64,000 nt of DNA from a virus: positions 5,225 through 69,224 of the IMG/VR virus record IMGVR_UViG_3300046529_000477, one strand, 5' to 3'. Made by a program: the position numbers and the translations under genes. Under the pieces are notes generated by a model, which saw nothing but the letters and a program-made list of their open reading frames with translations, made no database searches and was not told the origin of the DNA. Shown here piece after piece: positions 1 to 64,000 of the stretch; positions within the stretch are counted from its first letter, which is position 1; each line of letters starts with the position of its first letter.

Positions 1-290
1 ACACTTGTATGGTCGTTTAAAGTTTCAAAATAATTACCAATTCCTTTTAATGTTAATTCAGTAAAAATCCGCATGAGATAAACAGATAATTTCCTTGCAT
101 AAACTATTTCTGTTTTTCTTGTTTTCCTTTTAATATCCGTAATTGGTATGTGTGAATACTCCGACACTGCATTAAAAATATCATTACAGGTTATATACAC
201 AACTTCGTCTTTAAGAGTTTTTCTTTTTTTGGGCGGCAAATCCCCCATATCCTTTAAACCAGGAATTGAATAAGCATTTAAGTTATACAT
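1..290 (-). CDS. DnaA C-terminal-like HTH DNA-binding protein (runs off window start)
   Basis: Hand translation from ATG at 290: ...IKGKTRKTEIVYARKIICYLMRIFTELTLKGIGNYFETLNDHTS, resembling the DnaA domain IV signature (ARQIAMYL...IG..F..RDHTTV). Confidence 0.75.
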   Translation of the reverse strand, partial: MYNLNAYSIPGLKDMGDLPPKKRKTLKDEVVYITCNDIFNAVSEYSHIPITDIKRKTRKTEIVYARKLSVYLMRIFTELTLKGIGNYFETLNDHTS

Positions 291-437
291 ATTGAAATAT
301 TTGTTTTACTTTTTTAACAGCATCAGCAATAGAAGTAGCCTTTATCCAAATTACTTGCATACCACCTTTTATTACTATAAATACCTTGTAAAAATTCACT
401 TTAAACAATTTTCTTTATAACACTTAATTCATTTATT

Positions 438-686
438 TTATTCTGCACCACAACAACAATCGGCTACATGAATAACTGAACCATCTTTAGCGAATTGCCA
501 TGCACCACATTTGCAAGTTGCAGCACGTTCAGCAAGTTCTTCTTCTCGCCTTTCTTCCATTTCTTCACGCCAATCATCTTCATCGTTATCTTCACGCCAA
601 AAAGCCTTGCAATTTTGGCAAAATCCAAGTTGTTGTTCATTTGTGTTTAATCCTATTCCGCATTCAGGACAAAATTTGTGTTTCAT
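438..686 (-). CDS. Small Cys-rich (zinc-binding) phage protein
   Basis: CPEC, CQNC, CKC and DCCC motifs flanking an acidic stretch. Confidence 0.6.
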   Translation of the reverse strand: MKHKFCPECGIGLNTNEQQLGFCQNCKAFWREDNDEDDWREEMEERREEELAERAATCKCGAWQFAKDGSVIHVADCCCGAE

Positions 687-742
687 ATAATTATAGCTTT
701 ATAATTTTTCAATAACACTTAATTTAACCAATATTGTTTTTA

Positions 743-1054
743 TCATTTGTTTTTATTATACCATTTGATAGACTCAATAAGTTTTTTATAAAAATCTTGA
801 ATTGAATGTTGGATGGTCATATTAGCCAAAGATGCTCTTATTTGCCGAAATTCGGTTAGATGAGTTACGTGATAATCAAACTCTGTGATGTCAATATTTA
901 AAAATTTATCAATAGCCGGTTTAAGCAAATCCCAAGATGATTGATATTTAAGACTACTCATTTCGTATTCATCATATTCTTTATCTTCATGATGTTGCCA
1001 TTCCATAAATTCGGCAACTATCTTATTGCTTTCTAATATCTCTTGTTTATTCAT
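743..1054 (-). CDS. Hypothetical phage protein, similar to 59911..60264
   Basis: AEFM...SSWDLLKPAIDK resembles IQFM...ESWPLLMAVVEK of 59911..60264. Confidence 0.6.
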   Translation of the reverse strand: MNKQEILESNKIVAEFMEWQHHEDKEYDEYEMSSLKYQSSWDLLKPAIDKFLNIDITEFDYHVTHLTEFRQIRASLANMTIQHSIQDFYKKLIESIKWYNKNK

Positions 1055-1130
1055 GTTTAAATCTTTTTAATAACCGACAAGTCACTATTCTTTAATTTAA
1101 CCAATACCAATCTTTTCATTGTTTATTATT

Positions 1131-1394
1131 TTAGTGTTGCTTATTTACAAGCATCATATAAAATTCACGACAATTATCTCGTTCAAAACATGAATATGTA
1201 TTGTCGATTGCCTTTTCCAAATATATACATCTTAACCGCCAATATTCGGTGCTGCCATAAATAGTGCTTTTAATTTCTTCTTTCAATTTTTCTAAGTGTG
1301 GATATTCTTTATACTTATCAGGTTTTAACTCATACTTCTTCCCTGTTTCTTCATTAACTGCATACTCCGGTTCAACTTTAATTTTTTTTATCAT
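1131..1394 (-). CDS. Hypothetical protein
   Basis: ORF packed in the leftward operon with an A-rich leader. Confidence 0.55.
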   Translation of the reverse strand: MIKKIKVEPEYAVNEETGKKYELKPDKYKEYPHLEKLKEEIKSTIYGSTEYWRLRCIYLEKAIDNTYSCFERDNCREFYMMLVNKQH

Positions 1395-1418
1395 GGTTTT
1401 ATTATTTTATCATTCGTG

Positions 1419-1643
1419 TTACATCTTTTTTATAATAGATAATTCATTACTTAATTTAACCAATACTAATCTTTCTTTTTCAAGTAGTTTTTTAAACTCT
1501 AATTTTTTTGGCGGATATACCATTTTGCCATTCATAATTCCGTATTCTATGTCCTGTAAACTTTTTTCTGAAATGTAGAAATAGCCCTTTCTCTTTAGCG
1601 GAAATTCAAACGGAAATACAGGCGGTTCTTTAATATTTTTCAT
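1419..1643 (-). CDS. Hypothetical protein
   Basis: Likely start MKNIKE overlapping the end of the upstream gene. Confidence 0.5.
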   Translation of the reverse strand: MKNIKEPPVFPFEFPLKRKGYFYISEKSLQDIEYGIMNGKMVYPPKKLEFKKLLEKERLVLVKLSNELSIIKKM

Positions 1644-1857
1644 AGCGTTTCCTTTGTTTTTCTGCAAGTGCTTGTATTTTTATGGCTTGTAAATTATCTT
1701 TAATATAGACCGCTAATTTTTGGTCAAACATTCGTTTGCCTTGTTCAGATGTATCATAAAGCCAAAGCAAATATTCACTTGGTACATTACCGAGTTTTGT
1801 GCCCTTATGTTTCCCGAAAAATATCGGTGTATCATCAGTATAGGAATCCATAATCAT
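1630..1857 (-). CDS. DUF3820-like small protein
   Basis: FGKHKGTKLGNVPSEYLLWLY motif. Confidence 0.75.
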   Translation of the reverse strand: MIMDSYTDDTPIFFGKHKGTKLGNVPSEYLLWLYDTSEQGKRMFDQKLAVYIKDNLQAIKIQALAEKQRKRYEKY

Positions 1858-2156
1858 GATTTTAAAGCATTTAAAATTATAGGTGGATAAAGCATATATT
1901 TTACCATTAGGTCGTGCATAGCTTTTCTGCCAACAAAAATTAATAATTCGCCAGTATCTGTATCTAAAACTTCAATGTAAACCATTTTATCTTTCGGATA
2001 AATTTTATGTTGCCTTGCGTGAAATATAGCTGCTGTTTCGTTGTGAGTGTACGATATTTCGTGTCTATCTTTATTCTCCCAAAAGAATTCAGTAGCATCA
2101 CAACGCATTTCTTTATCGCTTTCATAAACCATATATTGCTCTAATTTAAGTTTCAT
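1854..2156 (-). CDS. Hypothetical protein
   Basis: 4-nt ATGA overlaps with both neighbours. Confidence 0.6.
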   Translation of the reverse strand: MKLKLEQYMVYESDKEMRCDATEFFWENKDRHEISYTHNETAAIFHARQHKIYPKDKMVYIEVLDTDTGELLIFVGRKAMHDLMVKYMLYPPIILNALKS

Positions 2157-2401
2157 ATAGGCATCATTGATTTGTAAAAATCTCTTTCAGCTTTTCTTTT
2201 ATGGTAAGTAGCAGAAGCAGTTTTCGTTCTACATTTTTTGCAACACATACACCTTCCATCTGCATTTTTAGGTGTCTTTGAAAAAAGTTTAATTTCTTTT
2301 GTTTCGCCACAACTTTTACAAGTTTTAAATTCTTCTTTAAAATTGGAATAAGTCGAATGAAGCATAGCTGAAACAAATTCTGTTGGTTTGTAATTTCTCA
2401 T
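2153..2401 (-). CDS. Zinc-ribbon protein resembling the N-terminus of endonuclease VII/HNH enzymes
   Basis: KTCKSCGETK...F.K....DG...CCKKC. Confidence 0.6.
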   Translation of the reverse strand: MRNYKPTEFVSAMLHSTYSNFKEEFKTCKSCGETKEIKLFSKTPKNADGRCMCCKKCRTKTASATYHKRKAERDFYKSMMPI

Positions 2402-2961
2402 TTGTTTGAAGTTAAAAGGTCTCTTAAAGTTAAAATTCTATCATTTATTGGATACGTTTTATGTTGTACCGATTGTTCATATCTCAATTCCTGTAAGGCT
2501 TGCCATCTTTCTTCCCGATACTTTTCAAAAAATTCCATGAACTTAGGTATATCCATGCTTTCATAAAGTTTTCCATATTCGCCCCTGGTCAATTTTTGAA
2601 GAAATAGCATAACATCTTCCAAAGACAAGTTATCTTCACTGCTACTTTCTAAAATTGTTTCAGCCAAGTCAATAAGCTGATTATCAGATACTCCCCTAAC
2701 CAAATTCATTGTTTCAAAAGCCAACGTTAATCCCGCAGTCAAGACAGGCAGTATTTCTTCAACAGGTAACGCCGGAAGTCTGTTTGTTGAAGGGATTTCA
2801 AACAAAGAATCAAATTTTACAACACCATTTTGATTTTTGTATTGCTTCAACGATAGATTTATTTCAGCCTTGTTGCCGCTCTTTAATGCGTTTAGCAAGT
2901 TCGGCTTGTACTCCTTCACGGCTAAATCCGCTGTTTGTTGTACTTGAATTTGATTTTCCAT
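2398..2961 (-). CDS. Putative replication partner protein (position analogous to lambda P)
   Basis: Directly downstream of, and overlapping by 98 nt, the DUF1376-like gene; LSLEDVMLFLQK..RGEYGKLYESMD motif. Confidence 0.55.
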   Translation of the reverse strand: MENQIQVQQTADLAVKEYKPNLLNALKSGNKAEINLSLKQYKNQNGVVKFDSLFEIPSTNRLPALPVEEILPVLTAGLTLAFETMNLVRGVSDNQLIDLAETILESSSEDNLSLEDVMLFLQKLTRGEYGKLYESMDIPKFMEFFEKYREERWQALQELRYEQSVQHKTYPINDRILTLRDLLTSNK

Positions 2962-3643
2962 TGAATAAATTATTTTTAATTGGGAATAAACCTTTCCATC
3001 CTTTAGCCATACTTTGTTGAATAATTGCTATTGCTAATTCTTCATTTCCGCCCGCTAAAGAGGTTAATTCGTGTAATGCCGCTTGTTCACTTCCATCACT
3101 TTTGTATTTGAAATCATGTTGCTTGAATTTGTATTTTTTCCATTCTTCCCATAACTCATGGAATTTTCCGTTGAAGGGCATTGAAATTCTTGGAATTTTT
3201 GTCGCTTCTTCCGTTCCCATATCCAATTCCTTTTCCCTATTCCCTATCCCATACCCTTTCCCTAATGGCTTTTTTTGGGTTTTAGTTTGGGTTTTAGTTG
3301 GGTTATTTTTGGGTTTTGACTGGGTTTTAGGTCTGCCACCTCTTCTGCCATTATCTACTTGTTTATCAATGAAGTTAGAGCGTTTTGAAGTTTCCTTTTT
3401 TAATCGTTGATTTTGTATCTTATTTTCGCCAATATCAATGAATTTTTCGCATACAATACCCCAACTTTTATCAAAAGAAGTGCAAAAACGGCGTAAAAAA
3501 TCGGTATTATTTGGCAATATTCCACCACGATTAAACTGTGCTAATAAAAGCCTAACATAGCACCCTAATTCTTCATCTGTCATGTGGCGAGTGCCGCCTT
3601 CAAAATCGTTTACATAAAACGAAAAAGATGGGTTATTAGCCAT
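2864..3643 (-). CDS. DUF1376/YdaU-type phage replication initiator
   Basis: PSFSFYVNDF..GTRHMTDEELGCYVRLL N-terminus, NGRRGGRP linker, C-terminal W.EWK.YK...IIQQSMAKGWKGLF. Confidence 0.75.
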   Translation of the reverse strand: MANNPSFSFYVNDFEGGTRHMTDEELGCYVRLLLAQFNRGGILPNNTDFLRRFCTSFDKSWGIVCEKFIDIGENKIQNQRLKKETSKRSNFIDKQVDNGRRGGRPKTQSKPKNNPTKTQTKTQKKPLGKGYGIGNREKELDMGTEEATKIPRISMPFNGKFHELWEEWKKYKFKQHDFKYKSDGSEQAALHELTSLAGGNEELAIAIIQQSMAKGWKGLFPIKNNLFNGKSNSSTTNSGFSREGVQAELAKRIKERQQG

Positions 3644-3698
3644 TAATATAGATTATTTTTAAAAAGTAATGAGTGCAGACTAAAATAAAAAAACGGAA

Positions 3699-3908
3699 TT
3701 AAGCCGTTAACTTAAAATCCGTTTGTAGTGCTTCGTTAATCTTGTTAAGATTTTCTTCTGTCAGGTCTCTTTCCTTTTGAAGTACCAATGTTAAATGACT
3801 ATCTGATAAATCCAGTTTTTCAGCAAGCCATCTTTGTTTAATTCCATATTTTTTTAAATGCTCTAAAATTAAATCCCTTGCATCTTCAACTATAATTTGT
3901 TTACCCAT
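3699..3908 (-). CDS. XRE/Cro-like HTH regulator
   Basis: GIKQRWLAEKLDLSDSHLTLVLQKER helix-turn-helix; first gene of the divergent operon. Confidence 0.8.
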   Translation of the reverse strand: MGKQIIVEDARDLILEHLKKYGIKQRWLAEKLDLSDSHLTLVLQKERDLTEENLNKINEALQTDFKLTA

Positions 3909-3927
3909 AAAATTGCATATTGAAAAA

Positions 3928-4010
3928 CGAAGGTATAGGAAAGTTTATTTACAAAAAAATATTTTTTCCGAAAATATATTTTGCCATATCAAATATACTA
4001 TTTTACTTTG
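3928..4010. promoter_or_regulatory. Divergent Bacteroidota-type promoters (near-consensus)
   Basis: + strand TTTG(3980)-N19-TTACTTTG(4003-4010); - strand TACCTTCG (3935-3928); consensus is TTTG...TAnnTTTG. Confidence 0.45.
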
Positions 4011-4080
4011 TATTGTGATTAACGAAAATTGTTTGGTGTTTTTCATAGTTAGCAGTTTTTTAAATGAGTGATTAAAGTGT

Positions 4081-4117
4081 AAGCTCCTTTTGTTTTTACA
4101 ATGAGGAGCTTTATTTC
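4081..4117 (+). terminator. Intrinsic terminator
   Basis: AAGCTCCT...AGGAGCTT stem followed by TATTT. Confidence 0.6.
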
Positions 4118-4120
4118 TGA

Positions 4121-4296
4121 AAAGTTATTTGAAATTATTATAAACAAAGAGGAAATAGGAATGACCCTACGCCGGAAGGAATATGAATATTAGCTTAAGA
4201 TAGTATTAGACTTCATGAAGCATATTCAAATACGGTGGAAAAAATTGACAGCGTGGAAAGACACGCATAACTTTTAAAAAAGTTATTTGAAATTAT
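4121..4296 (+). repeat. 18-nt direct repeat AAAGTTATTTGAAATTAT (boxA-like)
   Basis: Copies at 4121-4138 and 4279-4296. Confidence 0.7.
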
Positions 4297-4303
4297 ATAG
4301 TTA

Positions 4304-4495
4304 ATGAAAGCGATTGAACAAGAAAGAGGCGTATCAAAAAAAATGATTGATGCTGAAAAGTATGTTGATGCTTATATTAAGAAGCATAATAAGCCGCCAA
4401 CATATCGAAATGTATGTCTTTACTTCAATCTTAAAAGTTCTTGTACCGCTTATAATAGATTAAAAAGATATAGGCACAAGATGAAAACAGTTTAA
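4304..4495 (+). CDS. LexA-N-terminal-like HTH protein
   Basis: YIKKHNKPPTYRNVC...S.....L..L resembles the LexA DNA-binding domain. Confidence 0.6.
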   Translation: MKAIEQERGVSKKMIDAEKYVDAYIKKHNKPPTYRNVCLYFNLKSSCTAYNRLKRYRHKMKTV

Positions 4496-4508
4496 AAAGT
4501 TCTTTTAT

Positions 4509-4817
4509 TCTATGTTGATTGGTTGGTGTGGCGAATAAACGCAAAAACAATATGATTGCGGTAGGGGAAGTCGTGAAAATACTCGTAAAGTAACGACACC
4601 GCAAAGAATTGAGTTTTATATGCAGGTAAAATGAAGTCCTGCCATCAACCACAACATAGAAAAAATAAATGTTGTGTATTGGTATGGTACAACAGAGTAC
4701 TATAATAGGTGAGTTGCAAGGAGAACCAGAAAGCCTATTCGTGAGCATGAGAACACTTGGTTAATAATCCAAAAACATGAAATTATGCTTCATTGCAACA
4801 ATCAATCACAACATAGA
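4509..4817 (+). ncRNA. Putative structured ncRNA(s), partly tRNA-like
   Basis: Nested pairings TCTATGTTG/CAACATAGA, GGTTGGTG/CATCAACC, TGCGGT/ACCGCA, GCAGG/CCTGC; second domain ATGTTGTG/CACAACAT. Confidence 0.45.
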
Positions 4818-4898
4818 TAATAAATAAAGTTAGTTAAAATGCTTTCATCAGTAGAGGTGTTTAAAAAGGTGGTTTTTTGTCTATTTAAGAACCTACCG

Positions 4899-4976
4899 GT
4901 TGGTAATAGTTTAACGGTAGAACCATCCCCCTATACGGCGGATTGCGGAGTTGGGTTCGATTCCCACTTACCAACA
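4899..4976 (+). ncRNA. tRNA-like element / pseudo-tRNA
   Basis: Acceptor stem GTTGGTA/TACCAAC, D arm TAGTTTAACGGTAGAAC, T arm TGGGTTCGATTCCCA; anticodon arm irregular. Confidence 0.6.
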
Positions 4977-5061
4977 AAAGTTTTTTCATATAGCAGGTTT
5001 AGCTTAGTCAAAAAGGCATCTATATTCTTGTAGTTGCCTAAATTTTAAAAATCAAATTTAT

Positions 5062-5268
5062 ATGAATATTAAATCAAAGTTTATATTGGTATTAATGGGA
5101 GCATTTTATTTTGGGTTTGGTGCGGGTATTAGAATCGAGGGAGGAGGCGGAATTTCTATTGTTATATGGACAACATCAATTTTAGTATGGCTTTTCATTG
5201 CACTTTTTATTTTACCCGATATAAAAGAAATTCTATTCTCAAAAAATACAGAAATCAAAAAATCATAA
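5062..5268 (+). CDS. Small two-TM membrane protein
   Basis: Two hydrophobic segments. Confidence 0.55.
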   Translation: MNIKSKFILVLMGAFYFGFGAGIRIEGGGGISIVIWTTSILVWLFIALFILPDIKEILFSKNTEIKKS

Positions 5269-5271
5269 CTC

Positions 5272-5496
5272 ATGCAATACATTTTAGCCATCTTTGGAAT
5301 ACTACTAATAATAGGTTATATTATTAGCAAGTGGATTAAGAGAAAACAAAAGCAAATAGATGATAACAATGAAGCCATCCATACCAGGAAACAAAAAGAG
5401 TTTTTTGAAGGGAAAAGTTATGACTACAAAGGGAGAAAAACAAGTGCTGATTGGGCGGAATGGTTCGATCAAACCGCCAATAGCAGTGAAAATTAA
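5272..5496 (+). CDS. Small membrane-anchored protein
   Basis: N-terminal TM followed by basic residues. Confidence 0.55.
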   Translation: MQYILAIFGILLIIGYIISKWIKRKQKQIDDNNEAIHTRKQKEFFEGKSYDYKGRKTSADWAEWFDQTANSSEN

Positions 5497-5510
5497 AACC
5501 AAAATAATCC

Positions 5511-6002
5511 ATGTCAATAGAATCCATAAGACTACTGAAGGCACAAGCATTAATACCTAAACAGAGAAGGATTTATACAATTCCCAAAAAATCTGCAAAA
5601 AAAATAGCACAAGAAAAAGAACAAAAACAAAACAATTCAGATGAAGGAATGGATAAGTTCTTTGAGAGAATGAGAAAACGAATGATTGGGATTTGTCAGT
5701 GTGGTTGTGCTGAAAAAAGCCAAAAAGACGATGATACTTTTTACCGTAACTGCATTTGCCATATCTTTCCAAAAAGAATTTTTAAGTCAATAGCAACACA
5801 TGAACTTAATTGGGTGGAAAGAAGTTTTTGGAATGGACATCATACGAATATGGATAACAGAAGTATTGAACTATGGAAAAACTTTGCAGACTTTGACGAT
5901 ATAAAAGAGAAGTTCTATATGCTTGCGCCTTTATTGACCGAAGAAGAAAGAAAGACAAAATTTTACCACAATCTTGAAAATATAGTGTATGAAAGAATTT
6001 GA
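5511..6002 (+). CDS. NinG/HNH-like nuclease-fold protein
   Basis: ICQCGC...ICHIFPKR..KSIATHELNW......HH. Confidence 0.55.
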   Translation: MSIESIRLLKAQALIPKQRRIYTIPKKSAKKIAQEKEQKQNNSDEGMDKFFERMRKRMIGICQCGCAEKSQKDDDTFYRNCICHIFPKRIFKSIATHELNWVERSFWNGHHTNMDNRSIELWKNFADFDDIKEKFYMLAPLLTEEERKTKFYHNLENIVYERI

Positions 6003-6207
6003 AATTTGGGTTGAAGGATATGCGGTTACAGGTAATCGAGAAAAAGCATCTTTATTAGGTAAAGAAATTGCAGAAACTTGGGATGAGGCGGTTTGTGCGT
6101 ATATGAATAAAAATCCAGACAGAATAAGAAAAGATTTTAGAGGATATACTAATTGGGGTTGTAGATTATTTGATAACGAAACTGATGCGAGAAAATCATT
6201 TGGATAA
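5989..6207 (+). CDS. Conserved hypothetical phage protein
   Basis: EIWVEGY..TG...WGCRLFDNE.DARKSFG. Confidence 0.6.
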   Translation: MKEFEIWVEGYAVTGNREKASLLGKEIAETWDEAVCAYMNKNPDRIRKDFRGYTNWGCRLFDNETDARKSFG

Positions 6208-6222
6208 ATTAAATAAATAAAA

Positions 6223-6915
6223 ATGTTATCAATCTGTATCCCAACTTATAACCGCTTTGAAATGACTATTCAATGCTTTGAACAAATACTTTACGATGAT
6301 AGAGTAGATGAAATAGTTATTTCAGACGATTGCTCTGATGATGGCAGTTATGAAAGATTAGTAAACCATTTTAAGTATGATACCAAAGTAAAATTATATA
6401 GAAATGAAACTAATTTGGATTGTTATTTTAATAAGAAACGAGCTATCGAATTAGCTTCTAATAACTGGTGCATATTAGCAGATAGTGATAATATATTTGC
6501 CATTGATTATTTAGATAGAATATTTGACTATGCATGGAGTGATAACATTATTCTAACCCCTTCTTTTGCGTTTCCTAATTTTAATTTTGAAGCATTTAGC
6601 GACCTTCTAATATCGAAAAGAAATGTATCAAATTATGTTGATGAGCCACTATTTGAAACTATGCTCAATGCAAGTAATTTCCTTATAAATAGACAATCAT
6701 ATTTACAAACGTGGAAAGCAGATATTAATCCTGTTACAAGTGATAGTATTTGGTTTACTTATAATTGGCTTAAAGATGGAAAACAGATATACGTAGTACC
6801 AAATTTATCATACTTCCATAGGGTTCATGAAGGTTCACATTACAAAAATAACGTAGCAAAAACACCAATAGGATTACACGAAAATATTTTAGAACAATTA
6901 AGAGAATTAAGATAG
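6223..6915 (+). CDS. Glycosyltransferase family 2
   Basis: SICIPTYNR, EIVISDDCSDDG and ILADSD GT-A motifs. Confidence 0.9.
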   Translation: MLSICIPTYNRFEMTIQCFEQILYDDRVDEIVISDDCSDDGSYERLVNHFKYDTKVKLYRNETNLDCYFNKKRAIELASNNWCILADSDNIFAIDYLDRIFDYAWSDNIILTPSFAFPNFNFEAFSDLLISKRNVSNYVDEPLFETMLNASNFLINRQSYLQTWKADINPVTSDSIWFTYNWLKDGKQIYVVPNLSYFHRVHEGSHYKNNVAKTPIGLHENILEQLRELR

Positions 6916-6917
6916 AT

Positions 6918-7664
6918 ATGGTTTCATGGAGAAATTTCGGTAGATTAGGTAATACACATTTCCAGGCAGCTACTTGTATTTCTTATGCATTAAAGTATGG
7001 ATTGGAATATTCAGCACCAAATTGGACTTCTGATAATTATTGGTCGCCTCTATATTTTAAACATTTGATTCACCCAAAATATAATAAAAGAGAAGATGTT
7101 CTAATAAATGAAAGTTGCCATGAATATCAAGAGTTACCTTATAAACCGGAATGGGAGAATTTAAATATAGTGCTTAACGGTTATTTTCAAAGTTGGAAAT
7201 ACATAGATGAATATAGAAATGAGATAATAAAAGCCTTTAATTATCCTTATGAAATGAAAGAAGGCATTTGCTCAATTCATGCAAGATTTGGAGACTATTT
7301 AAATCTTCCAAAAAAACACATATTGATTGATAAGGATTATTTACTTGAAGCAATGAATTATGTTTATGAGCGAACTGGTTCAGAAAGATTTAAAGTATTT
7401 TCAGATGATTTAAATTACTTCAAATCCAATTTCGGGCAACTACATAATTTTACTTATAGCACTAATAATGATATTGTAGAAGATTTAATAGAAATAAGTT
7501 GCTGCCAAGATAACATCGGTTCATCAAGTACGTTTTCTTGGTGGGGTGCATGGCTAAATCAAAATCAAGAAAAGATAGTCATTACTCAATCTAAATGGTT
7601 TCAAGATGGGTGGGGAGACTTAGAAACTAAAGATATAATTCCTTCAAATTGGATTAAGATATGA
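6918..7664 (+). CDS. Glycosyltransferase family 11 (alpha-1,2-fucosyltransferase-like)
   Basis: GRLGN..FQ, GYFQSWKY, SIHARFGDY, VFSDD and STFSWWGAWL motifs. Confidence 0.9.
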   Translation: MVSWRNFGRLGNTHFQAATCISYALKYGLEYSAPNWTSDNYWSPLYFKHLIHPKYNKREDVLINESCHEYQELPYKPEWENLNIVLNGYFQSWKYIDEYRNEIIKAFNYPYEMKEGICSIHARFGDYLNLPKKHILIDKDYLLEAMNYVYERTGSERFKVFSDDLNYFKSNFGQLHNFTYSTNNDIVEDLIEISCCQDNIGSSSTFSWWGAWLNQNQEKIVITQSKWFQDGWGDLETKDIIPSNWIKI

Positions 7665-7873
7665 GCAAATTTATTGATTACGATTTTGAAATGAGTTGGT
7701 TATACCATTGTGGATTAAAGATGAATTCTATTGATGTTTATGATTTAAAAGATGGAGAAATAAGAAACATTAATGAAAGCACAGACAAAGATTATGATGG
7801 TGATTTGGGAGTGGATAATAAAAGAAATGGATATTATTTCATGGGTGGTAAATGGAGACCTTTAATGCAATGA
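7661..7873 (+). CDS. Hypothetical protein
   Basis: ATGA overlap with the GT11 gene. Confidence 0.5.
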   Translation: MSKFIDYDFEMSWLYHCGLKMNSIDVYDLKDGEIRNINESTDKDYDGDLGVDNKRNGYYFMGGKWRPLMQ

Positions 7874-8076
7874 TTTACGAGTTCAAAAAAGCAATTCCGG
7901 TTATAGTGGAAGATGGAAAAGAAGGCTATGCAATCTATATAGAAAGCGGTGGTATGTTTGAAAACGATTGTTGGACTGTTGTTCATTGTGATGGTGGAAT
8001 AGTAAGACATTATACCACAGATGAAATTAGGATTCACCATAACAGCACTTATAAAATAATTAAAAAAGAAAAATGA
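7852..8076 (+). CDS. Hypothetical protein
   Basis: Operon-packed; GYAIYIESGG.FENDCWTV; start may be 7870. Confidence 0.6.
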   Translation: METFNAMIYEFKKAIPVIVEDGKEGYAIYIESGGMFENDCWTVVHCDGGIVRHYTTDEIRIHHNSTYKIIKKEK

Positions 8077-9287
8077 TAGGACAAGAAGAAATATCCTTAG
8101 TAAATGGTCTTACTTCTTTTATGAATGAGAAGCCAATAATTTTAGATGTAGGTTCGAATAAAAGCGATTGGTCAGATATAATGATTAAAGAGTTTGGGGA
8201 TAATTGTACTATTCATTTGTTTGAACCAAATAAAATGCTTTTAGATTATAGCCGTATAAAGTATGAATACAAAAAGAATATAGTTTATAATGAAGTTGCG
8301 TTATCAAATAGAACCGGACTTGCTAATTTTTTTTACTTTGAAAATTTCAATAACGAATTATCTTCTTTACATAAACAGGATTGGTGGGAAACAGAATTAC
8401 CAATGAAAACAAGTATTGTAAAATTATGCACTGTTGATAATTACTGCCAAAAAAATAAGATTGAATTTATTGACTACTTAAAAATTGACTGCGAGGGCAA
8501 CGATTATTTTGTTTTAATAGGTGCAATGGAAATACTGAAACAAGATAAAATAAAATTTATACAAATAGAGTATGGTGGTCATTATAGGATTGTTGATGTT
8601 AAATTTGCAGACATAATAAAACAAATGAATGAATTGGGTTATAAAGTATATTCATTCCAAACAGATAATTATAATGAGATAACACTTGAGAACTTCACTG
8701 AAGATTACCACTACGAAAACTACATAATAACCAAAGAAGAAATACATAACTATTCAATGGATGGCGGTTGGTTGGCTGCATTTAGAGAAAGTGTGCAAGG
8801 ATTACCAAAGTTTAATTTCATATTGGAAGTAGGAAGTTATGAAGGACTTACGGCAAAGTATATGTGCCAAAATATGCTTGAAGATGATGGTAGAATGATA
8901 GTAGTTGACCCATTGAAAGATTACTATACAAAAGAAGATGATAATAATGCTTATCCCTATTTCAAACACCAATATCAAAGATGGTTAAGAAATACAAAAG
9001 GATTACCAATAGAGCTATTCAGAGATGATAGCAGAACAGTATTACCAAAATTCCATGCTTTTAGATTTGACTTTATTTTTATTGATGGTAATCATGAAGG
9101 TGAGGTTGTTTATAGAGATTCAGTAAATTGCTTGCCAATTCTTAAAGAAGGCGGTTATATCCTTTGGGATGATTATGACACTTATACAAAAGATACAAAA
9201 GCGGGAATTGATAGATTTCTAAATGAATATGAAAATCAATATATAGTAATTAAAAAAGAATATCAACTATTAATTCGCAAAAATTAA
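8073..9287 (+). CDS. Two-domain methyltransferase: FkbM family plus class I SAM (Methyltransf_24-like)
   Basis: N-half ILDVGSN, FEP, YLKIDCEG, IQIEYG; C-half LEVGSYEG, FDFIFIDGNH, LKEGGYILWDDY. Confidence 0.85.
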   Translation: MIGQEEISLVNGLTSFMNEKPIILDVGSNKSDWSDIMIKEFGDNCTIHLFEPNKMLLDYSRIKYEYKKNIVYNEVALSNRTGLANFFYFENFNNELSSLHKQDWWETELPMKTSIVKLCTVDNYCQKNKIEFIDYLKIDCEGNDYFVLIGAMEILKQDKIKFIQIEYGGHYRIVDVKFADIIKQMNELGYKVYSFQTDNYNEITLENFTEDYHYENYIITKEEIHNYSMDGGWLAAFRESVQGLPKFNFILEVGSYEGLTAKYMCQNMLEDDGRMIVVDPLKDYYTKEDDNNAYPYFKHQYQRWLRNTKGLPIELFRDDSRTVLPKFHAFRFDFIFIDGNHEGEVVYRDSVNCLPILKEGGYILWDDYDTYTKDTKAGIDRFLNEYENQYIVIKKEYQLLIRKN

Positions 9288-9290
9288 TAT

Positions 9291-10007
9291 ATGCTTATTG
9301 ACTTTAAAGAAATTGTCTCAAAATATAATCTAAATATAAGGGGTGTGATTGCGGTTGGCGCACATTATGCCGAAGAGCATGATATATACGTTGGATTAGG
9401 AATTAACAAGATTATTTATATTGAGTCATGCAATGATGCCTATGAAAAAATGGTAGATAAGTTATCAGAAAGATATGGATACCCAAATTTTCATGGAATT
9501 TTTAAACTAAGCCGAACCGATAAGATATTATTTAAAGATGGAACGGATGGGGAGATTGTATGTTTTCAAATAGCTTGTGGAGAAACTAATAGCCATAATA
9601 CCATGTATGTTTCTGATAATAATCAAGGGCAATCTAATTCACTATTAAAACCAGGATTGCATATAAATCAGCACCCAGAAGTAGTATTTACAAAGTTTGA
9701 AAATGTAATTGTCGCACCATTAGATGAAATACCATTTAAAAGAGAAGATTACAACTTACTTGTAATGGATGTGCAGGGAGCAGAAGGATTAGTTTTGAAA
9801 GGAGCAACAGAAACACTAAAGCATATTGACATAATCTATACAGAAGTAAACAGAGATTATACTTATGAAAATAATATGCTTATAGATGAAATGGATGAAT
9901 ATTTGGCTAATTTTGGTTTCGCAAGAGTTAAAACTTATTGGCCTTCACCTAATTGGAGTTGGGGTGATAGCATCTATATAAAAGAACCTTTATTATCTAT
10001 CCATTAA
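9291..10007 (+). CDS. FkbM-family methyltransferase
   Basis: GVIAVGAH.AEE, MDVQGAEGLVLKGA, IYTEVN, WGDSIY. Confidence 0.85.
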   Translation: MLIDFKEIVSKYNLNIRGVIAVGAHYAEEHDIYVGLGINKIIYIESCNDAYEKMVDKLSERYGYPNFHGIFKLSRTDKILFKDGTDGEIVCFQIACGETNSHNTMYVSDNNQGQSNSLLKPGLHINQHPEVVFTKFENVIVAPLDEIPFKREDYNLLVMDVQGAEGLVLKGATETLKHIDIIYTEVNRDYTYENNMLIDEMDEYLANFGFARVKTYWPSPNWSWGDSIYIKEPLLSIH

Positions 10008-10018
10008 AAACAAAAAAT

Positions 10019-10336
10019 ATGGCAAAGAAAACCGTTACGCCAAAAGCGACAAAAAAGGTAAAGGCAAAAACATCAAAACCAAAGCCTGAAAAAAATGTTG
10101 AAGTAGAAGTATTAGACATTAAAATTGCAAGACCAATACTTGAATTTATAGACAATGAAGATAGATACCAAGAATATAGTCTTGAAGGCATAGTTGATGC
10201 AGTTATGTCAAGAATAGGGGCTGAAAGACAAGATATTGAATCAACAATGTTGGAGTTAAAAAAATATAAATATGTTAAACAAGAAGGTAATAACACCTTT
10301 GAGTTAACTAAAAAAGGCAAAGATTTATTACAATAA
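10019..10336 (+). CDS. Lys-rich N-terminus plus winged-helix-like domain
   Basis: MAKKTVTPKATKKVKAK; ends L...KYV......FELTKKGKDLL. Confidence 0.55.
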   Translation: MAKKTVTPKATKKVKAKTSKPKPEKNVEVEVLDIKIARPILEFIDNEDRYQEYSLEGIVDAVMSRIGAERQDIESTMLELKKYKYVKQEGNNTFELTKKGKDLLQ

Positions 10337-10354
10337 CAATTAAAAACAAAAAAA

Positions 10355-10516
10355 ATGAAAAAGGCACATCCAGGTTTTAAAGCTGTACAAGCAAAAATTC
10401 AAGGCGAAGGTTATTCTAAACAAGTTGCGGGCGCTATATTGGCATCAAAAACAAGGGCTGCCAGTCCTGCTGCCAAAGCTAAGAATCCAAATCTTAACAG
10501 GGTTAAAGGCAAGTAA
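10355..10516 (+). CDS. Small basic protein, 53 aa (absent from the ORF track)
   Basis: MKKAHPGFKAVQAKIQGEGYSKQVAGAILASKTRAASPAAKAKNPNLNRVKGK; A-rich leader; stop abuts the next ATG. Confidence 0.8.
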   Translation: MKKAHPGFKAVQAKIQGEGYSKQVAGAILASKTRAASPAAKAKNPNLNRVKGK

Positions 10517-11362
10517 ATGGTACAAACTCCCGATTGGGTACGTCCTCATATTAATGTTGATTATCCAAGTTGTAATAAGTTAATTTTTGAGGAATGGTTT
10601 TATGAAAATTATGATGGAGATGTTTCTGAAAGGGAGTATTTACCTATCTTCTTTACAAGTTATCAGGTAAATAATTCGTATGGGCAAGATAAGGTAGCAA
10701 TGCAACGATTACAAGATTATGTAGATACATTACCAAATGATAAGAAATACCATACTTCTTGTCAATACGATGATGGGGTAGGTGTAGATTGGAAAGGGAA
10801 AGATGTACTTGAATTTAATATGAGCAAAGTTGGCGAAAACAAATATCCATTGCCGCTTATTGGTCAACCATATCCCTATAAATTTAGTGGTGAAAAAAAA
10901 TATTTGGCAAATTTTATCGGCTCAATGACTCACCCAATCAGAGAACACGCTAAAACATTAATAGGCAAAGAAGGTTATTATATTTCTTTTGACTATCATA
11001 ATCCTTATGAATATTGTAAGATAATTTCAGAATCATATTTTACTCTTTGTTATCGTGGTTATGGGATAAATAGCTTTAGAATAGCAGAGGCATTACAATA
11101 TGGCAGTATCCCGATTTACATTTCGGATAAATTTTTAATTCCACATAAAATAGCCTTTAATATTTATGGAATAACAATAGAAGAAAAATATTTAAATGAA
11201 GCTGACAATTGGTTTACAGGTAATCCTATTAATTCTTTGAAAATTAATTATGAAAGTTGGCATAAACAAAAGCTTGAAATATTACCTAAAATATATCAAT
11301 ATTACTATACCTACGAAGGAACAAAAGATAAAATATTAAAACATTTACAAACTATAAAATAA
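10517..11362 (+). CDS. Exostosin-like glycosyltransferase (GT47)
   Basis: F.GS.THPIR, SYFTLCYRGYG..SFRIAEALQYGSIPIYISD. Confidence 0.85.
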   Translation: MVQTPDWVRPHINVDYPSCNKLIFEEWFYENYDGDVSEREYLPIFFTSYQVNNSYGQDKVAMQRLQDYVDTLPNDKKYHTSCQYDDGVGVDWKGKDVLEFNMSKVGENKYPLPLIGQPYPYKFSGEKKYLANFIGSMTHPIREHAKTLIGKEGYYISFDYHNPYEYCKIISESYFTLCYRGYGINSFRIAEALQYGSIPIYISDKFLIPHKIAFNIYGITIEEKYLNEADNWFTGNPINSLKINYESWHKQKLEILPKIYQYYYTYEGTKDKILKHLQTIK

Positions 11363-11369
11363 AACAATT

Positions 11370-11762
11370 ATGGCTACTATTTCAAAATTTAATCGAGCAG
11401 AAGGCGATCCGATTCAAGCAAAAGAAGAAACAGTTACAGAAGAAACAAAAGAAGTTCCCAAAGCAACTTATACAATCAATTCGCCAAGATTTCAACCAAA
11501 ACCAAGAATGTCTCCCGAAGATGAATACAAAGACGTTTTAAAACAGATTGAACTTGCAAAAGCAAATAATCAAGCATCTCTCATAATCAAGTATGATTTG
11601 CAAGATTTAGCATGGCAAAAACTATCACAAGCCGGATATAAAATAGAACGAAGAGTATTAGATAAAGCAGTTCAAGACAGTGAATTTGGCAAAGAGAAAG
11701 ACCCAAATAAAGTAGAGTTTGAAATTAATCTTAGAGAATTTAATCAAGCCTATTTCAAGTGA
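11370..11762 (+). CDS. Hypothetical protein
   Basis: Operon-packed ORF. Confidence 0.6.
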   Translation: MATISKFNRAEGDPIQAKEETVTEETKEVPKATYTINSPRFQPKPRMSPEDEYKDVLKQIELAKANNQASLIIKYDLQDLAWQKLSQAGYKIERRVLDKAVQDSEFGKEKDPNKVEFEINLREFNQAYFK

Positions 11763-12409
11763 GTTGGCAAGATTATTTTCCAAAGATAATAGTGCCAAAT
11801 TTAGCCGAAAGAAAAGATAGGTTTACCAGAATGAAACAAATGCTTTTTGATTATGGCATTGAAGCTGTAATTTCAGAAGCAACAAGACATGAAGATGGTA
11901 GATTGGGACTAATTATAACGATGAAAGAAATTTTCAAATGGTGCTTAGAACAGAATTTTAAAAGGGTAATAATATTTGAAGATGATTGTGATATTATTGT
12001 AAATGTAGATGAATTTCATTCAGTTATGGATAATTGCTGCGAAGATTTGAAAAATATGAATTGGGATTTATTTTATATGGGAGTGCAGCATCCGGCATCA
12101 TTTTTTAAATGGGCAACACCCAACTTATTAAGGGTTTCAATGGGATTTAGTACTCATGCAGTGGGGTATTCAAGAAGGGCAATGGAATTTGTTTTACAGT
12201 CTCATATTGATGAACCATTTGATAATTTCTTAGTCAGAGAATTTCAGAAATATAATACTTCATATTGTTCATATCCAATACTTTGCAGCCAAATAGCAGG
12301 TCATTCAGATATATGTAAAGATTGGATTGATTGGAGTCAATTTATTAAACCTACATTTGATAAAAACGTAAAAGATATTTTACACGCAAGATTTAAAACA
12401 GAACTATGA
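11759..12409 (+). CDS. Glycosyltransferase family 25
   Basis: NLAERKDR, IFEDD, WDLFYMG, STHAVGYS. Confidence 0.85.
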   Translation: MSWQDYFPKIIVPNLAERKDRFTRMKQMLFDYGIEAVISEATRHEDGRLGLIITMKEIFKWCLEQNFKRVIIFEDDCDIIVNVDEFHSVMDNCCEDLKNMNWDLFYMGVQHPASFFKWATPNLLRVSMGFSTHAVGYSRRAMEFVLQSHIDEPFDNFLVREFQKYNTSYCSYPILCSQIAGHSDICKDWIDWSQFIKPTFDKNVKDILHARFKTEL

Positions 12410-12574
12410 ACAAAAAGGCGATAGATATTTATATCAACAAATTTAAGAAGAAAGACGAATATATTCGTTCCTGTAATAGTTCTTTGGGTAAAATAGAATT
12501 TTACCCATTCAAAGACAAGAGTGGAAATATTATACAAAAATCGTCTTTAATAAAAGTAAAACTAAAATAGAAAT

Positions 12575-12844
12575 ATGAAATTTACAAAATTCACTCCTTA
12601 CGGGAAAAGATGTATGATAAAGTTAGATAGTTCAAAAGATATGACAGAAGGCGGCATTATCATTCCCGATAGCGCACAAAGACCAAGTAACACAGCAACG
12701 GTTATTTCCATTGGTGAAAGCTGTCAAAAGGCAAGAGTAGGAACAAAAATATTAATTCCGCAAAATGCAGGTACAGAAATAGAAATGATGAATGGGACAT
12801 ATTTCCTAATAATGGAAGATGATATTGATGGCGAATTAGAATGA
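12575..12844 (+). CDS. groES: Co-chaperonin GroES
   Basis: P.GKR.MIK....TEGGIIIPDSAQ...ATVISIG...AGTEI....YFLIMEDDI. Confidence 0.9.
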   Translation: MKFTKFTPYGKRCMIKLDSSKDMTEGGIIIPDSAQRPSNTATVISIGESCQKARVGTKILIPQNAGTEIEMMNGTYFLIMEDDIDGELE

Positions 12845-12883
12845 TTTTGTTTTCATGGTTTATAGCAATTGTTAGTTCGGTTT

Positions 12884-12916
12884 ATGCCTCCTATTTTCAT
12901 AGGGGGCATTTTTTTT
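12884..12916 (+). terminator. Intrinsic terminator
   Basis: ATGCCTCCTAT-TTTC-ATAGGGGGCAT followed by a T tract. Confidence 0.8.
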
Positions 12917-12939
12917 GTCAATATATTTAAAATATACTA

Positions 12940-12963
12940 TAATTTTACTTGACCAAAACTAAT
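12940..12963 (+). promoter_or_regulatory. Late promoter/leader motif copy
   Basis: TAATTTTAC-TTG-ACCAAAACTAAT. Confidence 0.65.
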
Positions 12964-12968
12964 TTTTT

Positions 12969-13820
12969 TTGATAACTCCATTAAATAGTGTCTTTCTGTC
13001 CTTAGATAAGGCTTTGAATGATGAAATATTACTTGAAGGTGGTCTAAAACTTTATTTGGATGGCAATTTTAACCCTGAATGGAACGCAACAGTAACAGGA
13101 AAAGTTGCAGGAATACCAAAGCATCCAACCGGATTATGTGCAGAAGTATGCAGCAAAATAAAGGTGGGTGATGAAATTGCATTTTCATATAGAGTTGTAA
13201 GTGATAGGTGCTTTAATAAGGTGAATGATTACTTCATGCAGACCAAATCGGGCAATCCCTATCAAGAAAAGTTCACCAACTTCAAAAAAGATATTCTTAC
13301 TATAACCACAATGCCCCCTGCTTTCAATAAATTCAGTAAGATTTGGATAGGGTTATTGACAGACAAAAACGGCAAATGGATTGATGGCACACAAGGAAAT
13401 GAAAGTGAAATTGAACGTTGGAAAAGTCAATTCAATTTTTCAGGTGTGCAAGATTTAGGATTCAATAACCTACTATTTGCCGATAAGCAAAACCTTTGGC
13501 GTTGCCAATTCACAGAAATATTAGCCAGGAAAGTAGGAGATAAAATCATTGCAATTAATGATAGGGTTATATGTGAAAAAATAGAAGAAGATGTAAAGCA
13601 TAAAATAGAACTACAAGAAGGAATTGCATTGCCTTTCCATGATGTAAAAATGAGATATATAGATAGGGGCAAAATGGTTTCAGGTGGTGAAGATATGGGT
13701 TTCAAAAAAGGAGACATTCTTTCATTTGAGCCGCAATATTGTGAAAAATATGACTTGTGGGGTAAGAAGTATATGCTAATCAAAAAAAGAAGGGTACAAG
13801 GAATTTGGAGTTTAGGGTAA
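12969..13820 (+). CDS. Extended GroES-like protein (two GroES-like halves with an insertion)
   Basis: LEGGLKLYLD...TGKV..P...IKVGDEIAF; C-terminal INDRVICEKI...G.KKGDIL.F...Y....KKYMLI. Confidence 0.65.
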   Translation: MITPLNSVFLSLDKALNDEILLEGGLKLYLDGNFNPEWNATVTGKVAGIPKHPTGLCAEVCSKIKVGDEIAFSYRVVSDRCFNKVNDYFMQTKSGNPYQEKFTNFKKDILTITTMPPAFNKFSKIWIGLLTDKNGKWIDGTQGNESEIERWKSQFNFSGVQDLGFNNLLFADKQNLWRCQFTEILARKVGDKIIAINDRVICEKIEEDVKHKIELQEGIALPFHDVKMRYIDRGKMVSGGEDMGFKKGDILSFEPQYCEKYDLWGKKYMLIKKRRVQGIWSLG

Positions 13821-14102
13821 ATAAATCATATCAATGGGATTAAAACAGATAACAGGGTAGAAAATTTAGAATGGTGTGATAATAGATATAATTCAAATCA
13901 TGCTATTAAATTAGGACTTAGAGTAGCAAATAAAGGCGAAAAACATGGTATGAGTAAATTAACGGATATTCAAGTAATAGAAATAAGAAAACTATATCAA
14001 ACAAAAAAGTATAGAAGAGTAACTTTAAGTAAAATGTTTTCTATAAGTGGAACAAATATATCTGATATTATCAATTATAATACATGGCAGCACGTTCAAT
14101 AA
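13821..14102 (+). pseudogene. N-terminally truncated HNH homing endonuclease
   Basis: Open frame INHINGIKTDNRVENLEWCDN..N..HA....GEKHGMSKLTDIQVIEIRK...TWQHVQ; no ATG ahead of the HNH motif. Confidence 0.8.
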
Positions 14103-14728
14103 ATGACGTTTACAATTTTCTTGTTTACATAGTGAGAAAATCTCGCGGTGTTATGCTCACTATTCCTGAAGCTATGGCTGCACTTGATACAGGGCAATTA
14201 GACGCAGTAGAAACATGGTTTTCCGCTTATGGAGAAACACAACAATTACATGATGCCATTAGAAAACTAAGAGTATATCAGCCATTTACAAGTGATAGCG
14301 CAGGGATTGTTACATTCCCAGATGATTATAATCACTTAATAGGAACACCATTTACAATATTTGGAAGTTCAGTTACACAGGTAACATTCTTTGAAGAAGA
14401 TGAATTTGCCTTTGCATTGACCAACCAAGTAAGAGTAGTTTCAGATGATTACCCAATAGTTGTAAATGTTGCTAATGGATTTTCTATTTATCCTCAACAT
14501 TTACAGATAGGGGCTTATTGGTATTTGCGCAGACCTGCAACACCTGTATTAGCAGTAACAACAGTTGGAAGGACAATAACATACGACCCAATAAACAGTG
14601 TTCAATTAGAGTTTTCTGATTCATATATCAACAATATAATTGGGCGTTCATTGGTGTATGTGGGTGTTAATATGAATGAACAAGATGTATCAGCATTTGC
14701 AGAAATGTATAATAAAGAAACACAATAA
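14084..14728 (+). CDS. Putative tail ring/adaptor protein
   Basis: First of three ~210-260 aa genes before the muzzle gene; FPDDY..L and YLRRP..P motifs typical of crAss-like ring proteins. Confidence 0.6.
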   Translation: MAARSINDVYNFLVYIVRKSRGVMLTIPEAMAALDTGQLDAVETWFSAYGETQQLHDAIRKLRVYQPFTSDSAGIVTFPDDYNHLIGTPFTIFGSSVTQVTFFEEDEFAFALTNQVRVVSDDYPIVVNVANGFSIYPQHLQIGAYWYLRRPATPVLAVTTVGRTITYDPINSVQLEFSDSYINNIIGRSLVYVGVNMNEQDVSAFAEMYNKETQ

Positions 14729-15393
14729 TGGTAACAAAAAAAATCATATCCGACCAAATTTTGCTTAGATTATATGGTGGATATAGAGATACAAATGCAC
14801 CTGTTGATGAACGTGATATTTGGAGAGCATTAGAAGAACTAATTAATACCGTTTTAAAATCTCAACATTTCTCACAAACATTACCCAGTGGTGAAACGAT
14901 ACCTGAAAATTTAATGATAGGCATTTATGAGAATGTAGCAACAATAAGCACAACAACAGGCAAATCAAAAGCTGTTTTGCCAATAACTCCAATATCATTA
15001 CCAAGAAACTTAGGCATATATCAAATCTATGATAGTCAGCATCCTGATAGTCCATTTATACCTTTATTAGCGGGGCAAAAAGCATTATTAAAAACAGATG
15101 CTTTACTTTCTGATTTATTGGGGCAAGTGTCTTATGAGCCAAAAGGAACAACAATAATATTCAATAAAGATTTGCCATTATACGGGATAAGTTCGATAAC
15201 AATGGAACTGATTGTAATGGATATAAGCCTTTACGGAATTAATGATATTCTTCCAATTCCTGCGGACTATACGGCAGGGATAATAGAGCAATTAATGACA
15301 ATATTCAGTGCAGTAGTTGCAGAAGATGCGGAAGTTAACCCTTATACTAACGCAGGACAACAGACAACATTAACTAACCCTCAACGTAAATAA
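14728..15393 (+). CDS. Putative tail ring protein
   Basis: Size and synteny. Confidence 0.55.
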   Translation: MVTKKIISDQILLRLYGGYRDTNAPVDERDIWRALEELINTVLKSQHFSQTLPSGETIPENLMIGIYENVATISTTTGKSKAVLPITPISLPRNLGIYQIYDSQHPDSPFIPLLAGQKALLKTDALLSDLLGQVSYEPKGTTIIFNKDLPLYGISSITMELIVMDISLYGINDILPIPADYTAGIIEQLMTIFSAVVAEDAEVNPYTNAGQQTTLTNPQRK

Positions 15394-15395
15394 CA

Positions 15396-16172
15396 ATGGT
15401 ATTCTACACACTCGATGCGATAACAAGAAATTACCTTATAAGAAAGGGTTATCCATTACAATATTATATGCAGGGATTGGTTTATAGTGCCGCTTGCTTA
15501 CGTGAGTTAACCATTGATGATTTGAAAATTATTAATACAAAAGTTTTACCTGTTAACCAAGATAACAATCAAGTAGAGTTACCTTATGATTATGTAAATT
15601 ATATTCAGATAGGCATGGAAACGGGGCAAAAGATACAGCCATTAGTAGAATTAAATAGTCTCAATCCTGTTCCTGCATACACAAGTACATTTCAACCAAC
15701 AACCTATCAAACAAGACAAAATACTCAAAATGGAAATGTGTTATATTATGGCTATCTATTACCATTACTTTGGAATACGATAACATGGAATGAGTATGGT
15801 GAAAATATAGGTAGATTATTTGGATGGGGACAAGGTTCACAACCCGACACATTTACAATAGTAAAAGAGTTAGGCATAATACAAGTAAATAATGACGTAA
15901 CCGTAGATAAAATTGTCTTGAAATATATCAGTGATGGGCAAAGTGCAGATGCAGCTACACAAATCCCTTCTGAAGCATACGACACAATTCTAACTTACAT
16001 AGCATGGCAATTTAAAGAACATTCAAGGTCTTATAGTGAAGGCGAGAAAGAAAGAACAAGACAAGAATATTTAACAGCAAGAGGAATATTGAGAGCAAGA
16101 ATGAATGATTTAACAATGGAAAAGATAATGCGCATATTCCAAAAGAATTACTATGCAGCCGCAAAAAGCTAA
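15396..16172 (+). CDS. Putative tail ring/tubular protein
   Basis: ELPYDYVNY..IG, IVLKYISDG, YIAW motifs. Confidence 0.6.
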   Translation: MVFYTLDAITRNYLIRKGYPLQYYMQGLVYSAACLRELTIDDLKIINTKVLPVNQDNNQVELPYDYVNYIQIGMETGQKIQPLVELNSLNPVPAYTSTFQPTTYQTRQNTQNGNVLYYGYLLPLLWNTITWNEYGENIGRLFGWGQGSQPDTFTIVKELGIIQVNNDVTVDKIVLKYISDGQSADAATQIPSEAYDTILTYIAWQFKEHSRSYSEGEKERTRQEYLTARGILRARMNDLTMEKIMRIFQKNYYAAAKS

Positions 16173-16178
16173 AAGTAA

Positions 16179-19100
16179 ATGCAGAACGATAAAAAGTTAT
16201 TTTCTAAATTAAACACAGACGATGAAGAACGTTTTCTTCAAAGTACAGATTATATAAATCTTGAAAATTGTATTATTGCCCAAAATGAGTTTAGTAAAAA
16301 CTTTGCCGTTCAAAATGTTCCTTCAACAGAACTTCTATTTTATTATACAAGTGGCTTAAATACCTTAGGAACAGTTTCGGATTACCAAAACAAAAGACTT
16401 TTTTGGTTAGATCATAATGAAGATACAGGATTAGATACCTTATTTGCTTATGACTTAAACTTGAAGATAACATATAGGGTTATTGTAAGTACTCAAATTG
16501 ATGGTGGCTTAAATTTAAGCAACGATTTTCGTATAGATAGGAATTTTAATATTGTAGATGGTCTTGCTGTTTGGACAGACGATTTGAACGAGCCAAAAAG
16601 TATAGATGTTGAAGCCGGAATAAAGTTAAATCAACCTTCTTATGTTACCAATGTGCAGCCTTATGGTACACCAATACCTTATGAAACTTCAACATTAATA
16701 AAAAGACCTCCTATTTATCCGTTGCAAATGACGAAACTTTTCGATGGAAGTTTTCTCAACAATTATATAAAAAACAATGCTTATCAAGGAACAGTTTTTT
16801 ATACTTATAAAAATTATCAACAATCAGTATTAGCCCCTTATTCAGCATTAGCCCCTTACAATTCAGCATCAGAAGATAGCAATTATATTTTATTTCAATT
16901 ACCATTTTCTGAAACGATACCCGACTATGTTCAATCAGTTTCTTTTTGTGTTAAATATGGAAATGATGGAATTACATTCATAGTAAAAACATTCGATAAA
17001 AATAATCCCTATGATGCAATGGCTATTGCGTCACATAATAGCAAATCAGTTCAACTAAGTTTTTCTTTTTTTGATAACACAATAGGGATTGCATTAGATG
17101 AAATTACTGCTAATACTTCATTTGATTCAGTTGCTTTATTGGCTAAAACATTAGAGGCAGCAAAGAACAGAATATTTTTGGGCAATGTATTGAAAGGCTA
17201 TAATACTCCTTCAACAACAAGTTTAACGGCAGCAGTAGTAAATGTAGATACGGGCGGTGGTGGTGCTACCTATTCGGGAACATGGGGGTATGTTACACTT
17301 CATGCAAATCTTGTTGGTGGTTGTCAAGATACATATATGTACCCGTTTGTTTATATTTCAAGTGGCGCACCACAAGTATTTTATTATTTTCCAAGTGTGA
17401 GAAATTCAACTATATGGAATGGTGGCGTTGGAACTGTTCCAAGTAATGTTAATTATTTTGATGCCACTTTTGGGGGTGCAAGCGAAGCAAGTTTAATAAC
17501 ATACCTGAAAGCAACGCAATATCCATATTCCCCAAGTTGTGCAGTTGGTTCACCTACATGGCAAGTACCTTATCAAATATCTGCTTATAATGCTTTAGGG
17601 GCTGTAACGGTAACAGCATTTGAACCGGCTAACGTAATAAGATTTTTCAAGTCCTCGAGTGACTATGAAATAGACATTGAATTTAAAGATAGATTCAATA
17701 GAAAATGTGGTGTTGTGAATAAAGCTATTACGGTAACCACACCGCCAAGAACATTTACCCAAGTTTCATTCACTGCAAGTATTCAATGGACATTAAGCAA
17801 TGCAGATGCAATAGATGAAATACCCGATTGGGCTTATTATTATCAGATAGTAATTAAAAAAAATCAAACCACAAGATTCTTTGAACAGATAAGAGCAACA
17901 GGAGTTCAATATGTAACCAAAAACCAAGATGGCACATTTACTTATGGTAATACATGGACATTCGGAACTACTTATGCGATTGGAATAGACCTTTCAGCAC
18001 TTACCAATTACGGATTAGGATATACATTTAATCAAGGCGATTTTGCCCATTTGATACTTTCAGATGATACATTTCTCACATTAGCTGTATTGGGGCAAGA
18101 TGGTAACTTTGTATGGCTTTCACCTACTGATGTGGGTACAGGTTCAACAACTACTATTGTATTTTTGGAATTATACACACCTTACAAGCCAACGGCAACA
18201 GAACCATATTTTGAAGTTCCAAATGTGTACAATATTTCAAATCCTGGAACAATAAACAGAGCATATAGCACCTTAACAGATACCATAAGCGGCGACACAT
18301 ACGCAATAGAAAGGACAGATAGTTCTACCGCAAATTATATAGTTGAAGCAATGTCTCCCAACGATAATGTTTGGCAGATATGGCAGACAGATACGGGTTT
18401 CCCAAACTTCATTGATACAATAGGACAGCAACAAAAATCAACTGCAATAGATTGGAGTGATACATTCATCACAGGCGCAAAAGTAAATGGGCTAAATAAA
18501 TTTCAGCCATTAAATACAAAAGATGTTGGAGCAAGTTCCGGCAGCATACAAAAATTACAGCTTACAAATAAAATGGAAGAAAGTGGTACTGTAATGCTTG
18601 TTATAACTGATACAGATACACTATCCGCTTACTTAGGCGAACTTCAACTATACAATGCAGCAAGTGTTGAAGGGTTAATAACCACAGTTGATGTAATAGG
18701 TTCTATTAATTCATTGCAGAATGGGCAAGGTACAATCAATCCCGAATCAGTAGTAGAATACAATGGTACTGTATGGTGGATTAATGTTTTAAAAGGTGTT
18801 GTTGCCCAATACTCAACCAATGGAGTAGATAATGTTAGTGATACCAAGATGCGTAGGTTCTTTGATAGGTTTAGTAAAAGATATGTTGAATTAGGCAAAG
18901 CGGGAGTGAAAGCATTATGTGGCTTTTCTCACATTGCAGGTTGTGTAGATATAACCAATGGATTTTACAGTTTGGTATTACCACAGACAGAAGTTAACGC
19001 TGTTGTGAGTGGTATTCCTGTTGGATTTGCATCTGCATTACCAAGTTATGATAGCTTACCCGATTATGCGAGTTCGATACAGAACAGATTTGATATTTAT

Positions 19101-19667
19101 GATGGGCAACCTAAAATAATGAACTATAACTTCAATTCAAATATTTGGGTTGGGGCTTATCAATGGTTGCCTGAATGTATGGAGTATTTTGGTAATAAAT
19201 TGTTTGGGTTTAAAGATGGCTTTCTGTATTTGCACAATGAAGATACAAGTAGTTATAATAATATTTATGGAGTGCAGTATCCGCAAAGAATATGTTTTAC
19301 TTGCAACATTCCGCCAAGTGAAGTAAAGTCAATTTTCAATATTGCTTTGGAAGGGAAACAAATTCCTAACTTTACTGTACTATATACTAACTATCCAAAT
19401 GTTCAAATTTCTGATTTGACAGTGGATGATTATAGCAACCAAGAAGGAGTTCAATATGCACAATTCTTTAGAGATAGGTTAAGTCCTTCAGTTGATGGAA
19501 CAGTCATTGATAAATTATATCAAGGAGATGTAATAATTGGTGCAGTAGGGTTTGTAATGTTAGAATTTAGTGTATATGACGAACAATTAATTTTAAATAT
19601 GTCTAATATAGGATTTGAGTTATCAAGAGGTCAAGGTAACATAATGATTAAACCACAAACAAAATAA
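16179..19667 (+). CDS. Tail muzzle/stabilization protein (P22 gp10-like position)
   Basis: LNTDDEERF....YINLEN start, NRIFLGN, GSIQKL, FKDGFLYLHN; 1162 aa. Confidence 0.7.
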   Translation: MQNDKKLFSKLNTDDEERFLQSTDYINLENCIIAQNEFSKNFAVQNVPSTELLFYYTSGLNTLGTVSDYQNKRLFWLDHNEDTGLDTLFAYDLNLKITYRVIVSTQIDGGLNLSNDFRIDRNFNIVDGLAVWTDDLNEPKSIDVEAGIKLNQPSYVTNVQPYGTPIPYETSTLIKRPPIYPLQMTKLFDGSFLNNYIKNNAYQGTVFYTYKNYQQSVLAPYSALAPYNSASEDSNYILFQLPFSETIPDYVQSVSFCVKYGNDGITFIVKTFDKNNPYDAMAIASHNSKSVQLSFSFFDNTIGIALDEITANTSFDSVALLAKTLEAAKNRIFLGNVLKGYNTPSTTSLTAAVVNVDTGGGGATYSGTWGYVTLHANLVGGCQDTYMYPFVYISSGAPQVFYYFPSVRNSTIWNGGVGTVPSNVNYFDATFGGASEASLITYLKATQYPYSPSCAVGSPTWQVPYQISAYNALGAVTVTAFEPANVIRFFKSSSDYEIDIEFKDRFNRKCGVVNKAITVTTPPRTFTQVSFTASIQWTLSNADAIDEIPDWAYYYQIVIKKNQTTRFFEQIRATGVQYVTKNQDGTFTYGNTWTFGTTYAIGIDLSALTNYGLGYTFNQGDFAHLILSDDTFLTLAVLGQDGNFVWLSPTDVGTGSTTTIVFLELYTPYKPTATEPYFEVPNVYNISNPGTINRAYSTLTDTISGDTYAIERTDSSTANYIVEAMSPNDNVWQIWQTDTGFPNFIDTIGQQQKSTAIDWSDTFITGAKVNGLNKFQPLNTKDVGASSGSIQKLQLTNKMEESGTVMLVITDTDTLSAYLGELQLYNAASVEGLITTVDVIGSINSLQNGQGTINPESVVEYNGTVWWINVLKGVVAQYSTNGVDNVSDTKMRRFFDRFSKRYVELGKAGVKALCGFSHIAGCVDITNGFYSLVLPQTEVNAVVSGIPVGFASALPSYDSLPDYASSIQNRFDIYDGQPKIMNYNFNSNIWVGAYQWLPECMEYFGNKLFGFKDGFLYLHNEDTSSYNNIYGVQYPQRICFTCNIPPSEVKSIFNIALEGKQIPNFTVLYTNYPNVQISDLTVDDYSNQEGVQYAQFFRDRLSPSVDGTVIDKLYQGDVIIGAVGFVMLEFSVYDEQLILNMSNIGFELSRGQGNIMIKPQTK

Positions 19668-19678
19668 AACTTAATTAT

Positions 19679-20071
19679 ATGCCACAACCAACAAGCGGGA
19701 AAGTAAAATATGACCCAAATGATTATGCTCCATTTGGTCAACATGCTGACTATGCCGCCCAACAAGGATGGGAAAAAACTGATTCCAATGGCGGTGCAGT
19801 AACATACAGAAACAAATACCATGATGCTTTTAATAATGTCATGGTGAATGGCAAACCACAAGGCAGTATTGAATTGGTGGGTAATAGAAATGGCTTATTT
19901 GATGTACAACTAAATCAAGGCAATGGCAAAGTACAAAAGATAATGACAGGACAACCATTTAATCAAGTAGATAACTATTTCAGGAATCAAAAAAGTGTTA
20001 TTCAACAAAGAATGAATAGGGTGCAGAATGACCCAAATACGCAAGTAAATGGCATAGCATGGAATCAATAG
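19679..20071 (+). CDS. Hypothetical protein
   Basis: Operon-packed, Q/N-rich. Confidence 0.55.
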   Translation: MPQPTSGKVKYDPNDYAPFGQHADYAAQQGWEKTDSNGGAVTYRNKYHDAFNNVMVNGKPQGSIELVGNRNGLFDVQLNQGNGKVQKIMTGQPFNQVDNYFRNQKSVIQQRMNRVQNDPNTQVNGIAWNQ

Positions 20072-20490
20072 TGAGAGTAAATGATGAAATCATGGATAAG
20101 ATTGAAGCTGCTATGCAAGTGGCTGATAATCCTATTGAATGTTCTGTTATACATAGGTTCACAGATAAGATGTATATAAGGGAAATATTTATGCCACAAG
20201 GAACATTATTGACAAGTAGAACACACAGATTTGAAAGTCCTTTTGTTATATCACAAGGCACAGTGGCAGTTAATATTGATGGGCAAGGTTGGGTAATTTA
20301 TAAAGCACCTTATACAGGAATTACTAAAGCAGGAACAAGGAGATTATTATACATTATTGAAGATTGTATTTGGACTACATTTCATGTGAATGAAGATAAC
20401 GAAAGAGAAATAAAAACATTAGAGAATAGATATACATTTATGGACAATCCATTACTAACAAATAAAAACGAATTATTATGTCCTTCTTAG
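20059..20490 (+). CDS. Cupin-fold protein
   Basis: HRF...MYIREIFMP.GTLLTSR.H...G.RR.LYIIEDCIWTTFH. Confidence 0.7.
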   Translation: MESIVRVNDEIMDKIEAAMQVADNPIECSVIHRFTDKMYIREIFMPQGTLLTSRTHRFESPFVISQGTVAVNIDGQGWVIYKAPYTGITKAGTRRLLYIIEDCIWTTFHVNEDNEREIKTLENRYTFMDNPLLTNKNELLCPS

Positions 20491-21071
20491 GAGTGAGTTT
20501 AGGCATTGGTGCAATAGGCGCAGGGGCGAAGATATTTACAGGGTTGCATCAAAATCAATTGGCAAATCAAATAAATCCAATATTTCAACAATACCAAACA
20601 AGTCCATTTGCCAAACAGCAATTAGGTATAGCAAATCAATTATTTAATGGTAGGATGGCAGGGGCAGCAAGTGAAGAACAAAACATAGCAGGAAGCCAAG
20701 CACAATATCTAAACAATGTAAATAGAAATGCAACAGATAGTGGGCAAGCATTGGCATTAGGCGGATTGTCGCAAGGGCAATCTAACCAAGCATACAATCA
20801 ATTAGGAATAAGAGAAGCGCAAAATAAATATGGGTTATTAGATAATCTAAATGCAGCTTATCAATCAATGATTGGAGAAGGAAATAAAGTATATCAAAGT
20901 GGATTTGATAAATATCTTTCTGATGTTGAATCTAAATCAGCATTAAGAAATGCAGGAGCGCAAAATACATTTTCAGGATTAAACGATTTGGGAAGCAGTG
21001 CATTTTTAGCAAATCAAGGTGGCTTATTTGGTGTAACACCTTCACCTACAATAAAGAAAACAGGACAATAA
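20478..21071 (+). CDS. Putative small ejection (cargo) protein
   Basis: Gly/Ala hydrophobic N-terminus followed by Q/A/N-rich helix; position after muzzle. Confidence 0.6.
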   Translation: MSFLGVSLGIGAIGAGAKIFTGLHQNQLANQINPIFQQYQTSPFAKQQLGIANQLFNGRMAGAASEEQNIAGSQAQYLNNVNRNATDSGQALALGGLSQGQSNQAYNQLGIREAQNKYGLLDNLNAAYQSMIGEGNKVYQSGFDKYLSDVESKSALRNAGAQNTFSGLNDLGSSAFLANQGGLFGVTPSPTIKKTGQ

Positions 21072-21072
21072 A

Positions 21073-22506
21073 ATGCCAAGTGGTTACGAAAATCAAGACC
21101 AAGCATATATTTTACCAAGTTATGGTTTAAACGATGCGCAAAAATTAGGTGCAATTCAAAACACCAATCAGCTTAATGAGCAAAAGCAGCAACGCCTATA
21201 TGAGCAGAAACAAAGAGAAGAAGGTAAAAATCTCAATACCATTTCAGATGAACTAAACTTTGATAAGTACAAAACAGGCGAACAAGCGATAGATAACTAT
21301 GCACAAGGGCAACTGCAACAAATATATAGTGAAGCATTGAAAAACCATGTTAGTGACGACCCTATTGTTTTAGAAGGATGGCTGCAAAATCAAGTGCAGC
21401 CATTGGCTAAATGGCATACCATGACACAAAATGCTTATCAAACAGTAGATAAACAACTTCAGGATTATAATAAAACATACCCAAATATTGACTATAATAA
21501 AGCAAGGGGGATGATTTTAAATCAATTTGAGAATGATTATCTTAATCCAGATGGCACAAGAAAAAATACAGACCAAATTCAACCTTCTGATTACAATGGA
21601 ATAATGCAATCGCCTCAATTTTTGGGACAGGTAAATAACGACCAATCAGCATTTTCAAAGTTCTTTACTGATATTCCAAGAACAGCAATAGGAGATAAAC
21701 AATATGTGAATAATAAAGGTCATGTTAAAGCATTTGCATGGAGCGGATTAATGCCGGAAGGTGTTGGTGAAATAGGAACTAATGCAGATAACCAACCAAC
21801 AGACATAAGACTAAGAAGTGAGATAGTTCCTTCTATTGCAGATGAAAAAGGTCAACCAATGAAAATGTTACCCAATGATATAGAATCAAGAATAATGGCT
21901 AATCCACAGGCCAAAGCAGCAGCATTAGGAATGTGGGAACAAGCTAAACCTGCAATAGAACAAGCATATATGCAAAAGACAGGGCAAAAAGGATTAAACC
22001 CTGCAGATGAAAATATGCTTAAAAGTTCCTTTTTATATAATCGTGCAAATCAAATTATAGCACATCCATTAAAGACAGAAGAAATACAGAAAGAACCTAA
22101 AATAACTATCAATACAGGTAATGCAGCAGATACAGATGTAAATAATGTTTATAAAAAAGTAGCAACTAATCTTTTATCTGCTAAACAACAAGGTTCACCA
22201 TTACAACCATTAACTAATATGGATTCTGATGCAAGGGAGTTAATCATGAAATCAATTAATGCAGGGAGGGCGCAAAAAGATCAAATACCAATAGATAATA
22301 TACAAGTATTAATTGCAGATAATGGAGATATAAGAGCAATTAATACACAAGTTGGTGAAACTGGAGGTGGCGATGTTGTCGGAGTATTTACGCCACATGG
22401 ATTAAATACAAAAGCGAATCCCACACAAAAGCCGTTACAAAAAGAATTACATAGTCCAACTCAACCAATAACTTCAACAGGAAAGAAACAAATACAAGGA
22501 TTTTGA
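21073..22506 (+). CDS. Putative ejection (cargo) protein
   Basis: Q/N-rich helical protein in the cargo position. Confidence 0.55.
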   Translation: MPSGYENQDQAYILPSYGLNDAQKLGAIQNTNQLNEQKQQRLYEQKQREEGKNLNTISDELNFDKYKTGEQAIDNYAQGQLQQIYSEALKNHVSDDPIVLEGWLQNQVQPLAKWHTMTQNAYQTVDKQLQDYNKTYPNIDYNKARGMILNQFENDYLNPDGTRKNTDQIQPSDYNGIMQSPQFLGQVNNDQSAFSKFFTDIPRTAIGDKQYVNNKGHVKAFAWSGLMPEGVGEIGTNADNQPTDIRLRSEIVPSIADEKGQPMKMLPNDIESRIMANPQAKAAALGMWEQAKPAIEQAYMQKTGQKGLNPADENMLKSSFLYNRANQIIAHPLKTEEIQKEPKITINTGNAADTDVNNVYKKVATNLLSAKQQGSPLQPLTNMDSDARELIMKSINAGRAQKDQIPIDNIQVLIADNGDIRAINTQVGETGGGDVVGVFTPHGLNTKANPTQKPLQKELHSPTQPITSTGKKQIQGF

Positions 22507-22507
22507 T

Positions 22508-24859
22508 ATGCCTAATGGTGATAAAATAAAAGCATTATATAACGCTGTTTCTAATGATTATAACGTAGGAACATTAGATGAATTTACTCAAAAGCTACAA
22601 GACCCAAATAAAAGACAAGCATTATATAATACAGTAGGCAAAGAATATGATTTAGGAGATTATAATTCTTTTAATCAAAAGTTAGGATTTGATAGTCAAG
22701 AAGTGCAACAACAAGCACAGCAGCAAAATCAAATCCCAATGGCTAATAGCCAAGACTTACAGAAAACATTACAAGGTTATACAGCAACACATCCAATTAG
22801 TAAAAATGCTTCATTAGGCTATGATGTTGGAATTGCCCCAAAAGGAGCAAATGGAAGTCAATTAATAACCAATCAAGAAAATGCAAATGAAGAACAATTA
22901 AATAAAGCAGCCGCAAACACATTTAATAAAACAATAGGACAAGGAGCGTACACCCAAGCCGATAGCACTAAGTTTACCAATCAATTAAAGCAGGGTGTTA
23001 AAAATGGCGACTTAGCAATTAAAAAAGATGCACAAGGAAATGATGTAATAAAAAATGCAGGTAATTTCTTTCAATCATTTAAAGCAGCAGCAGACCAAGC
23101 CCATGCACAAGACATAGAGAATAAATATTTACAAAGTGTTCCAAAAAATGAAGCAATATCATATCTAAATAGAATAGCACAACATCCCCAAACAGGGATA
23201 GTAAAAGAATCAGATATTGCGCCAAGTGGATTAGGCGAAGCAATAGGACAACAATCTCAAATATTAGGCAAAGCTACTATTGGCAGTTTAGCAGGGGCAG
23301 AAACAGGATTAACAGGGGGTGCAAGTGCAGGTTCATTTGCAGCTATCGCAAATGATTTGGCTACTTCTGGTTTTTCTGGAGCATTAAAAAAGACTTATTA
23401 TGAATTAAAAAAAGAAGGTCTTAGCGATAGCGATGCTTACGATAAAGCTACTCATGCAGCATTAACAGGGGAAGCAGTAAGTTTAGGACAAGGAGCATTA
23501 CTTTCAGGTGAAATACCTTTAACCCCAAAAGCAGCAGAAGGTGGTTTATTGAATGGTATAAAACCAAATATTGAAGCACAACAAGGATTTATAAATTCAT
23601 TAAAACATACTGCCACATCAGCCCCTAAAGTAGTAGGTTCAGCAATGGCAGGTTCGGTTATAAATGATATTCAAGAAAATGCTATTGCAAATGGCAATCC
23701 TATTGATGCAAAACAAATGTTTAAAAATTCAATAGATGCAGGTGAATCAATGGCTACAATTCATGGAGCATTAGGATTGTTAACAGCAGTTGCAAATGGA
23801 CAAAAAACAATAGCACCAAGTTATGTAAGACCACAAGCTGAAAATGTTGCATCAAGTTTACCAAGAGCCGATGTTGCTGAATATCTTAATACAAAAGAAC
23901 AAAACGGCGACTTACCGCAAGGAACTACACAAAAAGTGTTAAACACATTATCGGCATTTGATAAACAGAAGGCTATTGTTGCACCCTTTGCAATATCAGA
24001 AGAAAATAAAGCAGCTATTGCGGGTAAATTAGTTCAGAAACAAAAGTTATTGGATGAATTACAAACATTAAAACCAAACGAAAATGCCTTCCCTGAAAGA
24101 ATTGCAGAAATCAATAAAAACATTACAGGAATTGATGGAGAAATCAATAAACTCTATAATGCAAAAAATGTTTTTGAGAAAGAAACTGACACGAATACAG
24201 GCGAGAGCAATTATCAACCAAAGACGTTTGAAGAACTTAAACCGCAAGAAAAAAATGGCATAGAAGTACCAAAAGAATATGGTGATACAGAAGTTAAACA
24301 AAGTGACGAAGGTGATAATAAAACATTCACCCCAAAAGCATACTATACAGAACAACAGGGAAGCCTTACAATCAAAAAAAATATTCCAATTGAGGGAACA
24401 TTCACCGAAAAAGACAAAGCCCAACAAGCAGCAGATAACGCATTAAAGCAACACTATTATGAAAACGGATTACATGACAATGCCAAACCCGATAAAAAAA
24501 TCGAAACCGAAACGCAAACAGAAAAGCCTATCCAAGAAGGAAATGTCGGAGGCAATGCAAATAATGAACCTATCACCACAGAAGAAACGCAGCCTAAACC
24601 AACAAATGTTGCTGAAACTGCACAAGAACCAACAGCAGAAAAAACAGCACCAATAGAAGAACAGCAAACTACTAAAATAAATGATTTACAGGAACAGAAG
24701 TATAGTAAAATGAAAGATGATATTAAAGATGAAACAAAACTTAATCTTATCCCCGCAAAAGAATTAGTGAAAGCAAAAGAACCTATTGAAGCAAAGAAAA
24801 CACATGATGATATTAAAGACAGATATAAGACATTGAAAAAATTAATTGATTGTATATAG
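22508..24859 (+). CDS. Putative large ejection (cargo) protein A
   Basis: Duplicated N-terminal ALYN.V...Y..G....F.QKL motif, Gly/Ala amphipathic segments, disordered C-terminal part. Confidence 0.6.
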   Translation: MPNGDKIKALYNAVSNDYNVGTLDEFTQKLQDPNKRQALYNTVGKEYDLGDYNSFNQKLGFDSQEVQQQAQQQNQIPMANSQDLQKTLQGYTATHPISKNASLGYDVGIAPKGANGSQLITNQENANEEQLNKAAANTFNKTIGQGAYTQADSTKFTNQLKQGVKNGDLAIKKDAQGNDVIKNAGNFFQSFKAAADQAHAQDIENKYLQSVPKNEAISYLNRIAQHPQTGIVKESDIAPSGLGEAIGQQSQILGKATIGSLAGAETGLTGGASAGSFAAIANDLATSGFSGALKKTYYELKKEGLSDSDAYDKATHAALTGEAVSLGQGALLSGEIPLTPKAAEGGLLNGIKPNIEAQQGFINSLKHTATSAPKVVGSAMAGSVINDIQENAIANGNPIDAKQMFKNSIDAGESMATIHGALGLLTAVANGQKTIAPSYVRPQAENVASSLPRADVAEYLNTKEQNGDLPQGTTQKVLNTLSAFDKQKAIVAPFAISEENKAAIAGKLVQKQKLLDELQTLKPNENAFPERIAEINKNITGIDGEINKLYNAKNVFEKETDTNTGESNYQPKTFEELKPQEKNGIEVPKEYGDTEVKQSDEGDNKTFTPKAYYTEQQGSLTIKKNIPIEGTFTEKDKAQQAADNALKQHYYENGLHDNAKPDKKIETETQTEKPIQEGNVGGNANNEPITTEETQPKPTNVAETAQEPTAEKTAPIEEQQTTKINDLQEQKYSKMKDDIKDETKLNLIPAKELVKAKEPIEAKKTHDDIKDRYKTLKKLIDCI
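24459..24656 (+). CDS. Candidate overprinted (+1 frame) basic protein
   Basis: MKTDYMTMPNPIKKSKPKRKQKSLSKKEMSEAMQIM...; nested in the disordered region of 22508..24859. Confidence 0.45.
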   Translation: MKTDYMTMPNPIKKSKPKRKQKSLSKKEMSEAMQIMNLSPQKKRSLNQQMLLKLHKNQQQKKQHQ

Positions 24860-25273
24860 ATGAATAATTTTATTGACGATACCGATTTAGATAATGATAG
24901 TGATTTTAAAGAATTGTTATTAGATAAAAGACTTACTGATATTTTAAAAGCATTAAGTAAGTTATCTGAAAATTCAAAATTAGATATACAATCTTTTTTA
25001 AATTCTAATAGGATATTAATTGATGCTTTTCTATCCAAATTAAAAGACATACAACAGCAAGAATTACCAAGTCCAAATGTAAACGTAGAAGTAAATCAAT
25101 CAAAAGTTATAGCATCAATAGAAAAATCAAGCAATGACATTACAGATAGTTTAAAATCATTAGAACAGACAATAGCGAAGATGAATGAATGTAAACCTAC
25201 AAATTGGGAGTTTAAGATAACAGAAAGAAATACAAGTGGATTTGCCCAAAAAATAATAGCAACATCAAAATAA
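24860..25273 (+). CDS. Hypothetical protein (first gene of inserted cassette)
   Basis: Abuts the cargo A stop codon. Confidence 0.6.
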   Translation: MNNFIDDTDLDNDSDFKELLLDKRLTDILKALSKLSENSKLDIQSFLNSNRILIDAFLSKLKDIQQQELPSPNVNVEVNQSKVIASIEKSSNDITDSLKSLEQTIAKMNECKPTNWEFKITERNTSGFAQKIIATSK

Positions 25274-25274
25274 T

Positions 25275-25682
25275 ATGGCAACGTATAATAAGTTTTTCAG
25301 TTTCGTAGCAAACCAAGCAAATGCAGTTTATAACTTTAGAACAGATCAATTAAAAATTGCATTAAGTAATTCCGCACCCGTAGCAACAAATGCCGTATTA
25401 GCTGATATAACTGAAATAGCTTACACTAACTTATCGAGTAGGAATATAACTACAAGTTCATCTTCTCAAACAAGTGGAACATATAAATTAGTATGTGCTG
25501 ATTTAACATTAACTGCAAGTGGAAGTGTGGCAGCATTTAGATACATAGTATTGTATGATGATACAGCAACTAATAAAGAACTTATATCATGGTATGATTA
25601 CGGTTCGTCTTTATCATTAAACAACGGAGATACTTTATTAATAGATTTTTCACAAACAAATGGAGTTTTACAAATAACATAA
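25275..25682 (+). CDS. Putative fibre/tail-associated structural protein
   Basis: LKIALSN.AP...ITEI...FRYIVLYDDT....LI.WYDYGS, beta-rich. Confidence 0.6.
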   Translation: MATYNKFFSFVANQANAVYNFRTDQLKIALSNSAPVATNAVLADITEIAYTNLSSRNITTSSSSQTSGTYKLVCADLTLTASGSVAAFRYIVLYDDTATNKELISWYDYGSSLSLNNGDTLLIDFSQTNGVLQIT

Positions 25683-25683
25683 T

Positions 25684-26196
25684 ATGCCTATTCTAACATT
25701 TTATAATGGTGCAATGCAAACAACGGCTGCTCCAGTCAAAGTAGCCACAGGTACATCAATTAAAACAATGTTACAAGTGAAGCCATCAGCAACACTTATA
25801 GCTAAAGTTATTGAATGGGGTGTTTCTTTTGATGGTAGCGCAGCAGCAACATCAGGAGTAGTAGAATTGATTGAAACGGATGTAGCAGCAACAGTAACCG
25901 CTTATGTAGCTAATGATATTACTAAAGTAGATGCAGATGCCTTAATGTGCGGTGACGTAACAACAAATTTAATTCAGGTAGGCACATCAGCAAGTGGATA
26001 TACTTCAAGCAATGAAGGTACGCCGGCAGCAGTAAGAAATTTAGATGCACCACAACTTATTGCCCCAACAAGTCAATTTATAAAACAATTTGCATTGGGT
26101 AATTATCCTGTTATTCAAGTAAATAAATTTCTAAGAATAAGGGTAACATTTGGAGCAACAGTTAACTGTTTTTGTTATGTAGTTTTAAGTTTATGA
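25684..26196 (+). CDS. Putative beta-sandwich structural protein
   Basis: TGTSIKTMLQV...EWGVSFDG...LRIRVT. Confidence 0.55.
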   Translation: MPILTFYNGAMQTTAAPVKVATGTSIKTMLQVKPSATLIAKVIEWGVSFDGSAAATSGVVELIETDVAATVTAYVANDITKVDADALMCGDVTTNLIQVGTSASGYTSSNEGTPAAVRNLDAPQLIAPTSQFIKQFALGNYPVIQVNKFLRIRVTFGATVNCFCYVVLSL

Positions 26197-26381
26197 TACC
26201 ATTAATATTATATTGCCCTAAATGTCATAAACGCATTAATATACCAAAGTTCATAAATAATTTAAATGTATTAACTGATATAAATATTGAATGTGCTGAT
26301 AAAAAATGTGGTGGTAAAATAAAAATTAAGAATAAAAATAATGGCAACGTTCTTTTGGATTCATGCGGCAGCAAACAGTAA
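26193..26381 (+). CDS. Small zinc-ribbon protein
   Basis: CPKC...CADKKC; ATGA overlap with the upstream stop. Confidence 0.45.
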   Translation: MIPLILYCPKCHKRINIPKFINNLNVLTDINIECADKKCGGKIKIKNKNNGNVLLDSCGSKQ

Positions 26382-27507
26382 CTGGAGTACTGTAAATAAT
26401 TGGTCAGCTACATCAGGTGGCGGGACTAACAGTGCTACTCCAACTACAACATCAGATGTTACTTTTGATGGTGCAGGAACGCATGGAAATGATGCATCAA
26501 CCGTATCTGCCAATGTAACCATTCTCTCATTAACTTTTACATCAGGATATACTTCAACACTAACAATAAGCACAGCAGTTACATTAACTATTGGGGGTAA
26601 TTTTACAGACAATACAGCACATAGTTGGACAGTAACAGGAACGGGTTCAATGACAATATCGGCTGCAAGTACTATAACAAGCGGAGGTAAAACATTTCCT
26701 GGTTCTGTTACATTTTCGGGAGCTAATACTAAAACATTGTCAGGAGATTGGACTATAACGGGAACATTGTCAACAACTGCTGCAACTACTATTACATCGG
26801 GTAATTTAACTATTGGAGGTTTAAGTCCAAGTGTCGGGGCTGTTTCAGGAACTACTAATTTAATTTTAAATAGCGGGACATGGCAAGGAGTTACTACTGT
26901 TCAAAATAATCTTACCATTTCAGGAACAGTTACTATTTCAGGAACAGTAACTTATAATACAGGAACATTAACTTGTACGTCAGGGACAATTACAACAACA
27001 GGTTCTACATTGACATTATCCGGTTCATGCACTTTAAATACAAGTGCCATTTCATGGATTAACGTTACAATTTCTGCTACTGCAACTATAACTATTAATT
27101 CATTATTAACTGCTTCTGTCTTATTAATTAGTGGTGCAGTTCCAACATTTGCGGGTACAACCGGATTTACAGTAGGAACATTTAATATGCCCGCAGTAAG
27201 TGCTATAACAGTAACGTTCGTTCATAGTGTGACATATACTATTACATCTGCTATTACTTGCTTTTCATCGAGGGTTGGTGCAGTAGTATTATTTACTTCT
27301 GATGATGCAGTAATAACGGCTAAATTAACTTTGAGTCAAGGGGCAACTTGTAATGTACTTGCAAATTTTACAAGGATAGATGCAAGTGGTGGCAGAAATA
27401 TAAATTCTTTCAATGGAGTAATAACAAGTTGTGTAGGTGTATATTCTTTTACAGATGTAAATTATATAGGTAGTATTGTTCAGGCAAAAGCAGTTGGAGG
27501 ATATTAA
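26341..27507 (+). CDS. Thr/Ser/Gly-rich beta-solenoid fibre protein
   Basis: NWS...NWSATSGG....P....DVTFD start and repetitive TLT/TIT strands. Confidence 0.7.
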   Translation: MATFFWIHAAANSNWSTVNNWSATSGGGTNSATPTTTSDVTFDGAGTHGNDASTVSANVTILSLTFTSGYTSTLTISTAVTLTIGGNFTDNTAHSWTVTGTGSMTISAASTITSGGKTFPGSVTFSGANTKTLSGDWTITGTLSTTAATTITSGNLTIGGLSPSVGAVSGTTNLILNSGTWQGVTTVQNNLTISGTVTISGTVTYNTGTLTCTSGTITTTGSTLTLSGSCTLNTSAISWINVTISATATITINSLLTASVLLISGAVPTFAGTTGFTVGTFNMPAVSAITVTFVHSVTYTITSAITCFSSRVGAVVLFTSDDAVITAKLTLSQGATCNVLANFTRIDASGGRNINSFNGVITSCVGVYSFTDVNYIGSIVQAKAVGGY

Positions 27508-27510
27508 AGT

Positions 27511-28008
27511 GTGGCAAGAAAAGGTAGATATGGAATATATAAGCCGATTATTTTAAAGAATAATGTTGTAAGTGCAGTTAACTATACACTTACAGTTGAC
27601 ACAGGTTTTTATGGTTTAAGTGGACAGGATATAAATTTAAACGTTGGAAGAAATTTAGTTGTTGATACAGGCTTATACAACTTAACAGGCGAAGATGTTT
27701 TATTCAGTGTTGGAAGAAGTATAAGTGTAGATACAGGTTTTTATAATTTAATAGGTGAAGATGTTCTATTTAATATTAGCAGGAATATTTCACTTGATAC
27801 AGGAATTTATGGATTAACAGGAATTGATGTTGGATTTATTTATACACCTTTTAAGCCCCCTTCACCACCATTTTCAGATGGCGGAGGCGGTGGCGGAAGT
27901 AATAGAAATGAAGAAAATAGATTGAGAGAAGAAAATGAGATGAAAATAAGAATTGATGATAATAATTTAATTTCGGTATTTAAAATATTTTTAGAAGAAT
28001 GCCCATAA
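27511..28008 (+). CDS. Repeat-containing fibre-like protein
   Basis: Four ~23-aa repeats: VDTGFYGLSGQD / VDTGLYNLTGED / VDTGFYNLIGED / LDTGIYGLTGID. Confidence 0.7.
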   Translation: MARKGRYGIYKPIILKNNVVSAVNYTLTVDTGFYGLSGQDINLNVGRNLVVDTGLYNLTGEDVLFSVGRSISVDTGFYNLIGEDVLFNISRNISLDTGIYGLTGIDVGFIYTPFKPPSPPFSDGGGGGGSNRNEENRLREENEMKIRIDDNNLISVFKIFLEECP

Positions 28009-31000
28009 AAGATTGTTTAGAGCAAAAAGGTGTAAAGCAACAACACATAGATGAAATAGGAAATATTGTAAAATCTTTCACTGATAAAGGAATGTCTGAA
28101 AGAGATGCAGGTATTGAAGCAGTAAAAGAATATCATAAAAAACTTAGTTCAGATTTAAACAATTTAAAAAAATCAGTAGGCATTAAAACAGAGAAATACG
28201 TAGCACCAACAAAATACGAACAAACCAAAAATGAATTTGATAAACAAATTATTTCACAACAAAATACAAAACAAAATGAAAAAGCAAATGAGCCAATCCC
28301 AAGCAATGAAAAAATGGGAGAGCAGCAAGCAAGACCAGAAAATGGACAAGAAGTACGGGGAGAACAGCCCAAAGGACAAGGCAATGGACAAGAAAATGGT
28401 AGCCAAAATGATAAACAAGAAAAAATAGGAGGTCAAAATGCCACTACCAAAAGCGCCGAACAACAGCAAGAAGGCGATAAACAAGCAGGTATCAGCGAAC
28501 ATCAAGGAGTTGGTACATCACGGAACGAAGCCCCGACCAATGAACCAAATAATAGCAATAGCGGAATCAACAGCGAGAGGGCGCAACAAGAAAAAGTAAA
28601 TCAAGGCGGTGAACCTCCAAAAGAAGGCAAACCGCCTTTAACTGAAAAGCCCGAAGATGAAACCACAAGTATTAAAAATGCAACTACCAAATTAAGACGT
28701 GAACAATATGGATTAGACGAAGAAATTCCAGCAGCTAAGAAAGAATTTGGTACAACATGGGAAGAAGCAAAGGACAAAATAGCAAATGGTTATAACCCGC
28801 AAGATTTAGTTGATGAACTTGCTGCTAAACCAAGACCAATATCAGATGTTGAAAACGCAATCTTATTACATAACCAAAATACCAAAGAAATTAATCTTAT
28901 AGACTTAAATAAACAGATTAATGATGCAGCAGAAAAAGGGAATGAACAAGATTTACAAGAAGCCAAAACAGCCAAAGCAAGAGTATTAGATGAACTACAA
29001 AAAATATATGATGTCAATAAAGCCGTAGGTACTGAACAAGGTAGAGGATTAGCAGCACGTAAGATGATGGTTGATAGGCGTTATTCATTAGCTAATATGG
29101 TTGCAGAAATAAGGGCAACTGCCAATGATGGCAAACCATTAAGCGAAGAACAACAAGCTGAAGTAGAGGCACTACATAAAAAAATAAATGAGACACAAAA
29201 AGCATTTGACGACTATGTAAAACAAGCTGAATCGGAAATAAAAGGATTGCAAGAAAAAATATTAGGCAAGAAAGTAGGAAATAAAAAATCAGCAGCACAA
29301 AAGTTAAGAGACTTAGCAGATAAGTTAGAAAAAAGTACAGCAGGACAAACTTATGCAAGCATAGTTCCCATTACTCCAAAAATGATTGCAGGTGCAATGC
29401 GTTTGATTGCGGATGGATTAGAAAAAGGGGAAGATATTTTAAACTTAATAAAAGATGCTATTGAAAAAATAAAAGGTGAAAATAAAGATATTGATGAAGC
29501 TAAGTTAACCAAAGCCATCAATAATGAAGTTATAAATAGCGGTATTATTTCAGCAACAGAGAAAGAAAGAAAGACAAGTAAAGATTTAGGCGGATTGCTT
29601 TTGAATAATAAGTTAGATAGAAAAGCACTTGAATTAAAATCAGCAGCAGATAGAGCCAAAAATGAATTTGATATAAAAGTAAAAAAAGATGCAGCCAAAA
29701 AAGAAAGTTTCTTTAGTAAAGTACAAAATGTTTTTACAAAATTTCAACGTGGATTTAAGTTATCTAATATTCTTACATTGGGCAAATTGGAAGCAGCAGG
29801 ATTGGCAAGATTGACTACTACTCCATTAGAAGATATTGTAGGCGCAGGATATTCAAAGATATTACCAAGATTAGCTAAAGGTGCAATAGGAGAAGGCGGC
29901 GGTTTAAATGTAAAAGAAACAGCAAATGCTTATAAGACAGGATTGATTGAGGGAATGAAAGATGCTGCTACTATAATGAAAAAAGGTAGTCAAGGCAAAA
30001 GTGATATAGATGTAGCATTTGGTAAATTAGGTGATATGCCGCCTGAAGCAATAGACTTTTTCGGGCAATTACATAGCGCACTTAAAGCTCCTATTAAACG
30101 ATTTGCATTTGAACGTTCATTATCAAAAAGATTAAGAAGAAATATAGCAAATGGTGTTGATGTATCAGACCCAATGGTGCAAACAGAAATATTAACAGGT
30201 GCATATAAAGATGCTAATAGAGCAATCTTTATGCAGGATAATAAAGTGGCAACAGGATTTCAAAACTTAATTAAATATTTTGAAAGCAAAGACAAGGCAA
30301 CAGGGAAAGCAGTGAATAAACCACTTGCAACAACTTTACAATGGATGATACCATTTGTGAAAATACCTACTAATATAGCAGCAGAAACAGGGGCGCACGT
30401 TTATGGAGTTCCATTAGAGATAGGTAAAGGAATAGTAAGAATATTTGATAAAAATCAGAAAGGGTTAACAGCAGAAGAAAAAGATATAATCTTTAGAAAC
30501 TTAAAGAAAGGAACATTGGGTGCAGCAGCAATGGCATTGGGTTATTTTAATCCTCAAAACTTTGGTGGTTTTTATCAGAAAGGACAAAAAAGAGAACAAG
30601 ATGATGCACAAGCATTAGGATTGAAATTATTTGGTAAACGTATTCCTGCATGGTTTATTGAAGCCCCAATATTTCAAGCAATGCAGTTAGGTGCGACAGT
30701 AAGAAGAATTAAAGATGAAAGAGTTAAAGGAGAAGAAAAAGGAATTGGTGAAGGCATTTGGGCAGGAGCATTAGGATTGGTAGATAAAGTGCCAATGGTT
30801 GACCAACCAATGAGAATGGCTGAATTGTTTTCAAGTTCAAGAGATAGGCAATATTATTTAGGAGAACTTGCAAAGAGTACTGTTGATCCCGCATTAGTAA
30901 CTTATTTAGCCAATGTAACAGACCCCGCAGATAGAAAATCTATAATGGGTAAAATATTAAATCCAGAAAACAAAAGAACAAATACTTCAATAGTAGAACA

Positions 31001-31463
31001 TATTAAAAGTGGTATTCCTGGATTACGTGAAACATTACCATTAAAAGAAACAACATTTACTGAAGAAAATAAAAAAGACCCAACATTCAAATACTTTTTG
31101 GATAAAGGATTAGAACTACCAAATACATCAATGAAGTATGAAGAAATAACTAATGAAGAAAAAGGAACTAAAAAAACAGTAGCTGATTATCCAAAAGAAA
31201 TACAAGATAAATACAAGGTAGAACATACAAAACAACTCAAACAGATATTAGCACCAATAGTAAGCGGTAGAGAAAAAGTATATGTAAAATCATACAAAAA
31301 AGCAAATGGTGAAACAACAACAGCAGTTTCAATTGATGAGCCAAATGGTAATTATAAATCAGAAAACATAAATAAGTTATCAAAAGAACAACTTGCCCAA
31401 TTATTACATTTAGCACAATCTCATGCAACAACAGCAACAAAAGAAAAAATATTTAATAAATGA
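27999..31463 (+). CDS. Putative large ejection (cargo) protein B
   Basis: 1154 aa, helical/coiled, IPFVKIPTNI motif typical of large virion-injected proteins. Confidence 0.6.
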   Translation: MPIKDCLEQKGVKQQHIDEIGNIVKSFTDKGMSERDAGIEAVKEYHKKLSSDLNNLKKSVGIKTEKYVAPTKYEQTKNEFDKQIISQQNTKQNEKANEPIPSNEKMGEQQARPENGQEVRGEQPKGQGNGQENGSQNDKQEKIGGQNATTKSAEQQQEGDKQAGISEHQGVGTSRNEAPTNEPNNSNSGINSERAQQEKVNQGGEPPKEGKPPLTEKPEDETTSIKNATTKLRREQYGLDEEIPAAKKEFGTTWEEAKDKIANGYNPQDLVDELAAKPRPISDVENAILLHNQNTKEINLIDLNKQINDAAEKGNEQDLQEAKTAKARVLDELQKIYDVNKAVGTEQGRGLAARKMMVDRRYSLANMVAEIRATANDGKPLSEEQQAEVEALHKKINETQKAFDDYVKQAESEIKGLQEKILGKKVGNKKSAAQKLRDLADKLEKSTAGQTYASIVPITPKMIAGAMRLIADGLEKGEDILNLIKDAIEKIKGENKDIDEAKLTKAINNEVINSGIISATEKERKTSKDLGGLLLNNKLDRKALELKSAADRAKNEFDIKVKKDAAKKESFFSKVQNVFTKFQRGFKLSNILTLGKLEAAGLARLTTTPLEDIVGAGYSKILPRLAKGAIGEGGGLNVKETANAYKTGLIEGMKDAATIMKKGSQGKSDIDVAFGKLGDMPPEAIDFFGQLHSALKAPIKRFAFERSLSKRLRRNIANGVDVSDPMVQTEILTGAYKDANRAIFMQDNKVATGFQNLIKYFESKDKATGKAVNKPLATTLQWMIPFVKIPTNIAAETGAHVYGVPLEIGKGIVRIFDKNQKGLTAEEKDIIFRNLKKGTLGAAAMALGYFNPQNFGGFYQKGQKREQDDAQALGLKLFGKRIPAWFIEAPIFQAMQLGATVRRIKDERVKGEEKGIGEGIWAGALGLVDKVPMVDQPMRMAELFSSSRDRQYYLGELAKSTVDPALVTYLANVTDPADRKSIMGKILNPENKRTNTSIVEHIKSGIPGLRETLPLKETTFTEENKKDPTFKYFLDKGLELPNTSMKYEEITNEEKGTKKTVADYPKEIQDKYKVEHTKQLKQILAPIVSGREKVYVKSYKKANGETTTAVSIDEPNGNYKSENINKLSKEQLAQLLHLAQSHATTATKEKIFNK
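28276..28428 (+). CDS. Overprinted (+1 frame) small Lys/Met-rich protein
   Basis: MKKQMSQSQAMKKWESSKQDQKMDKKYGENSPKDKAMDKKMVAKMINKKK with AAAACAAAATG leader. Confidence 0.6.
   Translation: MKKQMSQSQAMKKWESSKQDQKMDKKYGENSPKDKAMDKKMVAKMINKKK
28438..28599 (+). CDS. Overprinted (+1 frame) small basic phage protein
   Basis: MPLPKAPNNSKKAINKQVSANIKELVHHGTKPRPMNQIIAIAESTARGRNKKK, preceded by AGGAGGT. Confidence 0.7.
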   Translation: MPLPKAPNNSKKAINKQVSANIKELVHHGTKPRPMNQIIAIAESTARGRNKKK

Positions 31464-31798
31464 GTGAATTAATAGATTATAAAAAGAAATGTGAAGAATA
31501 TGAAAAGAGGATGGGCATAGGACAAAATGACCCCGCTAAAGATGGCTATTTAGTTATGGTAAGTATTTTACAACAACAGAATGAATATCTAAGTAGTTTT
31601 AAAATAAAATCATTTATAGCTTCGGAAGAAAAGGGAGACCAGTTAGCTTATAAAAATGCTAAAGACTTATGGGAAAATTTACCAAATACTATTGAATCAG
31701 TTTCTAAATTAAAAATAGCATTGAAAATGGAAGGAGAAGAAAAGAGAAATAATTATAAACCAATTTCTTCAAAAGAAATAGCTAACGGTAATGTTTAA
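31460..31798 (+). CDS. Putative terminase small subunit
   Basis: 112-aa helical ORF overlapping the TerL start; positional call only. Confidence 0.4.
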   Translation: MSELIDYKKKCEEYEKRMGIGQNDPAKDGYLVMVSILQQQNEYLSSFKIKSFIASEEKGDQLAYKNAKDLWENLPNTIESVSKLKIALKMEGEEKRNNYKPISSKEIANGNV

Positions 31799-33926
31799 AG
31801 ATTTAAGAAATGGGTACATTGATATAGCTGATAATTCTTTTGGATTTGTCTATAAATGCTATTTGCCTCCTGTTGGGTATGGTTTAAATGCGGCTAATGG
31901 ATTAATTCAGGAAACAGATATTTTACTTTCATCAGAAATACCAACAGAACAGTTTTGGGAAAGACCTTCATTACCACATGACTTTAAATTCAAGAGAAAA
32001 AAAGAAAAAGATATTCAGAGAATAGACCCTTATTATGTTGATGAATATTTAGAGATAATAAGAAAAAGAGAATGGAAAAGAAGATTATGTGGTGTATGGT
32101 TTTGGAACTATAATCCTATAAGAGAATGTAGTGAACTAATATACATAACAGGGCTTCATTATTTATATATAACCTATTGGAAGTTTCAAGGTAAATTCTT
32201 AGATTTTAGAATAGCAGATAGAGACTTTTTTTATTTCGTTGCCTATTGCATGGAAGATGAAAAATGTTTAGGCATAAATGAAATAACCAAACGTAAGAAT
32301 GGAAAGACAGCAAGAGCAGGTTGTTGGGCTTATGAAAGAGTTTCAAGAATGAATAATCATCATGCAGGTTTACAATCTAAAAGTGATGATGATGCTGAAG
32401 ATGCTTTTTTCAAAGCAGTCATTAATCCTTGGCAGAAGTTACCCGATTTTTTTAAGCCAAGATATGATTTAATGAAAGGCGAAGAACCAAATGAATTAAG
32501 GTTTTTCGCAACAGCACGTAGAGGTAGCAGAATAGAAGAAGAAGATGATAGTATAGAAGAACCATTGGAATCTTTTTTTGATTATAAAGTAGCAACAGAG
32601 TCAGCTTATGATGGGCCGGAATTGCACACATACGTTTCAGATGAAGCAGGTAAAACAAAAAAACCAGTAAGCATAAAAGAAAGACAAAATGTAACAAGAT
32701 TTTGCACTGAAATAGATTTTGAATTAAAGGGAAAGCATTACTACACTACTACAGTAGAACCGGAAAAAAATGAAGAAGAAAATATAGAATTTCAAGAATT
32801 GACAGCAAATAGCAATCCACTTGAAAGAGATGAAAATGGATTTACCGGAACAGGACTTTATACAATATTCCTACCTGCACAAAAAGGAATGTATGTAAAT
32901 AAAGAATTTGCTAAATACGGTTTTGTAGATGAAGAAATGAATCTACGTACTATATCAAATAAGATAGCATCATTACAAGAGAAAAATGATACAAGAGGAA
33001 TAAGTTCATTTAAAAGAAAAAACCCAAGAAATTTAAAAGAAGCATTTAGCGCAGATGGTGAAAACAGTTTATACAATCCCGAACTTTTAAATAACCAATT
33101 AGACGCAATTCAATGGACAAATAAATTCACTGAATTTGGAAATTTAGAATGGGTAAATGGAGATAGATTATTTATTGAAAAGAAGTTGGCAGATGGCAAA
33201 ATAGAAATTGTACCAAATAAATTAAAATGGGTTGTTTCTGCAACAGGCAAATTTGAGAAATTAAAAGATTGGTTTCCTAAAGAAGAAAATAATATTTATT
33301 ACAGAAATGGACAATTTTTTACAAACAATGACAAGTCAATAAATATAGGCGGTGACCCTTTTAAATATGATAAAACCAAAGATAAAAGACGTTCTAACTG
33401 TGCTGCATTTGCTTATCAATTACCAGACCCTATTTATCCTGATGATACTTATGATGATACTTTTTGTTTAAGATATTCTTATAGAGAAGAAAGCACGAGA
33501 CTATCAAATGAAGATATGCTAAAAATGGCATGGTGGTGCGGTTGTAAAATATTATTTGAAAGAAATGTAAACCATTGGAAAGATTATTTCATAGATAATA
33601 ATTGCGGTGATTTTTTAGTATGGTTGGATGGTGAAGTAGAGCCAGGAATTATAACAGCAACGGGAAGTTCAGGAGTACAAGCTATTTGCGATTATACAGA
33701 AGCATATATTAATCAACACATAGAAAAAGTATTTTTCAAAACATTAATAAGAAAAGAAACAGGTTGGTTGGGATTTAAAGTAGAAGATACTGAAAAATTT
33801 GATGAACCAATGGCAGCAGGGATAACATTAATAAGAGTAAAAGGAATGAAACGAAAATTAAAATCACAACTGCCAAAAAGAAATATATCAGATTACTTTT
33901 CAAAAACAAGCGGTTGGACTTATTGA
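31791..33926 (+). CDS. terL: Terminase large subunit
   Basis: ITGLHYLY, Walker A-like KRKNGKT, Walker B YVSDEAGK, nuclease GGDP and FERN, D..MA. Confidence 0.9.
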   Translation: MFKDLRNGYIDIADNSFGFVYKCYLPPVGYGLNAANGLIQETDILLSSEIPTEQFWERPSLPHDFKFKRKKEKDIQRIDPYYVDEYLEIIRKREWKRRLCGVWFWNYNPIRECSELIYITGLHYLYITYWKFQGKFLDFRIADRDFFYFVAYCMEDEKCLGINEITKRKNGKTARAGCWAYERVSRMNNHHAGLQSKSDDDAEDAFFKAVINPWQKLPDFFKPRYDLMKGEEPNELRFFATARRGSRIEEEDDSIEEPLESFFDYKVATESAYDGPELHTYVSDEAGKTKKPVSIKERQNVTRFCTEIDFELKGKHYYTTTVEPEKNEEENIEFQELTANSNPLERDENGFTGTGLYTIFLPAQKGMYVNKEFAKYGFVDEEMNLRTISNKIASLQEKNDTRGISSFKRKNPRNLKEAFSADGENSLYNPELLNNQLDAIQWTNKFTEFGNLEWVNGDRLFIEKKLADGKIEIVPNKLKWVVSATGKFEKLKDWFPKEENNIYYRNGQFFTNNDKSINIGGDPFKYDKTKDKRRSNCAAFAYQLPDPIYPDDTYDDTFCLRYSYREESTRLSNEDMLKMAWWCGCKILFERNVNHWKDYFIDNNCGDFLVWLDGEVEPGIITATGSSGVQAICDYTEAYINQHIEKVFFKTLIRKETGWLGFKVEDTEKFDEPMAAGITLIRVKGMKRKLKSQLPKRNISDYFSKTSGWTY

Positions 33927-34480
33927 CATTACATATCATACACGACAGAGATAGAATTGATAGATATAATCAGTTAATGAATGAATTAAAAGATCAAGGC
34001 ATTGATAATTATTTTTTATGGGATGCAATACATGATAAAAAAGGAACTTATCAAGGAATAAATAAAGCACATAAACAAATAGTAGAATGGGCACGAGAAA
34101 ATCATTTGCCAAGAGTAATTATAGCAGAAGATGATATTAGATTTTTTGACAAAGGAGCATATAAATATTTCATAGAGAATGAACCAAAAGATTATGATTT
34201 GTATTTGGGCGGCATTTTCTTAGGTGAAATAGACAATCATAATGAAACAGAAAGATTTACTGGGTTAAGTCTTTACATGGTTAACTATACATATTATGAT
34301 ACATTTTTAGATGCAGAAGAAAATGAACATTTAGATATAGCATTATGTTATAAAGGCGGCAAATTCATAGTATGTGACCCATTTGCAGTTAGGCAACACA
34401 ACGGATATAGTTATAATGAAAAGAGATTTATGAATTACGATTTCATGTTTGACAACAGGAAAGTGTTTAGAGCGAATTAA
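33914..34480 (+). CDS. GT25-like glycosyltransferase
   Basis: R.DR, GINKAHKQIV, IIAEDDIRF, DYDLYLGG; TTG start overlapping the TerL end. Confidence 0.8.
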   Translation: MDLLTLHIIHDRDRIDRYNQLMNELKDQGIDNYFLWDAIHDKKGTYQGINKAHKQIVEWARENHLPRVIIAEDDIRFFDKGAYKYFIENEPKDYDLYLGGIFLGEIDNHNETERFTGLSLYMVNYTYYDTFLDAEENEHLDIALCYKGGKFIVCDPFAVRQHNGYSYNEKRFMNYDFMFDNRKVFRAN

Positions 34481-34484
34481 AGTA

Positions 34485-34508
34485 TAATTTTACAATACCA
34501 AAACTAAT
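34485..34508 (+). promoter_or_regulatory. Late promoter/leader motif copy
   Basis: TAATTTTAC-AAT-ACCAAAACTAAT just before the portal ATG. Confidence 0.7.
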
Positions 34509-34512
34509 TAAG

Positions 34513-36888
34513 ATGGCTGAAAATACATGGGCTTATCCGCCAATGAACATTGATCCAAGACGCAAAAATTTTGCGTGGATACTCCAATACCTTAAAGCAT
34601 CGTGGAGTGATGCCTGTAATTTCATGCCCTCCGCCATGCTGTTCAATAGAAGCCAAAACAGATTTTGGGAAATAAAGCAATACGTATTAGGCAAGCAGAG
34701 TATATCAAAATATAAGAAGATACAACCTGGAGATGAAATACAAAACAATACCGAATTAAATAATGATAGTACCGTATTAGCTATGATACCTAAGTTTATT
34801 GAAATAGCTAAATCCAAAATACTTCAGAAAGAATATAATCTTGAAGCAGCAGCGGTTGACCCAATGGCTAAGAGCGAAGAAGATGAATATTTTAATCAGA
34901 TGAAGATTAAGATAATGATGAATAATATGCTTACTCAAATGCAATCTTCACTTGCACAATCTCCATTAGTAAAATTAAAAAGTAATGAGCCACAAGATAT
35001 GGAGCAATTACAAATGCAAATGGATTTTGGATATAAGCATATAATGGCAATGGAAGCAGAAGAAGGAATACAATTAACATTTGGGCAGAATAGATTTGAA
35101 CATCAAAGAACAGAATTAGTTGATAATCTTTATGACTTTGGAATTGGTGGTTTTAAAGTTTGGATTGATGAAAATGGGCAAGTAAAATTTAGGGCTGTTT
35201 GTGGTGAAAACTTTATATCTTCTTATTGTCTTAAATCTGATTTTACAGATGGCAATCATGCGGGTGAAATTATACAAGTAAAAGTTTCTGATTTAGCCCC
35301 TTACTTCAATGCAGGGCAAATGGAACAGATATGTAAAGTAGTAGCAGGTAAATATGGCAATCCAAGTTCATTTGATGTAAGACAAAATAGATGGTGGGAT
35401 AAGTTTACAGTAATGGTTTTAGACTTGCAGTTCTTTAGTTGGAATAGTACGGTTTATGAATCTAAGATTGATAAAAGCGGAAATGAAAGATTTGGTAAAA
35501 CAGATTTTGCAAATATGAGATTTGTAGGAAACTCAAATCCATATAGCAACATGGCTTATGAAAATGATGAAAGCGAACAAATAGCACAACCAACAAAGAA
35601 TGTTCTTGATGATACAATGGTAGGATTAGTTGATGATGATGTAAGAGGCGGTATGCCAAAACCTGTTTATATGTCAAGCACTGAAAAAGTAGTTTATAAA
35701 GGTAAATGGATTATAGGGACAGAATTAATGTACGATTGGGGTCTAAAAGAAGAACAAGCAAGTGAATTATCTTCATGGTGGAATAAGAAATTGGATTACA
35801 TAATGGGTGCGCCAATGTTTTATAAGATGCAGTTTACAGGCATTTCAGAAAGATTAATTGTACTTGCAGATGCTTATCAATTAACATGGCGCAAACTCCA
35901 AAATCTAAAAAATAAACTCATTCCTTATTTGATTGAACTTGATTTAACATCACTTGAAAATGTTGGATTAGGTCGGGGAAATGAGCAAATGACACCTGCA
36001 CAGATAATAGATTTCGCTTTCTCTAATTTTATTCTATTGAAACGAAGTACAGACCCTTATAAAAATAATCCCAATTATAAGTCAATGGATATTCAGCCAA
36101 CAGGAATGTTGGAAGCATTTGCACAATTATATGCAGATTTGGATAGGCTTTATTTAATGATACAGCAGGTATCGGGTTTGAATGAATTAACAGATGGCAG
36201 CACACCTAATCCCAAAATGCTTGTTCCCGTTGCAGATGCAGCTATGCAAGCCACTAACAACGCATTATATCTAATAAGTAATTGTGAAAAAGATTTGATA
36301 GAAAGATTGGGGCAATTAGTTGTTGAGAAAATACAGTTAGCCGTTCAACGTGGTAAAGTGGCAGGATATGCAAAGGCATTAGGTAGCAGTACAGTAAAAT
36401 TCTTTGAAATAAACCCTGAAATAAGCCTTTATGAATTAGGCATTTTCATTACAGATAATCTTTCTTCTGAAGAAAAACAAATGCTATTGCAGGAAATAAA
36501 CATAAAAGATAGTCAAGGTTTGCTAACTCCCGCAGATAAATTATTCTTGATAAAAAGCAAAAGCATTACACAAGCAATGGTTTATCTAAACTATATCACA
36601 AAGAAAAGGGGTGATGATGCACATCAAAAACAAATGCAGTTGGTTCAACAACAGACAATGGGCAATCAGCAAACAGCCGTTGCAGCAGAACAAATGAAAC
36701 AGCAAACGATTGTATTGCAAGGGAAAATACAAATGGAAATAGAATCAGCAAAAGGACAATGGCTCTACATAACAGAGCAAATGAAAAAAAGCAGCGACCA
36801 ACAAGAAGCAGGAATACAAGCTCATGCAAAAGTATTATCAGCAAGTATTACTGCAAGTGCAAAACAAGCGGCAGCATCTATTGGCTAA
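34513..36888 (+). CDS. Portal protein
   Basis: 791 aa after TerL; GKQSISKYK, IPKFIEI, AVDP, SGLNELTDGSTP, Q-rich C-terminus. Confidence 0.85.
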   Translation: MAENTWAYPPMNIDPRRKNFAWILQYLKASWSDACNFMPSAMLFNRSQNRFWEIKQYVLGKQSISKYKKIQPGDEIQNNTELNNDSTVLAMIPKFIEIAKSKILQKEYNLEAAAVDPMAKSEEDEYFNQMKIKIMMNNMLTQMQSSLAQSPLVKLKSNEPQDMEQLQMQMDFGYKHIMAMEAEEGIQLTFGQNRFEHQRTELVDNLYDFGIGGFKVWIDENGQVKFRAVCGENFISSYCLKSDFTDGNHAGEIIQVKVSDLAPYFNAGQMEQICKVVAGKYGNPSSFDVRQNRWWDKFTVMVLDLQFFSWNSTVYESKIDKSGNERFGKTDFANMRFVGNSNPYSNMAYENDESEQIAQPTKNVLDDTMVGLVDDDVRGGMPKPVYMSSTEKVVYKGKWIIGTELMYDWGLKEEQASELSSWWNKKLDYIMGAPMFYKMQFTGISERLIVLADAYQLTWRKLQNLKNKLIPYLIELDLTSLENVGLGRGNEQMTPAQIIDFAFSNFILLKRSTDPYKNNPNYKSMDIQPTGMLEAFAQLYADLDRLYLMIQQVSGLNELTDGSTPNPKMLVPVADAAMQATNNALYLISNCEKDLIERLGQLVVEKIQLAVQRGKVAGYAKALGSSTVKFFEINPEISLYELGIFITDNLSSEEKQMLLQEINIKDSQGLLTPADKLFLIKSKSITQAMVYLNYITKKRGDDAHQKQMQLVQQQTMGNQQTAVAAEQMKQQTIVLQGKIQMEIESAKGQWLYITEQMKKSSDQQEAGIQAHAKVLSASITASAKQAAASIG

Positions 36889-36914
36889 AAATATTTGTTT
36901 AATTAAAAAATAAC

Positions 36915-36938
36915 TATATTTACAGTACCAAAACTAAT
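36915..36938 (+). promoter_or_regulatory. Late promoter/leader motif copy
   Basis: TATATTTAC-AGT-ACCAAAACTAAT. Confidence 0.7.
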
Positions 36939-36941
36939 TTA

Positions 36942-38054
36942 ATGTCCGATAAAGCAGTAATTACAGGTAATTCGACATTGGGTGAAAGTCTTAAAGAAGT
37001 AGCAGTTGAAACTCCCGAAACTACTCCAACACCGCAGGAAAATCAAACATCTCAAACATCAGTTACACCAAGTGGTGATTTAGAAACAATCAATATCCCT
37101 TCGCCTGAGGCTGCCCCAATAGAAGAAAATTCAAGCGCCTTTGATATTCAGTTTGGTGAAGAAAATGCGCCACAAGAGAATATTCCACAACAATCTTTTA
37201 CAGATTGGAGAGCAGCATTAAAAAGTGTTGATAGAAATGAATTATTGAAAGAATTAGGAATTACTGAATTTGCGGCTCAAATAAATGAGCATCTTAAAAA
37301 AGGTGGTAAAGCATCAGATTACATAGCAGCCAAAGGCATTAATTGGAATGAAGTTCCTGATATGGACTTAGTTAGGGCTGAATTTGATGCAAAATATCCA
37401 ACACTATCCAAAGAACAAAAAGCATACAAGTTTAATAAAATGTATGTTGCTAATGAAGTAGATGATGAAGAAACGGCAATGGATAAATCCATTAACTTAC
37501 AAACAGCAGCATACGAATCAAGACAAAGAAGAATTGCCGAACAGCAAAACTTCAAAGAGCCAGAAGTTATTCAGCCTGAACAAAGTGCTGAATATACAAA
37601 TTGGCAACAACAACAAGCACAGTTAAATACCAATAGAGAAGCATTTAAAAATTTCCTCATTAATCATGATGCCACAAAGTCGCTACTGCAAAACAAGAGA
37701 GTTGCCATACCAGTAGATGATAAAGGTACAGTTTACAATTTTACGATTGATAGACCAGAGGCAGTTATAAATGCACTTTCAGATGGGGGCAAAATTTGGA
37801 GCGAGCTAATTAAAAATGCACAGGGCGAGCCGGACATTTCTAAGCAGCAACAAATCATTCTTTTTGCATCCAATCCGCAAAAATTTATTGGGCAAATATT
37901 TAATTATGGTAAAATGCAGGGTATCAAACAGAAAGTGTCGGAAAACAATAATCTGCCGCCAGTTTCAGGAACGATGCCTCGCAATGGTGCAGTTAACCAA
38001 ACAGAAAGAGACGCATGGAAAAGTGCGAGATCAAGTACGTTAGGAGGTAACTAA
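36942..38054 (+). CDS. Putative scaffolding protein
   Basis: Acidic disordered N-terminus; lies between portal and capsid genes. Confidence 0.65.
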   Translation: MSDKAVITGNSTLGESLKEVAVETPETTPTPQENQTSQTSVTPSGDLETINIPSPEAAPIEENSSAFDIQFGEENAPQENIPQQSFTDWRAALKSVDRNELLKELGITEFAAQINEHLKKGGKASDYIAAKGINWNEVPDMDLVRAEFDAKYPTLSKEQKAYKFNKMYVANEVDDEETAMDKSINLQTAAYESRQRRIAEQQNFKEPEVIQPEQSAEYTNWQQQQAQLNTNREAFKNFLINHDATKSLLQNKRVAIPVDDKGTVYNFTIDRPEAVINALSDGGKIWSELIKNAQGEPDISKQQQIILFASNPQKFIGQIFNYGKMQGIKQKVSENNNLPPVSGTMPRNGAVNQTERDAWKSARSSTLGGN

Positions 38055-38097
38055 CCCAAATAGTTATTTATTTTTTTTATTCCAAAACTAATTAAAA

Positions 38098-39444
38098 ATG
38101 GCACAGTTAACGTACATCAAAAAATCGTACGTATCTGCACTCTCTAATTTCATAGATACTCGTGAAATAAATAAACAAGTAGCAGATATAGCAAATGAAG
38201 ATGCTCTCACAGACATCTTGGATTTCGGGGATAGGAAAATGCCGATTACAACCGGACAGCCTGTTTACCATACATTCACAAACGAAACTCTTTTTAAAAT
38301 TGGTGATACCACAGGTGCATCAGTTTCAGGAAGCGGCACAACTTCAGTAACAACAGCTTTTACGGCAGCAACAAGCGGTTATACACAAGCAGGTGATTTA
38401 GTTATATTCCCTACAGGTGGTATAGTTGGTTATGTTTACAGCGTTGTAACTTCTTCCGGCATTGATACAGTAGTTATCAAATCTGTAAGCGGCGCAAACA
38501 TTACAAGCACAGCAGGAGATAAACTTTCTTTGTTTTCTAATGCTTACGGTGAAAGAGCCGATGCACCACAAAATGTAGCTTATGGTGTTACTGATTTCTT
38601 CAACAAATATCAAATCTTCTCTATTACATCTCAAATTACAGATGTTCAGAACGCAGCAACGATTGAAGTAGAATTTGAAGGACAAAACAAATACATTGTA
38701 AAAGACCATATTGATAAAGCAATCAAAATAAAAGGTTCAATCAATGGTGCTTTTTGGGGTGGTGATATGTCAACTACGACATTCAGCGATACCAATCCAA
38801 CACTTACTGACCAAAACATAGTTTCAGGCGGTGGTGGTGGTGGTGCAGTACAAACCACTCGTGGAGTGAACAAATACATTGAACTATATGGAACTACTCT
38901 TAATCCGGGAAATGTTTCCTTTGGTGCAATAGATGATGCACTTGATAACTTGATTGCTAAACGTGCACCTAAAGACCAATTGGTAGTAGGTTCATCTAAA
39001 GCAAATAGAGTTTATGATGTGTTTCTTAAAAATTTAGGTTCAAGTGGCGTTAATTCAGTAAGGCTTATCGTTGATGGCAATGAAGTTGATTTCACAGTAG
39101 ATAAATTTACTTATGGTGGTTTCAATATCAACAAAGCATTGATGCCTATTTTAGACCATCCAACAATGTTTGCTTTTGTACCTGCAATCAAAAACTCTAT
39201 GTATTGGCTTCCTTATGATAAGAGAGTTAAAATATATGGTGGTGGTTACGACCCTGCATTAAGAGTTAGATATGTACCTAATCAAAATAAATGGGGTAAT
39301 GAATTGATAGGTGAAGCTCATGGCGGCGCATTAAGTCCCGTTAATCCTACTGGATTCGTTCAGGAATGGAAAATGGTTATGACTTCCATGCAAGGGCTTG
39401 AATTTATCGCACCACAGTTTGCACTTAGGCAACAGGTGTTTTAA
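38098..39444 (+). CDS. Major capsid protein
   Basis: 448 aa after scaffold; N.YQIF, TTRGV..YI; followed by a terminator. Confidence 0.8.
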   Translation: MAQLTYIKKSYVSALSNFIDTREINKQVADIANEDALTDILDFGDRKMPITTGQPVYHTFTNETLFKIGDTTGASVSGSGTTSVTTAFTAATSGYTQAGDLVIFPTGGIVGYVYSVVTSSGIDTVVIKSVSGANITSTAGDKLSLFSNAYGERADAPQNVAYGVTDFFNKYQIFSITSQITDVQNAATIEVEFEGQNKYIVKDHIDKAIKIKGSINGAFWGGDMSTTTFSDTNPTLTDQNIVSGGGGGGAVQTTRGVNKYIELYGTTLNPGNVSFGAIDDALDNLIAKRAPKDQLVVGSSKANRVYDVFLKNLGSSGVNSVRLIVDGNEVDFTVDKFTYGGFNINKALMPILDHPTMFAFVPAIKNSMYWLPYDKRVKIYGGGYDPALRVRYVPNQNKWGNELIGEAHGGALSPVNPTGFVQEWKMVMTSMQGLEFIAPQFALRQQVF

Positions 39445-39452
39445 ATAGCTTT

Positions 39453-39483
39453 TAAGGGGTGGCATGAAGTCGCCCCTTATTTC
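39453..39483 (+). terminator. Intrinsic terminator after the capsid gene
   Basis: TAAGGGGTGGC-ATGAA-GTCGCCCCTTA-TTT. Confidence 0.7.
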
Positions 39484-39503
39484 AATAATAAAACAAATTT
39501 TTT

Positions 39504-40208
39504 ATGAAGGTTCTCAAAAATTTCAACAACATTTCAGAACAACTAAGAGAAGAATGTATTGGTGAATTTAAACAAGGAATGGTTAAAACATTCAGAATGC
39601 TCAATGGAGTAGTTAATAACAATCCTGATATTACGCAGAGATTAATAACTCCTATTTTCTATCGTGACTCACAGATAAGGACTTATGATAGAATACGTGA
39701 CCCATTTCTAAATGATGGCAAAGGTGGTTATGTTGATATTGGTGTAGTTGAAAATTTTGATATTCATACCGAACAACCGACAAAATTCAAACTTGTAGTA
39801 AAAGGGCAAGGCATAGGCTATTTTCTTTTAGATGGCGGCAGCATAGATGATGCAGAATTGTATGAATTTTTGTGTATATGCAATGAAAATGGCAAATTTA
39901 AATATCGTGATAGTCGAGTTACTCCATTGTTTGAAGAAGTTACAGAAGTTGATGGTAATGAAAAAGAACAATCAGATTTTGATTTATTGTTGGAAGCAGG
40001 TTCAGCACTAAGGAAATGTAATCCCGACCAAAGAAAGCAATTATCTATATTACTTCATATTGACCCTTCTTTAGATAACAGAACGCTTAATAATAAACTA
40101 AATGAACTTGTTAAAGCAAGACCACAGGATATATTAAACGGTTTAAAAGAAGTTAAATTAAAATCCAAAAGAAGTTATAATAGAAAAGAAGCAGATTTGG
40201 TTGAATGA
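39504..40208 (+). CDS. Conserved post-capsid protein
   Basis: Synteny; LYEFL.IC..N motif. Confidence 0.55.
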   Translation: MKVLKNFNNISEQLREECIGEFKQGMVKTFRMLNGVVNNNPDITQRLITPIFYRDSQIRTYDRIRDPFLNDGKGGYVDIGVVENFDIHTEQPTKFKLVVKGQGIGYFLLDGGSIDDAELYEFLCICNENGKFKYRDSRVTPLFEEVTEVDGNEKEQSDFDLLLEAGSALRKCNPDQRKQLSILLHIDPSLDNRTLNNKLNELVKARPQDILNGLKEVKLKSKRSYNRKEADLVE

Positions 40209-40261
40209 CATTTTATAGCTGAACAGTGGGTATAATTTTTAATTAAAGTAAATGCAATCAA

Positions 40262-40780
40262 ATGCCCCTGTCTCCTAATTTTACATCGGTAGAACTTTCA
40301 AATCTTTCATCTGTCTTAGTTACTGATACATCAACAGGAAGTGATGGTGGTATAGTTGCACGTAGGATTTTTTTCCAAGAATATAACGGCAGCTATTTAG
40401 TACCAAGTGGAACATTAACCGATTATGTACCTTTCCCTTTAGGTGGTTCAACTATTACAATAGACAATCTATTACTTAAGGCATGGGCTTTAAATGTAAG
40501 AGTTGATTGGGTAGATGCCAATGGTAATGCTTTGTATTCTCTTACTATTTTAAATGGCTATCCATCTTATATAAAATATGGATTGTATCAATTATCTCAA
40601 TATCAAATACCCAACAATAATCTTCTCAAAGTACGCAATTATAGACAAGCCAAATTAGATGTTTGGGATGCTGTCATTAGTGGTGATAATGCCATATCAC
40701 AAGGAAGTGATATAACCAATGCACAACGATGTTATGATGCAGCAACAGCCATTTTATCAAATCCTTCAAATTTCTATTAA
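40262..40780 (+). CDS. Putative tail hub/fibre-attachment protein
   Basis: TDTSTGSD....RRI; opens the fibre region. Confidence 0.5.
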   Translation: MPLSPNFTSVELSNLSSVLVTDTSTGSDGGIVARRIFFQEYNGSYLVPSGTLTDYVPFPLGGSTITIDNLLLKAWALNVRVDWVDANGNALYSLTILNGYPSYIKYGLYQLSQYQIPNNNLLKVRNYRQAKLDVWDAVISGDNAISQGSDITNAQRCYDAATAILSNPSNFY

Positions 40781-41601
40781 TGGCATATCCCCTAACAGTA
40801 GCACAGCAAATACAGATAGGGCAAGTATCAACGTATTTGTCATTAACAGATATTACTAAAAAGAAGTTCTTAGATGGCATACCATATTTTGAACAACAGT
40901 TATCATTGCTGATAGCAATGGAAACTGATATACTTAATTGGCAATACGAATTAAATCCAAGTGATATAACATTATTTCAAGCAGGAGATTACTTATATGC
41001 TTTATGTGGAAGATATGCTATTGATGCACAAAATGCTATTAATGAAGGAGGGGTTATAATTACTCCGGTAACAGGTGTTGCTACATTCCTAATTCAATTA
41101 AAATCATATCCTCAATTTATTGTCGGTGCATTAGACTCACCAATGGTAGATGGTCAGGATACACTTATCATAACAGATGCTTTAGCAGTTGACCAAAGTT
41201 TACAAGGTGAAGTAGAAATTCATGTTGAAGGTGCAGAACAAGGCGAAGATTTATCAGATAGGTTAAGTTTCATTGCTACATACGCAACAGGGCAATATAC
41301 AATCATTTGGAATCAAGGGTTATCAAATGGGATGTTGGTTCAGATAAAATATCCCGTAAAAGTTACTTTGGTTTCTCAACAAACAAGTACTACAGGCAAA
41401 GGATTACAAGCAGTTTATGTTGTTGCTACCGTAACAGGAAACACATTAACTGTAATTGAATTAGGTACATTCATGTTTGCTCAAATACGTGGTGCAACCT
41501 ATGATACTTCTGTAATAACACAGACAGGGCAAGATTTGGATTTGACAAATGTAGGTGGTGTAACAGTAGGTGAATCTATTTTAATATTTTACTATCCATG
41601 A
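40780..41601 (+). CDS. Putative tail structural protein
   Basis: Helical N-terminus (YLYALCGRY) plus beta-rich C-terminus. Confidence 0.5.
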   Translation: MAYPLTVAQQIQIGQVSTYLSLTDITKKKFLDGIPYFEQQLSLLIAMETDILNWQYELNPSDITLFQAGDYLYALCGRYAIDAQNAINEGGVIITPVTGVATFLIQLKSYPQFIVGALDSPMVDGQDTLIITDALAVDQSLQGEVEIHVEGAEQGEDLSDRLSFIATYATGQYTIIWNQGLSNGMLVQIKYPVKVTLVSQQTSTTGKGLQAVYVVATVTGNTLTVIELGTFMFAQIRGATYDTSVITQTGQDLDLTNVGGVTVGESILIFYYP

Positions 41602-42626
41602 GGAAAATATTTTTATTCATATTATTAATTGTTTCCGTTTTTGTTCATGCACAAACTAAAACTTTATTGCCCCCTGTTGGTGGGACAAATACGATATATA
41701 GAATAGCAGGAGGCGCAATAGCAGATACAGTTCAATATCTACCTTCGACAGTTGGAATACCAACTCTTAATATGCTCAATTATATGGCTGCAAAAAGAGC
41801 AGCAGCAACACAAGTAGATACAGCAAATGATATTCCTTATTGGTATTCACCTAAATTAAACGCATGGTACACGATAACAGGCGGCGGCGGCACTGATACT
41901 GCAACTTTAGATGGCGGTGCATTTACAACAAGCAATGTGCAAGTAGGGTTTAATCCTGGTGCGCATATCACACCTAAACAATTATTGCTTGCAGTATTTT
42001 ACGGATTGCAGCCGCCAACAGCTACTCTTACGGGTGGAACTACCTTAGAATTAACAGCATCGCCAACAGTTACACAAACTTTAAATTGGGGTGCAGGAAG
42101 GCAATCAAACACCCCCATATTAAATTCAATCGTTGTTGCAGGAATATCACAAAGTTTTTCTCAACCGCCTTTAAATGGAACAGTAACAGGAACACAATCA
42201 GTAAATGTTCCCGCTAATACAACAACAACTTATAGCAATTTAGTAACAGCAAGTTTACAGACAGCAATAGCAAATACTACATTCACTTTCTTAGGCAAAA
42301 AATATTATGGACTTCTAACGGATACGACAGGTATAACAACAGGTTCACTAAATGCAAATATTATTGCTTTGGCAGGTTCAGCATTTGCCACGACAAAAAC
42401 ACTTGCAACAAATACAGGTGCAATAACAGGAACAGAATTTTGGTGTTATGCTTATCCTTCAAGTTTAGGAGATTTAACAGCATTGTCATTTAATAGTATT
42501 CCTGCATTAGAAGCAATGAATAAAATAACATTAAGTATAACAAACGCATCAGGATTTACGCAGAATTACTTGGTTTATTACAATAAGCAGGCGCAAACAA
42601 TATCATCAGATATAACAGCGCAATAA
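41598..42626 (+). CDS. Fibre-region protein with Sec signal peptide
   Basis: [18 protein letters not shown]|Q; Ig-like PTATL...KKYYG...YAYPSSLG. Confidence 0.7.
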
Positions 42627-42637
42627 AAAAATATATT

Positions 42638-43159
42638 ATGATAGAAAGATGGAAAGATATTATACACTTTGAGGGGGCATATCAAATTTCAAATTTAGGT
42701 GAAGTTAAATCTATCGAAAGGATACATCATTCTAAAAATAATTCTTTTAGAAAATGCAAGGGAGGTATTTTAAAACAAGGCAACTGCAATGGGTATAAAC
42801 AAGTTAATTTATCTTTTAATGGGATAAAAAAAATGATTACTGTTCATAGGTTAGTTGCTGAAGCATTTATACCTAATCCTGAAAATAAAAAGACAGTGAA
42901 CCATAAAAATGGTGATAAAAGCGATAATAGAATTGAAAATCTTGAATGGAATACACGTCAAGAAAATACGATGCACGCTTATATAAATAAATTAATTAAA
43001 GTTGTGCCTACTTATAGCAAAATAGTATTAAATACAAGAACAGGAATATTTTATGATAGCGCCAATGAAGCAGCAAGAAGTGAAGGATTAAATGGAAATA
43101 CATTATCTCATAGATTATGTGGTAAAAGAAAAAATAATACACCCTTTCAATATGTGTAA
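42638..43159 (+). mobile_element. NUMOD4-HNH homing endonuclease
   Basis: [52 protein letters not shown]. Confidence 0.9.
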
Positions 43160-45443
43160 ATATTTATTAATGGTATCAATTATATTTTCAATAACAGCAA
43201 AAGCACAAGTTCAACCGAACAAAAACGGTTATGTTCATCCATTAATAATTCCTACTCATTTCACTGCACTAACTTCTGTTAGTCTCAATCGGTATAAAGG
43301 ACAAGATACTTTTTTAATTACAGCAAATACAGCAGGATGGTCATTACAACAGGATAGCGGAATAGACTGGAATCATCCTCTTGTTTTTATAAATATTTCA
43401 ACAAAAAAGATAAGAGTAGATAATGGTATTGATGCACAAAATTGCAGGTATATTAAAATAATTGGATTTGGTTCTGATTCTGCTTATGGTTTTGAATTTG
43501 TTGGTGATACTGTTCATACGCCACTAAATTTTCAGGGTATGCAAAATGGTATTCTGATTGAAGGATGCCATATAACACATGGTGGTGCAGGAGGATTATG
43601 GGTAAAAGAAGAAGCACCACAGGCTTGCCAATATTTCGGTTTTTGGAGTACGAAAGGAACGGCAGATAGCTTAAAGTATGGTGTGATAAATAATTATCTC
43701 GCACCTAATTTTCAGGATAGTGTATTTGTGCGTCATAATTGGATTGATTCATGTGGTGGTGATGGTTATTTCGGAAGCACAGGAACAATTCATGGTAGAG
43801 AACCAGTTAACTGCTTGCCTGGTAGTCCTGCAAGACCAACAATGCAAACACGAAATTTTCATATAGACAGCAACTACATAAATTATTTTGGCAGAAGCGG
43901 CATACAATTAAATTTAGCAGTAGCAGGTAATCAAACAATAAACGATAATATAATTACGAATTGCGGTTATGAATTTGCTCAAACAAATAGTCCCGATAGC
44001 AAAAATCAAGGTGCAGGAATAAGGACAGGTTCAGGAGATATAAATGTAGAAATAGCACGAAATACAGTTGATTACACAAATCTTTATAATTATGATATTG
44101 AAGAAGCGGGATGTAATTTCCATGATAATTTTGGAGACCATGTTTCCCTTGTTAATTATAAAGGATTAGTTGTTAACGGTGGACAAGCATTAGCATCAGT
44201 AATAGCAGCATCAGCAGACCCACAAACAAGCCCTTTACTTATAAGAAGCAATCAAATGTTTCATACAACAGCAGGGGGAAATGTGGCTTATGCAATTTAT
44301 GGTGGTAGCAATTTTACTTTATCAACGAATGATACTTGTTTTAATGTTGGTAAAGTATCAGTATTAGCAACACCATTTGTTGCCCTTCCAACTTGTTCAA
44401 GCGCAGGATGTGATACTACATTCAGCGATAGCACTTTTACTGTTCAACATGATAGTCCAGAGGTAGCGCATTTCCCACCAACAGTAATAACAAAAGATAC
44501 GGTACTTATTAGCCCAACAGGGATTGATACTAATTTTAATAGAAATCATAATTATATAACAAGAGTAACTTTTGGCAAACCAAGAGACAGTACATATTTA
44601 GATACAATCAGAGCAGCTTACGACAGTGCTTATATATGTTCTTTATGTGCTTCACATGACACAACAATATCAGTTACCCGTATTTTATGTTCAGGTATGA
44701 AACCATCTCATGTTATTGTAGTAATGATGGAGAATCATGGCTATAATCAAATAATTGGCAGCGCAAGCGCACCTTATATAAATAGTCTTGCAAATAGTGG
44801 AATGTTGTTTTCAAATATGCATGGTGTAGCGCATCCATCACAACCGAATTATATTGCCTTATTTTCAGGAGATACGCAAGGAATTACAGATGATTCATGC
44901 AGACCAAGAATTAATGCAGCGAATCTATATACGGAACTTAACTCTATAGGTAAAACATTTGCATGGTATAGTGAAGATTTGCCCGCACAAGGTGATACTG
45001 TTTGCGCAGCAGCCCCTTATGTAAGGAGACATAATGCATCTGCAATTTTCTCAAATGTTCCTAATAGCCGTAATAAAAGATTTGTTGATTTTCCAACAAA
45101 CTTTGATAGTCTCCAAAATCTTGTTTTCATATCTCCAAACTTAAATAATGATATGCATAATGGGACAATAGCACAAGGAGATACTTGGCTGCAAACAAAT
45201 TTAAGTTCACTTGTTACATGGTGCAATACGCATAATTCAATATTTATAATAGATTTTGATGAAGATAATGGAACGCCAGGAAATCAAATTCCGATGGTAG
45301 CATCAGGTCAATATGTGTTAAAATCAAATAATGGAAATAATTATAATCATTATAGTTTAACAAAAACATTATGTGGATTATTTAATGCACCGATAGCATG
45401 GACAACAAATTTAGCAGCAGCATCTTTAATAGTATTTTTTTAA
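43152..45443 (+). CDS. Signal-peptide protein: parallel beta-helix plus phosphoesterase (acid phosphatase/PLC-type) domain
   Basis: [18 protein letters not shown]|Q; C-terminal [10 protein letters not shown]..., [23 protein letters not shown]. Confidence 0.8.
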
Positions 45444-45453
45444 AATAAAATAT

Positions 45454-55124: not shown

Positions 55125-55451
55125 ATGTCACAAGAAGCGACTACAATACCACCTAAAGGATTAGGAAGTTTAAGTTTAAATGATTTTTGGAAAAGTTTAT
55201 TGCTTGCAGCATTGACCAATGTTTTATTAGAATTATATACTATTATTCAAAGTGGGAATTGGCCTACACACGCTGATTTAATAACAATGACCAAAACAAC
55301 ATTTGCGATTATTTTAAGCTATCTATTAAAGAATTTGGGAACTAATAATGCAGGGCAATTACTTAAGAAAGATGTTTCTGTTGTAAGTGTTCCCGCAACC
55401 CAAGCAGCAGCAGCAAATATTCCACCTGTTTCTACGACAGCTAATCCATGA
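55125..55451 (+). CDS. Putative holin
   Basis: SL...DFWKSLLLAALT...LSYLLKN..TN..G; two hydrophobic helices. Confidence 0.6.
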   Translation: MSQEATTIPPKGLGSLSLNDFWKSLLLAALTNVLLELYTIIQSGNWPTHADLITMTKTTFAIILSYLLKNLGTNNAGQLLKKDVSVVSVPATQAAAANIPPVSTTANP

Positions 55452-55678
55452 AAAATGTAGATGTTTATAAAGTAGCATTTTTAATATTGGTATGTGTGTT
55501 TTGTTATATAATAATAATCGTAATAACCGGAATGGTAATGAGTAAAATACCAACAACAACAGATAACAAAGAGATACGCGAACAAATATTAGAAATGGTT
55601 GCAGGTATTCAAAGTAGTGTAACATTGATTTTAGGTTACAAATTAGGCAAAGCAACTAATAGCAAAAACGATATTTAA
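55448..55678 (+). CDS. Two-TM membrane protein (holin-like)
   Basis: Hydrophobic segments, ILGYKLG. Confidence 0.55.
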   Translation: MKNVDVYKVAFLILVCVFCYIIIIVITGMVMSKIPTTTDNKEIREQILEMVAGIQSSVTLILGYKLGKATNSKNDI

Positions 55679-55744
55679 GTTCTTTTTTTTAATACCCAAT
55701 GAAAGCGCATAAATTATTTTAGTAACAATTTAAAACAAAATGTT

Positions 55745-55906
55745 ATGCACTTACAGTTAACTATTGTTCAACGAACACTTTTGCAGAATATATTAGATGC
55801 AAAAGACATTGAACCGCCTCACGTAGAACTATTAAAAAGGATAGTCAAGGAACTAACAGAGGCATTGAGCCAAGACCATCCACAACATCCACATGGTTTT
55901 TCCTAA
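55745..55906 (+). CDS. Small hypothetical protein, 53 aa
   Basis: MHLQLTIVQRTLLQNILDAKDIEPPHVELLKRIVKELTEALSQDHPQHPHGFS with A-rich leader. Confidence 0.45.
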   Translation: MHLQLTIVQRTLLQNILDAKDIEPPHVELLKRIVKELTEALSQDHPQHPHGFS

Positions 55907-55956
55907 TGTAATTTTGTTAATGACTATTTACCTCATAGTTAGACCCAAACATCCAC

Positions 55957-56355
55957 ATGGCTATGTATAAATTTTATATTCTGATAGCTCTTTGTTTCAT
56001 TACAGTTGTGGATTTTACAGGTTATGCTAACTATCAAAATGCGTTCTGGGAATACGCTTATTTTATAACTGAAAAAGCATCATGGATATGGTTTTTGGCA
56101 ATCTTTTTTGATTGGGTAAGATTTTTGCACATAGATTTAGATATTAAGATTAAAGTAAGAAAATCGCTTAAAGGCTTAATAGGTTTGTTTTTAATTAGAA
56201 TTTTATGGGAAATAGTTTCCATTATCAAAGGGTACGACTTCATGCTGCAAAAATCCACAAGTTCCATATACCTTATACTCGTATCATGCTACATTTTTTT
56301 AGTGATATTGTGGATAAACAACTTCACATTTTGGAAGCAAAGGGGGCTTGGGTAA
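55957..56355 (+). CDS. Multi-TM membrane protein
   Basis: About four hydrophobic helices. Confidence 0.6.
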   Translation: MAMYKFYILIALCFITVVDFTGYANYQNAFWEYAYFITEKASWIWFLAIFFDWVRFLHIDLDIKIKVRKSLKGLIGLFLIRILWEIVSIIKGYDFMLQKSTSSIYLILVSCYIFLVILWINNFTFWKQRGLG

Positions 56356-56570
56356 TTTTACCAATTTTCGGGGTTAATTGCTACTTAATGGCATGGTTTG
56401 TTGATATTCACATTTGGTCAGACAGTTTCGATCTGATTAAAAACATAGCATTGTCATTAATAGGTATTGCAATGGGCATAATGGGATGCGTAAATACTTT
56501 TTTAGCTATGAAACAACGCATTAAAAAATACAAAGAGGAAAATAAAACCAACAAAAAGAAAGCAGCTTAA
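56205..56570 (+). CDS. Membrane protein (true start probably downstream)
   Basis: Two TM segments and a basic C-terminal tail, holin-like. Confidence 0.5.
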   Translation: MGNSFHYQRVRLHAAKIHKFHIPYTRIMLHFFSDIVDKQLHILEAKGAWVILPIFGVNCYLMAWFVDIHIWSDSFDLIKNIALSLIGIAMGIMGCVNTFLAMKQRIKKYKEENKTNKKKAA

Positions 56571-56601
56571 TTATTATTTATTCATCTCAAAATTAAATTT
56601 T

Positions 56602-57045
56602 ATGTCATTTTTTGATTTCCATTGGTTCACAGATTTATTCAATTCTGCTGAAAAGGCTTGGCACAAGTTAGAGCCACAAGTACAAAATGCTTTAATTCAT
56701 GGTTCAGGAGTGGTTAAAGTTATCAACGATAATCTCCAGGCAACACCCCAAGTAATATTTGATTTAATAGACAAAAAGTTTCCTGATTTAACAAAAGAAA
56801 ATCTTACCGAAGGATTAGCCAAAGTAAGTGCTTCGTTTGGCATTGCGGAAGCCGTAGATAGCCCCGATATACTTACTCTTATACAAAACCTACAAAAGTA
56901 TTTTTCAGGTTTAAAAGGCAAATTTTGGGAAGCAGCAGCTTCTACTATTTCTCAAGTTTTAGCGATTGCATTAGCACCGGATGAAACACCGATGGCAAAG
57001 ATTGTGCAGTTAATTGAGTTTGTTTTCCGCAAGAAGTTACCATAA
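56602..57045 (+). CDS. Hypothetical protein
   Basis: Last ORF of the rightward late unit. Confidence 0.6.
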   Translation: MSFFDFHWFTDLFNSAEKAWHKLEPQVQNALIHGSGVVKVINDNLQATPQVIFDLIDKKFPDLTKENLTEGLAKVSASFGIAEAVDSPDILTLIQNLQKYFSGLKGKFWEAAASTISQVLAIALAPDETPMAKIVQLIEFVFRKKLP

Positions 57046-57191
57046 TAATTTCCTTTGATAAACCACAAATAAATAACCCCCAATTAAAAGAAGAACATAA
57101 GCCAGAAATGACAGATATTTTAGATAAATATGAATAAATAAAAATGCCGTTCTGCTACTAACAGACGGCATATTATAAATTTTGGAACAAA

Positions 57192-57263
57192 AGGCGTGTA
57201 GCTCAATGGACAGAGCGTCACTTAACTTGGTGAAGGTTGCAAGTTCGACCCTTGCCACGCCTC
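57192..57263 (+). tRNA. tRNA-like gene with non-canonical anticodon loop
   Basis: AGGCGTG/CACGCCT acceptor, GCTC/GAGC D stem, GCAAG-TTCGACC-CTTGC T arm; anticodon arm TCACT-TAACTT-GGTGA has a 6-nt loop. Confidence 0.65.
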
Positions 57264-57463
57264 ACTTTTGCTTTGTAAAGATAGCAATTAAACACAAAAA
57301 GGCAAAATTAATTTGCCTTAAATTGTTCGGTAATGTTAGATAGTAATTGTATGCTATCGCTCACATTAGAGGTTTAGCAAGTTTCTTAGCCCATTACTTT
57401 GAAATTACACGCTAACATACATTATCCGTCGTGACAGCAACATCCCACTTTCGCCGAGTGGTT

Positions 57464-57493
57464 GCCCCGTTTTTACGGGGCTTTGTTGTTTTG
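57464..57493 (+). terminator. Intrinsic terminator
   Basis: GCCCCGT-TTTT-ACGGGGC followed by TTTGTTGTTTT. Confidence 0.65.
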
Positions 57494-57501
57494 TAAAGAT
57501 A

Positions 57502-57809
57502 CGATTGAAGCAAGAATTAGACAAAATGCAGCTAATAGAAGTTATTCTGTTATTTTAGGACAAGTTACCGAACATCTTATACCATTTCATACCAAATTTC
57601 CTTTTAATCCAAAAGATTCAAGATTCATTGGAAGTCCTATTGATTTAATAGTATTTGATGGAGTTTCAGACGAATTAGACGAAGTGACTATTTATTTTGT
57701 TGAAATCAAAACAGGCAGAGGTTATTTATCTTCCAAACAAAAAAAGATAAAAGATGCAGTAGATAACAATCGTGTTAAATGGCATTTAGTTAAAGCAGAT
57801 GAAATTTGA
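57502..57809 (+). pseudogene. Holliday-junction-resolvase-like (Endonuc_Holl type) nuclease, apparently 5'-truncated
   Basis: RS.SVILGQVTEHL.P....PFNPKDSRFIGSPIDLIVFDG...FVEIKTG; upstream frame runs through a terminator. Confidence 0.7.
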
Positions 57810-57929
57810 CAGGCTGCATCTTCATCAGTTTTATCTATACAAACCCATTTTGGTTTTTTTTCTTTTAACCTTCTCAAAATTTCCTTTTCGTAATCTTCAA
57901 TAATTTTTTGATTTTCCATTTTTTAGTTT

Positions 57930-58034
57930 TTATGCTTTAACATGTATATAGTTACCTGCTAATCCAATCCCTGAAATTAAAAAGCACCCAATACAAATTG
58001 CCCTCATTATAGCATACACATTTGGATTAATCAT
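57930..58034 (-). CDS. Single-TM microprotein, 34 aa
   Basis: MINPNVYAIMRAICIGCFLISGIGLAGNYIHVKA. Confidence 0.5.
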   Translation of the reverse strand: MINPNVYAIMRAICIGCFLISGIGLAGNYIHVKA

Positions 58035-58035
58035 T

Positions 58036-58140
58036 TTAGAAAAGTTTATAAAGTAACATGATTTCAATCATAAATAAAGCAGCAATTAGAACATACGTAA
58101 AAATTGCAGCTATGTTGTAGGTTTTTGTTTTTGTAGTCAT
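58036..58140 (-). CDS. Single-TM microprotein, 34 aa
   Basis: MTTKTKTYNIAAIFTYVLIAALFMIEIMLLYKLF. Confidence 0.5.
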   Translation of the reverse strand: MTTKTKTYNIAAIFTYVLIAALFMIEIMLLYKLF

Positions 58141-58147
58141 AATTGTT

Positions 58148-58510
58148 TTATTGAATAAAAGCATGAATTAATTTAAGTGTATCAGGTAAAGGATAAGCAA
58201 CTCCATAAGGTTGCCAACTACCATTTACTAATTTATAATCCCTAATAGCTATTATATGCGATTTATGCCATTGGTAACCATGAATGATAGTAAGTGTATC
58301 TGGCTTTGAATGAGGTTCACCAATCGCTTGCCAATGCCCATTTTGATTAAGTTCATAATCTTGCACCCTTGTAAGTTTGGGTTGAACAGTACAACCAAAA
58401 AAAAGCATAAATACCAAAGGATGCCAATGAGTCTTTAAAAATGTTCTTATTCCCTTCTTAGTTAGTAATAATGAAAGAAAAAATATCTTTATCTTATGTT
58501 TTGTTTTCAT
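58148..58510 (-). CDS. Possible lipoprotein with two internal repeats
   Basis: LVFMLFFGC lipobox-like; DY.L..NG.WQ..G.....PDTL..IH twice. Confidence 0.55.
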   Translation of the reverse strand: MKTKHKIKIFFLSLLLTKKGIRTFLKTHWHPLVFMLFFGCTVQPKLTRVQDYELNQNGHWQAIGEPHSKPDTLTIIHGYQWHKSHIIAIRDYKLVNGSWQPYGVAYPLPDTLKLIHAFIQ

Positions 58511-58595
58511 GAAATATAATTTTATATACCATAACAAAAATGATAATTATAAGCAAACCGGCTATTACTGCTAATACAGTTAAAACATTTCCCAT
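58494..58595 (-). CDS. Single-TM microprotein, 33 aa
   Basis: MGNVLTVLAVIAGLLIIIIFVMVYKIIFHENKT. Confidence 0.5.
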   Translation of the reverse strand: MGNVLTVLAVIAGLLIIIIFVMVYKIIFHENKT

Positions 58596-58600
58596 ATCTA

Positions 58601-58882
58601 TTAAATATAATGTAATAATAAATCTTGAAGTTTAGTATTAAATTCATCTTCTGTAATTTTTACTGCATATACATGAGTAAGTTCCAGGATAGCTATTTGC
58701 GATTCCCACAAACCTATCCGGCAAGACAATTCAAATTCATCTTCTCTATCCCTATACATTAGAACTTCTATATTGTCTTTAACTGGAGTAAAGCGATAAT
58801 AACCACGATCAGCAAAGCACACATAGCGAGTTTCATTTAAAACTACTTCTCTTGTTTCTGTTTTTTGAATTTCGATTAACAT
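58601..58882 (-). CDS. Hypothetical early protein
   Basis: A-rich leader, operon-packed. Confidence 0.55.
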   Translation of the reverse strand: MLIEIQKTETREVVLNETRYVCFADRGYYRFTPVKDNIEVLMYRDREDEFELSCRIGLWESQIAILELTHVYAVKITEDEFNTKLQDLLLHYI

Positions 58883-59134
58883 AGTTGTTTGTTTTTAAAG
58901 TTAAAAATTATTTTTAATATAATAAGGCAATTACATTGTAGTTGCTATTATTCAGTTTTTATTTGTATTCAGGATGAGATTTTAAAAACAATTTATATTC
59001 TGCATCCAGATCAATCTTTACAAGTGTATCTGTAAATTTATTTTTTAGCCATTTAATAAATGCTTTACCTTCAGATAATTTATAAAGGTCTTTATTACTG
59101 ATAATTGATAAAACCGTTTTCATGTTTTTAGTTT

Positions 59135-59359
59135 TTAAATATGTGAATAAATACGCATTCCCCTGCGTTCATTAAGTTCATTAATTAGCTCATTTACTTT
59201 TCTTTTAAAGTCTCGTGTATCTTTACGACATAACGGCATTACATTGTAGTAATCAATTGCCTGGTCAATCATTTCCATAAGGTCAATGTTACAAACAGGC
59301 ATTTCAAAATCTTCCGCTAATATGCACCCTTGTAGGTTTGTTGTTGTTTCTTGTTTCAT
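59135..59359 (-). CDS. Hypothetical early protein
   Basis: Likely start MKQETT. Confidence 0.55.
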   Translation of the reverse strand: MKQETTTNLQGCILAEDFEMPVCNIDLMEMIDQAIDYYNVMPLCRKDTRDFKRKVNELINELNERRGMRIYSHI

Positions 59360-59363
59360 GGCT

Positions 59364-59723
59364 TTATTGTTTTGTTTTATCGATTGCGAATCCTGCTTCA
59401 ATTAACCCAAATAAATCAAAGTGTTTTGAGAGAAGATATTTATACATTTCTGCACTGAATTGGTATTCACCAAATTCTTTAACAGGCAAGTGTAAATAGG
59501 AAACCTCTTGATATTCTTTATCTGTCATATCACTTAATGGGCGAAGGATTGGTTTGATTTTAATATAATCTACCGACCATTTGTATAAAAATTGATAATC
59601 CAAGTAAAACACTCCCTCTTGCTTTAAGAGAGTTTTATCAGCCATAATAATAGTATATTCAAATTGACATCCCAAATACAAATGCAGATAATCTTTCATG
59701 TTCATGGTTTTATTGTTTTTCAT
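59364..59723 (-). CDS. Conserved Bacteroidota phage protein
   Basis: IKPILRPLSDMT...YLLSKHFDLFGLIEAG.AID. Confidence 0.7.
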   Translation of the reverse strand: MKNNKTMNMKDYLHLYLGCQFEYTIIMADKTLLKQEGVFYLDYQFLYKWSVDYIKIKPILRPLSDMTDKEYQEVSYLHLPVKEFGEYQFSAEMYKYLLSKHFDLFGLIEAGFAIDKTKQ

Positions 59724-59914
59724 TTTAATAATTGTTTAGGAATATGCCAAGATGATTGCTTAAGCATTTCAAATATTCTGCTTTGTGTTGATTCTGAAAG
59801 TTTTAATATCAAATCAATATCTGATGAAGAAAATTGACAAGACTTTAAACAATCTCGTTTAATTTTTTCTTTTTCACTTACGTATCCCCAATCTATATAA
59901 ATAGACTCATTCAT
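59720..59914 (-). CDS. Hypothetical early protein
   Basis: ATGA overlaps on both sides. Confidence 0.5.
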   Translation of the reverse strand: MNESIYIDWGYVSEKEKIKRDCLKSCQFSSSDIDLILKLSESTQSRIFEMLKQSSWHIPKQLLK

Positions 59915-60264
59915 GATTCTATTGTGTTAGGTGGATTAGATTCTACCCACCAGTTTACAAATTCAGAAGTAGTTAATAGAATAGAATCAAATTTATTTTC
60001 TCCCCTATTTCTAAATACCTTATTGTTTAAGACTTGACATTCAGACCATTTGCCCTCAATTTTGAACGGGTAAAAAATTAAACTTTCTATCTTTTCTACA
60101 ACAGCCATTAATAACGGCCATGATTCATTAAAAAAAGGGTTTGGATACCATTCATTCTCTACATGGTGAATTAAATCTTGCGTTCCCATAGAGAATTTCA
60201 TAATGCAAAAATCTTGTCCCATAAATTGAATGAATGATTTTGCTGTTGCTTTATCTATATTCAT
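59911..60264 (-). CDS. Hypothetical phage protein, similar to 743..1054
   Basis: SWPLLMAVVEKIE motif. Confidence 0.6.
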   Translation of the reverse strand: MNIDKATAKSFIQFMGQDFCIMKFSMGTQDLIHHVENEWYPNPFFNESWPLLMAVVEKIESLIFYPFKIEGKWSECQVLNNKVFRNRGENKFDSILLTTSEFVNWWVESNPPNTIES

Positions 60265-60266
60265 AA

Positions 60267-60497
60267 TTAATCTATTAAAATATTATATAATTGTTCAAAT
60301 GTTATGCTATTCAAAGAGGGACAAACAAAGATTAAAACACCATCTAAGGTAAGTTTATAATATCCTCCTTGTGATTTAAATAAACAATCACGCAAAGAGT
60401 TATAAGAAGCAAATGAATGCACAGCTCTCGTTGTTTTAACTATATCGGTAGGCTTTAATTTTCTTAAACTGCCATTAAGCCAAATTTGCAATTCCAT
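60267..60497 (-). CDS. Hypothetical early protein
   Basis: Shared leader motif. Confidence 0.5.
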   Translation of the reverse strand: MELQIWLNGSLRKLKPTDIVKTTRAVHSFASYNSLRDCLFKSQGGYYKLTLDGVLIFVCPSLNSITFEQLYNILID

Positions 60498-60580
60498 AAT
60501 AATAATTTTTAAAAGTGAAGTTTAAAAAATTGGATAGTATAGAAATACCATCCTCTTTGAACCAAAACTAATTTCTTTGT

Positions 60581-60907
60581 TTATATATCTTGTTCTAATG
60601 ATTGTAAATTATTTATTGTCTTTATCCATTCAGATACATAAGCAGATATATATCCTTTTTGAATATTGCCATAACTAACATCATTAGCGTTTAATAATCC
60701 TTTTCTATCATTATTGCAAGCATCAAAAACAGTAAGTCTAAAATCATTTGAAAATGAATTTTCCGCATAAACCCTAACCCAACAGTTAGGGAATTTATAA
60801 GAGTTTATAATTTCAGCTTTTACTTTTTGGCCTGTTATATTTGAAATAGCTTTTTTTAATGAGATATTAAAAGCCTTTGCATTACTTATATCTATATTGT
60901 TATTCAT
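60581..60907 (-). CDS. Hypothetical early protein
   Basis: Shared leader motif. Confidence 0.55.
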   Translation of the reverse strand: MNNNIDISNAKAFNISLKKAISNITGQKVKAEIINSYKFPNCWVRVYAENSFSNDFRLTVFDACNNDRKGLLNANDVSYGNIQKGYISAYVSEWIKTINNLQSLEQDI

Positions 60908-60919
60908 GATTAATAGTTT

Positions 60920-61186
60920 TTAAAGTGATTGTAAGTGTTTTCTGTTTTTCAAAATACGTAAATCAGTATAACCAATACTTCTAAGTTCATTTAATAGGGG
61001 CTTATATTCTTCTTCATTTGCCGGTAATTGTTCTTTAATCCAATCAATATGAGCGCAGGAATGTTGCCCATTATGAGCATAACAAGTGACAGTATCATTA
61101 CTAAAAGTTGTCCAATAGTCTTTAGGGAATATTGCCACTATTTCACCGGATTCATTATCCTTTACGAATTTTACTAAAGTTTTCAT
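60920..61186 (-). CDS. Conserved small phage early protein
   Basis: AIFP....CYAHNGQHS....PA.EEEYKPLL.EL.SIGY. Confidence 0.65.
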   Translation of the reverse strand: MKTLVKFVKDNESGEIVAIFPKDYWTTFSNDTVTCYAHNGQHSCAHIDWIKEQLPANEEEYKPLLNELRSIGYTDLRILKNRKHLQSL

Positions 61187-61499
61187 GTTTTTAAATTTTG
61201 ATTGTTAAGAAATAGCTCCCAAAAAAATAGAGAGCATAATAATAACATATAGCAATCCTACTATAATGTTTATGTCTTTATTTGTTTTCATGGCTAAAAG
61301 TTTTATGATTTAAAAAAATATGCTTTTAATTCTTTAGGTACATTACCGTTATAATATCTATTGGCAAATTTCTTTTTGGCTTCTTTACAAGTCTTTGCCT
61401 GGTCTGTACTGCATAGATAAGTACCATTTAAAAACAAGTCTATTTTATAGCACTTTGTTTGATTGTTATATTTTTTCATGATTACAGTTTTTAAAGTGA

Positions 61500-61706
61500 T
61501 TAAACGTTTATTGTTTTAGTGAAGTTTGGCGGGATTGATAAATTGATTACTGAAATTCTTAAACGGTTATATCCGTTCTTATCCGCCCAGGCTTTACCTT
61601 TATTCATTATTTTATCTTTATTTACATATCCTTTACATTGGTATAGAATTTCTTCCATATAATCAGGCTGATCTATTTTGCAGCCATATAATAATGTTTC
61701 AATCAT
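61500..61706 (-). CDS. Hypothetical early protein
   Basis: Shared leader motif. Confidence 0.55.
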   Translation of the reverse strand: MIETLLYGCKIDQPDYMEEILYQCKGYVNKDKIMNKGKAWADKNGYNRLRISVINLSIPPNFTKTINV

Positions 61707-61727
61707 AACGATAGTTTTTAAAAGTGA

Positions 61728-62252
61728 TTAATTAATTTGGATCAGTTTGCCATTAGAATAAAATTCGTATTCATTAGCTTCAATAGTTTCGGTTATTGCT
61801 TCTTTACTTGTTAAGTAATCGTATTCTTTAGAAAGTATAATCCGATAATCTTCGCAAAGTGATTTTAAAAATTCATTTTCTAATTCCTGTAATTTATCTT
61901 CGGACTCAGCACTTTCATATTTGTCTGAATTTTCGTTCATGTATTCACTAAAAACCAGCTGCCATTCATTCATAAAAGATTGAGCAGTTTTATAAGTTTC
62001 GCAGCTTTCGCCATGATCCCTAAAAATGTTTTGTGCAACTTCATTCGCGGCAAGTGTAAATTCAGCATTTACATAAGATGCTCTATCAATATCAAACGAC
62101 TTAATTTTTAAACCTATATTTTCAGCATCATCATAAGTAAAATCCCACCAATTATTATCTACATTAATATCATAAAGACTTTCAATAGCTGCGTCTTTTG
62201 CATCGTTACTAAGTTCATTAAACTTGTAAACTTTTGTTCTTATCGTTCTCAT
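61728..62252 (-). CDS. Acidic conserved phage early protein
   Basis: VYKFNELS..AK..AI...EYDYLTS.EAI.ETIEANEYEF...G. Confidence 0.65.
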   Translation of the reverse strand: MRTIRTKVYKFNELSNDAKDAAIESLYDINVDNNWWDFTYDDAENIGLKIKSFDIDRASYVNAEFTLAANEVAQNIFRDHGESCETYKTAQSFMNEWQLVFSEYMNENSDKYESAESEDKLQELENEFLKSLCEDYRIILSKEYDYLTSKEAITETIEANEYEFYSNGKLIQIN

Positions 62253-62369
62253 GTTATTTTTTACGCCTGTTATAGACTGCGCCTGTCTTTAATTTTTAAA
62301 AATTAGAAGGTAATATTACATATCCTGAATTAAGACTAAAGAAGTCTTTTATATAGTTTAATAGCTTTT

Positions 62370-62615
62370 TCATGGTTTGATGTTTAACTGATTTCTTAAA
62401 TTGATTGAATTGTTTACAACAATGGAAAAGCTATCCGGTTGACTTCTTCTTAATCCTTTGCCTTTAACATGATACTCAACATAATAAACATAATTAGGAG
62501 TATTGACTAATGATTGTAATAAAGATGCAAACTGAAATGCCTCTACCTTGCTTTTAACAGTAGCAACAATCGTTTCATTGTTAAAAGGATCAACTAAAAT
62601 TACTTTTGATTTCAT
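62370..62615 (-). CDS. Hypothetical early protein
   Basis: Shared leader motif. Confidence 0.5.
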   Translation of the reverse strand: MKSKVILVDPFNNETIVATVKSKVEAFQFASLLQSLVNTPNYVYYVEYHVKGKGLRRSQPDSFSIVVNNSINLRNQLNIKP

Positions 62616-62675
62616 AAAATAAGTTTTTAAAATAGTGATTATAAAAAAAGAAAAACAGTTATTAACGAAAAGTGA

Positions 62676-62960
62676 TTAATTGTTTTTAAGTTCATTTATT
62701 AATTGAGTCATTTTTTCAGCTTCGCCGGAATACATTTGAAATACTATTCCGCCGCCATATTGTTTATTATGAAATTTCTTGCCGCCAATTTTATTAGCTC
62801 TCTTAACTGCTAATTGATATAATTGTTTATAGTTATCAATTCCATAACTATTACGTTCTTCATCAGTAAGAAATTTAAAGAAATGACATACATAACGAGG
62901 ATTACCATTAATGTCATTATTTACCCTTGTAAATTCGATTATTTTATTAGTAGTTTCCAT
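62676..62960 (-). CDS. Conserved phage early protein
   Basis: ND.NGNPRYV.HF...GGKKFHNKQYGGGIVFQ. Confidence 0.65.
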   Translation of the reverse strand: METTNKIIEFTRVNNDINGNPRYVCHFFKFLTDEERNSYGIDNYKQLYQLAVKRANKIGGKKFHNKQYGGGIVFQMYSGEAEKMTQLINELKNN

Positions 62961-62980
62961 GATTGTAAGTTTTATTGTTA

Positions 62981-63217
62981 TTAAAGTTCGTTAAACCAGT
63001 CCTTAACATAGGTTACTTTAGAAAAGTTATTAATTATATACTTAACTACATCTATATATTCTTTAGTTTGATTGTTGGTTAATTCAAGTAAAATATCATC
63101 TTTAGCAGTTTCATAATCATTGAATAAGGCAACAAGTTTTCTTGTCCTAAGCATATCAAGATATTTAGTTAATAGCTTTACATATCCTTGTGGATTAATT
63201 TCATTTTCTGTTTCCAT
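62981..63217 (-). CDS. Hypothetical early protein
   Basis: Start METENE shares a 21-nt leader/start with 62676..62960. Confidence 0.55.
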   Translation of the reverse strand: METENEINPQGYVKLLTKYLDMLRTRKLVALFNDYETAKDDILLELTNNQTKEYIDVVKYIINNFSKVTYVKDWFNEL

Positions 63218-63251
63218 GATTGTAAGTTTTAAAAAGTGATTAATTAAAGCA

Positions 63252-63284
63252 CAAAGATAAATCAACTTTCAACTTTAAACCAAA
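63252..63284 (-). promoter_or_regulatory. Consensus Bacteroidota sigma-70-type promoter
   Basis: TTTG-N21-TATCTTTG on the minus strand. Confidence 0.75.
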
Positions 63285-63323
63285 TAAACAATGTTAAATC
63301 TTTTTAACAATTTGTAAAATAAT

Positions 63324-63515
63324 TTATTTCTTAATCCAAATACCTTCTTTACCCTTATCTATGTAATTAAATGATAATTGCTTTCCTTCTCTTTTATTAG
63401 CTGCAATCAATTTATAAATATATTGTACTGATACAGGAAAACCACGCCTATTATAAATAGTTTGCGCAAATTCTCTAACTGGTATTAAATTATTATGTGC
63501 CTTAGGTTTATTCAT
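63324..63515 (-). CDS. Small HTH-like DNA-binding protein
   Basis: LIPVREFA........VSVQYIYKLI. Confidence 0.55.
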   Translation of the reverse strand: MNKPKAHNNLIPVREFAQTIYNRRGFPVSVQYIYKLIAANKREGKQLSFNYIDKGKEGIWIKK

Positions 63516-63841
63516 TTATAACCAACATTTTTTCTTTGATGTAAAATATTACCTGCTTTTACTAAGAGATCATAAAATAATTGCTCATAATAATCAGCTT
63601 CATTTTTTGAGCAAGTACATAAAATAATATATTCAACATTTTTTCCTTCATTAAGAATATTTAAAATAGTTTCATTTTTGGATAAAGTATGTCTAAAAGT
63701 TTTTTGTGTTATTTGAGGATATTTTGCATTAGTGATATGTACTTTAGTTCGTTCTAAAACTGCATCCCTTGTGCATCCTATATAAAATATCCTTTTACTT
63801 CTTGTGTCAATTAATCCATAGACATTACAAAGCTCATTCAT
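63512..63841 (-). CDS. GIY-YIG nuclease-family protein
   Basis: VYGLID......FYIGCT......R...H...E. Confidence 0.75.
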   Translation of the reverse strand: MNELCNVYGLIDTRSKRIFYIGCTRDAVLERTKVHITNAKYPQITQKTFRHTLSKNETILNILNEGKNVEYIILCTCSKNEADYYEQLFYDLLVKAGNILHQRKNVGYK

Positions 63842-63845
63842 TATG

Positions 63846-63878
63846 CAAATATAAATCAACTTTCAACTTTCACCCAAA
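63846..63878 (-). promoter_or_regulatory. Consensus Bacteroidota sigma-70-type promoter
   Basis: TTTG-N21-TATATTTG on the minus strand. Confidence 0.75.
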
Positions 63879-64000
63879 TATTATTTACAATTCCCTCCAA
63901 TCCAATAACCAGGCAATGATCCCCTCCTCCCATACAATCATAGCTAAAGATCATTAACCTGTCTTAAATCGCCTTAAAACACCCAAATCAAACCAGTTTC

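Follow-up and report, generated by a model that had tools for sequence, protein, structure and literature searches.

A small gene of the phrog_2423 family that probably lies, still functional, out of frame within the linker of a large phage protein gene

Introduction

In the lambda Rz1 type of arrangement, the i-spanin gene of a lysis cassette encloses an entire smaller gene in its +1 frame, and this smaller gene encodes a lipoprotein signal with a lipobox cysteine. Out-of-frame embedded phage genes are, to our knowledge, known only from a few textbook cases. Gene callers forbid embedded out-of-frame genes.

The embedded, overlapped, and separated architectures of two-component spanin genes have been surveyed (PMC6139136). 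In the ShiLan domain, an HNH endonuclease encoded out of frame occupies an insertion through which a phage methylase gene reads in frame (PMC11855218), and classical viral overprinting is the birth of a new gene inside an old one (PMC8227390). A further point of reference is the large polyvalent proteins (PMC5512222). A search of that paper for frameshifts, linkers, alternative frames, and small basic proteins gave no result. Our searches of the literature on phage overlapping genes and polyvalent proteins, a scope that lay outside most subscription journals, returned no description of the arrangement reported here.

We analyzed a 64,000-nucleotide stretch of viral DNA, hereafter the window, corresponding to positions 5,225 to 69,224 of the IMG/VR record IMGVR_UViG_3300046529_000477. 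The locus under study contains the following features, numbered from the first letter of the window:

27999..31463, plus strand: host gene, 1154 aa; its large product belongs to the packaging/structural module and has no Pfam domain that passes the threshold
27999..28238, plus strand: host N-terminal domain (approximately residues 1–80), conserved with the related locus L001; hydrophobic fraction 0.28–0.30
28239..28718, plus strand: host low-complexity polar linker (residues 81–240), T-poor and GC-enriched, as seen from hydrophobic fraction, AT skew, and GC
28276..28428, plus strand: ORF1, 50 aa (65-aa form from ATG 28231), in the +1 frame relative to the host gene
28427..28432, plus strand: AGGAGG motif overlapping the ORF1 TAG stop, 5 nt before the ORF2 ATG
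28438..28599, plus strand: ORF2, gene for a 53-aa basic protein of the phrog_2423 family, in the +1 frame relative to the host gene
28603..28638, plus strand: predicted RNA hairpin with an 8-bp GC-rich stem, 6 nt past the G-AAA-AAG end of ORF2

Like Rz1, ORF2 lies wholly within a larger gene in the +1 frame, and as with Rz/Rz1 the pair is also found overlapped or separated in other phages. Unlike Rz1, ORF2 contains no cysteine, hence no lipobox or lipoprotein signal; its host encodes a 1154-aa protein by the terminase gene rather than a small membrane protein of the lysis cassette; and the host frame over ORF2-family copies reads as a disordered linker in varied large proteins. We therefore rejected an embedded o-spanin, given the missing cysteine and the genes for the terminase large subunit and portal that closely follow the host gene. 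ShiLan is similar in that a pre-existing out-of-frame gene is read through without stops by its host as a tolerated loop or linker. The ShiLan element, however, encodes a homing endonuclease and behaves as a selfish insertion, whereas ORF2 encodes a small basic protein without nuclease features whose family normally occurs as an ordinary packaging-module gene. With classical overprinting, the locus shares two coding frames on one stretch, one of whose products is disordered, but here the embedded small gene would be old and widespread and the new reading would be the host linker. The hosts of nested ORF2-family copies resemble large polyvalent proteins in being giant multidomain proteins beside packaging genes; the window's own host protein differs in lacking any Pfam domain, and polyvalent-protein domains, considered for it specifically, were rejected because none rose above the Pfam threshold.

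The best explanation, which we regard as probable, is that ORF2 is a genuine phrog_2423 gene lying out of frame in the host linker, that it is the older partner, that both frames are used, and that ORF1 is no gene.

Results

Organization of the host gene

The host protein matches locus L001 in tblastn over residues 1–1023 with 52% identity, and its C-terminal module is common to L001–L003, L007, L010, L012, L013/L015, and L017. A comparison with the PDB returned nothing of note. A preliminary description of this DNA had reported two tandem small frames, ORF1 and ORF2, 9 nt apart and both ending in NKKK, in the +1 frame relative to the 1154-aa ORF, over a low-complexity stretch of the main frame whose DNA is richer in GC than its surroundings. 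All of these observations hold. The hydrophobic fraction drops to 0.03–0.12 in host residues 81–240, versus 0.26 for the whole protein, and GC reaches 0.40–0.47 over 28250..28650, versus 0.27–0.33 in the flanks. The AT skew of the linker region is 0.6–0.7, so that T is very scarce. Contigs from four other soil/rhizosphere runs, one of which spans all of 27950..28950, are identical to the window wherever they overlap it; they speak for a reliable sequence but offer no polymorphism to test codon positions. None of the sequencing runs listed for this DNA is an RNA run.

ORF2 encodes a member of the phrog_2423 family

The ORF2 product is strongly basic (pI 11.3) and predicted to form two helices, with an AlphaFold model of moderate confidence (pLDDT 66). 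The phrog_2423 profile matches ORF2 with an E-value of 5.3e-5, aligning residues 15–53 with profile positions 9–44 of 52, and matches its homologue in L004 with an E-value of 6.1e-7. ORF2 has the length of this family (~50 aa), its M-P-L start, its N-I-x-E-L and Q-I-[VI]-A-I-A motifs, and its basic tail. Thirty-one called proteins of 53–75 aa share 70–87% identity with ORF2, bearing out the likeness to small basic phage proteins that the preliminary description had noted. A family alignment of 34 sequences contains 12 invariant columns, including M1, P2, L3, N21, E24, L25, Q37, I38, and A40, and when 1.84 billion representatives are searched with the family profile, 242 clusters match at E ≤ 1e-3. 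The Atlas recognition value of ORF2 is 3088, with the mark at 2300. On this homology and on the comparisons given below, ORF2 is judged to be more than a chance open frame.

Other assignments were less productive. ORF2 has no Pfam match at E ≤ 1, the ORF2-family profile finds only chance-level matches in the PDB (E 0.44 and 1.2), and tblastn with ORF2 and with the host protein finds no match in GenBank phages. We considered DUF6496 (PF20106), whose members are small basic proteins with a length and a C-terminal helix motif resembling those of ORF2; in one neighboring Atlas cluster, 16% of members carry this domain. The assignment was rejected because, besides the missing Pfam match, the L004 homologue scores 14.6 bits where the gathering cut-off is 24. 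Literature searches on DUF6496 and on the ORF2-family motif found no paper.

Upstream of ORF2, the AGGAGG at 28427..28432 is the only one of 10 such plus-strand sites that precedes a start codon. Shine-Dalgarno-like motifs occur at just 4 of 43 gene starts in the window phage, and this scarce use makes a role for AGGAGG before ORF2 doubtful: it may be inactive as a ribosome-binding site in the phage's host. The rarity of such motifs in the phage also suits a different view of ORF2, namely that it is a silent relic, a free gene recently swallowed and left untranslated, whose conservation predates the fusion. Against this stands the observation that ORF2 is the only match to its own sequence across the whole 69-kb virus record, and hence the record's only copy of the gene.

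The family occurs free, nested, and fused in frame

L023, whose match frame is interrupted, and L019 and L035, both truncated at an edge, do not enter the nested/free, codon-position, and composition counts. Of the 31 copies of the family analyzed (the window and 30 loci), 24 are free-standing and 7 are nested (the window and 6 others). The nested copies lie in host ORFs of 1032 to 2698 codons, and in all seven the host is read at an offset of +2 (i.e. −1) from the small frame. Each of the seven keeps a start codon (six ATG, one GTG), its full length, and a frame free of stops, which a silent relic would not be expected to do. Outside the cassette, the hosts are only 22–31% identical to one another or unrelated. 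The stop codon of free copies usually shares bases with the start codon of the gene that follows (ATGA or TAATG), placing that gene in the −1 frame. In L013, the free small gene is found two genes upstream of the one for the terminase large subunit; among the neighbors of free copies, the only PHROGs with a name are the terminase large subunit and a tail fiber.

The family domain is also found in frame, at the N-terminus of P0032 (1137 aa) and of the long ORFs of L131 and L132. Among the best 150 family representatives, 45 exceed 100 aa, with the match mostly N-terminal, and a Pfam search on 10 longer proteins with an N-terminal family domain identified no family. Large proteins associated with the family carry diverse domains: an LPD38 polyvalent-protein domain in the L009 host (E 2.7e-30), a methyltransferase domain in the L005 host, and a histidine phosphatase domain in P0032. 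The phenomenon extends to a second small family, of phrog_1375 type, nested in a like manner in 35 of 82 loci (L001, L002, and 33 of 80 further IMG/VR loci).

When 30 family members are placed in a tree, nested copies fall among free ones and 2 of 27 inner branches are well supported, too poor a support for origins of nesting to be counted. Because the tree leaves a single versus a multiple origin of the nested copies unsettled, it gives the relic view some room; part of the divergence among nested copies could have accrued while they were free, engulfment being recent and repeated. The same interspersion, together with hosts that are so dissimilar outside the cassette, would also be expected if ORF2 were a module that moves or recombines into the linkers of large genes, which then read through it, much like the out-of-frame endonuclease insertions of phage methylase genes. 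The window–L007 alignment, read as it stands, gave no hint of repeats or target duplications. A 53-aa protein without nuclease or recombinase features is a poor candidate for such a module, and the family holds a stable position in the packaging module.

Both frames of the nested copies look to be under selection

Comparison of nested copies by small-frame codon position gives 387, 297, and 549 differences at positions 1, 2, and 3 in total, and 5, 7, and 17 between the window and L007, in alignments that were guided by the small-frame protein and so somewhat favor the small frame. Differences among nested relatives of ORF2 thus concentrate at small-frame third positions, the outcome expected from the codon-position check that the preliminary description had proposed. 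In 21 of 21 nested pairs, identity is higher in the small frame than in the host frame (e.g. 85% versus 63%).

The host frame leaves its own mark. Its reading across the small gene contains no stops in the nested copies, versus 1–9 in each of the 24 free copies. In a comparison of 7 nested with 20 free copies (L030 left out), T at small-frame third positions falls to 0.00–0.05 in nested copies, versus 0.11–0.39 in free ones (0.02 versus 0.23), and the host-frame reading has a hydrophobic fraction of 0.08 versus 0.21 and an acidic fraction of 0.18 versus 0.09. With synonymous sites so depleted of T, the host frame yields a polar and acidic linker uninterrupted by stops. Judged from these alignments, both frames look to be under selection, with the small frame under purifying selection while nested.

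The sharpest case is the pair formed by the window and L007. Their DNA is alignable from ~4 nt 5′ of the ORF2 ATG to the last lysine codons, with unalignable flanks, and ORF2 is 85% identical to the L007 copy, whereas the collinear host domain that closely follows it shares only 27% identity over 275 aa. Conservation that ends so abruptly at the edges of ORF2, amid a host that has diverged so far, speaks against a relic, as does the T-depletion of synonymous sites, which implies, as far as composition can tell, a long residence in the nested state. We consider a silent relic unlikely.

Conservation boundaries that match ORF2, and a GC content above that of the flanks, are also what a mobile cassette would display. 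The raised GC is, however, explained by the T-depletion that the host frame forces, and, with its other shortcomings noted above, we hold a mobile module to be quite improbable. One observation counts against our preferred reading of ORF2 as a genuine gene: G+C at its third positions is 0.58, versus ~0.18 at the host gene's own third positions, a composition unlike the phage's codon usage.

The constant frame relation and a hairpin past ORF2

That each of the seven nested copies has its host in the −1 frame raises the question of a programmed −1 frameshift at the G-AAA-AAG of ORF2. Ribosomes initiating at 28438 would slip there into the host frame and generate a minor product joining the small domain to a 950-aa C-terminal part of the host protein. 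A-rich lysine runs end the small ORFs, and P0032 is a natural in-frame fusion whose junction past the conserved core resembles the host-frame reading of the window. The predicted hairpin at 28603..28638 begins 6 nt past the lysine codons, inside the 5–9 nt range expected of a frameshift site, and folds with a z-score of −2.4, a stability equaled by 5 of 200 shuffles. However, the heptamer is non-canonical, lysine tails are equally common in free copies, and the hairpin is not conserved in the six other nested loci: none comparable occurs at that spacing in L007, L011, or L024, and the stems in L009, L017, and L005 are weak or misplaced. Moreover, the +1 frame of the small gene contains stops in most copies, so that the constant frame relation can be explained without frameshifting. 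All told, programmed frameshifting strikes us as very improbable.

ORF1 is most likely not a gene

The preliminary description had interpreted ORF1 and ORF2 together, as a mini-operon of two real genes overprinted on the linker. Both products are basic and end in NKKK, and a tandem of two ATG-initiated ORFs of at least 50 aa in the +1 frame arises in only 0.2% of codon permutations and 2.1% of synonymous resamplings. At least one such ORF is far commoner: 40% of the permutations and 59% of the resamplings contain it. The 14 long genes of the window (29,790 nt) contain 10 nested same-strand ORFs of at least 50 aa, and the linker region is so poor in T that nested ORFs of this kind arise by chance.

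ORF2 has relatives that stand free at 24 loci; for ORF1, a search of 5.8 billion proteins found no homologue, and comparison with PHROG and Pfam gave no match of note. The position of ORF1 is nevertheless suggestive of a second gene, since its ATG at 28276 aligns with the ATG of a genuine nested phrog_1375-type gene in L001. An assignment to the phrog_1375 or phrog_5320 type was rejected, as ORF1 has no such PHROG match and is absent among the profile matches of 70 family peptides against 1180 window ORFs. BLASTP of ORF1 against the nested phrog_1375-type copies yields an E-value of 0.096 to the L002 copy and nothing to that of L001. Its Atlas recognition value, 1876, is under the mark of 2300. 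In L007, stops break the ORF1 frame, where the DNA is unalignable, while the ORF2 frame runs without stops through all seven nested copies.

ORF1 is most likely not a gene, and its open frame is probably driven by composition; the most it could be is what is left, after decay, of the kind of phrog_1375-type gene found at the equivalent position in L001, the closest relative. A two-gene operon is accordingly a rather remote prospect. Real dual coding, as the preliminary description had it, finds good comparative support for ORF2 in the free copies, the repeated nesting, and selection on both frames, but not for ORF1, which has no homologue. The observation is therefore partly confirmed and its original interpretation partly supported.

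Discussion

If ORF2 is a genuine phrog_2423 gene and the host linker its other reading, the small gene would be the older partner, as it stands alone in the packaging/structural module in most relatives. A neighboring large frame would have run across it in the −1 frame, here and in several other phages, either independently or anciently, and the small gene's other frame would have become the linker that joins the host N-terminal domain to the large C-terminal module. Clearance of T from the small gene's third positions would have removed host-frame stops and biased the linker toward polar and acidic residues. The original proposal, in which the large protein owes its disordered linker to a small gene, fits the data. 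The labels that came with it, DNA-condensing core protein for the small product and ejection or cargo protein for the large one, are best taken as putative. We infer that one late mRNA could yield both proteins, the large one from 27999 and the small one by internal initiation at 28438, within an A-rich and weakly structured stretch.

In-frame fusions to large phage proteins, and neighbors of polyvalent and terminase type, suggest that the small protein most likely acts with large virion or packaging proteins, perhaps as a nucleic-acid binder.

We see even odds for a broader proposal, in which recurrent gene engulfment builds giant phage proteins: small basic genes of two unrelated families, phrog_2423 and the phrog_1375 type, would be swallowed repeatedly, in the same frame, by neighboring genes for large virion or polyvalent proteins and remain functional. 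Their −1 frame, which naturally lacks hydrophobic codons once third positions lose T, would serve as a flexible linker between two protein modules. One could go further and suppose that ribosomes now and then slip by −1 on the lysine tail, giving a tagged isoform like the in-frame fusions.

Engulfment, if true, would be overprinting in reverse, with the embedded gene the old one, and would mean that an embedded partner can be ancestral. Members of the single family phrog_2423 occur as free genes, as in-frame fusions, and, within the genes of unrelated giant proteins, as out-of-frame embedded copies. This points to a possible assembly route for multidomain polyvalent proteins, in which a frame crosses an intervening small gene and makes a linker of it. 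Standard annotation of uncultivated phages would then systematically miss conserved small genes, and annotations of metagenomic viruses may well lack a large number of small phage genes. The comparison also singles out two small basic families, tied to large virion or packaging proteins, for functional study.

Nested reading frames upstream of the terminase gene

The virus record around the window (69,224 bp, IMG/VR) carries inverted terminal repeats. The gene of interest, which encodes a putative ejection protein, lies next to the packaging genes and contains two small ORFs, arranged as follows.

27999..31463, host gene, 1154 aa, followed directly by a 112-aa ORF and then by the terminase and portal genes
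28276..28428, ORF1, 50 aa (65 aa counted from the ATG at 28231), host +1 frame
28438..28599, ORF2, 53 aa, host +1 frame
31791..33926, terminase large subunit, phrog_6681
34513..36888, portal gene, phrog_6547

As the preliminary description had it, ORF1 and ORF2 lie in tandem in the +1 frame, separated by 9 nt and both ending in NKKK. The host frame here does encode a polar, low-complexity linker, with a hydrophobic fraction of 0.03–0.12 over residues 81–240 versus 0.26 for the whole protein. The DNA is also richer in GC, as reported (0.40–0.47, flanks 0.27–0.33), because small-frame third positions are depleted of T, and the AT skew over the nested stretch reaches 0.6–0.7. Since T is so scarce, +1-frame ATG-ORFs of ≥50 aa are frequent by chance: permuting the codons yields at least one in 40% of cases and two in 0.2%, and resampling synonymous codons yields at least one in 59% and two in 2.1%. 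Ten nested same-strand ORFs of that kind are found in the window's 14 long genes (29,790 nt). The open frames as such are no more than chance, and the case therefore depends on homology and comparison. Other long window genes hold +1-frame ORFs of 54–75 aa, three in 22508..24859 and two in 36942..38054, which we counted as background.

ORF2 belongs to a family of small basic proteins

Homology searches indicate that ORF2 is a member of a real protein family. Among 5.8 billion proteins, 31 called homologues of 53–75 aa share 70–87% identity with it; the family alignment (n = 34 sequences) has 12 invariant columns, and the family profile matches 242 clusters at E ≤ 1e-3, 19 at E ≤ 1e-10, among 1.84 billion representatives. 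The resemblance to small basic phage proteins suggested in the preliminary description was borne out by these homologues and by a match to phrog_2423 (E = 5.3e-5). The protein has a pI of 11.3, with 12 Lys and Arg versus 2 Asp and Glu. A Pfam search with ORF2 gave no match, the related DUF6496 falling under its cut-off. In the Atlas, ORF2 (recognition 3088) has small hypothetical proteins of viruses as neighbours, at a score of 0.93 with 205 features in common. AlphaFold, run with an alignment, predicts two helices (res. 11–27 and 35–46; mean pLDDT 66). ORF2 is the single family copy in the 69-kb record. Contigs of four other runs (soil and rhizosphere, among 24 listed) are free of differences over the parts of 27950..28950 that they cover, which makes a sequencing frameshift unlikely.

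ORF1 fared differently in the same peptide search, with no homologue of 35–114 aa; it has no match of note in PHROG and Pfam, and its Atlas recognition is 1876 against a mark of 2300. In L007, a related contig with a nested ORF2-type gene, the ORF1 frame is interrupted and the DNA there is not alignable. The host protein has its closest relative in L001 (52% identity). The linker there contains, at the equivalent position, a nested small gene that is genuine but belongs to another family (phrog_1375, E = 2.5e-5; phrog_5320, E = 1.2e-4), and its ATG aligns with the ORF1 ATG at 28276. ORF1 itself was not recognized as a gene of this type: it was not among the matches of a profile built from 70 phrog_1375-type peptides and run against 1180 window ORFs, and BLASTP gave at best E = 0.096, with the copy in L002, and no match with that in L001. 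Lacking a homologue and a profile match, and broken in L007, ORF1 is probably a frame left open by chance, at best the remnant of a decayed gene, rather than the gene first proposed.

Free-standing, nested and fused copies

Scanning IMG/VR and JGI metagenomes yielded 34 loci in two scans, and a further IMG/VR scan gave 14, several of which repeat contigs. We analyzed 31 copies, the window and 30 loci, omitting L023 (match frame interrupted), L019 and L035 (edge-truncated) and L004 (on the same contig as L030). Free-standing copies account for 24 of the 31, and seven are nested in long ORFs.

Host ORFs of nested copies, length in codons
Window, 1159 (stop-to-stop)
L007, 1887
L009, 2196
L011, 1111
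L017, 2698
L005, at least 1957
L024, at least 1032

All seven hosts are read in the small frame +2, placing the small gene in +1 of its host. Recognizable polyvalent proteins among these hosts are those of L009, with LPD38, and L005, with a methyltransferase domain. Free copies typically overlap the start of the next gene at their 3′ end (ATGA or TAATG), so that this gene falls in the same −1 relation. In L010 (221..1699 and 1712..1882), L012 (31..3978 and 4324..4494) and L013 (2..2194 and 5001..5174), a free small gene is preceded by a gene homologous to that of the window's large protein, and the two are therefore neighbours even when un-nested. The module is apparently present twice in the L012 large protein.

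Fusions also occur in frame. The 1137-aa protein P0032 starts with an ORF2-type domain followed by a histidine phosphatase domain, a related domain opens long ORFs in L131 (from 3415) and L132, and 45 of the best 150 representatives exceed 100 aa, with the match mostly N-terminal (our count). Past the conserved core, the P0032 junction resembles the window's host-frame reading, as if the lysine tail had been shifted by one base. In a rival reading, ribosomes would slip at the lysine codons by a programmed −1 frameshift, continue in the host frame and so yield a product like these natural fusions. The window has an 8-bp GC-rich hairpin (28603..28638; −17.2 kcal/mol, z −2.4) 6 nt after G-AAA-AAG, but none of the six other nested loci conserves a comparable structure. 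Such a hairpin is unusual in this AT-rich phage.

Both frames look selected while nested

In nested copies, differences are most frequent at the small frame's third codon positions (for positions 1/2/3, 387/297/549 in all, 5/7/17 for window versus L007 and 7/6/23 for L011 versus L017), and amino-acid identity is higher in the small than in the host frame in 21/21 pairs, e.g., 85% versus 63%, in alignments that were guided by the small protein and hence carry some bias toward its frame. ORF2 is uninterrupted in L007, at 85% identity. The host frame has no stops in nested copies and 1–9 in each of the 24 free copies, and T at small-frame third positions is 0.00–0.05 in nested versus 0.11–0.39 in free copies. 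Read in the host frame, nested copies (7, versus 20 free, with three duplicates and L030 left out) are less hydrophobic (0.08 versus 0.21), more acidic (0.18 versus 0.09) and less basic (0.11 versus 0.21). Both frames thus look selected while nested, and the dual coding proposed for the pair is well supported by comparison for ORF2 and unsupported for ORF1.

In a protein of this kind, a linker would be expected to evolve faster than the rest. The best-conserved 160 nt of the host gene, relative to L007, lie in the linker, and conservation tracks the other frame. The two DNAs are alignable from ~4 nt before the ORF2 ATG through the last lysine codons, with flanks at random level. Immediately downstream of the cassette, the two host proteins have one collinear domain in common, with an identity of only 27% over 275 aa (E = 1e-11); upstream of it they show no similarity. 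These sharp boundaries fit a mobile cassette, like the hidden HNH insertions described in phage methylases (PMC11855218), but an enzymatic basis is lacking here. A silent relic is unlikely because nested copies are intact and conservation is sharp and strong, even though the family tree is poorly resolved. Together, the comparisons show an old and widespread small gene family, some copies of which sit out of frame within large genes, this one and others, with sequence marks of selection on both frames.

A second nested family

The phrog_1375-type small basic family behaves like the ORF2 family in the same comparisons, which shows a wider pattern. Among 82 loci (80 from IMG/VR, L039–L118, plus L001 and L002), 35 copies were scored as nested, and in every case the host is read in the small frame +2; they include the following.

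L001, 3275..3448, nested phrog_1375-type copy
L002, 3005..3193, nested phrog_1375-type copy

Of the 35, 22 sit within giant ORFs that extend for hundreds of codons in both directions, counting L001, despite only 94 codons upstream, and L084, which later counts omit. Another 11 are close to the start of 270–419-codon hosts, and two are doubtful (L070 and L072), as the upstream part may be non-coding. The other loci comprise 40 free-standing copies and 7 in-frame fusions, e.g., L078 (1041 aa). For 21 giant-nested copies, identity is 0.49 in the small versus 0.29 in the host frame (small higher in 207/210 pairs), and differences by small-frame position are 3920/3411/5001 versus 7878/7994/15003 in free copies.

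Precedents, origin and expression

The nearest precedents are embedded spanin genes (PMC6139136) and the HNH insertions. No earlier description of this arrangement was met in the literature searched, mostly outside subscription journals; a polyvalent-protein survey (PMC5512222) contains none of the terms frameshift, linker, alternative frame and small basic. Unlike in classical overprinting, the polarity is reversed: a small gene that formerly stood alone would have been crossed by the large reading frame, in the −1 register already used by its downstream gene, turning the small gene's other frame into linker.

One late mRNA would serve both proteins, the small one through internal initiation at 28438, in an A-rich region predicted to be weakly folded (−8.9 kcal/mol, z −0.9). 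The AGGAGG ahead of the ORF2 ATG is the sole one of 10 plus-strand sites then followed by a start codon; however, just 4 of the window's 43 gene starts have a Shine-Dalgarno-like motif, and we therefore do not rely on the AGGAGG. A common motif, ccaaaactaatt, stands just before the ATGs of the portal gene and of the two that follow it (34495..34512, 36925..36941 and 38080..38097). With Shine-Dalgarno-like motifs so rare, this suggests a host with another initiation mode, or a late promoter shared by these genes.

The small protein is basic, occurs fused in frame to large proteins and is encoded in the packaging module. These features suggest, tentatively, that it may act together with large proteins of the virion or of packaging, and possibly on nucleic acid.
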